Shown here: positions 1 to 37,906 of the stretch, in pieces
Position numbering within the stretch: position 1 is the stretch's first letter
How the letters are laid out: the number at the start of each line of letters is the position of its first letter
IMG/VR virus record: IMGVR_UViG_3300045988_117186
Location: 1 to 37,906 of that record
Strand: one strand, 5' to 3'
DNA: 37,906 nucleotides
From: a virus
The notes under the pieces: generated by a model
Databases searched by the model: none
What the model saw: the letters and a program-made list of their open reading frames with translations, nothing else
Told to the model about the DNA's origin: nothing
Translations under genes and position numbers: made by a program

Positions 1-55
1 AAGTTTGAAGAAGTAGATGAACTTTTACAACTTATAACAGATTATGAACCAGTCC
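1..55. repeat. Terminal 55-nt identity, left copy (equals 37852..37906)
   Basis: Read directly: aagtttgaagaagtagatgaacttttacaacttataacagattatgaaccagtcc occurs at both ends. It lies in frame within one ORF, so it is most simply the overlap of a circular assembly. Confidence 0.95.
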
Positions 56-141
56 AAGATGTAGAGTACACAGAAGAACAAATAGAAGAGGTAAAAGAAG
101 ATAACGGACAAATAGAAGGGCAACAAGTAATAGAAATGTAG
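1..141 (+). CDS. recT: 3' end of the RecT-family recombinase ORF that begins at 37105 (wraps the contig junction)
   Basis: Frame 1 is open from nt 1 to TAG at 139-141 (KFEEVDELLQLITDYEPVQDVEYTEEQIEEVKEDNGQIEGQQVIEM*). It is in phase with the ORF that runs off the right end. Confidence 0.85.
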   Translation, partial: KFEEVDELLQLITDYEPVQDVEYTEEQIEEVKEDNGQIEGQQVIEM

Positions 142-187
142 CTAGGTTGGGGAGTAATCCCCTTCCTAAAAGTAAAGGAGGTTTTAT

Positions 188-1081
188 ATGCCAAAACAAT
201 ATTACTGGCTAAAACTTAAAGAAGATTTTTTTAGACAGAAAGAGATTAAAAAACTTAGAAGAATAGCTGGTGGGGATACATATACAATAATTTATCTAAA
301 AATGTTATTATTAGCAATTAAAGATGAAAACAAACTTTACTTTGAAGGTGTAGAAGATAGATTTGCAGACGAATTAGCTTTAGAACTAGATGAAGATGAA
401 GAAAATGTAGCTATGACATTAGCATTTTTAGAAAAACATAATTTAATTGAAATTATAAACGAAGAAGAGTTCTTTCTACCACAAGCAAAAGAGCTTACAG
501 GTAGCGAAAGCGAGAGTGCTGCTAGGGTTAGAAGACATAGAGAAAAAAAGAAGATGTTACAAAGTAACGGTAAAGCGTTACAATGTAACACCGATGTAAC
601 ACCAAGTAACAAAAACGTAACGACAGAGAAAGAGAAAGAGAAAGAGAAAGAGTTAGATATAGAGTTAGATATAGAGCAAAAACAGACAAACATACAAGCA
701 AACGAACTTTCCGAATTCTCTAAACTATATGAACAAAACATAGGTACTATTAATCAGTTAACAGGAGCTTGGCTTATAGAAATGTCTGAAACAATAGATT
801 TTGATTTGTTTAAAAGAGGTATAGAGATATGTACTGAAAGAGGAAAGTTAAATCTAGGCTATCTAAAAGGGATAATTAAAAGATGGCTAGATAGCAATAT
901 AACTACTTATGAACAGCTAAAGGCATATGAATTGCAAATGAAGGCAAATAAGAATAGTGACAATAAAAATTACGATATTTCAAAAGAAAAAGAAAAAGAA
1001 AAACCAAGTGTAGTACAATTACAGCCTTTCGATTTTAGCGAAGTGAGAAAAGAATTGGAGGAGATGGGAATTGAGTTATAA
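188..1081 (+). CDS. Phage replisome organizer with N-terminal phage_rep_org_N-like and C-terminal DnaD-like domains
   Basis: SD aaaggagg lies upstream. The N-terminus MPKQYYWLKLKEDFF..IYLKMLL is typical of replisome organizers. The C-terminus (SKLYEQNIG..LNLGYLKGIIKRWL) is typical of the DnaD/DnaB_2 domain. A low-complexity linker separates the two. Confidence 0.8.
   Translation: MPKQYYWLKLKEDFFRQKEIKKLRRIAGGDTYTIIYLKMLLLAIKDENKLYFEGVEDRFADELALELDEDEENVAMTLAFLEKHNLIEIINEEEFFLPQAKELTGSESESAARVRRHREKKKMLQSNGKALQCNTDVTPSNKNVTTEKEKEKEKELDIELDIEQKQTNIQANELSEFSKLYEQNIGTINQLTGAWLIEMSETIDFDLFKRGIEICTERGKLNLGYLKGIIKRWLDSNITTYEQLKAYELQMKANKNSDNKNYDISKEKEKEKPSVVQLQPFDFSEVRKELEEMGIEL
556..672. repeat. 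Iteron-like array plus tandem repeats inside the replisome organizer gene (candidate ori)
   Basis: GT(A/T)AC pentamers start at 556, 564, 577, 585, 596, 606 and 617. ATGTAACACC is repeated at 583 and 594. (AGAGAA)x4 occupies 625-648 and (AGAGTTAGATAT)x2 occupies 649-672. Confidence 0.55.
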
Positions 1082-1289
1082 ACTAGACGAAATTAGAAAA
1101 GAAGTAAATAAAAGAACTGTTCAATATGATAAAAACGAACTTGAAACAAAGCTTTTAGAAAGCCAAAGGGCATCTAGAAACAAGAAAGTAAATAACTACA
1201 TAAGAGATGTTATGTCAGGAAAAATAGAAAGCGAAATACCTAATATGAGAGAATTTATAAAAAATACAATAAGCAGAGGGAACTGTTAG
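1071..1289 (+). CDS. Hypothetical protein (72 aa), TTG start overlapping the upstream stop
   Basis: ORF with SD ggaggag 8-14 nt upstream. No recognisable motif. Confidence 0.5.
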   Translation: MSYKLDEIRKEVNKRTVQYDKNELETKLLESQRASRNKKVNNYIRDVMSGKIESEIPNMREFIKNTISRGNC

Positions 1290-1300
1290 GAGGCGATGAA

Positions 1301-1561
1301 ATGCTAATAGCTGCATCAGATAAGAAATATGGCATGCGTATAGAAATAAGCGAGAAAAGCACTACAGAAGAATTATTAGATGAAACAGTTGAATTTACAA
1401 TAAGAATGCTTATCGAAATAAAGAAAAGAAAAAATATGTCGATGGACGACTTAAAAACAAGTTATATATCATTAATCGAAATGTACATAAAAGAAATTAG
1501 CCAAATAAATTACGATTTAGATGGCATTGACAATGTTATTGATCTAGATTCAAGAAGATAA
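1301..1561 (+). CDS. Hypothetical protein (86 aa)
   Basis: ATG preceded by SD taggaggcg. No recognisable motif. Confidence 0.6.
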   Translation: MLIAASDKKYGMRIEISEKSTTEELLDETVEFTIRMLIEIKKRKNMSMDDLKTSYISLIEMYIKEISQINYDLDGIDNVIDLDSRR

Positions 1562-1623
1562 CATGCAAATAACAACTATAGATTGAGAGGGGCTTGTTAG
1601 TCCCTCGAAAGGGGGATAATCGG

Positions 1624-2166
1624 ATGGCACCAAGACTATCAGATTTAGAAAAGAGAAAGATAAAAAGATTGCATAGCAAAGGCTATTCAATACTTGCTAT
1701 CTCAAATGAAATGGATAGAAGCGACTGGACTATAAGAAAATACATAAAGGATACAAAACTTACTAGAGAACCAAAAGTTGTAGATTTGACAGGTAAAATA
1801 TATGGGAAATTAGTTGTACTAGAACTAGATCACGTAGAAAAACGCAGATACTGGAAATGCAAATGTGAGTGCGGAAATATAACAGTAGTACAAGAGGGAA
1901 ACTTAAAAAGTGGGACAACTAAGAGTTGCGGATGCTTAAGAAAAAACTATATTAACCACAAAAAACTTAACGTGAAACAAGTTAAAACAAGAAATAACCA
2001 AGGTGGAGTTTACTATCTTCAAGCTGGAGAGATAATCTTGAAAGGTAATTATGAAAGCGAGAAAAAATGCAGCAAAATAAAAGAATACAAATTAAGTCCT
2101 GAGGAACTAGAAAAATATCTAGAAAAATTGAAAATTAAAGAGGTGCAATATAGAAAAAACGATTAA
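1624..2166 (+). CDS. Putative DNA-binding protein: N-terminal HTH plus Cys4 zinc-ribbon
   Basis: I prefer the ATG at 1624 (SD aaggggga) to the TTG at 1594. HTH-like SKGYSILAISNEMDRSDWTIRKYI. Phage-typical motif YGKLVVLE..WKCKCECGN..SCGC. Confidence 0.6.
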   Translation: MAPRLSDLEKRKIKRLHSKGYSILAISNEMDRSDWTIRKYIKDTKLTREPKVVDLTGKIYGKLVVLELDHVEKRRYWKCKCECGNITVVQEGNLKSGTTKSCGCLRKNYINHKKLNVKQVKTRNNQGGVYYLQAGEIILKGNYESEKKCSKIKEYKLSPEELEKYLEKLKIKEVQYRKND

Positions 2167-2199
2167 AAATAAAAGAGAGAAGGTTATTTCCCTTCTCTC
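2165..2199 (-). terminator. Intrinsic terminator of the antisense RHH/GIY-YIG operon
   Basis: 9-bp stem GAGAGAAGG(2175-2183)/CCTTCTCTC(2191-2199). On the minus strand it is followed by ttttattttt. It overlaps the stop of the GIY-YIG ORF. Confidence 0.7.
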
Positions 2200-2630
2200 G
2201 ACTTAAGATAATCAGCTATTAACTTTTCTAATATCTTAGATACATCGGTATTTTCTTTGATAGCTTGAACTTTAATAGCTTTAATTAGTTCACTATCAAG
2301 TGTAAGTGGTAGTTTGCTTTTTTTAACATCTTTCAAAGATTTAACTTGAGAACGAGTAGCTTTTGAAGAATTATAACCGTTTTCTATTGAATTATATTTA
2401 TCTATATAATATTGTTCAATACTTACTAATACATCAAGATTTTCGATATTATCTTTTAATATAGAAATATGAAAATGTTCTTTACCAATTTCACTTATTG
2501 CTTTTCCAAGTTTAGTATATTTGGTATTGCAATGCTGTTTAAATCTTTCATGTATAGAATTGGTTGTTTGACCTATATATACTTTAGAATTAACATCATT
2601 AGTTATTATATAGACTTTACAAGTTCTCAT
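2184..2630 (-). CDS. GIY-YIG nuclease domain fused to a C-terminal ribbon-helix-helix domain
   Basis: Motifs KVYIITN, KVYIGQT, R in HERFKQH, E in SIEQYYIDKY, NGYN. C-terminal RHH pattern LPLTLDSELIKAIKVQAIKENTDVSKILEKLIADYLKS. SD taggagg. Confidence 0.75.
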   Translation of the reverse strand: MRTCKVYIITNDVNSKVYIGQTTNSIHERFKQHCNTKYTKLGKAISEIGKEHFHISILKDNIENLDVLVSIEQYYIDKYNSIENGYNSSKATRSQVKSLKDVKKSKLPLTLDSELIKAIKVQAIKENTDVSKILEKLIADYLKSREGK

Positions 2631-2644
2631 TATATCGCCTCCTA

Positions 2645-2812
2645 TTAGCTATTCTTTTTAATAGATTTTAATAATTCAGATATTGCTTTATCTAGCAATT
2701 TAGATATTGGGATCATGCTTTCTTTTGAATATTGTTGTAACTCTTTCCAAAGTTTGGTATCGACTGCATTTGATATCCTTGTTCTGTTTTTTAATTTATA
2801 TTTATCAACCAT
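2645..2812 (-). CDS. Small ribbon-helix-helix protein (55 aa), absent from the ORF track
   Basis: My reverse-complement translation is MVDKYKLKNRTRISNAVDTKLWKELQQYSKESMIPISKLLDKAISELLKSIKKNS*. SD GAGGTG lies 6 nt upstream. It ends 14 nt before the GIY-YIG ATG. Its helix 2 resembles the RHH of the downstream protein. Confidence 0.65.
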   Translation of the reverse strand: MVDKYKLKNRTRISNAVDTKLWKELQQYSKESMIPISKLLDKAISELLKSIKKNS

Positions 2813-2829
2813 TATATCACCTCAGTTTT

Positions 2830-2857
2830 ATTATAATTATTATAATATATATGTCAA
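2830..2857 (-). promoter_or_regulatory. Near-consensus sigma-A type promoter for the antisense cassette
   Basis: On the minus strand: TTGACA (2857-2852), 16 nt, TATAAT (2835-2830). It overlaps the tandem ATTATAAT repeat at 2830-2837 and 2839-2846. Confidence 0.6.
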
Positions 2858-2861
2858 CTAC

Positions 2862-2890
2862 TTGCAAGTGCTTTCAAAAAACGTTACAAT
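2862..2890 (+). promoter_or_regulatory. Near-consensus promoter upstream of the HNH endonuclease gene
   Basis: TTGCAA (2862-2867), 17 nt, TACAAT (2885-2890). It sits back-to-back with the minus-strand promoter. Confidence 0.6.
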
Positions 2891-2924
2891 ATAATTAAGA
2901 AATGAATAACGGAGGTCGAAATAT

Positions 2925-3539
2925 ATGCAAGAACAATGGAAACCTATAGAAGAATTTGAAAACTACGAAGTTAGTAGCTTAGGAAATGTAAGAAGTTTAA
3001 ATTACAAACGAACTGGAGAAATAAAAATACTTAAACCACAACAAGACAAAAATGGATATTTAATCGTTAATTTATATAAAAACAGAAAACTTTTCCATAA
3101 AAAAGTACATCGTTTAGTAGCTGGGGCTTTCATACCTAATCCAAAGAGAAAAACACAAGTAAATCATAAAGATGGAGATAAACAAAATAATAAAATTTCA
3201 AACCTAGAATGGACAACTTGTAAAGAAAATATTATTCATTGTCATGAAACAGGATTATGGAAACCAAAGTATGGAAATGAACACCATAATTACGGGAAGT
3301 GTTTATCAGAAAAAACTAAACAGAAAATGAGAGAGCAAAGAAAAGGGGAATTAAATTCAAATTCTAAAAGAGTAATATGCATAACTACAGGTGAAACATT
3401 TAGATATATAAGAGAAGCAGCAAGACAATATAACGTAGCAGCTGAAAGTATAGGCAGAGCATGTAAAGGACGTTCAAAAACAGCAGGCAGACATCCTGTA
3501 ACAGGTGAAAAATTAAAATGGGAATATGTGGAGGATTAA
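2925..3539 (+). CDS. HNH homing endonuclease (NUMOD4 + HNH_3 + C-terminal NUMOD1/IENR1-like HTH)
   Basis: EQWKPIEEFENYEVSSLGNVRS (NUMOD4). VHRLVAGAFIPNP..VNHKDGDKQNNKISNLEW (HNH). VICITTGETFRYIREAARQYNV (IENR1/NUMOD1-like). Confidence 0.85.
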   Translation: MQEQWKPIEEFENYEVSSLGNVRSLNYKRTGEIKILKPQQDKNGYLIVNLYKNRKLFHKKVHRLVAGAFIPNPKRKTQVNHKDGDKQNNKISNLEWTTCKENIIHCHETGLWKPKYGNEHHNYGKCLSEKTKQKMREQRKGELNSNSKRVICITTGETFRYIREAARQYNVAAESIGRACKGRSKTAGRHPVTGEKLKWEYVED

Positions 3540-3541
3540 AC

Positions 3542-3895
3542 ATGAAAGGTGAAGATTTAGAACAAGCAACTTTGATTCAATGGTGCAACTTACAATCTTG
3601 TAAATATTCAGAATTAAAAATGATATTCGCTATTCCTAATGGGGGATATAGAAATAAAGGAGAAGCTAGAAAACTAAAAGCTACAGGGACAAAATCAGGA
3701 GTGCCAGATTTGTTCCTGGCTGTACCTAGAAATAACAAATCAGGATTATTCATTGAAATGAAGGTTGGACGCAATAAATGCACTGATAACCAAAAGGAAT
3801 GGATTAGAAGGCTAATGGAACAGGGATATGAGGTTAAGGTTTGTTACAGCTGCGAAGAAGCAATACAAACTATCAAGAAATACTTAGGGATTTAG
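3542..3895 (+). CDS. VRR-NUC domain nuclease
   Basis: ATG at 3542 with SD ggagga. Motifs AIPNGG..GTKSGVPDLFL..GLFIEMKVG..Q..W fit the PD-(D/E)xK VRR-NUC pattern. Confidence 0.8.
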   Translation: MKGEDLEQATLIQWCNLQSCKYSELKMIFAIPNGGYRNKGEARKLKATGTKSGVPDLFLAVPRNNKSGLFIEMKVGRNKCTDNQKEWIRRLMEQGYEVKVCYSCEEAIQTIKKYLGI

Positions 3896-3920
3896 ATTAA
3901 ACGTAATAGGGGGAAAAGAA

Positions 3921-4475
3921 ATGGACAGAGAAGAAAAAAATAAATTAGCAGAAGAAAACATAGCATTAGTTTATTCAATAGTTAACAAGAGATTTAATTA
4001 CAAAAGCATTACAAAAGAAGATAAAGAAAACTACATTGGGGAAGGGATTGTAGGGCTAGTAAAGGCAATTAACAAATTCGATGAGAATAAAGGTTTTGCA
4101 TTCTCTACATTCGCCTACAAATGCATAAATGGGGAAATATCTATGTATATAACAAAACAAAAATGTCAAAAGAGAAAGGTTGATGCTGAGTGTAAGGCAT
4201 CAATCGACAACAAAGTGCCACATTGTGAAGAACTAGAATATAGTGATTGGCTAATGGATATGAAAGATGATTATTCTTCTCTAGGAGAAAAAGAACATAT
4301 ATTGGACATGCTTGAAAAAACAAAGATAAAAGATATAAAAACTATTGTTGTAAAGAAAGCAGAAGGATACAAAAATAAAGAAATAGCAAAAATGATTGGA
4401 GCAAACGAAAATACAATCAGGAAAAGATTAGATAAAGCAAGAGATAAATTATTTGAATTAGGGATAACAGCATAG
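3921..4475 (+). CDS. Sigma-70 family RNA polymerase sigma factor (phage-encoded)
   Basis: Region 2-like GEGIVGLVKAINKFDENKGFAFSTFAYKCINGEISMYI. Region 4 HTH-like EGYKNKEIAKMIGANENTIRKRLDKARDKL. SD aggggga. Confidence 0.8.
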   Translation: MDREEKNKLAEENIALVYSIVNKRFNYKSITKEDKENYIGEGIVGLVKAINKFDENKGFAFSTFAYKCINGEISMYITKQKCQKRKVDAECKASIDNKVPHCEELEYSDWLMDMKDDYSSLGEKEHILDMLEKTKIKDIKTIVVKKAEGYKNKEIAKMIGANENTIRKRLDKARDKLFELGITA

Positions 4476-4483
4476 GTGATGCT

Positions 4484-4738
4484 ATGGAATTTGAATGTGA
4501 AAACCTAACAACTCTAGGATGCCCAAGAATGGACGCAGTAAAAGAGTTAATGTTATTTGAACAAATAGAATGTGATATAGAACTGGATTTAAATAAAATA
4601 TGCAAACGACAATGCTGCAAAGACTGCGATAACAAATGCAGTTATGAATGTGGCAGAGTAAAATATTTAGATCCAGTAGAACAATTTAAGAAAGAAGAAA
4701 TAGGACAAGTTAGTTATAAGCAATTAAGTTTTTTCTAG
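4484..4738 (+). CDS. Cys-rich small protein ending in SYKQLSFF
   Basis: 84-aa ORF. Cys cluster CKRQCCKDCDNKCSYEC. The C-terminal tail is shared with the next ORF. Confidence 0.6.
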   Translation: MEFECENLTTLGCPRMDAVKELMLFEQIECDIELDLNKICKRQCCKDCDNKCSYECGRVKYLDPVEQFKKEEIGQVSYKQLSFF

Positions 4739-4750
4739 GGGGTGAAAAGT

Positions 4751-5089
4751 ATGAATACTATACCTGAATTTGTAAAACAGGGATTTTTACAAGAGTACCG
4801 ATGTATTTATAGTGGATTTGAAGATGATTTAGACAAAATAAAAGGGAAAGAAAATAAAATAGATTTCTTTAAACAAGAATTCTCTACATCGCGTTATGGA
4901 TGTTATGAAGCAAATAAAAATCTAAATTGCTTTTTAGGATTAAATTCAAAAAATAAAGGCATTAAAATTATATATAAAAAAGATGGGAAAATACAAGATA
5001 AGATAATTAGTTATAAAACTTGTATTGAGTGGATAGAAGAGAGTAAGCAAAGAAAAATACAATCTTATGAACAACTTAGTTTCTTCTAA
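4751..5089 (+). CDS. Small protein ending in SYEQLSFF
   Basis: I prefer the ATG at 4751 (SD aggggg at 4736-4741) to the GTG at 4742. The C-terminal tail is shared with the previous ORF. Confidence 0.6.
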   Translation: MNTIPEFVKQGFLQEYRCIYSGFEDDLDKIKGKENKIDFFKQEFSTSRYGCYEANKNLNCFLGLNSKNKGIKIIYKKDGKIQDKIISYKTCIEWIEESKQRKIQSYEQLSFF

Positions 5090-5100
5090 AGGAGGTTGAA

Positions 5101-5232
5101 ATGATATTAAGCAAAGTGAATGAGATAGTAAATAGAGCAAAAGAAATAATGGAAGCTAAGGGGACAAGTCCTCTAGCTTCTGTAATAAAAGCAATAGAAG
5201 AAGTAGAAAGAGAATTGGAGGAGGACAAATAA
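5101..5232 (+). CDS. Small hypothetical protein (43 aa), not in the ORF track
   Basis: SD aaggagg lies 6 nt upstream. Translation MILSKVNEIVNRAKEIMEAKGTSPLASVIKAIEEVERELEEDK*. Its stop abuts the next ATG. Confidence 0.5.
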   Translation: MILSKVNEIVNRAKEIMEAKGTSPLASVIKAIEEVERELEEDK

Positions 5233-5373
5233 ATGGTAGAAGAAATAAAACAAGCACTAGAAACAATAAAGAAAGTGTGCAATAAACAAGACGACTGTGA
5301 AGGTTGCCCAATATCTAAGGTATTAGGATATAGTTGCCAAGAGGTAGCTATTCCAGAAGAATGGGAAGTATAA
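5233..5373 (+). CDS. Small hypothetical Cys-containing protein (46 aa), not in the ORF track
   Basis: Translation MVEEIKQALETIKKVCNKQDDCEGCPISKVLGYSCQEVAIPEEWEV*. SD ggaggagg lies upstream. Confidence 0.45.
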   Translation: MVEEIKQALETIKKVCNKQDDCEGCPISKVLGYSCQEVAIPEEWEV

Positions 5374-5396
5374 ATAATTTATTAAGGAGATTGAAT

Positions 5397-5792
5397 ATGA
5401 CTAAAGAAGAATTAATGCAATATGGGAGTATAGAATTAGAAGTAAAACAAATAAAAGAAAGAATAGAATACCTAGAAGAAAAGAAAACAAGTATAAAAAG
5501 CCAAGTTATAACAGATATGCCTGTAGGTGGAGGAGAAGGGACAGATATATTGACATTAATAACAAAAATCGAAGATAGTCAGATTGAATTGATACAAAAG
5601 CAAAGTAAATTAGTAGATATAATGGAAAGTATAGAACATACAATAGACGGATTAGAAGATAGTACAGAAAGATTAATATTGAGATCTAGATATTTGCAAT
5701 GTAAGAAATGGGAAGAAATATGCGTAGAACTTAATTACAGCTGGAGACAAATACATAGATTGCACTCAAATATACTTAAGAAAATAGCTTAG
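5397..5792 (+). CDS. DUF1492/ArpU-like phage transcriptional regulator (sigma-70 region-4-like)
   Basis: ATG at 5397 with SD aaggag. The C-terminus ERLILRSRYLQCKKWEEICVELNYSWRQIHRLHSNILKKI resembles a region-4 HTH. Regulators of this kind typically sit upstream of the late genes. Confidence 0.6.
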   Translation: MTKEELMQYGSIELEVKQIKERIEYLEEKKTSIKSQVITDMPVGGGEGTDILTLITKIEDSQIELIQKQSKLVDIMESIEHTIDGLEDSTERLILRSRYLQCKKWEEICVELNYSWRQIHRLHSNILKKIA

Positions 5793-5886
5793 GAGGGAGA
5801 TATGGAAGCAATAATATCAGATGTAATATTTCTGTTAGTAATAGTAATTTAGATAGCAAGTAGATTATTTATATAAGGGGGATAAT

Positions 5887-6576
5887 ATGTTTACAATAAA
5901 TGATTTTAAAGTAAAATTAGTTAATGGAGAAGAAGTAAAAAACTTTGTAAAAAGACATGGAGAATTTAGTAAAGTGTGTTATGATACTCCAAAAGAAAAA
6001 GCAGAAAAAGTAGGAGAACATTGCTTAGAAAGTGGACATCTAAGTGGAAGTAGACACTTATATATGGTATTTGAATTAGAAAATGTACCTCGCAGCCTAA
6101 TTGATCAGTTGGTTCGCCATGAACAAGGAGTAGTAAAAAACGTGCAATCTCTTAGATATTGCAACAAAAAAGAAAATGTTAATGTATATGTGGCTCCTGA
6201 GGTAATGGAAGATGTATATTTAAGAGCAGAAATTATAGGAATAGAGCAAATTATTCGTAAATCTTACGAAAATATCCAAGCTACACTAAAAGATGCTGGA
6301 CTAACAGGAGAAAAAAGTAATGAAATAGCCAGAACAATACTACCAATAGGAATAAGTACAAAATGTAGTTTTGCAGTAAATTTAGAAGGATTAATTCATC
6401 TTGCTAATGTTAGACTTTGCAATAGAGCAGAGCTTCCAATTAGAACAATGGTAAAAGAAATGGTAAGACAAGTTGTAGAAGTAGAGCCAAGATATAAACC
6501 TTTCTTAGTACCTAATTGTAAGAAACTTGGATATTGTCCAGAAGGTAATAAAGAATGCTTAAGATATAAGAAATAA
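5887..6576 (+). CDS. thyX: ThyX-like (flavin-dependent thymidylate synthase fold) protein with a non-canonical signature motif
   Basis: ESGHLSGSRHLYMVFELENVPRSLIDQLVRHEQGVVKNVQSLRY resembles the ThyX core (GHxS..SR..QxxRHR-x7-S-x-RY). However, the motif reads RHE and the spacing is 8. Confidence 0.6.
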   Translation: MFTINDFKVKLVNGEEVKNFVKRHGEFSKVCYDTPKEKAEKVGEHCLESGHLSGSRHLYMVFELENVPRSLIDQLVRHEQGVVKNVQSLRYCNKKENVNVYVAPEVMEDVYLRAEIIGIEQIIRKSYENIQATLKDAGLTGEKSNEIARTILPIGISTKCSFAVNLEGLIHLANVRLCNRAELPIRTMVKEMVRQVVEVEPRYKPFLVPNCKKLGYCPEGNKECLRYKK

Positions 6577-6599
6577 AACTAAATAAAGTTACGTAAAGG

Positions 6600-6633
6600 A
6601 ATAGGCTAGTATTAAGTTACTGGCCTATTTTTT
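6600..6633 (+). terminator. Strong intrinsic terminator after the ThyX-like gene
   Basis: 12-bp stem AATAGGCTAGTA/TACTGGCCTATT (one G-U pair), loop TTAAGT, followed by a run of six T. Confidence 0.8.
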
Positions 6634-6700
6634 ATTAATAAGAAATCTTAAGAAAAATGATATATAATTAAAGTATAATAATAGAAAAGGGGTAAGAGAT

Positions 6701-7342
6701 ATGAAAAAGGGATTAGCTATAAGTTTATTGGTTGCAATCAGTTTAGGCATTGGAGTATTAGGAACAAATATATATTATAATAATTTACTTAAAACTCAGA
6801 TTAAACAACTATCTACTACTAATAAAGAAGAAAAGCTTGAAGATACAGTAGAAGATAAAAAAGAAACTACAACTAATAAAGATAAAAATTCAGATAAAGA
6901 AAGCAAACAAGTAATAAAAAATACAGAAACAAAAGAAACTGCAAAAACAAATACTAATACATCTCAAACTACAACAGAAAATAAAGAAACAAATAAATCT
7001 GACAGCAAAAATAAAACACAACAATCAAATAACTCAAATGAAGTAAAAAATAATTATAATATACCTGAGTATGTAGTTTGCCCTGGATGTAATATGGAAT
7101 TTAAAAAGAGTGATTTATCTAAAAAATGGAATGGATATTGTTTACGTTGCTATACAAAATATTGTAAACAAGAAGAAGATAGACATTGTCAATATTGTGG
7201 TGTTAAATTAAATGCCAATAACCAATACGGAGAAATAGATATGTGTAATTATTGCCATTATTTATACTGTGAAAAACCATATGAAAATAATAACAGTGGT
7301 ATAGACCCGCAACCAACACCATCTAAAGAACCTGGACTATAA
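6701..7342 (+). CDS. Membrane-anchored protein: N-terminal TM, T/N/K/E-rich low-complexity region, C-terminal 4x CxxC module
   Basis: MKKGLAISLLVAISLGIGVLGTNIYY (TM or signal anchor). CPGC..CLRC..CQYC..CNYC. SD aaagggg. The gene lies between two terminators. Confidence 0.7.
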   Translation: MKKGLAISLLVAISLGIGVLGTNIYYNNLLKTQIKQLSTTNKEEKLEDTVEDKKETTTNKDKNSDKESKQVIKNTETKETAKTNTNTSQTTTENKETNKSDSKNKTQQSNNSNEVKNNYNIPEYVVCPGCNMEFKKSDLSKKWNGYCLRCYTKYCKQEEDRHCQYCGVKLNANNQYGEIDMCNYCHYLYCEKPYENNNSGIDPQPTPSKEPGL

Positions 7343-7479
7343 TAAATACAAGTAGAAAAAAGGATGAAAATTAGAGAATGAGGGCATAAAATGGCACACC
7401 GATATGTGTTACTATAATAGTATAGAAAAACAATTAAAAAAGGTTATTTTTCTTATACGTTAACATTTGTATTTATTTT

Positions 7480-7905
7480 AAGTAGAAAGCCTGGTAAACT
7501 TTCTACTGCCTTTACAACTAGTATTTTTTTAGTAGAAATTGATTTCTGATTTTATATTTTGTTCATTTTATTCTAGTAATCGCCCGCCAGGAGGTAAAAC
7601 TCCTGGCAACATGCAGACATTGGATATACTTTTAAGTATTATAAGTTCGATTCTTATAGTCTGCCCATTGGTCCCTTCTTATAGCATAAATATATGGGGC
7701 TTTAATAAAGCCCCAACAAAAGAACTCATCAAGCCTATGTTTATATGCTCAAATGGATGGGACAAAAGAAAAATTTAACCGTAACATAAAATGTATTTAA
7801 ATAGAGTATTAATTATGCACCAACACTTGCATAAATTAATTTATAGATTTTTCAAAATTTCATACAACCCCAATTACAGAGAGGACCCTTCGGGGTTCTT
7901 TTTAT
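7480..7905 (+). ncRNA. Candidate structured non-coding RNA (unclassified) in an ORF-free gap
   Basis: GC-rich hairpins in an AT-rich background: 7482-7506, 7586-7607, 7696-7714. tRNA-like acceptor/T-arm mimic at 7613-7667. The region ends with an intrinsic terminator at 7881-7905. Boundaries are uncertain. Confidence 0.3.
7881..7905 (+). terminator. Intrinsic terminator immediately upstream of the packaging/late operon
   Basis: GGACCC-ttcg-GGGTTC hairpin, extendable with G-U pairs, followed by tttttatt. Confidence 0.7.
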
Positions 7906-7930
7906 TATGTGAAAGAAAGAGTTGATCTAA

Positions 7931-8191
7931 ATGAGTAGAAAAGTATTTCAGAGAAAAGAGTATTCGATTTATAGAGCTGGTGATGGGTTTATTATACATA
8001 ACACTAATGGAGAATTTGTAAAACATCATACTCATATAAGAAGTTTTAAGAAAGCTAAGAGTATAGTGGATTTATGTATTAGAAAGAAGTTGCCAGATAA
8101 ACCGAATATATGGGAAATAGAAAGCTTAATGAGATTAACAAGAAATAATGCTTATTATAACCAGTTAAGGGATTTATTAAATAAATTATAA
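7931..8191 (+). CDS. Hypothetical protein (86 aa) preceding terS
   Basis: ORF with a weak SD. No recognisable motif. Confidence 0.55.
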   Translation: MSRKVFQRKEYSIYRAGDGFIIHNTNGEFVKHHTHIRSFKKAKSIVDLCIRKKLPDKPNIWEIESLMRLTRNNAYYNQLRDLLNKL

Positions 8192-8206
8192 GAAAGGAGT
8201 GGTATT

Positions 8207-8710
8207 ATGGCAAAGTTAACAGCTAAACAGAAAAAATTTGTAGAAGAATATTTAATAGACCTTAATGCCACTCAAGCGGCTATTAGAGCAGGATATAGTC
8301 CTGATACGGCAAAAGAAATTGGTTGTGAAAACTTAACCAAACCTAACATCAAAACCGAAATAGACAAAGCTATGGCCGAAAGAAGCCGAAGGACAGGTAT
8401 TAGTCAAGATAGGGTTTTAAGGGAGTTAGCAAAGATAGCTTTTGTTAATCCAGGAGATGTAATAAATTTAAATCAAGCTACTGTAAAATCAGATGCAAAA
8501 GAAGAAGATTTAGCTGCTATAGCTAGTGTAAAAATAAAAAACATACCAACAGAAGATGGAGAAATAACAGAAAGGGAAATAAAACTATGCGACAAATTGA
8601 AAGCATTGGATTTACTCGGCAAGCATTTAGGTATATATGACAAAAAAGATGCTGAGGATAAAAACCTAACAATAACAATCAACAAGGCAAGTGAAAAAAA
8701 TGGAAATTAG
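8207..8710 (+). CDS. terS: Terminase small subunit (Terminase_2/P27-type)
   Basis: The N-terminus [43 protein letters not shown] is the hallmark of this family. SD aaggag. Confidence 0.9.
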
Positions 8711-9974
8711 CATAACTTGTAACGACCATTTTGAGGACTTTGTTTTAGATTGGAATTATAAATTTTATTTTCTTGTTGGTGGATATGGTAGCTCTAAAAG
8801 TTATCATGTGGCCCAAAAGCTGCATCTAAAATTATTACAAGAAAAAAGATTAGCTTTAGTTGTAAGGGAAGTATATGACACTATAAGAGATAGTTGCTTT
8901 TCGCTTTTACAAGATGTAGCAGTGGATATGGGCATATATGATATGCTTAAATTTAAAACATCGCCTATGCAAGTAACTTATCCTAATGGGAGCAAGATAA
9001 TCTTTAAAGGTATGGATAAACCAGCTAAATTAAAATCTATTAATGGAGTATCTATTATATGGGTTGAAGAATGTTCCGAGGTTAAATATGAAGGATTTAA
9101 AGAACTTCTAGGTCGTTTAAGACACCCTACACTTAGCAATCATATTATATTAAGTGAAAATCCAATAGAAAAAGCTAACTGGACTTATAAACATTTTTTT
9201 ATCGATGAAGAAAATGATAAGAAAATACTTGATGATGAAAAACTTTATATTGAAAGAATTATCAAGACAAATAATACATACTATCATCATTCCATCTGTG
9301 ATGACAATTATTTTCTACCTCAGGACTATATAAAAGAACTTGATAACATGAAAGAGTATGATCCAGATTTATATAGAGTAGCTAGACAAGGTAGATTTGG
9401 CATAAATGGTACAAAAGTATTACCACAATTTGAGATGATGGACCACGATTTAGTTATGGCTAAAGTAGGTTCTATCCCTTCTAGATTTTATAGAGCTGGC
9501 ATGGACTTTGGATTTGAAACTTCATACAACGCACTTATAAGAATTGCTATAGATGATGTAAACAAAGATTTGTATATTTACTGGGAATATTATAAAAATC
9601 ATATGACAGATGATAAGACTGCTAAAGAAATAGATGAATTTAGAGTAAATAGAGAGGTAATAAGAGCAGATTCAGCCGAGCCTAAGACAATTAGATTTTA
9701 TCAGCAAGAAGGATTTAAAATGGTTCCAGCTAAAAAATATCAAGGCTCTAGACTGCAAAATACTAAAAAAGTAAAAAGATTTAAGCATATATATTGCTCG
9801 ACTAAATGCGTTAATGTAAAAAAAGAATTGAAGGATTTAACATATAAGCAAAATGAAAAAGGCGAGAATATATATGATGAATTTAACATAGATCCACATA
9901 CATTTAGTGCTATTTGGTATGCACTAGATGGCTATGAGGTTGCAGATTATAAAAGACATTATCATAGTAGATAG
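8691..9974 (+). CDS. terL: Terminase large subunit (PBSX/Terminase_3-like)
   Basis: Walker A-like VGGYGSSKS and Walker B-like IIWVEE. It overlaps the terS stop. The start is GTG 8691 or ATG 8700. Confidence 0.9.
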
Positions 9975-9989
9975 AAAGGAGGTTACAAG

Positions 9990-11414
9990 ATGCTTAATAG
10001 TTATCAAGAGTTTGTTACTGCTGAACTTACTGGATTATATGGCTCGGCAGTATTACAAGAAATGAACGATATACTAAGACTGTATGACATATATGAAGGT
10101 CGAGAAAACTTTATAGACAAGTCAGAAGAAAAAGACTATACACAGACAGAAAAGAAAACAAATCTGATTAAGAAGCTTATAAAAGAAGAATCTAGATTTT
10201 TATTCGGCAAGACTCCAGAGCTATATGTTCAACCTAAAAATGATACAGATGCCGACAAAGATAAAGCTGAACAAATAAATCTTTATTTAGATAAGATATT
10301 AAAAGATAATCTGTTCTCAGAGAAACTTATAAAAGGCGCTAGAGATTGTTTTATAGGTAAAAGAACTGCTATTAAATTATATGCTAATCAAGATACGAAA
10401 GAGATTAGAATAATGTTTTTACCTAGTTTAGAGTTTATATATGAAAGCGACGAAGAAAATCCTAACGAACTTAAAAAGATAATATTCTTCTATCAAACTA
10501 ACAAAGAAATTGAAAAAGATAAGCAACGTATTTGGAAGCAAAAGTATGAAATGATAGAAGGAAGATGTATTCTTAATGAAGGGATATATAACGGTAATGG
10601 GGTATTAATAGAGCCTATAAATGTAGATGTAGATTTACAATTAAGTGGTATTCCTTGCTATGTAATTATCAATGATGGATTAAGTGGAGACCCGTTCGGA
10701 GAATCTGATGTAAAAGAGCTACTAGACAATCAAATCCAATACAACAGGCTATCGAGTGAAGATGTAGACACACTTAGAAAAGGTATGGATAGGATAATCT
10801 ATGGAGTAGATATAGACCCAGAGGCATCGGAAAACTTCAAGCTAAAGCCTGGAGCTTATTGGGATGTACCGACAGACCCTACAGCAGAAAATAAACAAGC
10901 TACACTAGGTACAATACCAACAGACTTTGGTTATGGAGATAAAATAGAAAAATCCCTAAAACGTATCAAGTCTGATATGTATGAAATGCTAAACATTCCA
11001 ATGTTAAGCAATGACGAGTTAAAAGGCATGATGACATCAGGCAAAACCATGAAAGCATTGTATTGGCAACTTATTACTAGATGTGAAGAAAAGATGATGG
11101 CATGGCGACCTGCTTTAGAGTGGTTAGTAAGAGCTATCTTAGAGATTACAGAAGTATATAACATAGAGAAATTGCCACAACTTGATTATACTGTTACAGT
11201 AGAAAATAACTATCCTTTACAGGAAGACGAGGACGAGGAAAAGACATTAGATTTGCAACAGGTAAATGCACAAGCAATGTCTAGAAAAACATTTATTAAG
11301 AAATGGCAAGGTGTTACAGACGATGTGGCCGATGCTGAAATAAAACAAATAGCATTAGAAAGAGAAATGCTAGAAGAAAGTTATGTATCTGGAATGAGTG
11401 ATCCAGTTGAATAA
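9990..11414 (+). CDS. Portal protein (SPP1 gp6-like)
   Basis: 474 aa, directly after terL. SD aaggagg. Acidic C-terminus typical of portals. Confidence 0.8.
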   Translation: MLNSYQEFVTAELTGLYGSAVLQEMNDILRLYDIYEGRENFIDKSEEKDYTQTEKKTNLIKKLIKEESRFLFGKTPELYVQPKNDTDADKDKAEQINLYLDKILKDNLFSEKLIKGARDCFIGKRTAIKLYANQDTKEIRIMFLPSLEFIYESDEENPNELKKIIFFYQTNKEIEKDKQRIWKQKYEMIEGRCILNEGIYNGNGVLIEPINVDVDLQLSGIPCYVIINDGLSGDPFGESDVKELLDNQIQYNRLSSEDVDTLRKGMDRIIYGVDIDPEASENFKLKPGAYWDVPTDPTAENKQATLGTIPTDFGYGDKIEKSLKRIKSDMYEMLNIPMLSNDELKGMMTSGKTMKALYWQLITRCEEKMMAWRPALEWLVRAILEITEVYNIEKLPQLDYTVTVENNYPLQEDEDEEKTLDLQQVNAQAMSRKTFIKKWQGVTDDVADAEIKQIALEREMLEESYVSGMSDPVE

Positions 11415-12297
11415 TTTTTTTAGACAAAAGAATAAAACTGAAAAAGAGATGACTAGAGAAATAAAAAAAGCATACAAAAGAGTAGCGAATAATCTAATTA
11501 AAAGATTGGCTCTAGTTAATCCAGATACGATGACATATGACTATTTAAGACAAACTGCTAAGTACTTAGAAAGAGAATATAAGAAACTAAATAAAAAGCT
11601 TAATAAAGATATTGAAAAGGCTATTACAAATACCGTAGAAGGCTATACACAAAGCCAAGCAGAGTTTTATAGTGATTTATATAAACCTCTTTCTAGTAGC
11701 TTTGAAGATATGTTTATAAAAGTAAACAAGCAAGTTTTAGACAATGTTATTACAGGTAAAATGTATGGAGACAATATAAAACTTTCTGAAAGGCTTTGGA
11801 GTAACCATAAGAAAACCGTAAAGACAATAAACGATATACTTACAGATGGATTTATTAGTGGGAAAGGTAGTAAAGAAATAGCAAAAGACTTAGAAGCTTA
11901 TGTTAATCCAGATTATAAAAAAGAATACGATAAATTTACTATTCATCCTAAGAGTAAAAATAAGATTGAATTTAATAGTTATAGACTAGCAAATACATAT
12001 ATAAATCATGCGTACCAAGAGGCAACAAGGCAAAGTGCTAAGCATAATCCATTTGTAGAAAAAGTTGAATGGCTAAGCGGAACAGACGATAATGTATGCG
12101 ATTTATGTAAAGAACGAAACGGAAAGAAATTCGATAAAAATAAAGTACCTTTAGACCATCCGTTAGGCAGATGTACACTATTACCAGTTATAGAAGATGA
12201 CTTAGAAGATATAGCTAGAGAGTTAAAAGACTGGGCTAATGGTGGTAAAAATGAAAAGCTTGATAAATGGTTTGAAGCATGGGAGGTTAAAAAATGA
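11398..12297 (+). CDS. Minor head protein (Mu F / SPP1 gp7-like head morphogenesis)
   Basis: NTYINHAYQEATRQ..VEWLSGTDDNVCDLCKERNGKKF..PLDHPLGRCTLLPV matches the Phage_Mu_F C-terminal pattern. The start is GTG 11398 or ATG 11449. Confidence 0.8.
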   Translation: MIQLNNFFRQKNKTEKEMTREIKKAYKRVANNLIKRLALVNPDTMTYDYLRQTAKYLEREYKKLNKKLNKDIEKAITNTVEGYTQSQAEFYSDLYKPLSSSFEDMFIKVNKQVLDNVITGKMYGDNIKLSERLWSNHKKTVKTINDILTDGFISGKGSKEIAKDLEAYVNPDYKKEYDKFTIHPKSKNKIEFNSYRLANTYINHAYQEATRQSAKHNPFVEKVEWLSGTDDNVCDLCKERNGKKFDKNKVPLDHPLGRCTLLPVIEDDLEDIARELKDWANGGKNEKLDKWFEAWEVKK

Positions 12298-12602
12298 AAA
12301 AAGTATTCATAAGTCAACCAATGAGAGGACTAACAGACGAAGAAATATTAGAAAAAAGAAGTGAAATAAAAAAAGATATAGAAACCAAAATAAACGAAGA
12401 AATAGAATTTATAGATTCGTTTTTACAAGATTATCCTGGAGAAATTAATAAACATATACCAGTTTGGTACTTAGGTAAATCAATACAATTATTATCCCAA
12501 GCAGATATGATATATCTCGGAGAAGGTTGGGATAAAGCAAGAGGATGTAAAATAGAATATGAAATAGCAAAAGCATACGGAATAAATATAATAGGTTGTT
12601 AG
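12294..12602 (+). CDS. DUF4406 / nucleoside 2-deoxyribosyltransferase-like protein
   Basis: MKKVFISQPMRG..ADMIYLGEGWDKARGCKIEYEIAKAYGINI fits the DUF4406 pattern (YISGPM..L.GWE.S.GA..E...A). Confidence 0.6.
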   Translation: MKKVFISQPMRGLTDEEILEKRSEIKKDIETKINEEIEFIDSFLQDYPGEINKHIPVWYLGKSIQLLSQADMIYLGEGWDKARGCKIEYEIAKAYGINIIGC

Positions 12603-12611
12603 GAGGACTTT

Positions 12612-12875
12612 ATGAGCGAACAACAATTTTTAGATTGGTGCAAAGAGGAAGTTGTAAAATATACTAATAATCACTTAGATAAATCAGATAACAAGCAAAT
12701 AACGAAAAATGATGTGTTTATGGTTTGGTGTGCTAAGGTTTTACAAAATAACAAGGCATTATTAAGTACAACTTTATTTGACGGAATGTATTATGAATGT
12801 ACATATAACGGAGATAAAAAAGAAATGTACTTTGATGCTTATAAGAAATGGGAAAATAAAAAGATTGTGAGATAA
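12612..12875 (+). CDS. Conserved phage hypothetical protein (87 aa)
   Basis: ORF with SD aggagga. The VWCAKVLQNNKALLSTTLFDGMYYECTYNGDKKEMYFDAYKKWENK segment looks like a conserved Firmicute-phage family that I cannot name with confidence. Confidence 0.6.
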   Translation: MSEQQFLDWCKEEVVKYTNNHLDKSDNKQITKNDVFMVWCAKVLQNNKALLSTTLFDGMYYECTYNGDKKEMYFDAYKKWENKKIVR

Positions 12876-12882
12876 TATTTTT

Positions 12883-12987
12883 ATGGATGATAAATCAATA
12901 AAAGAATTAATAAAAATATTAGAAAAAATAAGTAATAGACTATGGTGGATAGCACTTTGGTTAGCACTTACATATTTTGGCCTGTAA
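12883..12987 (+). CDS. Small single-TM peptide (34 aa), not in the ORF track
   Basis: Translation MDDKSIKELIKILEKISNRLWWIALWLALTYFGL*. No strong SD. Confidence 0.3.
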   Translation: MDDKSIKELIKILEKISNRLWWIALWLALTYFGL

Positions 12988-13090
12988 AGGCTTATTTTTA
13001 TGTCTTTTTTTAGTTTACAGACGTAAAAGAATAAACTAAAAACTATATTCAAGAAACGGACTTGTAAAAAGTGTAAATATAGGAGGAAAT

Positions 13091-13714
13091 ATGGAATTTA
13101 AAGAGATATTAAAAGCACAAAGCTTAACAGATGAACAAATAAATAACATTACTGCGAAGATGAAAGAAGAAAAAATATATACTACATCTTTAGAAAATGC
13201 AGACGAACGATATACGAAATTAAAAGGCCAAAAAGCTGATTTAGATGAGCAGATAAAAACAGCAAATGCAACTATAGAAGATTTGAAGAAAAATAATAAA
13301 GATAACGAAGCTTTACAAAAGACGATACAAGATCATGAAACGACTATAGAAAATCTGAAAAAAGAATCGGCTCAAAAGGATTTTAATTACGCATTAGATA
13401 GTGCATTAAAAGATAATAAATGTAAGAATGCTAAGGCTCTAAAAGCCTTGCTTGATTTAGATAATATTAAGTTTAATGAAGGTAAATTAGAAGGCTTAGA
13501 AGGACAATTAAATGCATTAAAAGAAAGTGATGGATATTTATTTGATACATCAAATCCAGCTCCAGGTAATACTGGTGGAACAGGTAATCATCCGAGAGTT
13601 GGTGGAGGCACTGGAGTAGTAACAAAGGCGGATTTAATGAAAATGCCTTATAGTAAACGAGTTGAATTTTACAACAACAATAAAGAAGAATTTAACAGAT
13701 TAATGAATGAATAG
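13091..13714 (+). CDS. Scaffolding protein (phage GP20-like)
   Basis: Coiled-coil-rich, with the typical N-terminus MEFKEILKAQSLTDEQINNI. It lies just before the capsid gene. SD taggagga. Confidence 0.8.
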   Translation: MEFKEILKAQSLTDEQINNITAKMKEEKIYTTSLENADERYTKLKGQKADLDEQIKTANATIEDLKKNNKDNEALQKTIQDHETTIENLKKESAQKDFNYALDSALKDNKCKNAKALKALLDLDNIKFNEGKLEGLEGQLNALKESDGYLFDTSNPAPGNTGGTGNHPRVGGGTGVVTKADLMKMPYSKRVEFYNNNKEEFNRLMNE

Positions 13715-13728
13715 GAGATGATTGATAT

Positions 13729-14718
13729 ATGGCAACAACAAAATTAGCGGATATTATAAACCCAGAGGTTATGGGACCAGTAATAGGTGCAAAAGTGGAA
13801 GCACTTTGTAAAATAACACCATATGCAAAAGTTGATACAACATTACAAGGTGTTCCAGGGGATACAAAAACAACACCAAGTTGGGAATACATAGGAGATG
13901 CAGAAGATGTAGCTGAAGGTGAAGAAGTCGGAACAGTAGGATTAAAAGCTGGGTCAACTACTTTTACAATCAAAAAAGCTATGAAAGCTGTATCTATAAC
14001 ACAAGAATCTATTAATAGTGGATTGGGTAATCCAGTAGCACAAGCTGAAACTCAATTAGCAAAATCTATAGCACAAAAAGTTGATAATGATGTATTAGAT
14101 GCTGCTTATAATGGAACTACTAGAGTAGCTGGAGATACATTAGCAGTAATATCTTACAGTGGTATAGTTGATGCAGTAACACAATTTGAAGATGAAGAAG
14201 ATGGAATAGAAAAGGTTATGTTTATACATCCAAAACAAGAAGCAACATTGCTAAAGGATCCTAACTTCTTATCAGCTGATAAATTCACTGCTGGAGTAGC
14301 AGTAAACGGAGCTATAGGTAAAATAGCTGGTTGCTGGGTTAAAAAATCTAAAAAAGTTATGTTAGTTCAAGCAGAAAAAAATACAAGCGGTACAGTTGAA
14401 ATATCAGCAGAAAACTTAGCAGAATATAAAAAGAAAACTTTAGATGGTTCTACTTTAAAAGTAGGCGATAAAGTTAATGCAGTAGCAGCAGCTAATCAAT
14501 ACTATTTAAACCTAATATTAAAAATGGAGCCAGATAGTCCTGAAACAGAATATACAGAAGATGAATTACCAGCAATAACAATCTTCCTTAAAAAAGATAC
14601 TTCTTTAGATCATGAATGGTTCCCTAAAAAACAAATACATGATTTAACAACTGCTAAATACTACGGAGTAGCTAAAACTAACGATGCTAAAATAGTACTT
14701 GCTAAATTTAAAAAATAG
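13729..14718 (+). CDS. Major capsid protein
   Basis: 329 aa, directly after the scaffold gene. The N-terminus MATTKLADIINPEV..AKVDTTLQGVPGDT is typical of capsid families in Firmicute siphoviruses. Confidence 0.8.
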   Translation: MATTKLADIINPEVMGPVIGAKVEALCKITPYAKVDTTLQGVPGDTKTTPSWEYIGDAEDVAEGEEVGTVGLKAGSTTFTIKKAMKAVSITQESINSGLGNPVAQAETQLAKSIAQKVDNDVLDAAYNGTTRVAGDTLAVISYSGIVDAVTQFEDEEDGIEKVMFIHPKQEATLLKDPNFLSADKFTAGVAVNGAIGKIAGCWVKKSKKVMLVQAEKNTSGTVEISAENLAEYKKKTLDGSTLKVGDKVNAVAAANQYYLNLILKMEPDSPETEYTEDELPAITIFLKKDTSLDHEWFPKKQIHDLTTAKYYGVAKTNDAKIVLAKFKK

Positions 14719-14728
14719 GTGATTCAAA

Positions 14729-14977
14729 ATGGATGATTTAGAAATGCTAAAGCTAATTTTAAGGGAGAACGATTCTCCCTTTTTTAGTGATGAACAATTA
14801 AGATTTTATGCAGAAAAAAATAATTTTGACATAAATAAAACGGCCTACGAATGTTTTCTAGCTAAAGCAGAAGATGACAGCATTGCATTACCAGGAGGAT
14901 TAAGCTTGCCTAACAATAAAGAATATTGGCTAAGACTTGCAAAAAAATACAGACCGAATGGAAGTAAGATATTATGA
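14729..14977 (+). CDS. Head-tail module hypothetical protein (82 aa)
   Basis: The call rests on position between the capsid and connector genes. Confidence 0.5.
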   Translation: MDDLEMLKLILRENDSPFFSDEQLRFYAEKNNFDINKTAYECFLAKAEDDSIALPGGLSLPNNKEYWLRLAKKYRPNGSKIL

Positions 14978-15351
14978 TAAATAAAGATAAAATTAAAGCT
15001 AAAGTTAAAAAAGCAATAAAAAAACTTCCTTCGCAAGCGGTAGTTAAGCGAGCTTATGAAAATGACTTTGGAGAAAAGTCGGATTTATTAGAATTAGTAT
15101 GCGAATTAGAAGGTCTATACCATGAAGGTAGCAATCTTTCTATAACTTTAGAAAATAAAGGAGAGGTAAAGTCAGATAAAGGCTTGTATTTCCTAATCGC
15201 CTACGATGAGACTGCAAAGCTTATACAAAAGGACGATTATATTTATATAGAGGGTTACAAGTACCAAATTAAAGACCTTGGCAATGTTAACAAAATGAAT
15301 ATTTACATGGACATGCGACTACAAGAGGTGAGTTACGGTGAGCAATTTTAG
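14974..15351 (+). CDS. Head closure / head-tail adaptor protein
   Basis: Size and position fit. The C-terminal pattern DDYIYIEGYKYQIKDLGNV resembles the head-tail joining family. Overlapping stop/start. Confidence 0.55.
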   Translation: MINKDKIKAKVKKAIKKLPSQAVVKRAYENDFGEKSDLLELVCELEGLYHEGSNLSITLENKGEVKSDKGLYFLIAYDETAKLIQKDDYIYIEGYKYQIKDLGNVNKMNIYMDMRLQEVSYGEQF

Positions 15352-15766
15352 ATTTGATGCTAGTGAATTGCTTGGCAATCTAGCACAACAACAAACTAGA
15401 TTTAAAGCAAGTATGGAATTGTATGCTACTAATAGTGCCACTAAATTACAAAACTATGCTAGACAAAATAAACCTTGGAAAGATGATACGCACGATGCGA
15501 GAAATAGACTTAATGCAACATGGGAATGGCGAGGTAGCAAAATAGTAATAGCCCTATCACATGGGGTTAACTACGGAATATATCTAGAAAAAGGTACACC
15601 AGCGCATGTAATAAAAGGTAATCCTTGGTTATATTGGCAAGGAGCTAGCCACCCTGTTAAGCAAGTAAATCATCCTGGAACTAGACCTTATCCTATTATT
15701 ATGCCAGCTATAGAACATGTAGGCCCACAAATTATGGCTGGATTAACTGTATTGCTAAGCAGGTGA
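15338..15766 (+). CDS. HK97 gp10-like tail-completion / head-tail joining protein
   Basis: GTG start with SD agaggtgag. The NYARQNKPWKDDTHDARNRL pattern and the gene position fit this family. Confidence 0.55.
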   Translation: MSNFRFDASELLGNLAQQQTRFKASMELYATNSATKLQNYARQNKPWKDDTHDARNRLNATWEWRGSKIVIALSHGVNYGIYLEKGTPAHVIKGNPWLYWQGASHPVKQVNHPGTRPYPIIMPAIEHVGPQIMAGLTVLLSR

Positions 15767-15771
15767 TCTAA

Positions 15772-16119
15772 ATGTTTAAAGATTTATATAAATTTCTTAA
15801 AACTGCTGGATTAACTGTATTTTCTTTAGGACAACAAGATAAGATTTGCACTAAGCCGTTTGTACTTTTTTACGATGCTGGAATAGAAGATACTACAAGT
15901 AAGAATTTAAAAAAAGAAAGCATTGAATTATGGGTATTCTATCCATTTAATGAGTATTCTAAGGTAAATGACTATATAAAACAAGTTGAAAATACAGTAA
16001 CTAAATTCGGCAAATTAAGAAAAGCTTATGAAAAATATGCAATAGAGATAGATAATGAAATGAAAGCATATTATACAAAATTAACGTATTTTAGATACGT
16101 TCAAAGGAGGTTGAGATAA
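15772..16119 (+). CDS. Tail-completion/tail terminator-like protein (hypothetical)
   Basis: The call rests on position immediately upstream of the major tail protein. Confidence 0.45.
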   Translation: MFKDLYKFLKTAGLTVFSLGQQDKICTKPFVLFYDAGIEDTTSKNLKKESIELWVFYPFNEYSKVNDYIKQVENTVTKFGKLRKAYEKYAIEIDNEMKAYYTKLTYFRYVQRRLR

Positions 16120-16679
16120 TGGCAGAAACAGCAGTAACTTTAAATCAACATGCGCTTTCTGATGTTGCATGTGTAGAAATAGTTACAGAAGATGACAAAA
16201 GCTATACGTTTGTAACTGCTTCCGAAGTCGGCATAGAAGAAGTGCTTGACGAAGGAGATGAACAAACTTTAAAAATAAAAAATGTACTATATGCAAATAG
16301 AAAGGCAGAAAATACATTACTGGGGCATAATCTTACTTTTACAGATAATTTAATGTGTCCTGAACTTTTAGAGTTATTTCAAGGAGGAACGTTAACACCA
16401 GGAGAAAGTGGAAAATTTACATATACACCTCCAGCAATAGGAACAAAAGTAACTAAAAAGAAATTTACATGTAATATTTATACATGCGAAGTTTCTACCG
16501 ACGGAGATACTGGGAAATACATAAAAGTATCTTATCCAAGTTCTGAGGGAACTAGTGTACCTTTTACATTTAAGGACGGGGAATACTACACTAATGAATA
16601 TGTAATAAAATCTAGACCCGCTAAAAATGTAGCACCTTATACAGTTTCTTTAGTAGATGCATTACCAACAACTGAATAA
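16119..16679 (+). CDS. Major tail protein
   Basis: 186 aa, located before the chaperone pair and the tape measure gene, and followed by an attenuator hairpin. Confidence 0.65.
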   Translation: MAETAVTLNQHALSDVACVEIVTEDDKSYTFVTASEVGIEEVLDEGDEQTLKIKNVLYANRKAENTLLGHNLTFTDNLMCPELLELFQGGTLTPGESGKFTYTPPAIGTKVTKKKFTCNIYTCEVSTDGDTGKYIKVSYPSSEGTSVPFTFKDGEYYTNEYVIKSRPAKNVAPYTVSLVDALPTTE

Positions 16680-16701
16680 TAAAATATAACAAATAGATTT
16701 T

Positions 16702-16730
16702 AGCCTTCCTAAAGCTTTAGGAGGGCTTTT
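16702..16730 (+). terminator. Terminator/attenuator hairpin after the major tail gene, containing the SD of the next gene
   Basis: AGCCTTCCTAA-agct-TTAGGAGGGCT followed by tttt. The SD AGGAGG (16719-16724) lies in the 3' arm. Confidence 0.6.
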
Positions 16731-16733
16731 ATT

Positions 16734-17198
16734 ATGAAAGGAATAAAATACATGGAAAATTTGCAAGTAACAAGTTTAGAACAGTTAAAAAAAGTAAAAC
16801 AAACCGATATAGTAAGCTTAGGTAAATTTGAAGATGGAACGGAGTTTGTAGCTGAATTAAAAAGGCCTGATATAATGGCTTTAGCAGCAGAAGGCAAAAT
16901 ACCAAATAGCCTTTTAACAGAAGTTGCTAAACTTTTTAATGGAAAAAATGAACTAGCTAAAGATGTATTAAAAGATGATGGAGAAGCCTTTGTTCAATTA
17001 GGACAACTGATGGATATTTTAGCTAAAGCATCCTTAGTAAATCCAACAATGAAACAATTAGATGAAATAAATGTAACACTAACACAAGAAATGAAAACAA
17101 CGATAATGATGTATTTCCAAGGAGGGGTAGAAACTCTAAAAAGCTTTCGTAAAGAGCAAGAACATAATGCGAATAATCAACCAGGCATTGAAGTTTAA
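16734..17198 (+). CDS. Tail assembly chaperone (gpG-like)
   Basis: It lies before the tape measure gene. The acidic sequence VAELKRPDIMALAAEGKIPNSLL is typical of tail assembly chaperones. Confidence 0.7.
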   Translation: MKGIKYMENLQVTSLEQLKKVKQTDIVSLGKFEDGTEFVAELKRPDIMALAAEGKIPNSLLTEVAKLFNGKNELAKDVLKDDGEAFVQLGQLMDILAKASLVNPTMKQLDEINVTLTQEMKTTIMMYFQGGVETLKSFRKEQEHNANNQPGIEV

Positions 17199-17394
17199 TA
17201 GATTGCCAAGCGAGATTTTAAGAATAGACGATGAATATACAGCCTTTTGTTTCGATGAAGCTTGTTTATATATAATTAATCAAATCGAGAATAAGAAAAA
17301 ACCACATTTTAAAGATGAAAAAGTAGACAGCGACAAAGATAAATATTATTTAAATGACTTCCTACGTAAAGAAGCTATGAAAGGAGGTAAGTAA
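17167..17394 (+). CDS. Tail assembly chaperone, distal part (gpT-like), possibly expressed by frameshift from the upstream ORF
   Basis: It overlaps the gpG-like ORF, lies in the +1 frame, and ends 1 nt before the tape measure ATG. No convincing SD of its own. Confidence 0.5.
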   Translation: MRIINQALKFNRLPSEILRIDDEYTAFCFDEACLYIINQIENKKKPHFKDEKVDSDKDKYYLNDFLRKEAMKGGK

Positions 17395-20148
17395 ATGAGT
17401 GTAAATTTAGGCACAGCAGTTGGATATTTAGAACTTAACTCGGACCGTTGGGTTAGCAGTTATAATACCGCTAGGCAACAAATGCAGACCTTAGCAGATA
17501 GTTCACAAAGTATGAGTAGTAGATTTCAAGCTGCAGGTCAAATGCTAACAAGAGCTGGGTCAACTCTGACAGCTTGTGTAACTGTTCCGCTGGCTGGAAT
17601 GGGTGCGGCAAGTGTAAAAACTGCTGCTGACTTTGAAAGCAGTATGAGTAATGTACAAGCATTATCAGGAGCTACAGGAAGTGAATTAGAGCAGTTATCT
17701 AATCTAGCTAAAGAGATGGGAGCCACTACTCAGTTCAGTGCATCAGAAGCAGCGGATGCTCTCGGATATATGGCTCTTGCAGGATGGGATACACAACAAT
17801 CCATGAATGCACTTCCAGGGGTGCTTAACCTTGCTGCAGCATCAGGAATGGGGCTAGCAGAAGCATCAGATTTGGTTACAGATTATTTAAGTGCATTTGG
17901 AGAAGAAGCAGATCAAGCTGGAAGAATGGCTGATGTATTATCTTACGCACAGGCTAATTCCAATACGACAACAGCTGGATTAGGAGAAGCATTTAAGAAT
18001 TGTGCTGCAAATGCCAATGCATTCGGATTAGATATAGAACAAACAACTGCTTTAATCGGCAAATTATCAGACCAGGGGCTAAAAGGCTCAGAAGCAGGGA
18101 CGGCGTTAAGTGCAGTATTCAGAGATATTACACAGAAAATGAAAGATGGAAATATAACTATAGGAAAAACAAAGATTGCAGTGCAAGATGCAAATGGTAA
18201 CTATAGAAGCATGACTGATATATTACGAGATGTTGAAAATGCAACAGATGGAATGGGAGATGCGCAAAAGAATGCAGCGTTAATGAGTACCTTTACATCT
18301 GATTCGCTAAAAGCACTAAACATACTTTTACAAACTGGTAGTGGAAACATAGAAGATTTTGAAAAAGAATTAAGAAATAGTTCTGGAACAGCAGAAGAAA
18401 TGGCTAATATTATGAATGACAATCTTAACGGGCAAATAACTGCATTAAAATCCGCTTTAGAGGGTGCAGCTATAGCTATAGGAGAAGCATTGTTACCAAT
18501 GATAAAAGGTTTAGTAAGTGTATTACAAGGCGCTCTTAATTGGTTTAATGGATTAAATGATGGAGTTAAAACAACAATAGTAACAGTTGGATTAGTAGTC
18601 GCAGCTATAGGTCCATTATTATTAATTTTAGGCTCTCTAGCAAGTGCGATAGGAAACTTAATAGAACTAAAAGCTTTGTTGGCTGAATCCAGTATATTAA
18701 GTAGTGCAATAGGTAGAGTATCAGGACTGTTTACAAGTTTAGGAGCTATAATTACAGGGACAGTAATACCTGCATTACAATCCCTATGGGCATTTATGTT
18801 GGCAAATCCTATAACTTTGGTTATAGCTGCAATAGCAGCATTAGTTGCTGGATTTATATACCTTTGGAATAATTGTGAAAGTTTCCGTAATTTCTGGATT
18901 AATTTATGGGATAACATAGTTGAAACAGTTCAAAATATACCTACATATTTTGAAAATGCTTTAAATGCTATAGGAGATACTTTTAACAGTATAAAAGAAA
19001 CTATAACTACTAAGTTATCCGAAACATGGCAAAGCATAACAACATGGTGCAGTGACACATATAATTCCTTTATAGAGTGGGGAACAAACTTAATAACCAA
19101 TATAGGAAACTGGTTTAATGAGCTACCAAGTAGAATTGGATATGCTTTAGGGTTTGCATTAGGAACAATAGCATCTTGGATAGTAAATACATGGAATTAT
19201 TTTACTACAAATATACCTAAATGGATAGAATCTATAGGCCAATGGTTTAGTGAACTTCCAGGTAAAATAGGCACATGGTTAACAAATACGTATAACAACG
19301 TAATTAGCTGGGGTAGCAATATGCTATCTAAGGCAATAGAAACAGGTACAAATTTTGTTAATAATGTAGTTAATTTTATTAAAAATTTACCCACTACTGT
19401 GTATAATTGGTTAACACAAACTTACAACAAAGCAGTTAACTGGGCTACACAAATGTTAAATAAAGCAAGAGAAGCTGGTAGTAATTTCGTTAGTAAAGTA
19501 GGAAGTACGATACAAAGTTTACCAGGTAAGGTATGGAGTTATTTAAGCCAAACAATAAGTAAAGCCGTAACTTTTGTAAGTCAGTTCGGGCAAAAGGCTA
19601 CACAAGCAGCAAGAAACTTTACTACTAATATAGTTAATGGAGTTAGAAATATACCAAATCAAATGCTTAGCATAGGAAGGAATATAGTGCAAGGCATATG
19701 GCGTGGAATTAGTGGAGCAGCAGGATGGTTAAGGAGTCAAATAAGTAATTTTGCTAGTGGTATTATAAATGGATTTAAATCTGCATTTAAAATAAACTCT
19801 CCTTCTAAAATCATGCGAGACATTATAGGTAAGGGAATAGTAGAAGGTATAGGAGTTGGTATAGATAACGAAGAAGATAGCTTATTAACAAAAGCGGATA
19901 AACTAGCAGGCAGTGTAGTTGATGTGATGAGTGGTAATATTGCTACAACTAACTTACTTAATACAGCTAAAAATCTAACTACAAGCATGAATATAGCTAC
20001 TAACCAAGCAACTGGACAAGATAAAGTAAGTAAATTTGATAGCTTGTTGCATGTAGAAAACTTAACAATAAACGATGATAAAGATATAGAAACTTTAGCA
20101 AGTGATTTAGCATTCTATTTAAAAAGAAAAAACGTATTAACAGTATAA
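17395..20148 (+). CDS. Tail tape measure protein
   Basis: 917 aa. TP901-type core (ALGYMALAGWD..), a central hydrophobic segment and W-rich heptad-like repeats. Confidence 0.9.
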   Translation: MSVNLGTAVGYLELNSDRWVSSYNTARQQMQTLADSSQSMSSRFQAAGQMLTRAGSTLTACVTVPLAGMGAASVKTAADFESSMSNVQALSGATGSELEQLSNLAKEMGATTQFSASEAADALGYMALAGWDTQQSMNALPGVLNLAAASGMGLAEASDLVTDYLSAFGEEADQAGRMADVLSYAQANSNTTTAGLGEAFKNCAANANAFGLDIEQTTALIGKLSDQGLKGSEAGTALSAVFRDITQKMKDGNITIGKTKIAVQDANGNYRSMTDILRDVENATDGMGDAQKNAALMSTFTSDSLKALNILLQTGSGNIEDFEKELRNSSGTAEEMANIMNDNLNGQITALKSALEGAAIAIGEALLPMIKGLVSVLQGALNWFNGLNDGVKTTIVTVGLVVAAIGPLLLILGSLASAIGNLIELKALLAESSILSSAIGRVSGLFTSLGAIITGTVIPALQSLWAFMLANPITLVIAAIAALVAGFIYLWNNCESFRNFWINLWDNIVETVQNIPTYFENALNAIGDTFNSIKETITTKLSETWQSITTWCSDTYNSFIEWGTNLITNIGNWFNELPSRIGYALGFALGTIASWIVNTWNYFTTNIPKWIESIGQWFSELPGKIGTWLTNTYNNVISWGSNMLSKAIETGTNFVNNVVNFIKNLPTTVYNWLTQTYNKAVNWATQMLNKAREAGSNFVSKVGSTIQSLPGKVWSYLSQTISKAVTFVSQFGQKATQAARNFTTNIVNGVRNIPNQMLSIGRNIVQGIWRGISGAAGWLRSQISNFASGIINGFKSAFKINSPSKIMRDIIGKGIVEGIGVGIDNEEDSLLTKADKLAGSVVDVMSGNIATTNLLNTAKNLTTSMNIATNQATGQDKVSKFDSLLHVENLTINDDKDIETLASDLAFYLKRKNVLTV

Positions 20149-20160
20149 GGAGGTGTAGAA

Positions 20161-20925
20161 ATGGAATTTATGGAATATAGAGATCCGATAATTTTATATC
20201 TAGATGATAAACCTAGCACAGATTACGGAATAAAAGTGTATGAAAGCAATATCCTTTCTGCCCCTTCGAAAAAGCTAGAGTTTATAGAAGTTGATGGAAG
20301 AGATGGAGCATTAACAGTAGACAATGGATATGAAGATTTTATACTAAAACTAAGTTGTGTGCTAGTAAACGAGCATGATGAGATTGAAACTACTCCAGCA
20401 TTAGCAAGGAGAGCAAAGAAATTTCTTCTTAATGGAACAACTAGAAAAATACAATTAAGTGAGGATATGGATTACTATCTGTTAGGGACTTACAATTCTG
20501 ATATCGACATAGAAGAAGCAATTGAAAATTTTGGACTGTTTCAGGCACAATTTAGATGTAAACCTTATAGATTTTCAAATAAAAGTAAGACAGTAGAGAT
20601 AACTACTAAAAATACCGTAATAAAAAACGATGAATATAAAACCAAGCCTGTTATTGATGTGTATGCAACAGGAGATATAACTATTAATATAAACAATCAA
20701 GAAATTATTTTAAAAGCCTTAGAAGGGCATATACAACTTGATTGCGATAAAATGAACGCAACAACTGTTAATTCACTTGAAAAAACGGTAAATGCAAATC
20801 AGAAGATGTATAGTGATTTTCCGGTGCTAGAAGAAGGTAATAATAATATAACTTGGACTTTAGGAGATGGAGATGAAGCTAGTTTTACTAAAATAATAAT
20901 AAAATACAGATTGGTGGTGATATAG
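20161..20925 (+). CDS. Distal tail protein (Dit)
   Basis: It follows the tape measure gene. The EFIEVDGRDGAL motif is typical of Sipho_tail/Dit proteins. Confidence 0.8.
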   Translation: MEFMEYRDPIILYLDDKPSTDYGIKVYESNILSAPSKKLEFIEVDGRDGALTVDNGYEDFILKLSCVLVNEHDEIETTPALARRAKKFLLNGTTRKIQLSEDMDYYLLGTYNSDIDIEEAIENFGLFQAQFRCKPYRFSNKSKTVEITTKNTVIKNDEYKTKPVIDVYATGDITININNQEIILKALEGHIQLDCDKMNATTVNSLEKTVNANQKMYSDFPVLEEGNNNITWTLGDGDEASFTKIIIKYRLVVI

Positions 20926-20926
20926 A

Positions 20927-23900
20927 TTGATACCAAGAATTTATGATAACAGTTTTACAACATATGATAGTAATGGATTAGGTTTATTGGTAGATGCTAT
21001 ATCCTGCCAAGTTGAAGAAGAGTCTAATGGAGATTTTGAGTTAACACTTGTATATCCATCTGAGGGCTCTTTTTTTTATGCATTAAAACAAGATAACCTT
21101 ATAAAAGCTGATGCATCTGACAGCTTAAAAGGGCAACTTTTTAGGATAGATACAATATCAAAACCTCTAAATGGCCAAGTAACAGTATATGCAAAACACA
21201 TTACATTTGACCTAGCTAAAAACTCTTTAAATGAGGATTTAACTGAAAAAAATATAAAATGCGAAAATGCTGGTAAACATATGCTACAGAGTTCTGATGC
21301 AGATAGTAGATTTACAATAGAAAGTAATATAGAAATGCTTGGTAACTATAACATGGATAGAAAAACAGATTGTTTATCTGCTATAGCTGGTACGAGAGGT
21401 TCTCTTATAGATACGTTTGGTAATGGACCTAAATTATTAAGGGATAATTTTACAATAAAGGTACTTGCTAGAAGAGGTAAAGATAATAATGTGCTTATAG
21501 CGTACAAGAAGAATATAACCGGGTTTACCTTGGAGGAAGATTATACAGAAATAATTAATATCATAAAACCTTATGCTACTTATACAGAAAATGAAGTTGA
21601 AAAAACTCTATATATTGACGAAATAGGAGTAAAATCATCTAGATATGTAGAAGGTGATATAGTAAAAAGTAAATGGATGGATTTTTCAGACGATTTTGAG
21701 AATGATGAAACTCCAACAAAAGAAAAATTAAAAAATCTAGCTGAAAAATATTTTAACGATAACAGTTGTGACATTCCTAAAATGACTTATAAAATAGAAT
21801 TTCAACCTCTTAGTCAGACGGAAGAATATAAGGAAGATGGATTGGCTGAACTAGAATATATAGGTATGGACGACAGTGTTTATATTTTTAACAGTAAATA
21901 TGGTATAAGAGACCAAGCTAGAGTTATAAAAACAACTTACAACGTGCTAACAGAGAAATATATATCTATAGAATTAGGTGATCCAAAAACAACGTTAGGA
22001 AGTATTATAAATAAATCTAATAACAATACAGTAACAAAAGATGAAGTAAAAGACCTTATAAATAAAAATAATAAAAAAGATTATCCTAATACATTACCAA
22101 TAGTGCCTGTTGTAACTATAGATAGAGCTGGATTTAAAACTATTTCTCTTAGTTGGCAATATGAAAATAAACCTTATTATTTTTATGAGGTATACGCAAG
22201 CCAAGAACAAGGATTTACACCTAATGTTTTCGACCTAATCTTTAAAGGGCAAGCGAGTGCATTTCTACATGAAGTTGAATGTGCACAAACTTGGTACTAC
22301 AAAGTAAGAGCTATAAATACTTATGGAAATGCTACAGACTTTTCAAAAGTAGTTAGTGCAACAACTACAAAAATAAGTGATGCTGCAGAATATTTTCAAG
22401 AAGCAGCAATAGAAAGCGCTCTTATAGGTTCTTTAAATGCAGATGTAATTAATGCAGGTAAACTTAAAGGAACTTATATAGATGCTAGAAATATAAATGT
22501 AATTGATGGAAATGGAAATACAACATTTTCTATTAATAGTGCCGGTGAAGTTTCTTTAGTCGAAGGAGATATATCTATAGATAAAAACGGAATACAAGTT
22601 TACCACAAAAGCCAAGATGATTCTCCAGTTGGTACAACAGTTGTAGATGAAGAAGGATTTAGAATCCTTGATAAAGATGGTAATGAATTGGCTGATATAG
22701 GAGCACAGGGCGCACATTTTGCTAATTTGACAGTGGACGGCAAACTAAACCATTATCCGAGTGTACAAATAATAGATAGACAACAAGGATGGACTAAAGA
22801 TTATTATGTTGGGAAAATTGCTACAGGAGACGGTTCAGGAAGAGATGAAGCAAATAAAGCAGACAGCCTTCAAACTGTTTTAAGAAATTTAAAAGAAAAT
22901 GGTTGTATGTTTTTTAATGCAATATATATTAACTTAGAAGAAGGAGTAAGAGTTAGAGAGAAAATCGTATTGCAAGATTTTTATGGAACTTTACTTCAGA
23001 TAAATTTAGGTAAAGATGCTTTATTGCAAATGAAAGAAGGAAGTGTAATTGAAGATACTAGATGTAGAATCTATATAACCTCTTCCAAATACAACGAAAT
23101 GAACACCTTAGATTCTTATAACGAATCCGGCAAATTAAATACATTAGGATGTGTGGAAATTAAAGATGTAGCAGGGCTAAAACTTAGCCATAATAGTCAT
23201 GTTAGATTTGATGGACTTCGTATAAGAGGAAATTCGCTTGATTCTGTAGGTTTTAAATGTGCAGATAGTAATCTATTAGAGGTCACAAACTGTGATATAA
23301 GTAAAATGGATAAAGTAGCTGACGGATACAATTCTTCAAAGATACTTCTAGCTAATTGTCAAGGTAATGTAAACAAACTTGCTACGCTTGCGAGTGGAAG
23401 TATTTTTAGTTCATCCATTCAAGTACCTTCTTACACAGAGACAGAACCATGTGAAGTATACGGTTCATCTGCTGTCGTGAACTCTTTTGAAACATATGTA
23501 AAAAAAGATTCACAATTCCAAGATACCTTTAGCAATGATGATAATACAAATACTCTAGCCATATTTGGAGTAAGTCAACAGTATACAAACTACGAGGGCG
23601 ATGGAGTTAACGAAGAAACAAGTATGCTGAATCTTGTAGGACAAGGAAAATTTAGAGACGATTATAAATATATGCATGGGTACGCAGTATTCATCAATGA
23701 CACAGATGATTCGATGGGAGATTATCTGAAGACTTTGGAAAATTATAATATGTACTTACGAATGACGAGAGCTGATAATAATACTACTGCTCCAATACCG
23801 AGAGTTAGATTCCAACTTGGAAACGGAGAATATACAGCATATTACAAACTAGATCCGTTAACAAGTCCACTAACTGGAGATGGAAGTGGAGCACAAATTA

Positions 23901-26458
23901 TAGATTACAATGCTACAGAAGATAGAAAATTACCGAAAGACCTTGCGGATAAGATTGCAACTTATGGAGTGTATTCTGTGGAATTTCTATCAGACGAAGT
24001 TGAAAACTATTTGCTCGTAGATAATATAAAATTAGTAATTGTAGGAACATCTAAAGGAGAAGAAAGCGGAGACATTGGAACAGATGTAAAAGCAATAGGT
24101 AGAATATTAGCTAATGCTCTTAATGTGCGTAAAACTCCGGGGATAGACGGAGAATATGCTGGATTGCTTGTAAATGGAGATACAGTAGAGATAGTAGGAG
24201 TGGATAGCACAACTGGTTGGTATAAAATAAAATTTGAAGGTGATTATGCATACATAACGAACAAGAGTGAATATGTAGAAATAATTAGTGGAGACCCTAA
24301 CGGTTCAACTACAGTTCAAAAAGTAGAAGTATTGGCAGAAAATCTTAATGTAAGAAGTGGAGCTGGAACAAGCTATTCTTCTATAGGTATAGTACAAAAA
24401 GGATTTACGGCAGATATATTAGAAACAGATAGCACAACTGGTTGGTACAAAATAAGCTATAACGGTGAATATGGATGGATTACGAATAATACAACTTATG
24501 TGAAAGTAACTACTGGAACGGCTACAGTAAGTCCAGAACTTTACGATGGAGCAAAAGTTGCAGGATTTGCAGAAACTTACTACAATGCAAGAAATAATTA
24601 TACATCAGCGAAATCTTGGGACAATGGATTCACTTATGGAGAAACTACTCCTTGCAATGCTAATGCAAGTGGAACAATGGGAGCTACTAATAGTATTTGG
24701 GAAAAGTCTACTAAGGGTAATTACTGGAAGATGATAGACGATTCTACATTAATATTACTTTGCCTTATGGGGTATCCATATGCAGATTCTCCATATGGAA
24801 GTTTAGTAAACTTCAACAATTACCGTACGAATATAATGGCTAAAAATAGTGCATATACAGGAGCTATAGTTCCTACAAATGGTTCTAACTTAGCAAGAAC
24901 TTGTGCAGAAATAGCACAGTATTTTTATAACAGGGGACAAACGTTTGAAGTTAAATCCGACTATAGCAACTTGCAAAAAGGAGACCTTATTTTCTATGCA
25001 AGAAAAACAAGTGGTGGAGCTTATGTATATCCAACACGTTGGAAATATATAAGTGCTGGAGCTATTTGTGCAGGGCAAGATAGTAGTGGAAATGCACAAA
25101 TAATAACTGTTGTGAGTAATCCAGGAGAATCTCATTCAGACGGTTGGTATGTAGGGCTAAAAAAAGACCTTGTTAAAAACCAACAACCTTCTAATATAGT
25201 ATTAGCAGTTAGACCAAGTACAAAAGTAACAAGTGGTTCTTCTTCTAGTGGAGGTTCTACGGGAGGTGGTTCTTCTAGTGGAGGAATTACTGTATCGAAT
25301 ATACGTAAAACAATATGTGACACAGCTATGAAAATAGTAAACATGGGGACTGCTCATACAGCATGGTATTCCCAATATTGGAGAACAACAAGTCTTAACA
25401 GTATGGTAACTATAAAAGGTAAAGTAGAGACAGTAGGAGGAACAACATATTATCAACCAAGTTGGGTTCAGGTAGGTGTGACATACGGGTTTGACTGTTC
25501 ATCATTGGTAGGTTGCTGTTACGAAAAAGCTGGTATGGGCTATATGAAAGGCTTAACTTGTAGTATGGGAACACTGCAGGCTACAGCTAAACAACATGGT
25601 GCAACATTTTGGAGATATGCAGATAGTGGATTTACGAAGGCAAAACCTGGCGACATAATCATGTTTGCAAATGATGGTTACACAGTAACTACATCTAATA
25701 TGGCAACAGTAAGAACGCATCACACTGCTATATACATGGGGAATGGATATATTGCGGAGGCGAGTGGCTACAAGAAAGGCATTATTTACAGTAAGTATAA
25801 TCTTAGCAAACAAGCCTTCTTTATAAGATTGCCTGAGTTAGACAAAGCGGATAGCACAAGTTCTACAGGAGGGACAACTGTGAAAGAGGAATATGTTAAC
25901 TGCTTTAATGAAAAAGGAACGATAGACGGCAAGAATTATATATACAGATTACACGATGCTAGATGTACTTGTTATGCAGCTACAGAAAGTAATAGTTCTG
26001 GACGAAGTGGACTCGGAACACACATGGGTAAAACAGTTGCAGCACAAAATATCCCGTATGGAACAAAAATATACATACCAGGTCTAAAGGGGCAAACTTG
26101 GACTAATGCAAACGGAACAAAAGTTACATTAGATGGTATATTTACTGTAACGGATAGTGGAATCGCGATGTTTGACTTTGACATAGTTGCGGGAAGTACT
26201 AGCAACGCTTGCTATAGCAATTATGCTAATCCTGCCCGATTTGAAGTATATATTTTAGAATGGGGGACAAGTTCTATACAAAACTATAGTTTTACAGACA
26301 CCTGGAGAATTGCATATAATGGTGGGCGTTTGACTAAATATAAGGCTGCATTTAAAAATTATATTAGCAACGGCGGAGTACTTATAAATTTGCTTAAATT
26401 CTACAATGATGATGCAAATATACGTAGTTCAACTTATTGGAATATATTAAATAGTTAG
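20927..26458 (+). CDS. Tail-associated lysin (Tal), 1843 aa: prophage-tail N-domain, FN3, beta-helix-like region, 2x SH3b, NlpC/P60-like x2, 3D domain
   Basis: TTG start. N-terminus MIPRIYDNSF..GLGLLVDAISCQVEEESNGDFEL (Prophage_tail-like). FN3 at ~22100-22370. SH3b repeats at ~24090-24288 and ~24325-24510. NlpC/P60 motifs FDCSSLV..HHTAIYMG. 3D-like TVAAQNIPYGTKIYIPGL..FTVTDSGIAMFDFDI. Confidence 0.85.
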   Translation: MIPRIYDNSFTTYDSNGLGLLVDAISCQVEEESNGDFELTLVYPSEGSFFYALKQDNLIKADASDSLKGQLFRIDTISKPLNGQVTVYAKHITFDLAKNSLNEDLTEKNIKCENAGKHMLQSSDADSRFTIESNIEMLGNYNMDRKTDCLSAIAGTRGSLIDTFGNGPKLLRDNFTIKVLARRGKDNNVLIAYKKNITGFTLEEDYTEIINIIKPYATYTENEVEKTLYIDEIGVKSSRYVEGDIVKSKWMDFSDDFENDETPTKEKLKNLAEKYFNDNSCDIPKMTYKIEFQPLSQTEEYKEDGLAELEYIGMDDSVYIFNSKYGIRDQARVIKTTYNVLTEKYISIELGDPKTTLGSIINKSNNNTVTKDEVKDLINKNNKKDYPNTLPIVPVVTIDRAGFKTISLSWQYENKPYYFYEVYASQEQGFTPNVFDLIFKGQASAFLHEVECAQTWYYKVRAINTYGNATDFSKVVSATTTKISDAAEYFQEAAIESALIGSLNADVINAGKLKGTYIDARNINVIDGNGNTTFSINSAGEVSLVEGDISIDKNGIQVYHKSQDDSPVGTTVVDEEGFRILDKDGNELADIGAQGAHFANLTVDGKLNHYPSVQIIDRQQGWTKDYYVGKIATGDGSGRDEANKADSLQTVLRNLKENGCMFFNAIYINLEEGVRVREKIVLQDFYGTLLQINLGKDALLQMKEGSVIEDTRCRIYITSSKYNEMNTLDSYNESGKLNTLGCVEIKDVAGLKLSHNSHVRFDGLRIRGNSLDSVGFKCADSNLLEVTNCDISKMDKVADGYNSSKILLANCQGNVNKLATLASGSIFSSSIQVPSYTETEPCEVYGSSAVVNSFETYVKKDSQFQDTFSNDDNTNTLAIFGVSQQYTNYEGDGVNEETSMLNLVGQGKFRDDYKYMHGYAVFINDTDDSMGDYLKTLENYNMYLRMTRADNNTTAPIPRVRFQLGNGEYTAYYKLDPLTSPLTGDGSGAQIIDYNATEDRKLPKDLADKIATYGVYSVEFLSDEVENYLLVDNIKLVIVGTSKGEESGDIGTDVKAIGRILANALNVRKTPGIDGEYAGLLVNGDTVEIVGVDSTTGWYKIKFEGDYAYITNKSEYVEIISGDPNGSTTVQKVEVLAENLNVRSGAGTSYSSIGIVQKGFTADILETDSTTGWYKISYNGEYGWITNNTTYVKVTTGTATVSPELYDGAKVAGFAETYYNARNNYTSAKSWDNGFTYGETTPCNANASGTMGATNSIWEKSTKGNYWKMIDDSTLILLCLMGYPYADSPYGSLVNFNNYRTNIMAKNSAYTGAIVPTNGSNLARTCAEIAQYFYNRGQTFEVKSDYSNLQKGDLIFYARKTSGGAYVYPTRWKYISAGAICAGQDSSGNAQIITVVSNPGESHSDGWYVGLKKDLVKNQQPSNIVLAVRPSTKVTSGSSSSGGSTGGGSSSGGITVSNIRKTICDTAMKIVNMGTAHTAWYSQYWRTTSLNSMVTIKGKVETVGGTTYYQPSWVQVGVTYGFDCSSLVGCCYEKAGMGYMKGLTCSMGTLQATAKQHGATFWRYADSGFTKAKPGDIIMFANDGYTVTTSNMATVRTHHTAIYMGNGYIAEASGYKKGIIYSKYNLSKQAFFIRLPELDKADSTSSTGGTTVKEEYVNCFNEKGTIDGKNYIYRLHDARCTCYAATESNSSGRSGLGTHMGKTVAAQNIPYGTKIYIPGLKGQTWTNANGTKVTLDGIFTVTDSGIAMFDFDIVAGSTSNACYSNYANPARFEVYILEWGTSSIQNYSFTDTWRIAYNGGRLTKYKAAFKNYISNGGVLINLLKFYNDDANIRSSTYWNILNS

Positions 26459-26469
26459 GAGGTGGCAAC

Positions 26470-29400
26470 ATGAGAGACTATGACATAGAAAGTGATCTAA
26501 AACAAGAGAAATTTCAATCCATTAAATTAGTACAGGGAGACAGGGGTAATAAAATTAAAATAAATGTGTATGAAGATGGGCAACCAGTAAATCTAACTGG
26601 TTGCTCTATTACTGCTAAATATAAAAGAGCAGATGGACAAGTAATAAATGGATCCGTAACAAATATATCTAATAATTCATTTGATGCTGTAATAGATAGT
26701 GATATAACAAAAGTAGTAGGTAATTTAAAAATGTTATTTAGTATCGAAAAAGACGATGTAAAAGTAAGTACATTCTTATTATTAGCAAAGGTAAAGGAAG
26801 GCATAGGAGAAAGTACAGGAGGCTCAACTGGAGGAAGTACAGGAGGTGGAGAAGTGACAGTAGATCTTAGCAATTATTATAAAAAAAGTGAGACTTATAG
26901 TAAAAGTCAAATTGATTCGCAATTTAAAGATATTGTGAACAATTTTAAATTAGTTGCAGGCGCTAATAACGCTATAAAATTAATGTTCGGAACAAAAGAA
27001 CTATCTAGTATTACCATAAATGGTGGTACAGTAGACCCAACGCCAACACCTAATACTTATACTGTAACTAATAATTTGTCCAACGCTAGTACCTCAAATA
27101 GTGCTACATCTGTAAAAGAAGGTACATCTTATAGTGCTACCATAACTGCTGACAGCAATTATAGAATAAAAAATGTAATAGTACTTATGGGAGGAGTAGA
27201 TATTACAAATAGTGCTTATTCAGGGGGAAGAATATCTATATCTGCGGTTACTGGAAATATTAGTATAACAGTTACTACTGAATATGTTTCAAGTGAAGTA
27301 ACAAGATATACTATAACTAATAATCTATCACATGCTAAAAATAGTAATACTGCAACATCTATAGAAGAAAGAGCCTCTTATAATGCTACTATAACTGCCG
27401 ATAGCAATTATAGAATAAAAAATGTAACAGTAACTATGTACGGTACAGATATTACAGATTCTGTTTATTCGGGTGGTAGAATAATTATAGATAGAGTTAT
27501 TGGAGACATAGTCATAACAGTTACTACTGAATACGTTTCAAGTGGAGGCGACGAAGATTTATCAAAATTAGACGGAATATTACAAGATAGATTATTAGTA
27601 TGGCATGATGAATTTGATGGTCAAACATTAGATACTAATAAATGGAGATATGCAACCCATAATAGTGGAGGTAGTGAACAACAAGCATATACTGTAAATA
27701 GAACAGAAAATGTTAGATTAGAAAACAGTAACTTAATATTAGAAGCGAAAAAAGACAGCTATGTTAGTGGTTGGACATGGAGTAGTGGTAGAATAGACAC
27801 AAGTGGATTAGCAGGGTTCAAATATGGTAGATTAGAAGCAAAATTAAAATATGATGTTGTATCTGGTGCATTCCCAGCATTTTGGACAATTGGTACTTGT
27901 GCATATTATCCAACAGGAGAAAATATACACGGTGTCAAAAAGAGTCTAGGAACTCAATGGGCACAAAATGGTGAAATTGATATGTTCGAAGGTAGAGGAA
28001 CTAGTAATATAATCAGTCAAGGTGGTTGGTATAATCAAGATGACGGAAAAGGTAATATGACCCTGGAATTTGGTAGTAAAAATATTGATGCCTCTCAATA
28101 TCATGTATATGCTGTAGAATGGACAGAAACAACAATGATTGCATATATAGATGGTGTTGAAACTGGAAGAAAAGATATATCTAATATAGCGTCATGGCAT
28201 AGACCAATGTACATTATATTAAATATGGCAGTAGGTTCTGTAGGTGGATACCCTATTGATGACTGTACTTCAATAAAAATGGAAGTAGACTGGGTTAGAG
28301 TTTATGCACCAGTTGGAGTTACACAAAAAGTAGATGTTCAATCTATTTCATTAAGTCAAACTAATGTATCACTTAATATGGGTGATGACCCTATTGATGT
28401 ATATTACACAGTAAATCCTTCTACAGCTTGGGATAACAATGTTAACTATGAATCAAGCAATCCTAATGTAGCAACTGTGTATGGTTCAAGAATAACTCCA
28501 GTAGGCAAAGGTAGCTGTAAAATAACAGCTAGAGCTACAAACGGAGTTACAGCAACTATTAATGTAACAGTAGCAGAAAATGCTAATATAAACTCTACAG
28601 CTATATCCTTAAATAAAAATACGTTAGAAATTTATGAAGGAACTAGTAGCACACTTATTGCAACAGCTACACCTGCCAACCATACGGACTCAATTCTTTG
28701 GAAATCAAGTAATACTGATGTAGCGACTGTAAATGACGGGGTTGTTACATGTAAAACTAAAGGTGTTTGTACTATAACTGCATATTCAAGTGCAAATGAA
28801 AATGTAAAAGCTGAATGTGCCGTAACAGTAAAAGAAGCAGTTCAACTTACAGGACATACAACAAATGGATTAACATTACAACTTGATAGAAATGGTATGA
28901 CTAGTACAACTTGGAAAAATAAAATAGATAATGTTGCACTACAATGGAAAGTCGCAAATAATAACTCCACTGATATAGCATCATATATGAAATTTGACGG
29001 AGATAGTTTCTATTGGGAAGGAGCAAATTATAAAGACCATTTAACATTAGATGGATTTAAGAATTACTATGATTTTGGCGAATCACAAACCGTAATACTT
29101 GCAGGTGATTTCACTAATGCTGTAAATCCTATATTCTCTAATAAACAAAAATTATCTCAAAAAGATAATCTAGCTTCTCTGAACGGCAACGGAATATTAT
29201 ATTCTGATGCAAGTGGTGCTAAATTAGGCTCAATAAACGTTAAAGATGGAACTTATAATATAAATGGTTGTATAGCATTAAGATATAATAAACAAACTTT
29301 AAGAGTAGATTGTGATAAAATGGCATTTACAGATAGTGCTGTAACAAATATGAACACAACATTATCATCAGCATTTAGTCAAGGAACTTATCCTGCGTTA

Positions 29401-29520
29401 TTAGGAAATGTAGCTACTGCTAAAATATATTGGAAAGTGGTATTAGTATATAATAGAGTACTAACAAATGAAGAAGTACAAACTGCTATGTCAGCAATAA
29501 AAACATTTTTAGCTAATTAA
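26470..29520 (+). CDS. Baseplate upper/receptor-binding protein: BppU N-domain, 2x 83-aa repeat, GH16 glycoside hydrolase, 2x Big_2, LamG-like C-domain
   Basis: BppU-like N-terminus (IKLVQGDRGNKIKINVYEDGQPVNLTG). GH16 motifs WHDEFDG and GEIDMFE (27970-27990). Big_2 repeats (SSNPNVATV, SSNTDVATV). The C-terminus VLVYNRVLTNEEVQ is typical of LamG_3. Confidence 0.8.
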   Translation: MRDYDIESDLKQEKFQSIKLVQGDRGNKIKINVYEDGQPVNLTGCSITAKYKRADGQVINGSVTNISNNSFDAVIDSDITKVVGNLKMLFSIEKDDVKVSTFLLLAKVKEGIGESTGGSTGGSTGGGEVTVDLSNYYKKSETYSKSQIDSQFKDIVNNFKLVAGANNAIKLMFGTKELSSITINGGTVDPTPTPNTYTVTNNLSNASTSNSATSVKEGTSYSATITADSNYRIKNVIVLMGGVDITNSAYSGGRISISAVTGNISITVTTEYVSSEVTRYTITNNLSHAKNSNTATSIEERASYNATITADSNYRIKNVTVTMYGTDITDSVYSGGRIIIDRVIGDIVITVTTEYVSSGGDEDLSKLDGILQDRLLVWHDEFDGQTLDTNKWRYATHNSGGSEQQAYTVNRTENVRLENSNLILEAKKDSYVSGWTWSSGRIDTSGLAGFKYGRLEAKLKYDVVSGAFPAFWTIGTCAYYPTGENIHGVKKSLGTQWAQNGEIDMFEGRGTSNIISQGGWYNQDDGKGNMTLEFGSKNIDASQYHVYAVEWTETTMIAYIDGVETGRKDISNIASWHRPMYIILNMAVGSVGGYPIDDCTSIKMEVDWVRVYAPVGVTQKVDVQSISLSQTNVSLNMGDDPIDVYYTVNPSTAWDNNVNYESSNPNVATVYGSRITPVGKGSCKITARATNGVTATINVTVAENANINSTAISLNKNTLEIYEGTSSTLIATATPANHTDSILWKSSNTDVATVNDGVVTCKTKGVCTITAYSSANENVKAECAVTVKEAVQLTGHTTNGLTLQLDRNGMTSTTWKNKIDNVALQWKVANNNSTDIASYMKFDGDSFYWEGANYKDHLTLDGFKNYYDFGESQTVILAGDFTNAVNPIFSNKQKLSQKDNLASLNGNGILYSDASGAKLGSINVKDGTYNINGCIALRYNKQTLRVDCDKMAFTDSAVTNMNTTLSSAFSQGTYPALLGNVATAKIYWKVVLVYNRVLTNEEVQTAMSAIKTFLAN
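27055..27543 (+). repeat. In-frame tandem duplication (2 x 249 nt = 83 aa) inside the receptor-binding protein gene
   Basis: Copy 1 (27055-27303) is TYTVTNNLSNAS..ITVTTEYVSS. Copy 2 (27304-~27543) is RYTITNNLSHAK..ITVTTEYVSS. The copies are diverged, with about 60-70% identical residues by eye. Confidence 0.85.
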
Positions 29521-29567
29521 GTATTACGCAATATAAAAAGATTGCGAACTTAAATTTCCCTATTTTA

Positions 29568-29596
29568 TTGCAAAATCTAACTTTTTTCTATACTAT
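29568..29596 (+). promoter_or_regulatory. Candidate promoter of a single-gene moron
   Basis: TTGCAA (29568-29573), 17 nt, TACTAT (29591-29596). Confidence 0.45.
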
Positions 29597-29620
29597 TTAT
29601 GGTAGAAGAGGGGTGAAGGT

Positions 29621-29833
29621 ATGGCAAAAAGAATGGTAATATTATTATACGAAGGAGAAGGGAGTACTCCATTAGAATTATTTTTAGAAGAAGGGGAGGA
29701 AAATTTCTTACTTAAATCAGATAGTGTAACTTATAATGGAATTAAATTTAAAATCAATGAATTTGTCTTTGATTTTTTGAACGACAAATATAGTGGAATG
29801 AATACAGTTTCTTTGTATTGTGAAAGAATATAA
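29621..29833 (+). CDS. Hypothetical protein (70 aa), moron-like unit
   Basis: SD gaggggtgaagg. Flanked by a candidate promoter and a strong terminator. No recognisable motif. Confidence 0.6.
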   Translation: MAKRMVILLYEGEGSTPLELFLEEGEENFLLKSDSVTYNGIKFKINEFVFDFLNDKYSGMNTVSLYCERI

Positions 29834-29854
29834 AGAATAAATAAGCAAGATCAT

Positions 29855-29886
29855 AAAGAGTAGCTATTAAGTTAGCTGCTCTTTTT
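29855..29886 (+). terminator. Strong intrinsic terminator after the 70-aa ORF
   Basis: 12-bp stem AAAGAGTAGCTA/TAGCTGCTCTTT (one G-U pair), loop TTAAGT, followed by a T-run. Confidence 0.8.
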
Positions 29887-29906
29887 ATATAAGAAAGGAG
29901 TTTTGC

Positions 29907-30140
29907 ATGAATGATGAATGGTTGAAAGATACATTAAAAAGACACGATGAAAGACTGCAAAGGCATTCTGAAAGAATAGACAAACTAGAAAATACACAGG
30001 CAGAAATGGCAGTAAAAATAGAAAATCTATGCAATACAATAGACAAATTAGCAATCAACTTAAACAAACTAACTTATGCAATTATAACAGCATTGGTTAG
30101 TTTTTTCTTTTATGCAATTCAAAATAATTTATTTAAATAG
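29907..30140 (+). CDS. xhlA: XhlA-like lysis-associated membrane protein
   Basis: A coiled-coil N-terminus (LKRHDERLQRHSERIDKLE) plus a C-terminal TM is the XhlA architecture. It precedes the holin gene. Confidence 0.7.
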   Translation: MNDEWLKDTLKRHDERLQRHSERIDKLENTQAEMAVKIENLCNTIDKLAINLNKLTYAIITALVSFFFYAIQNNLFK

Positions 30141-30149
30141 GAGGTAAAT

Positions 30150-30407
30150 ATGTTTGATTTAAATTTATTAGGCAACTATTTAGTTTTAGTTGTAGTTGGT
30201 ATTTGTGTATGTATAGGATATGTAATTAAAACAAGTTTTAGTTTTATAGAAAATAAATATATACCTTGCATTATGGCACTTTTAGGATGTGCTTTAAACG
30301 TATGGATAAGTGGTGGTATTAGTCCAGAGGTTATATTAGGTGGTTTATTTAGTGGTTTGGCATCTACAGGCTTACATCAAGCTTTTAAGAATTTGATAGA
30401 AAAATAG
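30150..30407 (+). CDS. Holin (phi LC3-like)
   Basis: 85 aa with 2-3 TM segments. The C-terminal motif GLFSGLASTGLHQAFKNL is typical of this holin family. Confidence 0.8.
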   Translation: MFDLNLLGNYLVLVVVGICVCIGYVIKTSFSFIENKYIPCIMALLGCALNVWISGGISPEVILGGLFSGLASTGLHQAFKNLIEK

Positions 30408-30433
30408 GTATAAACATAAGGCAAATAATTTAC

Positions 30434-30482
30434 AAGGTGCTTAGAAAGCTAACTAGGAGGTCGGTTTTTAAGCACCTTTTAT
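30434..30482 (+). other. Long-loop hairpin between the holin and endolysin genes
   Basis: 10-bp stem AAGGTGCTTA/TAAGCACCTT with a 25-nt loop, followed by ttttat. Confidence 0.4.
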
Positions 30483-30503
30483 ATTAAATCAAGGAGATGA
30501 TTA

Positions 30504-31328
30504 ATGATGGTGCAAAAACCAGAAATGATAGAAAAATTTATGAAAATCAATAAATATGGTAGACCTGGAACTAAAAGAAGTAAAACAACTAAAATAGCAT
30601 GGCATTTTACAGGACAACATGATGTTCCTGCTAAAAATACAGTAAGTTATTTTTCTAACGTTGTAGCTAATGGGTATAAAGTAAATGGTAAATATATATA
30701 TGCTAGTTCCCATTATGTAATGGGGCTTGAAGGAGAAATATATTACATAGTACCAGAGACAGAAATAGCATATACAACTAATAGTGCTAATGCTTATAGT
30801 ATAGGAGTAGAATGTGCTACTACAGGTGTGGATGACCATTATACAGATGAAGAGTATAAAAGTATGGTTAAACTAGGCGCTTATTTAGCTTGTAAATATA
30901 AATTAGATCCAAGAAAAGATTTTATAAGACATTATGATGTTACAGGTAAAATTTGTCCTAGATATTTTGTTAATAATGTTAAAGCATGGGAACAATTTAA
31001 ATTAGATTGTTATAACTATTTAAATGGCCTAGTAAAGGAAAAAGATATTGTAAACTGTACAAACGGAAAAGGTAAAGTTACAAAAGTTACAACAGTAGCA
31101 ACTAATCCGACTAAAAAACAATATGTAAAAATATTAATAGATGGATTAAATATACATAAAACTGCAGATTTTAAAGCTGAATCTGTATGTGGTACAGTTC
31201 CTAAAGGAGGATTATATACAGTAGCAGAAGAAATAACAGATACTGGATGCTCAACTCATATGTATAAGCTTAAATCAGGTGTTTATATAACCGCATCTAA
31301 AAAGTATGTACAATTAATAGAAAAATAG
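30504..31328 (+). CDS. Endolysin: N-acetylmuramoyl-L-alanine amidase (Amidase_2/PGRP) with C-terminal SH3-like wall-binding domain
   Basis: IAWHFTG..SSHYVMG..YSIGVECA..IRHYDVTGKICP is the Amidase_2 pattern. SD aaggag. Confidence 0.9.
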   Translation: MMVQKPEMIEKFMKINKYGRPGTKRSKTTKIAWHFTGQHDVPAKNTVSYFSNVVANGYKVNGKYIYASSHYVMGLEGEIYYIVPETEIAYTTNSANAYSIGVECATTGVDDHYTDEEYKSMVKLGAYLACKYKLDPRKDFIRHYDVTGKICPRYFVNNVKAWEQFKLDCYNYLNGLVKEKDIVNCTNGKGKVTKVTTVATNPTKKQYVKILIDGLNIHKTADFKAESVCGTVPKGGLYTVAEEITDTGCSTHMYKLKSGVYITASKKYVQLIEK

Positions 31329-31380
31329 GTATAAAAGTATAATAATAGGCCTATACTCCGATTAAAAGGAGGTATCGGCC

Positions 31381-31464
31381 ATGAATAAAATTATCTTAGA
31401 AGTGGCAGGGCGTATAGCATACTTTGGTATTGGTGTATTGTGTGCTATGTTGTTCATAGTATAA
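31381..31464 (+). CDS. Small single-TM peptide (27 aa), not in the ORF track
   Basis: SD aaaggagg lies 7 nt upstream. Translation MNKIILEVAGRIAYFGIGVLCAMLFIV*. Confidence 0.45.
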   Translation: MNKIILEVAGRIAYFGIGVLCAMLFIV

Positions 31465-31467
31465 AAT

Positions 31468-31503
31468 AAGGCTAGGGAAGTTATTTTCCTTAGCTTATTT
31501 TAT
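31468..31503. terminator. Bidirectional terminator between the lysis cassette and the integrase gene
   Basis: Imperfect ~11-bp stem AAGGCTAGGGAA/TTCCTTAGCTT, with T-runs on both strands. Confidence 0.55.
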
Positions 31504-31549
31504 GTATAGCATTAACGAACCTATTCATATGCACATCAATGCTATACAT
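31502..31549. repeat. Perfect 12-bp inverted repeat separated by 24 nt (candidate attP core)
   Basis: ATGTATAGCATT (31502-31513) and AATGCTATACAT (31538-31549). It ends 5 nt from the integrase stop codon. Confidence 0.45.
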
Positions 31550-31554
31550 AATAA

Positions 31555-33081
31555 TTATATATTTAGTGTTATTTCTAACTCGAAGTAATCCTCATTGCTG
31601 CCTTTTTTACTTTTTTTCTTTTTAGCATAAGTTATTTCTTTTATAATGCTTTTTAACAATTCGTTTTTTCCTTCTATACTAAGAATATTATAATTTTTTA
31701 ATACATTTTCTAATTTAGGTATTAGTTTTTTTATTTTTATAACTTTATCGCTACCAAATTCTTTTTCTAATACTTTTTTATTTTCTTCTAGTATTTTGAT
31801 TTTATCTTTTATTTTACTGGTCCTATCTTTATAAACTTCTATAGTATATACATCTTGTTCTAAAAATGTACAGCATTTTTCAAATTGCTTATTTAGTTTC
31901 TCAATTTCTTTTTCAATTCTTTTTAGATCATTGTCTACATTTCTTTTTTCTTTTATCGTTTCTTGCTCATAATTATCTACATAATATTCATAATCAGATA
32001 ACATATTTGATAATGCTTGTAAAATATGTTCTTCAACTCTATTTAGATAAGAACCTATATTTTTACATCCAGTAGTAGAACAATATAAGAAATCACCTTG
32101 AGAACATCTTCTTTTTACCATGATTCTATTACATTCAGAGCATCTTATTAGCCCAGCAAGTGGATTACTAAGTGGCAAATCAAAGTTAGATTTATGTTGC
32201 TTTCTAGAATTTAATATATCTTGTACCTTTTCAAATTTGTGCAAAGGTATAATTGCTTCATGCAGTCCTTTATAATATTCAACATCTTTATTTACTGGTC
32301 TAGATTTTTTTACATTACCTTTTGCATCTATATATTTCTTATATTTTCTTTCTCCATGTTTGAGATATCCAGCTACTACATTGCTTGTTAATATATTTTT
32401 TACTGAGTTGTAACTCCATACACGACCACTTCTAGTAGGATAGCCTCCTTGATTAAGCCTTTTCGCTATTATGCTAGCACCAATATTATCTTCCAGAAAC
32501 CATTTAAATATTAATTTTACTATATGTGCTTCTTCTTCGTTGATTGTAAGTTTAAAGCCATTTTCTCCCTCTAATTTCTCCTTGTTATAGCCATAAGGAA
32601 GAATAGAGCCTATGTATTTACCTTGTTTTACGGATTGTTCACGACCTCGTTGCATACGTTTCGTGATAGTTTTATATTCCCTTCTAGACATGAACAGTCC
32701 GAAGTCGACCATTTCTTCATCGAACTCATTGTTTGCAAGGTCATAAGTCTTACTTGGTGTAATTATTTTACATTCCGCAGCAGTAAAGGTACTAGATACA
32801 ATTTCTTGGTCTATCTTACTACCTCTACATAACCTTGATAATTCAGTGCAAAAAACACCTTCATATAATCCCTCAGATACTTTTTCTAGTAGGTCCTGCA
32901 TCTTTGGACGGATAGAAATACTATCTCCAGTTTCTATTTCTCGAAATATATTTTCTTCTTCTATCTGTATTTTTAACTTGTCAGCCAATTCCGTTAGCAT
33001 ATTGTAATGATTTTTTAGAACCTTTTCTAATGGAATATCCTTATCATCAGCACGGCTTTTCCTTAAATACATTGCATACAT
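31555..33081 (-). CDS. int: Large serine recombinase (phage integrase)
   Basis: The N-terminal resolvase motif AMYLRKSRADD carries the catalytic Ser. It also has a recombinase domain, the zinc ribbon CSECNRIMVKRRCSQGDFLYCSTTGC, and a coiled-coil C-terminus. Confidence 0.9.
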   Translation of the reverse strand: MYAMYLRKSRADDKDIPLEKVLKNHYNMLTELADKLKIQIEEENIFREIETGDSISIRPKMQDLLEKVSEGLYEGVFCTELSRLCRGSKIDQEIVSSTFTAAECKIITPSKTYDLANNEFDEEMVDFGLFMSRREYKTITKRMQRGREQSVKQGKYIGSILPYGYNKEKLEGENGFKLTINEEEAHIVKLIFKWFLEDNIGASIIAKRLNQGGYPTRSGRVWSYNSVKNILTSNVVAGYLKHGERKYKKYIDAKGNVKKSRPVNKDVEYYKGLHEAIIPLHKFEKVQDILNSRKQHKSNFDLPLSNPLAGLIRCSECNRIMVKRRCSQGDFLYCSTTGCKNIGSYLNRVEEHILQALSNMLSDYEYYVDNYEQETIKEKRNVDNDLKRIEKEIEKLNKQFEKCCTFLEQDVYTIEVYKDRTSKIKDKIKILEENKKVLEKEFGSDKVIKIKKLIPKLENVLKNYNILSIEGKNELLKSIIKEITYAKKKKSKKGSNEDYFELEITLNI

Positions 33082-33146
33082 CTTATTTCCTCCTAATTAA
33101 AAAGAGCAGCTGGTAAAACTGCCCTGATGTTTATCTATATTATTTA

Positions 33147-33572
33147 TTATTTTAAACTTTGGTGTATATATACATCATTTGCATATGTATTTACTATCTC
33201 ATTAGCAACTATGTTACCATCTTTTATGCCTTGGATAGTTTTATTATCTAATGTAAATGATACGACTTTTTCTTCTTTACCATTATCCATATCTGCAACA
33301 GCCCAGTAATCTATTTTATCATACTTATCGCAACCTTGATTTTTTATAAGATCTTCTACATTATAACCATTTTGGTCGATAGTTAACTTGTTAGTAGTAG
33401 AAGGTTTAATTTTAACTTTTATAACTAATCCGTTATCATCTGTTTCATTTGATTCTAGATACTCGCCATGTAAAATAGTATATTCTCCCTTATCATTAGA
33501 GCCACTGCTGGAGCAACCTGCTACTCCAATACACATAATAATACATAGCATTATACTTAATATTTTCTTCAT
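33147..33572 (-). CDS. Prophage lipoprotein (candidate superinfection-exclusion / conversion factor)
   Basis: I prefer the ATG at 33572: MKKILSIMLCIIMCIGVAGCSSS has a signal peptide with lipobox VAGC. Confidence 0.75.
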   Translation of the reverse strand: MKKILSIMLCIIMCIGVAGCSSSGSNDKGEYTILHGEYLESNETDDNGLVIKVKIKPSTTNKLTIDQNGYNVEDLIKNQGCDKYDKIDYWAVADMDNGKEEKVVSFTLDNKTIQGIKDGNIVANEIVNTYANDVYIHQSLK

Positions 33573-33591
33573 AACTCCCCACTCTCCTTTT

Positions 33592-33702
33592 TTATTTTGC
33601 ATTAAATCCCGCATTAAATCCAGCTTTAAAACCAGGCATACCAGCTATAATTATTACTAAAACTACTATAACTAATACCGCAATAATTGCTTTCTTTTTC
33701 AT
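33592..33702 (-). CDS. Small single-TM protein (36 aa), not in the ORF track
   Basis: Reverse-complement translation MKKKAIIAVLVIVVLVIIIAGMPGFKAGFNAGFNAK*. SD aaggggtg lies 6 nt upstream. Confidence 0.5.
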   Translation of the reverse strand: MKKKAIIAVLVIVVLVIIIAGMPGFKAGFNAGFNAK

Positions 33703-33962
33703 AATATCACCCCTTAATATTTTTTCTTAAATTGTAGCAGAAAGCCATATTTATAGCATTACTTTCCAATATAATTTGATAAAAAATTAATTTTTCCCCT
33801 ATATACATGTAAAATATTCTGAAACACTTTTTTGACTTAATGTTTAGTAGTATAATAACATTATAAATATTTCGAAAAAATAATATATATAACTTATAAC
33901 TTGGTGTATAATATATATAAAGAATAAAATAGAACATTTGTTTGCGTTAAGGGGGAATCTAT

Positions 33963-34079
33963 TTGGAAGAAAAGAGTGTATCACTAAAAAACAAAGAAGA
34001 GATATTATTAGTAGACGATGAAATATTAGAAGATATAATAAAAAAAATGCAAAAACAAGTAGAAAATAAAACTGTGTAA
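33963..34079 (+). CDS. Small acidic hypothetical protein (38 aa, TTG start), not in the ORF track
   Basis: SD aaggggga lies 7 nt upstream of the TTG. It is convergent with the repressor gene. Confidence 0.3.
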   Translation: MEEKSVSLKNKEEILLVDDEILEDIIKKMQKQVENKTV

Positions 34080-34080
34080 A

Positions 34081-34110
34081 AAAGAGGGGCTTAGAATTAA
34101 GTCCCTCTTT
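34081..34110. terminator. Bidirectional terminator at the 3' end of the repressor gene
   Basis: 13-bp stem AAAGAGGGGCTTA-gaat-TAAGTCCCTCTTT (one G-U pair), with A/T runs on both sides. Confidence 0.7.
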
Positions 34111-34435
34111 TCATGCTTATTACAAGCCTTATTATGTTATCAAATTCTTCATCAGATAGCTGGTCTGCCAGTCTAAGCGCTTGTTTTTGCTTTTCTGTTA
34201 GATCTTCAATAGGTTTTTTATTTTCATTAATACCTAGCAAATAATCAACTGTAACATCAAAGAATTTTGCTAGTTTAAATAGAGTATCTGAATCACATTT
34301 TCTTCTATTGTTTTCCCAGTTATTGACAGTCTGTTTACTCACATTTAGGGCTTTGCCTAAATCTTCTTGCGTAATATCTTTTTCCAGTCGCAATTCCCTC
34401 AATATATCTCCTTGTGTTTTACTCATATTTTTCAT
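34097..34435 (-). CDS. cI-like XRE-family HTH repressor
   Basis: LRELRLEKDITQEDLGKALNVSKQTVNNWENNRR is an HTH_3 motif. It is divergent from the early operon. Confidence 0.85.
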   Translation of the reverse strand: MKNMSKTQGDILRELRLEKDITQEDLGKALNVSKQTVNNWENNRRKCDSDTLFKLAKFFDVTVDYLLGINENKKPIEDLTEKQKQALRLADQLSDEEFDNIIRLVISMKRGT

Positions 34436-34584
34436 TCCTTCCAGTCATTTCCTTCTTATATAATATTCTACTTTATGAATACTATTCCCTCTAAATTATA
34501 AAGTAATTATAACATATTTGATTATACGAATAATTGTTATTTCAAGAAAATATAACAACGCGAAAACTTTTTTTGAAAATACTG

Positions 34585-34613
34585 TTGACAAGTACACGAA
34601 ACGTATATATAAT
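34585..34613 (+). promoter_or_regulatory. Consensus early promoter (PR-like)
   Basis: TTGACA (34585-34590), 17 nt, TATAAT (34608-34613), located 33 nt upstream of the Cro-like ATG. Confidence 0.75.
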
Positions 34614-34645
34614 GAAAGTATAAATTAAATCAAGGAGGTGCAAGA

Positions 34646-34888
34646 ATGAACTTGATGAATTTAAAAATATACAGAAATGTATATGGTTACACTCAAGAAG
34701 ATTTAGCAAAAGTATTAGGAGTAACTAAAACAAGTTATGCAAATAAAGAAACAGGAAGGAGAAAAATAACATTAACCGAAGCTAAGACGATGGCTGATTT
34801 ATTTGACGTCAGCATAGAAGAACTTTTTTTTAGCCACGAAGTCCACATAAAGGATACTCAATCAAGAAAAGTATGCAGTAATTTATAA
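34646..34888 (+). CDS. Cro-like XRE-family HTH regulator
   Basis: YGYTQEDLAKVLGVTKTSYANKETGRRK is an HTH_3 motif. It is the first gene of the rightward early operon. SD aaggagg. Confidence 0.8.
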   Translation: MNLMNLKIYRNVYGYTQEDLAKVLGVTKTSYANKETGRRKITLTEAKTMADLFDVSIEELFFSHEVHIKDTQSRKVCSNL

Positions 34889-34904
34889 TCAAGGGGGAAA
34901 TAAC

Positions 34905-35675
34905 ATGGATTACATAAAAGAAATGAATAACTTAGTAGCAAGTATAGAAGTGAAAGAATACGAAGGACAACCAGTAGTTAGTAGCAGAGAGGTTGCTACT
35001 AATTTCAACAAAAGACATTCAGATGTATTGAAAACTATAGAAGATAAAATAGAGGTTAACGGAATTTTGCGCTCACCTAAATATTTCATTAAAACTACTT
35101 ATACTGATAAATCAAACAGACAATCAAAAGAATATCTTATGACTAGAGATGGATTTTCATTTTTAGTAATGGGCTTTACTGGAGCTAAAGCAGATGAATG
35201 GAAACTTAAATATATAGAAGCATTCAACAAAATGGAAGAAAAAATAAAAAACATAAATCCGTATGCTGGGATGAGTAAAGAATTACAAGCAATATTTGCA
35301 ATAGATAAAAAACAGCAGCAAATAGAGCAAGATGTAAAAACAGTTACAGAAGATCTAAAAGATTTTAAAAATAATGCACCATTATTTAGCATAGAGTGTG
35401 AAACCTTGCAGAAAGCATTAAGAGGTAAAGTGATAAAAGAAATGGGTGGTAAAAATGCTCTAGCTTATAAAGATAAATCTATTAGAACAAAGATGTATAT
35501 AGATGCACAGAATCAGTTAAAAAGAGAGTTTGATGTATTAAGTTATAAAGCTATAAAACGTTGCCAGTTAGACGATGCTTTAAAAGTTATAGAAGCCTAT
35601 AAGCCACCAACTGTTTACAAGGAAGTTATAGACGCAGTTAACAGACAAATGTTATTAGAAGATACAATTTTATAA
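34905..35675 (+). CDS. Rha-family phage regulatory protein / antirepressor (with ORF6C-like C-domain)
   Basis: VVSSREVATNFNKRHSDVLKTIE..EYLMTRDGFSFLVMGFTGAKADEWKLKYIEAFNKME is the Phage_pRha pattern. Confidence 0.8.
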   Translation: MDYIKEMNNLVASIEVKEYEGQPVVSSREVATNFNKRHSDVLKTIEDKIEVNGILRSPKYFIKTTYTDKSNRQSKEYLMTRDGFSFLVMGFTGAKADEWKLKYIEAFNKMEEKIKNINPYAGMSKELQAIFAIDKKQQQIEQDVKTVTEDLKDFKNNAPLFSIECETLQKALRGKVIKEMGGKNALAYKDKSIRTKMYIDAQNQLKREFDVLSYKAIKRCQLDDALKVIEAYKPPTVYKEVIDAVNRQMLLEDTIL

Positions 35676-35694
35676 TACAAAGGGGGTAATCATT

Positions 35695-35898
35695 ATGGCA
35701 GTATACAAAAAAACAGAACATTTCTTTAGAAAAGAGGTTGAAGAAGTAGCAGATATATTAAGAAACAGAGGATACAAAGAAGAGTGGAGCATCATAACTC
35801 CATTTCAATTAGAGATAAAAATGTATCACAAATTGAAAAATAAATTTGCGATGTTGAGAAAACAAGGTAACAACACAGTAGTTGATTATAGCAGATAG
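35695..35898 (+). CDS. Hypothetical early protein (67 aa)
   Basis: ORF with SD aaggggg. Confidence 0.55.
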   Translation: MAVYKKTEHFFRKEVEEVADILRNRGYKEEWSIITPFQLEIKMYHKLKNKFAMLRKQGNNTVVDYSR

Positions 35899-35910
35899 GA
35901 GGGAGGTAAG

Positions 35911-35991
35911 ATGGCAAAATACATAGCAGTAAGTATAGTTTTTTCAGTAGGCTTTTTCCTAGGAGCATGGTGGAAAAGTATACACGAATAG
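35911..35991 (+). CDS. Small single-TM peptide (26 aa), not in the ORF track
   Basis: SD aggagggagg lies upstream. Translation MAKYIAVSIVFSVGFFLGAWWKSIHE*. Confidence 0.45.
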   Translation: MAKYIAVSIVFSVGFFLGAWWKSIHE

Positions 35992-36030
35992 GACAAATTT
36001 TAGGTAACATATTTTATTAGGGGGTGCAAT

Positions 36031-36213
36031 ATGAAAGAAAAAATATATCAAAATGGAGGGGTTAAGATAACTGTAAAAAGTCCATTAACACCTTCTAGAG
36101 AGAACTTAGAAGCAGTCTACAACGTATGCAACAAGTTATTTAAAGACAGAAAAGACGAAGAAATATTTTATCAACTAGGGGAATGTAAAAGAAGAAATAT
36201 GAAAGCTGTATAA
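36031..36213 (+). CDS. Hypothetical early protein (60 aa)
   Basis: ORF with SD agggggtg. Confidence 0.5.
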   Translation: MKEKIYQNGGVKITVKSPLTPSRENLEAVYNVCNKLFKDRKDEEIFYQLGECKRRNMKAV

Positions 36214-36228
36214 AGGAGGGAATAACAA

Positions 36229-36504
36229 ATGACAAATCAAGAGTTCAGAGTAAAAGCTTTAGGACTATTCGCTAAGGCAGAATACATCAACGATAATCTA
36301 GAATTTGCAAAAATAGGAATGGACCTATCTTTACAAGTTAACAAAGGTGAAAGCGATTATGCTTTAACAATTTCAATCGAAGAATACAACAAAAAAGTAC
36401 ATTATATAGTGCTTACAAGCGCTGGTTATAATGTAGCAACAAATCTACACGACATTTCAGACTTGCTAGACAACTATATCGAAGGAATCAAGGAGGTGAT
36501 ATAA
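36229..36504 (+). CDS. Hypothetical early protein (91 aa)
   Basis: ORF with SD aaggaggg. Confidence 0.55.
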   Translation: MTNQEFRVKALGLFAKAEYINDNLEFAKIGMDLSLQVNKGESDYALTISIEEYNKKVHYIVLTSAGYNVATNLHDISDLLDNYIEGIKEVI

Positions 36505-36705
36505 ATGACAATGATATGCACACCAGAATACCTAGATAGAGCAGCAAAAGAAAATCCAGATATGACTTTTCTTGAATACATGGCAATGTTACAAGTTAGA
36601 AGAATAACAGAAGCACAAGAAGAAATGACATTAGAAGATGTAAAAGAATTTGCACAAATGGAACAAGATTACCGAGACTTAGTTTACGATATGACACACC
36701 AATAA
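36505..36705 (+). CDS. Hypothetical early protein (66 aa)
   Basis: ORF abutting the upstream stop codon, with SD aaggaggtg. Confidence 0.55.
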   Translation: MTMICTPEYLDRAAKENPDMTFLEYMAMLQVRRITEAQEEMTLEDVKEFAQMEQDYRDLVYDMTHQ

Positions 36706-36806
36706 AAATTCAATAAAAAATAAGCTCTCTAGAGTACCAGTCTAGGGAGCTAACATAACCATACATATTATAAAGTACTTATATTATATCACGAAAGGGG
36801 ATAAAT

Positions 36807-37103
36807 ATGAAGTTTAATTTACAAGCAGAGGGAGTTAAACAATCTGATATAAAGACATTAGAGCAAAGACTATTCCTAGTTAGACTATACAGAAATACTA
36901 GTGACCCAGAAGGTAGATTAGGATTTATCGAAGGAGCAGAATTTGCTCTAAATAATAGAAAAGAAATGACTATAGGAGATTTTAAAAGACATTACATAAA
37001 AACATATGAAAAAATAGGACAAGTAAAACATGACAGTTATGAAAGCAGTTTATTATATGCTTTACGACTTAATATAGAAGAATTAGAAAAGGAAGGTGAA
37101 TAA
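36807..37103 (+). CDS. Hypothetical early protein (98 aa) upstream of recT
   Basis: ORF with SD aaagggg. Its stop lies 1 nt before the recT ATG. Confidence 0.55.
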   Translation: MKFNLQAEGVKQSDIKTLEQRLFLVRLYRNTSDPEGRLGFIEGAEFALNNRKEMTIGDFKRHYIKTYEKIGQVKHDSYESSLLYALRLNIEELEKEGE

Positions 37104-37104
37104 C

Positions 37105-37906
37105 ATGACTAAAGCAGTACAAGCAAATGATAATGCATTAGCATTAGCTAGTTTTACATTAGAAGGTGGACAAGTTTTAAATGCTGATACAGTTAGAAAT
37201 TATTTAGTAAGAGGAAATGGGAATGTAACAGATCAAGAAGTTTTATTTTTCTTGGAGTTATGCAAATCAAGACATTTAAATCCATTGCAAAACGATGCTT
37301 ATATAATTAAATTCGGAAGTCAACCAGCTAACATAATAGTTGGGAAAGATGTGTTTGTTAAAAGAGCAGACCAACATCCGCAATTCGAGGGAATGAGAGC
37401 AGGAATATTAGTAGAAAGAAATAACGAAATGATAGAAATAGAAGGAACTGCAAAACTAAAAAAAGACATAATAGTTGGTGGCTGGTGTGAAGTATATAGA
37501 AAAGATAGAAAGATGCCTATCAAGTCTACAGTAGCTTTTGAAGAATATTCAAAAGGACAAGCTACATGGAAACAAATGCCTGGAGTTATGATAAGAAAAT
37601 GTGCTATGGTATCAGCCTTAAGAGAGGCATTTCCAACAGATTTTCAAGGTATGTATGATAGCGCAGAAATACAAAGTGTACCTGATAAATTACCAACTAA
37701 AGAAGTAGTTATTGGTAAAGCAACAAGTGAACAAAAGAGAAAATTATTAGCAATGGCAGAAATAAAAGATCTATATAACCATGAAGATGCCAAGAACACA
37801 AAAGAATTAGAATACTTCTGCAACAGTAATGGATACGATTTAAAAGATTTAAAGTTTGAAGAAGTAGATGAACTTTTACAACTTATAACAGATTATGAAC
37901 CAGTCC
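37105..37906 (+). CDS. recT: RecT-family single-strand annealing recombinase (5' part; continues at nt 1..141)
   Basis: ATG at 37105 with SD aaggaagg. There is no stop before the window end. FFLELCKSRHLNPLQNDAYIIKFGSQPANIIVGKDVFVKRADQHPQFEG is the RecT core pattern. Confidence 0.85.
   Translation, partial: MTKAVQANDNALALASFTLEGGQVLNADTVRNYLVRGNGNVTDQEVLFFLELCKSRHLNPLQNDAYIIKFGSQPANIIVGKDVFVKRADQHPQFEGMRAGILVERNNEMIEIEGTAKLKKDIIVGGWCEVYRKDRKMPIKSTVAFEEYSKGQATWKQMPGVMIRKCAMVSALREAFPTDFQGMYDSAEIQSVPDKLPTKEVVIGKATSEQKRKLLAMAEIKDLYNHEDAKNTKELEYFCNSNGYDLKDLKFEEVDELLQLITDYEPV
37852..37906. repeat. Terminal 55-nt identity, right copy (equals 1..55)
   Basis: Same 55-mer as nt 1-55, compared base by base. 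Confidence 0.95.

Follow-up and report, generated by a model that had tools for sequence, protein, structure and literature searches.

The minus-strand region described here, part of a window of 37,906 nucleotides (the whole stretch of DNA analyzed, IMG/VR record IMGVR_UViG_3300045988_117186), is probably a compact, free-standing homing-endonuclease cassette that regulates itself. It occupies ~0.7 kb and comprises a σ70 promoter, a gene for a 55-residue ribbon-helix-helix (RHH) protein, a gene for a 148-residue protein in which a GIY-YIG nuclease domain is fused to a second RHH (GIY-YIG::RHH), and a terminator. The endonuclease ORF lies at 2184–2630 and the 55-codon gene, which encodes an RHH_3 protein of class C and putative autorepressor of the cassette promoter, at 2645–2812; the 14-nucleotide spacer between them (2631–2644) carries the Shine-Dalgarno sequence of the nuclease, AGGAGG, and that of the 55-codon gene, GAGGTG, is at 2823–2818. 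The original prediction had listed both minus-strand ORFs, the 14-nucleotide gap and the GAGGTG, and all are present in the sequence. The cassette promoter (2818–2857 with the Shine-Dalgarno included) has a −35 box TTGACA (2857–2852), a 16-nucleotide spacer and a −10 box TATAAT (2835–2830), and with 12 of 12 consensus positions it is the best site of the region. It had been described as one of two back-to-back consensus promoters, which is correct for the minus strand but not for its plus-strand partner, TTGCAA-17-TACAAT at 2862–2890, a weak promoter-like site whose 9 of 12 positions are at chance level for an AT-rich region. This site faces the divergent neighbor, a plus-strand gene (2925–3539) for a NUMOD4-HNH_3-NUMOD3 homing endonuclease (NUMOD4, 5e-17; HNH_3, 2.5e-9), and its position upstream of the ribosome-binding site of that HNH gene is kept in L141 and L180.

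At its other end the cassette is closed by an intrinsic terminator on the minus strand (2165–2199), formed by a hairpin at 2175–2199 with a 9-bp stem and a 7-nucleotide loop, followed by a T-run (−19.3 kcal/mol, z −3.6 for hairpin and T-run together). The nuclease gene ends within the stem, which includes its final codons and its stop, and this is the sole terminator-like site within 1500–4000. However, a solo RHH gene in L137 ends in the same 41 bp (2164–2204; 100% identity), and L141 has the site as well; the terminator is thus not private to the cassette and closes solo RHH genes in nuclease-free relatives. The earlier description of a self-contained unit therefore holds for the promoter, the candidate operator and the presence of a terminator, but not for exclusive ownership of the latter.

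The 148-residue protein consists of a nuclease domain (residues 1–92, encoded by 2630–2355), a flexible linker (residues ~93–103) and an RHH (residues 104–148, 2321–2187), all on the minus strand. Residues 6–87 match the Pfam GIY-YIG family (E 1.4e-12), and Tyr7, Tyr18, Arg29, His33, Glu72 and Asn87, which align with the catalytic domain of I-TevI, are invariant across 17 homologs. The AlphaFold2 model has a pLDDT of 86, with low values in the linker (56–68); among solved structures, Foldseek places it nearest to the I-TevI catalytic domain (probability 1.0, TM 0.8), and HMM comparison with the same domain gives an E of 1e-10. Residues 104–147 match the RHH models DUF6364 (6.5e-5) and RHH_1 (1.4e-3) and PHROG 3180, “Arc-like repressor” (1.8e-8), and the sequence matches of this domain in the PDB are the RHH proteins SvtR, AvtR, CopG and omega. 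The domain at 2187–2321 belongs to class B and is predicted to serve in both DNA binding and dimerization of the nuclease. Profile searches, the AlphaFold2 model and Foldseek consequently uphold the proposal, made from the sequence alone, of RHH and GIY-YIG folds, and they bear out the remark that an RHH, in place of the usual NUMOD, IENR1, helix-turn-helix (HTH) or zinc-finger module, is unusual for a GIY-YIG homing enzyme. Literature searches on GIY-YIG or homing endonucleases with RHH domains retrieved no account of a GIY-YIG::RHH fusion or of the gene pair. One source annotates the identical protein as a group I intron-encoded endonuclease, a designation that was rejected because no Rfam intron accompanies the gene, which has a promoter of its own and is antisense to the protein-coding genes on either side; between 1400 and 4200, no intron or other RNA family of Rfam was matched at E ≤ 1.

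The small protein matches Pfam RHH_3 (4.1e-14) and PHROG 3180 “Arc-like repressor” (2e-16), and solo antisense homologs that are 57–66% identical to it occur in L129, L149 and L152. The candidate operator is a perfect 9-1-9 palindrome at 2829–2847, TATTATAAT-A-ATTATAATA, which covers the −10 box and has no other copy in the window. Among the solo class-C homologs, a related palindrome (ATTATAAgTTATAAT) is present over the −10 box in L129 only, the homolog in L149 lacking one. It should be noted that the palindrome by itself would be weak evidence for an operator, because the −10 hexamer supplies its sequence and the surrounding DNA is very AT-rich. Comparison of eight cassettes shows a gradient of conservation, in which the 55-nucleotide promoter/operator is 89% identical in nucleotide sequence, the small RHH 79% identical in amino acid sequence, the nuclease domain 65% and the nuclease RHH 30%; the most conserved 20 nucleotides of the entire cassette lie between the −35 and −10 boxes. 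Within the clade of the window the small RHH is A-like in L221, of class D in L222 and of class C in the window itself. In L222 a 3′ remnant of a class-A gene has been left beside the class-D gene, which shares its upstream block, CATACTTTGTCATACTT, with class-D genes that stand alone, and the upstream blocks of classes A and D are conserved and travel with their RHH genes. The small RHH has been replaced at least twice in this clade, each time together with its own operator. Because the promoter/operator and the small RHH are the most conserved parts of the cassette, and because the small RHH is replaced along with its operator, the 55-residue protein is most likely an autorepressor of the cassette promoter rather than a cognate antitoxin or a competitor for the site of the nuclease. 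The same gradient and replacements favor the “self-regulated nuclease module” that the original prediction had offered as one of two alternatives.

The two RHHs of the window are identical in 11 of 35 residues in one comparison (pairwise BLASTP E 8e-4) and in 11 of 41 in another, and the identity of 8 of 15 residues noted earlier in helix 2 is correct, but the domains belong to different classes and differ in the residues of the β-strand. The RHH tails of the nucleases fall into three classes that have been swapped, and a single 47-residue small RHH precedes nucleases whose RHHs are of three different classes. Small RHH and nuclease RHH do not correspond in class; where the two differ, which is the case in most cassettes, the pairs are A/B, A/C, D/B and C/B. 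These relationships bear on the suggestion that the two proteins compete for one site as a form of immunity, the small RHH neutralizing the nuclease either by forming heterodimers with it or by occupying its targets in the self genome; in the heterodimer form of the model, each complex would have one catalytic domain. RHH domains are obligate dimers, the two RHHs of the window share 11 residues, the class-A′ nuclease RHH of L011, L016 and L224 and the small class-A RHH are clear paralogues (17 of 36 residues identical), and an overlap of 8 nucleotides between the small RHH and nuclease genes in cassettes of the 47-residue type suggests coupled translation, all of which would fit direct inhibition of a partner. 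Nevertheless, the classes differ and do not co-vary in most cassettes, the β-strand residues that differ are those that read DNA, the small gene has been exchanged as a promoter-operator-gene unit while the nuclease was unchanged, and conserved upstream repeats are specific to each class of small RHH, as is expected for self-regulation. Competition or immunity of this kind is therefore very unlikely.

The term “TA-like” had also been applied to the locus; on such a reading the nuclease would be a toxin that kills cells or phage genomes from which the cassette has been lost, and the small RHH a labile antitoxin. The gene order, with a small RHH gene directly ahead of an enzyme gene and a putatively autoregulated promoter driving both, does mimic type II toxin-antitoxin loci with RHH antitoxins (CcdA, RelB, ParD and CopG-type), where the RHH is likewise in the first product, and the 55-residue protein has a weak, below-threshold match to the Pfam CcdA-like family (E 0.051). 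However, the small proteins of all cassettes (44–55 residues) are bare RHH cores that lack the toxin-binding extension, partners are swapped without co-variation, the small gene has been replaced as described above, and all members are in phage contexts at polymorphic insertion sites, including insertions that split genes, a distribution like that of a homing element. The nuclease also has a sequence-reading DNA-binding domain of its own, like site-specific enzymes, and no toxin-antitoxin family was matched; PADLOC gave “homing endonuclease” models and weak matches to the GIY-YIG domain but no assignment to a defense or toxin-antitoxin system. To our knowledge, no toxin class described for such modules consists of a GIY-YIG nuclease fused to a sequence-reading domain. 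An addiction module is thus extremely improbable.

The pair is conserved as a pair, as had been proposed, with a small RHH gene immediately upstream in every homolog that has a readable context, a statement that covers 11 nuclease clusters (41–100% identity) and two loci found through the operator. A search of 1.84 billion proteins returned ~9 cluster representatives at E ≤ 1e-30, indicating a small family of metagenomic phages, and only one family member was found in the genomes of 185,579 species. Among 50,697 phage records there was no match to near-identical DNA, and a protein search of the same records gave only ordinary GIY-YIG enzymes that match the nuclease domain. In a family-profile scan of IMG/VR, L017 was the sole clear full-length member among the 80 loci kept; of the candidates that looked full-length, those inspected (L045, L064, L092, L068, L056, L025 and others) were rejected as NUMOD-type or intron- or nrdD-associated GIY-YIG enzymes with neither an RHH nor a small partner. 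A metagenome scan with the class-A operator 22-mer identified two further cassettes (L223 and L224). The same 22-mer precedes a different, 80-residue RHH gene on the marine contig L225, and its single match in a viral scan, L226, is probably due to chance, because no RHH gene is adjacent. Since the family is rare, the comparative support comes from about a dozen contexts.

In these 12 genomic contexts, all of which have sharp homology boundaries, the cassette is antisense to its neighbors in every case (two-sided p 0.002, computed for 10 of 10 contexts), and the neighbors are varied, including replication genes, SSB, holin, minor-capsid genes and genes for proteins with the metallo-β-lactamase fold. 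In cassettes of the 47-residue type, the shared homology extends from ~58 nucleotides before the small gene to just past the stop codon of the nuclease. Many phages closely related to that of the window (L117, L140 and L142–146) lack both nucleases between the HTH_38 gene and the VRR_NUC gene, and L134 has the same HNH gene (95% nucleotide identity) without the cassette. The block 2164–3265 is 91–92% identical in L001, L007, L010 and L017, whereas its flanks are 72–82% identical or unrelated, so that the 5′ third of the HNH gene (to 3265) travels with the cassette as a single conserved block. At the locus of the window itself, a mosaic hot spot, no near-isogenic pair of filled and empty alleles with a base-precise junction was found. 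In L107/L108 and in L181, a cassette splits a Phage_min_cap2 gene at one site into pieces corresponding to model positions 1–244 and ~267–366, and the gene is unbroken in L219/L220. The cassettes of L107 and L181 share this site and yet have different nuclease RHH classes (B and C), which sits uneasily with the RHH as sole determinant of target specificity; an alternative is that the nuclease tail was swapped after insertion. An outward-facing Shine-Dalgarno sequence and ATG that would restart the split genes are common to L107 and L181 and absent at other loci, and were set aside as a feature of the family.

The same data can be considered in terms of a lysogen-expressed exclusion module, a moron-like defense in which the nuclease cuts superinfecting related phages and the benefit lies mainly in exclusion or competition and not in spread of the element. 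The gut phage of the window is temperate, with a large serine recombinase (31555–33081) and a Rha regulator, and the cassette could be expressed from a silent prophage, because its promoter is of the host type, it is closed by a terminator and it is antisense, as in all contexts examined, within a temperate phage. Exclusion is compatible with homing, since the same cut could serve both. Nonetheless, the presence/absence pattern and the insertions within genes point to mobility of the element, PADLOC detected no defense match beyond those noted above, and the finding of a single family member among the genomes of sequenced species suggests that carriage by prophages of sequenced hosts is rare. 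Exclusion as the main benefit is thus unlikely, although it is given more weight here than either partner inhibition or addiction, and a self-regulated homing cassette is the preferred reading.

The origin of the targeting domain is a separate question. The class-B RHH of the nuclease is 89% identical in amino acid sequence, and 98.6% identical in nucleotide sequence over 141 bp, to a stand-alone 46-residue RHH gene at the same locus in L141; the shared 141-nucleotide stretch includes the terminator, and the flanking genes are ~80% identical. It is conceivable, if rather doubtful, that the targeting domain of the nuclease derives from the regulator of the very allele under attack, that the enzyme homes to the operator of the L141 repressor, and that solo RHHs, by occupying the site, confer immunity against homing. 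A candidate operator in L141 consists of tandem 22-bp GTAAATACGTATT repeats (L141 4258–4301) inside the stretch that is replaced by the cassette. The window holds only chance-level near matches to this motif and, among all loci searched, it is limited to L110/L141, which are the same contig, so the proposal that the target is the operator of a solo repressor is not generalizable. If true, it would imply a shared pool of RHH modules (classes A–D) that are interchangeable as repressor, nuclease guide and protective decoy, and the antisense orientation of small RHH genes, seen in 36 of 36, would reflect a common logic of expression.

In the mechanism proposed for the self-regulated homing cassette, host RNA polymerase would recognize the consensus σ70 promoter and transcribe the two-gene operon from the strand opposite to all neighboring phage genes. 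The first product, a bare RHH dimer, would bind the palindrome over the −10 box and shut off the promoter, so that levels of the nuclease would be low and self-limited. The second product would combine an I-TevI-type GIY-YIG domain with a flexible linker of ~12–15 residues and an RHH of a different class and, because RHH domains fold only as dimers, it should bind its target as a dimer. With the RHH ribbon as its DNA reader, the dimer would position a pair of catalytic domains next to the site, giving a double-strand break in related phage genomes that lack the cassette, and recombinational repair would then copy the cassette and adjacent DNA into the broken genome.

I-TevI, encoded in the td intron of phage T4, provides the closest comparison for the enzyme, since it has the same catalytic domain, with catalytic residues that are all conserved in the 148-residue protein, and the same two-part design of nuclease domain, flexible linker and DNA-binding domain. 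It reportedly represses its own promoter by binding an operator, which is a precedent for limiting a homing nuclease by transcriptional repression. However, I-TevI is a monomer of ~245 residues with a zinc finger, a minor-groove helix and an HTH, is part of a group I intron and is itself the repressor, whereas the cassette nuclease has a 45-residue RHH, which implies a dimer, is free-standing and appears to delegate repression to a separate small RHH. Free-standing GIY-YIG enzymes, SegA–G, are known in T4-like phages, where insertion of homing endonuclease genes has produced “genes in pieces” (review, PMC2988022). The cassette resembles these in intergenic or gene-splitting insertion, in presence or absence among related phages and in co-transfer of flanking DNA. 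Seg proteins have NUMOD/HTH-type binding domains, are encoded on the same strand as their neighbors and are not known to have a dedicated repressor gene, whereas the cassette family is always antisense and has its own promoter, candidate operator, putative repressor and terminator in ~0.7 kb.

For the regulator, the closest parallel is with Arc-type RHH proteins, which repress the native promoter of IS605 elements and whose genes have been noted adjoining homing endonuclease genes (preprint, 10.64898/2026.09.24.754181). There also, an RHH of ~50 residues or fewer inside a mobile element restrains a nuclease and a transposase through the strong promoter of the element, but the nuclease regulated is TnpB or TnpA and not a GIY-YIG enzyme, no RHH is fused to a nuclease, and repression in the cassette is a prediction. 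Controller (C) proteins of restriction-modification systems, which are HTH proteins that act through a feedback loop of activation and repression (review, PMC3874152), are similar in being small DNA-binding regulators encoded upstream of, and co-transcribed with, a nuclease whose dose is set by operators in their own promoter. In those systems, however, a methyltransferase protects the host genome, and the cassette has none.

The cassette would add a new architecture to the GIY-YIG homing endonucleases, an enzyme of ~145–148 residues with an RHH as DNA reader, which implies an obligate dimer, unlike the monomeric I-TevI, and in which at least three classes of reader domain have been exchanged on a constant catalytic domain; a modular nuclease of such small size could also interest engineers. 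It would further indicate that a selfish nuclease gene can bear a full, insulated control unit of promoter, operator, repressor and terminator, always antisense. Together with the Arc proteins that repress IS605 elements, it suggests that braking of mobile nucleases by small RHH repressors may be general. Small antisense RHH genes, which gene callers often overlook, and the nuclease genes paired with them would be markers of hot spots for recombination in the genomes of temperate gut phages.

Both open reading frames of the cassette are present on the minus strand, as the original prediction held, within a long plus-strand block: a 55-aa ribbon-helix-helix (RHH) ORF at 2645–2812, with the Shine-Dalgarno sequence GAGGTG, and, starting after a gap of 14 nt, a 148-aa GIY-YIG::RHH ORF at 2184–2630, with AGGAGG. 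With agreement at all 12 consensus positions, the minus-strand promoter TTGACA-16-TATAAT (2857–2830) outranks every other site in the region, but the claim that two consensus promoters stand back to back is not upheld, since the plus-strand partner agrees at only 9 of 12 positions, no better than chance here. A perfect 9-1-9 palindrome (2829–2847), which occurs once in the window, overlaps the −10 box and is a candidate operator, and a minus-strand terminator hairpin (2175–2199), with a T-run after it, contains the nuclease stop codon.

The two folds read from the sequence were recovered by profile searches. In the 148-aa protein, residues 6–87 match Pfam GIY-YIG (E 1.4e-12) and residues 104–147 match RHH models, the best being PHROG 3180, “Arc-like repressor” (1.8e-8). 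Searched against the PDB, a profile of 17 nuclease homologues matches the catalytic domain of I-TevI at 1e-10, with that domain's Tyr, Tyr, Arg, His, Glu, and Asn aligned and invariant across all 17, and the profile's C-terminal part matches the RHH proteins SvtR, AvtR, CopG, omega, and ParG. The AlphaFold2 model (mean pLDDT 86) shows a linker of low confidence around residues 91–110 and then two C-terminal helices, and its N-terminal domain superposes on I-TevI with a probability of 1.0, a TM score of 0.8, and an rmsd of 2 Å. The 55-aa protein matches RHH_3 at 4e-14; it shares 8 of 15 helix-2 positions with the nuclease tail, the likeness seen at the outset, and the two RHHs are identical at 11 of 35 positions overall (pairwise E 8e-4).

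The pairing of the genes also proved to be conserved. A search of 5.8 billion proteins gave 18 full-length nuclease relatives of 145–150 aa with 43–100% identity, and a small RHH gene lies directly upstream of the nuclease in every relative with readable context; in all 12 contexts the cassette is on the strand opposite to both neighbors. In the commonest type, which encodes a 47-aa RHH, there is an overlap of 8 nt between the small gene and the nuclease start codon, and homology across loci runs from about 58 nt ahead of the small gene to a few bases off the nuclease stop codon, so that the element is about 680 bp long. The family is rare, with 9 representatives at E ≤ 1e-30 as against 49,047 GIY-YIG hits among 1.84 billion proteins, and one member, in a Lachnospiraceae MAG, among the genomes of 185,579 species. 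Searching the open literature yielded no account of a GIY-YIG::RHH fusion or of this gene pair.

Comparison of loci indicates that the pair is a mobile cassette. It adjoins an HNH gene in the replication module in window-type loci (L001–L010, L017), and elsewhere lies between small early genes (L011), between two metallo-β-lactamase-fold genes (L016), within the Phage_min_cap2 gene (L107, L108, L181), or next to SSB (L097), radical-SAM (L101), minor-capsid (L104), P22 AR-like (L105), or holin (L221) genes, with three further contexts in L222, L223, and L224. The L016 flanking genes (1134–3237) are full-length paralogs with weak similarity to Anti-Pycsar Apyc1, and genes like them occur nearby in L011 and L097. 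At the capsid site, three loci (L107 1491–3388; L108; L181 4327–6235) have Phage_min_cap2 split at one and the same point into separately translated pieces corresponding to Pfam positions 1–244 and about 267–366; the gene is uninterrupted, at 435 aa, in L219/L220. The HTH_38–VRR_NUC slot, in relatives of the window phage, holds neither nuclease (L117, L140, L142–146, and others), an HNH gene alone (95% identical to the window's in L134), solo RHH and HNH genes (L137, L141), or the full cassette. The block 2164–3265, which takes in the cassette and the HNH gene's first third, is 91–92% identical, whereas the flanks of the phages compared are 72–82% identical or unrelated, and it looks like a co-transferred tract. 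No group I intron was found at the cassette, and PADLOC returned “homing endonuclease” models only.

The divergent neighbor of the cassette is a plus-strand NUMOD4-HNH_3-NUMOD3 homing endonuclease gene (2925–3539), whose product has a C-terminal part of variable length (194–262 aa among relatives); homology with other cassette-bearing phages ends within it, at 3265–3307. On the other side, a plus-strand gene (1594–2166) encodes a 190-aa HTH_38 protein that PHROG 374 labels “HNH endonuclease” but that has no HNH Pfam match; its Cys-rich segment (residues ∼60–117, including YWKCKCECGN) is present as 2–6 tandem copies in one reading frame in other viral contigs (L121–L130).

The window is a low-G+C phage, close to a whole genome, with genes for a replisome organizer, ThyX, a sigma factor, terminase, structural proteins, an amidase, and a Rha regulator; its first 6.3 kb are identical to a metagenome scaffold of ENA sample ERZ28576508. 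The phage is temperate, as judged from a lysogeny module at 31555–35675 with a minus-strand large serine recombinase (31555–33081) and several small genes, one of the minus-strand ones probably being the repressor, followed by a plus-strand small ORF and Rha. Such a lifestyle, like the moron-like layout of the cassette, agrees with an exclusion function expressed in the lysogen, which we consider unlikely, and which could coexist with homing.

For the small RHH, conservation within the element is informative. Mean identities over eight cassettes of the 47-aa type are 89% (nt) for the 55-nt promoter/operator, 79% (aa) for the small RHH, 65% for the nuclease domain, and 30% (range 11–91) for the nuclease tail; within the element, conservation peaks (95% column identity) over a 20-nt stretch between the −35 and −10 boxes, in TTGCATTGTATTACAAAGTATGaTATAAT. 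Three classes can be told apart among the nuclease tails, A′ (paralogous to the 47-aa protein), B (that of the window), and C (RHH_3 type), all found behind the same class-A small protein. Within the window's clade, the small gene is class C in the window, A-like in L221 (nuclease 66% identical to the window's), and class D in L222 (80% identical). In L222 (440–491) a remnant of some 45 nt, derived from the 3′ end of the class-A small gene and encoding ..NLIIKILKEGVS, persists between the class-D gene and the nuclease start and is direct evidence of a replacement of the repressor module. The class-D gene of L222 shares the upstream block CATACTTTGTCATACTT with solo class-D genes of L137 and L005; solo homologs of the window's class-C gene occur in L129, L149, and L152, and the L129 gene likewise has a similar palindrome across its −10 box. 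Since promoter, operator, and RHH are exchanged together while the nuclease is unchanged, the small RHH behaves, in these comparisons, as a self-contained transcriptional regulator. Inhibition of the nuclease by heterodimer formation or by occupancy of its DNA site, the competition originally proposed, is conceivable for A/A′ cassettes only and is contradicted by these swaps, in which the RHH classes do not co-vary; we regard it as improbable. A true toxin–antitoxin module, to which the pair had been likened, is harder still to credit: it fails on both testable features of membership, the small RHH being swapped without change in the nuclease, and the small proteins being bare RHH cores of 44–55 aa without a tail able to wrap a toxin. 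Arc-type RHH proteins are reported to repress native promoters of IS605 transposons, and Arc genes have been noted beside homing endonuclease genes (preprint 10.64898/2026.09.24.754181). In a marine TARA contig (L225, ∼1160–1441, reverse), an exact copy of the 22-nt class-A operator/promoter sequence is found upstream of the gene for an unrelated 80-aa RHH protein. The N-terminal strand of this protein (ISVRLPDEL) is similar to the one in the 47-aa repressor (FTLRLPNDL), which hints that the 22-nt sequence is the cognate site for this strand type.

At the same locus in L141, a minus-strand stand-alone gene with a TTG start and the Shine-Dalgarno sequence GAGGTG encodes a 46-aa RHH that is 89% identical to the nuclease tail; with its terminator (L141 4061–4201) it matches the window's nuclease 3′ end and terminator (2164–2304) at 98.6% over 141 nt. 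By this resemblance it could be a cassette derivative that lacks the nuclease, or else the source of the nuclease's DNA-binding tail. Its promoter region has two 22-bp tandem repeats (GTAAATACGTATT core) in the stretch replaced by the cassette. Because of these two features, the nuclease may target the operator of the alternative allele's repressor, with solo RHH genes protecting against it, an idea we offer as a hypothesis since only one such allele was found. In L110–L180, loci of relatives fetched with unrelated proteins, tblastn located 36 small RHH genes of classes A–D, all of which run opposite to the phage genes. Seven class-D genes and the one solo class-B gene (L110/L141, one contig) lie at a fixed distance of 110–135 bp upstream of an HNH homing endonuclease gene, divergently, and as such pairs are seen at more than one place in the genome (in L116, L119, and L162 as against L137), the divergent pair may be a mobile unit in its own right.

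By its catalytic domain and the behavior of the element, the enzyme appears to belong among the free-standing GIY-YIG homing endonucleases, but it differs from them in having an RHH as tethered DNA reader, a dedicated upstream putative RHH repressor with its own candidate operator, and an invariably antisense, fully insulated arrangement. From the folds and comparative patterns, we infer that host RNA polymerase would start at the consensus promoter and that the small RHH dimer, on its operator, would shut this promoter and keep the nuclease dose low, the antisense orientation excluding the nuclease gene from the phage's own read-through transcripts. An RHH cannot fold as a monomer; the nuclease would form a dimer through its own RHH, whose ribbon would read the target while the two tethered I-TevI-type domains cut nearby, and repair off cassette-bearing genomes would copy the element with some flanking DNA. 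The nucleases of L107 and L181 do not fit this mechanism neatly, having tails of class B and class C, respectively, yet occupying the same capsid-gene site; the tail was exchanged once the element had been inserted, or else it is not the sole determinant of the site. That the nuclease RHH is very poorly conserved and is swapped between classes would fit retargeting of the element to new sites.

What the first reader, a model, noticed from the sequence alone, without database searches (positions are those of the whole stretch)
7343..7930. ~590-nt ORF-free, hairpin-rich region with a tRNA-like minihelix, ending in a terminator just before the late operon
No credible ORF lies between the membrane-protein moron and the packaging genes. 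In an AT-rich genome this gap holds several GC-rich stems. These are GTAGAAAG/CTTTCTAC (7482-7506), GCCAGGAG/CTCCTGGC (7586-7607) and GGGGCTTT/AAAGCCCC (7696-7714). A terminator, GGACCC-ttcg-GGGTTC plus a T-run (7881-7905), lies on the plus strand. At 7613-7667 there is a tRNA-like mimic. It comprises acceptor GCAGAC(A)/(A)GTCTGC, a perfect T-arm ATAAG-TTCGATT-CTTAT with a canonical T-loop sequence, and a 3' CCA. Only one small hairpin stands in place of the D and anticodon arms, so it is about 52 nt and not a real tRNA. AGTAGAAA occurs three times (7351, 7481, 7531). Large structured RNAs of unknown function (GOLLD, ROOL) are known from Firmicute prophages, often next to tRNAs, and this gap has a similar size and context. 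Alternatives are the pac/terS-binding region, or a promoter-proximal terminator controlling late genes by antitermination, as with lambda PR'/tR'.
Basis: partly seen in the sequence, partly recalled or inferred. Interest (0 to 1): 0.65.

Follow-up and report, generated by a model that had tools for sequence, protein, structure and literature searches.

The report
Phage late-operon leader with tRNA mimic
The gap is most likely the promoter, long structured RNA leader and terminator in front of a gut clostridial phage's packaging genes; its core is a conserved tRNA-like element shared with published C. difficile phages and absent from Rfam, and this phage's copy also carries look-alikes of a CRISPR repeat and an AbiF antitoxin RNA.

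Summary
Positions 7343-7930 are non-coding, and all four stems and the tRNA-like minihelix are at the stated coordinates.

It is not GOLLD, ROOL, a tRNA or a tmRNA (Rfam and ARAGORN are negative). It is not a pac site either, because the identical 588 nt precede three different terminase sets.

It looks like a conserved late-operon leader with these parts:
- a sigma-A-like promoter (7391-7418) with a conserved core TATAATAGTAT;
- D-loop-like hairpins;
- a module of hairpin, AAYAU linker and tRNA-like element (7586-7664);
- an intrinsic terminator (7879-7905) just before the ribosome-binding site.

The module recurs in 54 of 77 related metagenomic loci and in C. difficile phages phiC2 and phiCDKH01. 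Covariation supports it (98% paired, 10 of 22 pairs changed on both sides). A covariance model built without the window finds it at E = 7e-9.

My best guess is that it is an RNase P / RNase Z processing signal, like plant mitochondrial t-elements, inside a terminator-gated leader. That step is inferred, not shown.

This variant also carries two additions:
- an orphan abiF motif (7725-7762);
- a solitary CRISPR repeat (7773-7802), 28/30 identical to real type I repeats, so possibly RNA decoys against host defences.

I rate it a new variant of a known kind, interest about 0.68.

The parts
7383..7396 (+). Two GGCA half-sites 10 nt apart, overlapping the -35. They are candidate binding sites for the RinA-family late regulator encoded at 5334-5792.
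   Evidence: Sequence. The allelic variant GTGGCAC..TGTCAC occurs in L037, L041 and L047. L027 has the same motif. Other leader types carry their own direct repeats at the same place: L001 TTCCGYAAAAG x3, L008 GGACA x4, phiC2 TTCCCCAG-like x5. The regulator scores 31.6 bits on TIGR01636 RinA, just under its 31.9 cut-off, plus DUF1492. The binding role is inferred.
7391..7423 (+). Sigma-A-like promoter: -35 ATGGCA (TTGTCA in the other allele), 16-nt spacer, -10 TATAAT at 7413-7418. The conserved core is TATAATAGTAT. The predicted transcription start is near 7425.
   Evidence: The promoter scan gives 10 of 12 matches. The core (T/G)ATAATAGTAT aligns across six leader types, including phiCDKH01 and phiC2 (A5). 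No transcript data exist.
7481..7507 (+). Hairpin H1, a 9-bp stem with loop CCUGGUAAA that resembles a tRNA D-loop.
   Evidence: Fold -9.3 kcal/mol, z -2.3. Hairpins with a UGGUAA loop but different stems occur in L001 (CTAGAAGT-CTGGTAAA-CTTCTAG), L027, L005, phiCDKH01 and phiC2.
7586..7607 (+). Hairpin H2 (GCCAGGAG-GUAAAA-CUCCUGGC), which ends 5 nt before the tRNA-like element.
   Evidence: Fold -17.3 kcal/mol, z -5.3. The H2 helix covaries in A4, with 3 of 7 pairs changed on both sides, and RNAalifold predicts it independently. 40 of 41 unique element contexts have such a hairpin ending no more than 7 nt before +1.
7608..7612 (+). Linker AACAU. The predicted RNase P cut falls between U7612 and G7613.
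   Evidence: The linker consensus is AAYAU/AAYGU. Position -1 is U in 39 of 41 contexts and +1 is G in 41 of 41. Cleavage is inferred.
7613..7667 (+). tRNA-like element (TLE). It has a 6-bp acceptor stem with a mismatched seventh pair, then UUGG, a small hairpin, the T arm ATAAG-UUCGAUU-CUUAU, the acceptor 3' strand and CCA.
   Evidence: Descriptor scan. Covariation in A4: 98% of cells paired, 10 of 22 pairs changed on both sides, 0 of 500 shuffles as good, slid controls 25-40% paired. RNAalifold agrees. Model R1, built without this sequence, hits 7585-7672 at 50.8 bits, E 6.8e-9.
7695..7715 (.). Palindromic hairpin H3 (UGGGGCUUU-AAU-AAAGCCCCA). It occurs only in this leader variant. On the - strand it reads as a terminator.
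   Evidence: Fold -13.7 kcal/mol, z -3.2. The terminator scan lists it on the - strand. Its role is unknown.
7725..7762 (+). Orphan abiF-type motif, an AbiF antitoxin-like RNA element.
   Evidence: Rfam RF03085 scores 25.0 bits (gathering 37), E 0.07. The conserved CAAGCCU and GCUCAAAU match exactly, and the outer stem keeps pairing through changes. The two motifs of the validated antitoxin RNA in phiC2 score 37.6 and 19.5 bits (PMC12373285). The core pattern is found only in this leader type, plus one stemless case, in 1.88 Mb. No Abi_2 gene was found among 19 of the window's ORFs scanned with Pfam.
7773..7802 (+). Solitary CRISPR repeat unit ATTTAACCGTAACATAAAATGTATTTAAAT, in sense orientation.
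   Evidence: Rfam CRISPR-DR3 scores 37.5 bits (gathering 41), E 0.008. It is the only copy in the window. It is 28/30 identical to array repeats of Tepidibacter sp. Z1-5 (24 copies) and of a Clostridium MAG. The Tepidibacter array follows cas3-cas4-cas1-cas2 and a leader, in the same orientation.
7808..7840 (+). AT-rich imperfect palindrome or hairpin (AUUAAUUAUGCA...UGCAUAAAUUAAU).
   Evidence: Fold -7.1 kcal/mol, z -2.4. It lies in the 7796-7930 block shared at 73-77% identity with leaders that lack the TLE (L001, L043, L045, L050, L052). L001 keeps the pairing with a different loop. Whether it acts as DNA or RNA is unknown.
7879..7905 (+). Intrinsic terminator (GAGAGGACCC-UUCG-GGGUUCUUUU followed by a U-run), placed about 10 nt before the ribosome-binding site.
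   Evidence: Fold -14.6 kcal/mol, z -3.1. Terminators of -12 to -15 kcal/mol with unrelated sequences lie at the 3' end of the leader in all seven representative leaders; in all but phiC2 that is just before the first late gene.
7911..7933 (+). Ribosome-binding site (GAAAGAAAGAG) and ATG of the first late gene. This is an 86-aa protein of PHROG 9079, followed by terS and terL.
   Evidence: ORF list and family hits.

Best explanation
Positions 7343-7930 are the control region and transcribed leader of the phage's late (packaging, head, tail, lysis) operon.

Proposed sequence of events:
1. A sigma-A-like promoter at 7391-7418, flanked by sites for the RinA-family late regulator, starts a roughly 480-nt structured RNA on the + strand.
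2. That RNA ends at, or must read through, the intrinsic terminator at 7879-7905, just before the first late gene.
3. The conserved core of the leader is a module of stable hairpin, AAYAU linker and tRNA-like element (7586-7664). The element keeps what tRNA-maturation enzymes recognise: a 12-position acceptor/T-stem stack, G+1 paired with C, U at -1, a UUCRANY T-loop and a GG after the acceptor strand. It lacks D and anticodon arms.
4. I propose it works like plant mitochondrial t-elements or mascRNA. RNase P cuts at U7612/G7613, leaving an upstream fragment capped by hairpin H2. RNase Z or 3' exonucleases trim behind 7664. This releases a 3' fragment (about 7666-7905) that ends in the terminator hairpin, or else the 5' end of the late mRNA.
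5. In this phage variant the 3' fragment carries an abiF-type motif and a solitary CRISPR repeat.

Shown: the anatomy, its conservation, the covariation, the strand and the position.
Inferred: transcription from this promoter, cleavage by RNase P and RNase Z, and gating by the terminator.
For: - Non-coding. ORFs in the gap have no family and are not conserved.
- Moves as a module. The gap is 97-100% identical in more than 15 otherwise mosaic phage contigs.
- Shared architecture. Regulator gene, direct repeats, core TATAATAGTAT, hairpins, TLE, terminator and ribosome-binding site occur in that order in several leader types, including C. difficile phages phiCDKH01 and phiC2. The phiCDKH01 leader is 73-100% identical in 27 phage records.
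- Recurrence. The TLE is present on the + strand upstream of the first late gene in 54 of 77 metagenomic relatives. Background is 9 hits, 3 of them with the GG, in 1.8 Mb (both strands) of genome DNA.
- Covariation. 98% of cells paired, 10 of 22 pairs with double changes, 0 of 500 shuffles as good, slid controls 25-40%. RNAalifold agrees.
- Model test. The model built without the window finds it at E 6.8e-9 and gave no hit at E <= 10 in any of the ten background genome loci searched.
- Cut-site signature. U at -1 in 39 of 41 contexts, G at +1 in 41 of 41, upstream hairpin in 40 of 41.
- Precedents from established knowledge: t-elements (PMC1920247), mascRNA, the tRNA-linked microRNA precursors of murine gammaherpesvirus 68 (TMERs), and RNase P maturation of P4 CI RNA and P1 C4 RNA.
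Against: - No transcript or cleavage data exist for any member.
- The leader type of L001 lacks the TLE yet keeps the promoter, H1, the palindrome and the terminator. The TLE is therefore dispensable for late expression as such.
- The TLE lies upstream of the terminator, so cutting there does not by itself explain how polymerase passes the terminator.
- The residue after the acceptor stem is usually U followed by AAU, and the CCA is not conserved. I cannot say whether this is a good RNase Z context.
- In the minimum-energy fold of the whole leader the T arm is not formed.
- In isolation the minihelix is thermodynamically unremarkable (z -1.45).
Confidence: 0.5

Rival explanations
1. Processive antitermination leader. 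The hairpins and tRNA-like element act in cis on RNA polymerase, as the put RNA of HK022 or the EAR RNA of B. subtilis do. Alternatively they load a phage protein, as lambda qut/Q does. Either way, transcripts from this promoter would read through the terminator at 7879-7905 into the late genes.
For: The arrangement matches lambda Q-PR'-6S-tR': late-regulator gene, promoter, leader, strong terminator, late genes. It is conserved in all seven representative leaders even though the terminator sequences differ. There is no room for another promoter between the terminator and the ATG.
Against: L001-type leaders lack the TLE but keep the terminator. I found no consistent antiterminator pairing with the terminator's 5' arm. 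Nothing about a T-loop/acceptor mimic is known to act on RNA polymerase. No antiterminator protein was identified.
Confidence: 0.17
2. tRNA-mimic decoy. The minihelix binds or soaks up a host factor that recognises the tRNA elbow or acceptor end. Candidates are an acceptor-end-modifying toxin of the AbiEii/MenT type, the CCA-adding enzyme or a T-box leader. This would protect the host tRNA pool or manipulate the host late in infection.
For: Only the elbow and acceptor features are conserved. In this window the element sits beside two other motifs that resemble defence-system RNAs. Some leaders carry two copies.
Against: The 3' CCA needed for an acceptor-end decoy is not encoded in most members. 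No target system was identified. The invariant upstream hairpin and the U-1/G+1 pattern fit a processing site better.
Confidence: 0.1
3. Decaying remnants of phage tRNA genes, with no present function.
For: Phage tRNA genes often lie between the early and late regions. The H1 and H2 loops resemble D-loops, and the T arm and acceptor resemble a tRNA 3' half.
Against: Pairing is kept through compensatory changes within homologous families. The same truncated geometry recurs across leader types: 39 of 41 unique contexts have either a short insert of 20-27 nt (28) or a long one of 54-59 nt (11), and 40 of 41 have a hairpin ending within 7 nt of +1. The whole gap is 100% conserved across mosaic phages.
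Confidence: 0.05
4. Packaging recognition site (pac or cos) for the small terminase.
For: It lies immediately upstream of terS and contains short repeats such as AGTAGAAA.
Against: The identical 588 nt precede three different terminase sets: terS 167 aa with Terminase_3 terL; terS 290 aa with Terminase_6N terL; and a TerL_ATPase-type terL. In phiC2 the homologous leader is separated from the genome end and terS by about 2.8 kb of other genes.
Confidence: 0.03
5. A small hydrophobic protein (ORF 7611-7778, 55 aa from the internal ATG), for example a type I toxin, with the hairpins as its regulatory 5' UTR.
For: A GGAGG lies 16 nt upstream of the ATG. The N-terminus is hydrophobic. Of the two substitutions among variants, one is synonymous and one is V to A.
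Against: The ORF is not kept in L005 or L027, where the same RNA module is conserved; there it gives 18-27 aa of unrelated peptide. tblastn finds no relatives among phages. The synonymous change is also the allowed R57 position of the T-loop.
Confidence: 0.03

Closest known systems
t-elements of plant mitochondrial transcripts; mascRNA at the 3' end of MALAT1; the tRNA-linked microRNA precursors (TMERs) of murine gammaherpesvirus 68
   Same: These are non-decoding tRNA-like structures embedded in longer transcripts. They keep the acceptor/T-arm features and are cut by RNase P and RNase Z to define the ends of neighbouring RNAs. In MALAT1 a stabilising structure sits just upstream of the cut, as H2 does here.
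   Different: They are eukaryotic, organellar or from eukaryotic viruses. There is no sequence relation, and processing of the phage element is untested.
P4 CI RNA and P1/P7 C4 antisense RNA (Rfam C4 family)
   Same: They are phage leader-derived small RNAs matured by RNase P from a longer transcript that also controls downstream gene expression.
   Different: They come from Gram-negative phages and function in immunity. They have no T-loop/acceptor mimic of this form, and Rfam gives no match.
Lambda PR'-6S RNA-tR' late control (Q antitermination)
   Same: The order is the same: late-regulator gene, promoter, short non-coding transcript ending at a strong terminator, late genes.
   Different: The regulator here is RinA/ArpU-like (sigma region-4-like), not Q. 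The leader is 350-800 nt and structured. No qut-like element or antiterminator has been shown.
tRNA-like domain of tmRNA
   Same: It has an acceptor stem plus T arm with a reduced D region containing GG, and no anticodon arm.
   Different: There is no mRNA-like domain, no pseudoknots and no G3:U70. ARAGORN finds no tmRNA.
RNA anti-CRISPRs (Racr) and viral solitary repeat units (PMC10651486); viral crRNA-like regulatory RNAs (bioRxiv 10.1101/2024.10.29.618823)
   Same: 7773-7802 is a single CRISPR repeat in a phage non-coding region. It is in sense orientation and keeps the repeat hairpin and the ATTTAAAT handle.
   Different: This repeat family was not among the tested Racrs. The nearest predicted promoter is about 355 nt upstream. 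The host and its CRISPR-Cas system are unknown, and no inhibition has been shown.
RCd22 / abiF motif (RF03085), the RNA antitoxin of prophage AbiF in C. difficile (PMC12373285)
   Same: 7725-7762 has the conserved CAAGCCU...GCUCAAAU core and the closing stem. Its score lies between those of the two motifs of phiC2's RCd22-type RNA, the kind validated in R20291.
   Different: There is one copy rather than two. No abiF gene lies next to it or was found among the 19 window ORFs scanned. It scores below Rfam's gathering score.
GOLLD and ROOL large RNAs
   Same: They too are long, structured, non-coding RNAs found in Firmicute prophages.
   Different: There is no Rfam match at any threshold used. 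This region is modular rather than one large fold.

Membership tests
Canonical tRNA | Cloverleaf with D arm and anticodon arm, detectable by tRNA finders | tested here: not met
   ARAGORN finds 0 genes in the window and in 13 related loci. Rfam's tRNA clan gives only 15.5 bits, E 6.6. Only 21 nt lie between the acceptor 5' strand and the T arm.
Canonical tRNA | Acceptor stem stacked on a 5-bp T stem with a UUCRANY loop, and a G1-C72 pair | tested here: met
tmRNA | tRNA-like domain plus tag-encoding mRNA-like domain | tested here: not met
   ARAGORN finds none. The Rfam tmRNA hit is 6.6 bits and lies elsewhere.
GOLLD / ROOL | Match to the Rfam covariance models | tested here: not met
   There are no hits at gathering score in the window or in 17 related loci, and none at E <= 10 in 7100-8200.
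RNase P / RNase Z substrate (t-element-like) | 12-position acceptor/T-stem stack, T-loop, G+1 and U-1 | tested here: met
   U at -1 in 39 of 41 contexts, G at +1 in 41 of 41, G1-C72 invariant.
RNase P / RNase Z substrate (t-element-like) | Actual cleavage at the predicted sites | not testable with these tools
   This needs in-vitro cleavage or mapping of RNA ends.
Lambda-type late antitermination unit | Promoter, leader, intrinsic terminator, late genes, all downstream of the late-regulator gene | tested here: met
Lambda-type late antitermination unit | A factor or RNA that makes polymerase resistant to termination | not testable with these tools
   No Q homologue was looked for or found. No consistent antiterminator pairing exists.
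Clostridial type I CRISPR repeat family (ATTTAAAT-ending) | Full-length similarity to repeats of real arrays, including the hairpin and the 3' handle | tested here: met
   28/30 identity to the Tepidibacter sp. Z1-5 repeat (24 copies, next to cas3-cas4-cas1-cas2) and to a Clostridium MAG array.
CRISPR array | Two or more repeats separated by spacers | tested here: not met
   There is a single copy in the window even at 3 mismatches. The downstream 'spacer' is leader sequence shared with phages that lack the repeat.
Racr (RNA anti-CRISPR) | Solitary repeat unit in a viral genome, not next to cas genes | tested here: met
Racr (RNA anti-CRISPR) | Own promoter within about 250 bp upstream (the selection criterion in PMC10651486) | tested here: inconclusive
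   The best promoter is 355 nt upstream, at 7391-7418. Only weak 9-of-12 matches inside H2 and the TLE lie nearer.
Racr (RNA anti-CRISPR) | Host carries the matching CRISPR-Cas system and is inhibited | not testable with these tools
   The host was not identified. The closest repeats are in Peptostreptococcaceae and Clostridium genomes. No spacer in the fetched arrays hits the window.
abiF motif RF03085 | Score at or above Rfam's gathering score (37 bits) | tested here: not met
   It scores 25.0 bits, E 0.07 over 1.1 kb.
abiF motif RF03085 | Conserved loop nucleotides and closing stem, as in validated RCd22 motifs | tested here: inconclusive
   CAAGCCU and GCUCAAAU match exactly and the 6-bp stem is kept. 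The phiC2 RCd22 motifs score 37.6 and 19.5 bits. The pattern is rare in 1.88 Mb.
abiF motif RF03085 | Located upstream of an abiF (Abi_2) gene | tested here: not met
   No Abi_2 domain was found in the 19 window ORFs scanned. The downstream genes are packaging genes.
pac/cos packaging site | Co-inheritance with its cognate terminase | tested here: not met
   The same gap precedes three terminase types.

The most novel reading that the evidence does not exclude
The late leader may be a non-coding 'anti-defence RNA operon'. The phage would borrow the host's tRNA-maturation enzymes, through the tRNA-like element, to cut small RNAs out of one transcript. In this variant the released 3' RNA carries two decoys side by side. 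One is an AbiF antitoxin mimic that would neutralise prophage-borne AbiF toxins. The other is a CRISPR-repeat mimic (a Racr-type or crRNA-like RNA) that would tie up type I Cas proteins. The hairpin-plus-TLE cassette, widespread in clostridial and C. difficile phages, would then be a general device for producing such RNAs.
Probability: 0.15. Interest if true: 0.85.

Novelty: new variant of a known kind. Interest (0 to 1): 0.68.

Why it matters
If the tRNA-like element is a processing signal, it would be a bacterial-virus counterpart of t-elements and mascRNA. It would also explain a conserved, unannotated stretch of about 350-800 nt in front of the late genes of many gut clostridial phages, including the standard C. 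difficile phages phiC2, phiCD119 and phiCD27.

This makes late-gene control in these phages directly testable with strains and RNA-seq data that already exist.

The orphan abiF motif and the solitary CRISPR repeat, lying side by side, are candidate RNA-based counter-defences in a clade where both AbiF/RCd22 and phage-borne CRISPR arrays are known. That is relevant to phage therapy against C. difficile and its relatives.

Tried and rejected
- Rfam at gathering score on the window and on 17 related loci found nothing. The permissive scan of eight other leaders, and those of phiCDKH01 and phiC2, gave no credible match.
- ARAGORN found no tRNA or tmRNA.
- blastn of the gap against 50,697 phage records gave no match. 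The link to C. difficile phages came only through portal homology and structure.
- tblastn of the 55-aa ORF gave only chance hits.
- Looking for a second repeat or a mini-array around the solitary repeat found none.
- Looking for spacers against this phage in 120 genome and 44 viral array loci found none. One 27-nt hit, in L153, lies in coding DNA.
- Looking for tRNA-like elements next to phage-borne CRISPR arrays found none.
- Searching for a conserved antiterminator partner of the terminator's 5' arm gave inconsistent positions.
- The host was not identified.
- Literature searches for a described tRNA-like or late-leader RNA in these phages found nothing relevant.
- The 86-aa first late gene has no PDB, Pfam or NCBIfam relative.
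Full report
**What is there.** The window is a temperate siphovirus-like genome of about 30% G+C. Its portal is 67% identical to those of C. difficile phages phiCDKH01 and phiCD24-1. The gene order around the finding is:
- a RinA-family late regulator at 5334-5792 (DUF1492; TIGR01636 at 31.6 bits);
- ThyX, then a 213-aa membrane/zinc-ribbon protein ending at 7342;
- the 588-nt gap;
- an 86-aa gene of PHROG 9079 at 7931, then terS and terL.

The + strand of 7425-7910 folds with z -4.6, against -2.6 for the - strand. ARAGORN finds no tRNA or tmRNA. Rfam 15 has no match at gathering score. ORFs inside the gap have no family and are not conserved.

**The gap moves as a unit and is not a pac site.** The same 588 nt, 97-100% identical, occur in more than 15 IMG/VR and metagenome contigs, mostly from human gut, whose flanking genes are mosaic. 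Variation is confined to 7363-7400, where there are two alleles just upstream of the -10. The identical gap precedes three unrelated terminase sets. That excludes a terminase recognition site.

**Other leader types have the same ground plan.** Relatives that carry the 86-aa gene have gaps of 230-855 nt that BLAST cannot align with the window. Read side by side, they show a common order of parts:
- type-specific direct repeats, often just after the late-regulator gene;
- a conserved promoter core (T/G)ATAATAGTAT;
- hairpins with UGGUAA-type loops;
- usually one or two tRNA-like elements;
- an intrinsic terminator of -12 to -15 kcal/mol, which in all but phiC2 sits 10-25 nt before the ribosome-binding site of the first late gene.

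phiCDKH01 and phiC2 have the same plan. The phiCDKH01 leader is 73-100% identical over about 380 nt in 27 phage records, including phiCD119, phiC2, phiCD27, phiMMP01-03 and CDMH1, and it is unannotated in most of them.

**The tRNA-like element is a conserved, covarying module.** A simple descriptor asked for a 5-bp T stem, a TTCRANY loop, six acceptor pairs and GG after the acceptor strand. It finds the element on the + strand upstream of the first late gene in 54 of 77 metagenomic relatives. Background was 9 hits (3 with the GG, some probably real tRNAs) in 1.8 Mb, counting both strands, of unrelated clostridial genome DNA.

Forty-one unique contexts share these features:
- a stable hairpin ending no more than 7 nt before +1 (40 of 41);
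- a linker AAYAU;
- U at -1 (39 of 41);
- G at +1 (41 of 41).

The 3' tail is usually UAAU. The CCA is peculiar to the window's type.

An alignment anchored by BLAST, not by the descriptor, holds 27 distinct sequences plus the window. It shows 98% of cells paired and 10 of 22 pairs changed on both sides. None of 500 shuffles did as well, and slid controls gave 25-40% pairing. RNAalifold independently predicts H2, the acceptor stem and the T arm. For the long-insert type it predicts the acceptor stem with covariation.

A covariance model built from 23 sequences without the window type hits window 7585-7672 at 50.8 bits, E 6.8e-9. It also hits phiC2 (32 bits) and phiCDKH01 (28 bits). It gave no hit at E <= 10 in any of the ten background genome loci searched.

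The ORF that overlaps the element in the window is replaced by unrelated short peptides in L005 and L027. The constraint is therefore on the RNA.

**How it probably works.** The conserved features are those read by tRNA-maturation enzymes rather than by the ribosome: an acceptor/T-stem stack of 12 positions, the T-loop, a GG that can mimic G18-G19, G1-C72, and U at -1. There is no anticodon arm. The invariant hairpin 5 nt upstream is what one would expect to protect the 3' end of the fragment left by an RNase P cut.

I therefore favour a processing signal, like plant mitochondrial t-elements (PMC1920247), mascRNA or the tRNA-linked microRNA precursors (TMERs) of murine gammaherpesvirus 68. Phage precedents are the RNase P maturation of P4 CI RNA and P1 C4 RNA, which I cite from established knowledge. 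The signal would sit inside a leader whose terminator gates the late genes.

This is inference, and three things count against it. The L001-type leader lacks the element. Cutting upstream of the terminator does not explain read-through. No consistent antiterminator pairing was found. A put-like or Q-like antitermination role, or a tRNA-mimic decoy, cannot be excluded.

**Two further motifs in this variant.** Relative to L001-type leaders, the window has extra sequence that ends at about 7795. Homology resumes at 7796, inside the last bases of a 30-nt solitary CRISPR repeat at 7773-7802.

- *The solitary repeat.* It is 28/30 identical to the repeats of a 24-copy array in Tepidibacter sp. Z1-5 and to those of a Clostridium MAG, differing only in two positions (for Tepidibacter, both in the hairpin loop). 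In Tepidibacter the array follows cas3-cas4-cas1-cas2 and a leader, in the orientation that puts the window's repeat in sense on the + strand. About 21 viral contigs carry arrays of this family. Full-length solitary copies are rare: the window type, L032 and L258. It has no spacer partner. This fits the solitary repeat units described as RNA anti-CRISPRs (PMC10651486), though it could equally be a remnant of a lost array.
- *The abiF motif.* Ten bases upstream, 7725-7762 matches Rfam's abiF motif at 25 bits. The conserved loops match exactly and the closing stem is kept. In C. difficile this motif, as the RNA RCd22, is a type III-like antitoxin of prophage AbiF (PMC12373285). The two motifs of phiC2's RCd22 score 37.6 and 19.5 bits in the same test, so 25 bits is within the range of working motifs. 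The core pattern is otherwise essentially absent from 1.88 Mb of related DNA. No Abi_2 gene was found among the 19 window ORFs scanned, so the motif appears to be orphan.

Two defence-related RNA look-alikes sit side by side, downstream of a putative processing signal and upstream of a terminator. That suggests, but does not show, an RNA decoy cassette.

**Verdict.** The tRNA-like minihelix turns out to be a member of a widespread module that I could not find in Rfam or in the searchable literature.

I class it as a new variant of a known kind, namely tRNA-like processing or mimic elements and phage late leaders. My confidence is moderate in the processing mechanism and low to moderate in the decoy reading.

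Noticed in passing
window 7773-7802: A solitary CRISPR repeat, in sense orientation on the + strand and 28/30 identical to real type I array repeats. It sits exactly at the junction where homology with TLE-less leaders resumes.
   Followed up: yes
window 7725-7762: An orphan abiF-type (RCd22-like) antitoxin motif. No abiF gene was found among the 19 window ORFs scanned.
   Followed up: yes
window 7531-7549 vs 7934-7952; 7499-7507: A leader segment resembles the first 19 nt after the ATG of the first late gene (79% identity). The 3' arm of H1 is complementary to the start-codon region. This could be a cis pairing or plain sequence drift.
   Followed up: no
window 7864-7877; L027, L008, L173, L251 just upstream of their terminators: A C-rich motif (ACAACCCCAAUUAC, UGUCCCCUAACU, UAUCCCCUAAG and similar) lies 5-20 nt before the terminator in most leader types. 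Its function is unknown; it could act as an anti-Shine-Dalgarno sequence.
   Followed up: no
window 7490-7498, 7594-7599; L001, L005, L027, L173, L251 hairpins: Hairpin loops repeatedly contain UGGUAA or GGURAAA. This resembles the tRNA D-loop G18-G19-U20-A21, or the UGGN of T-box leaders.
   Followed up: partly
L251 (phiC2 NC_009231 53.3-54.1 kb); 27 C. difficile phage records: An unannotated leader of about 400 nt, with two tRNA-like elements and a terminator, lies downstream of the sigma-like gene p80. It is conserved across the classic C. difficile phages.
   Followed up: partly
window 3921-4475 and 5334-5792: The phage encodes both an ECF-type sigma factor and a RinA-family regulator. Relatives with the same gap often lack the sigma factor.
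   Followed up: no
window 2184-2630 (-), 2925-3539 (+); L042, L047, L046: GIY-YIG and HNH/NUMOD4 homing-endonuclease-like genes lie in the early region. Some relatives have ISL3 transposase insertions near the gap, and in L046 terL is split into three ORFs.
   Followed up: no
L032 about 329-358 (- strand); L258: Other full-length solitary repeats of the same CRISPR family occur in non-coding DNA of viral contigs. About 21 viral contigs carry arrays of 2-17 repeats.
   Followed up: partly
L008-L024 and L182-L201, upstream of the 86-aa homologue: In the long-leader type, the first late gene has an N-terminal extension of about 37 aa. The tRNA-like element has a 54-59-nt insert with its own covarying helix. 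Some of these leaders carry a second, minimal element with an 11-nt insert.
   Followed up: partly
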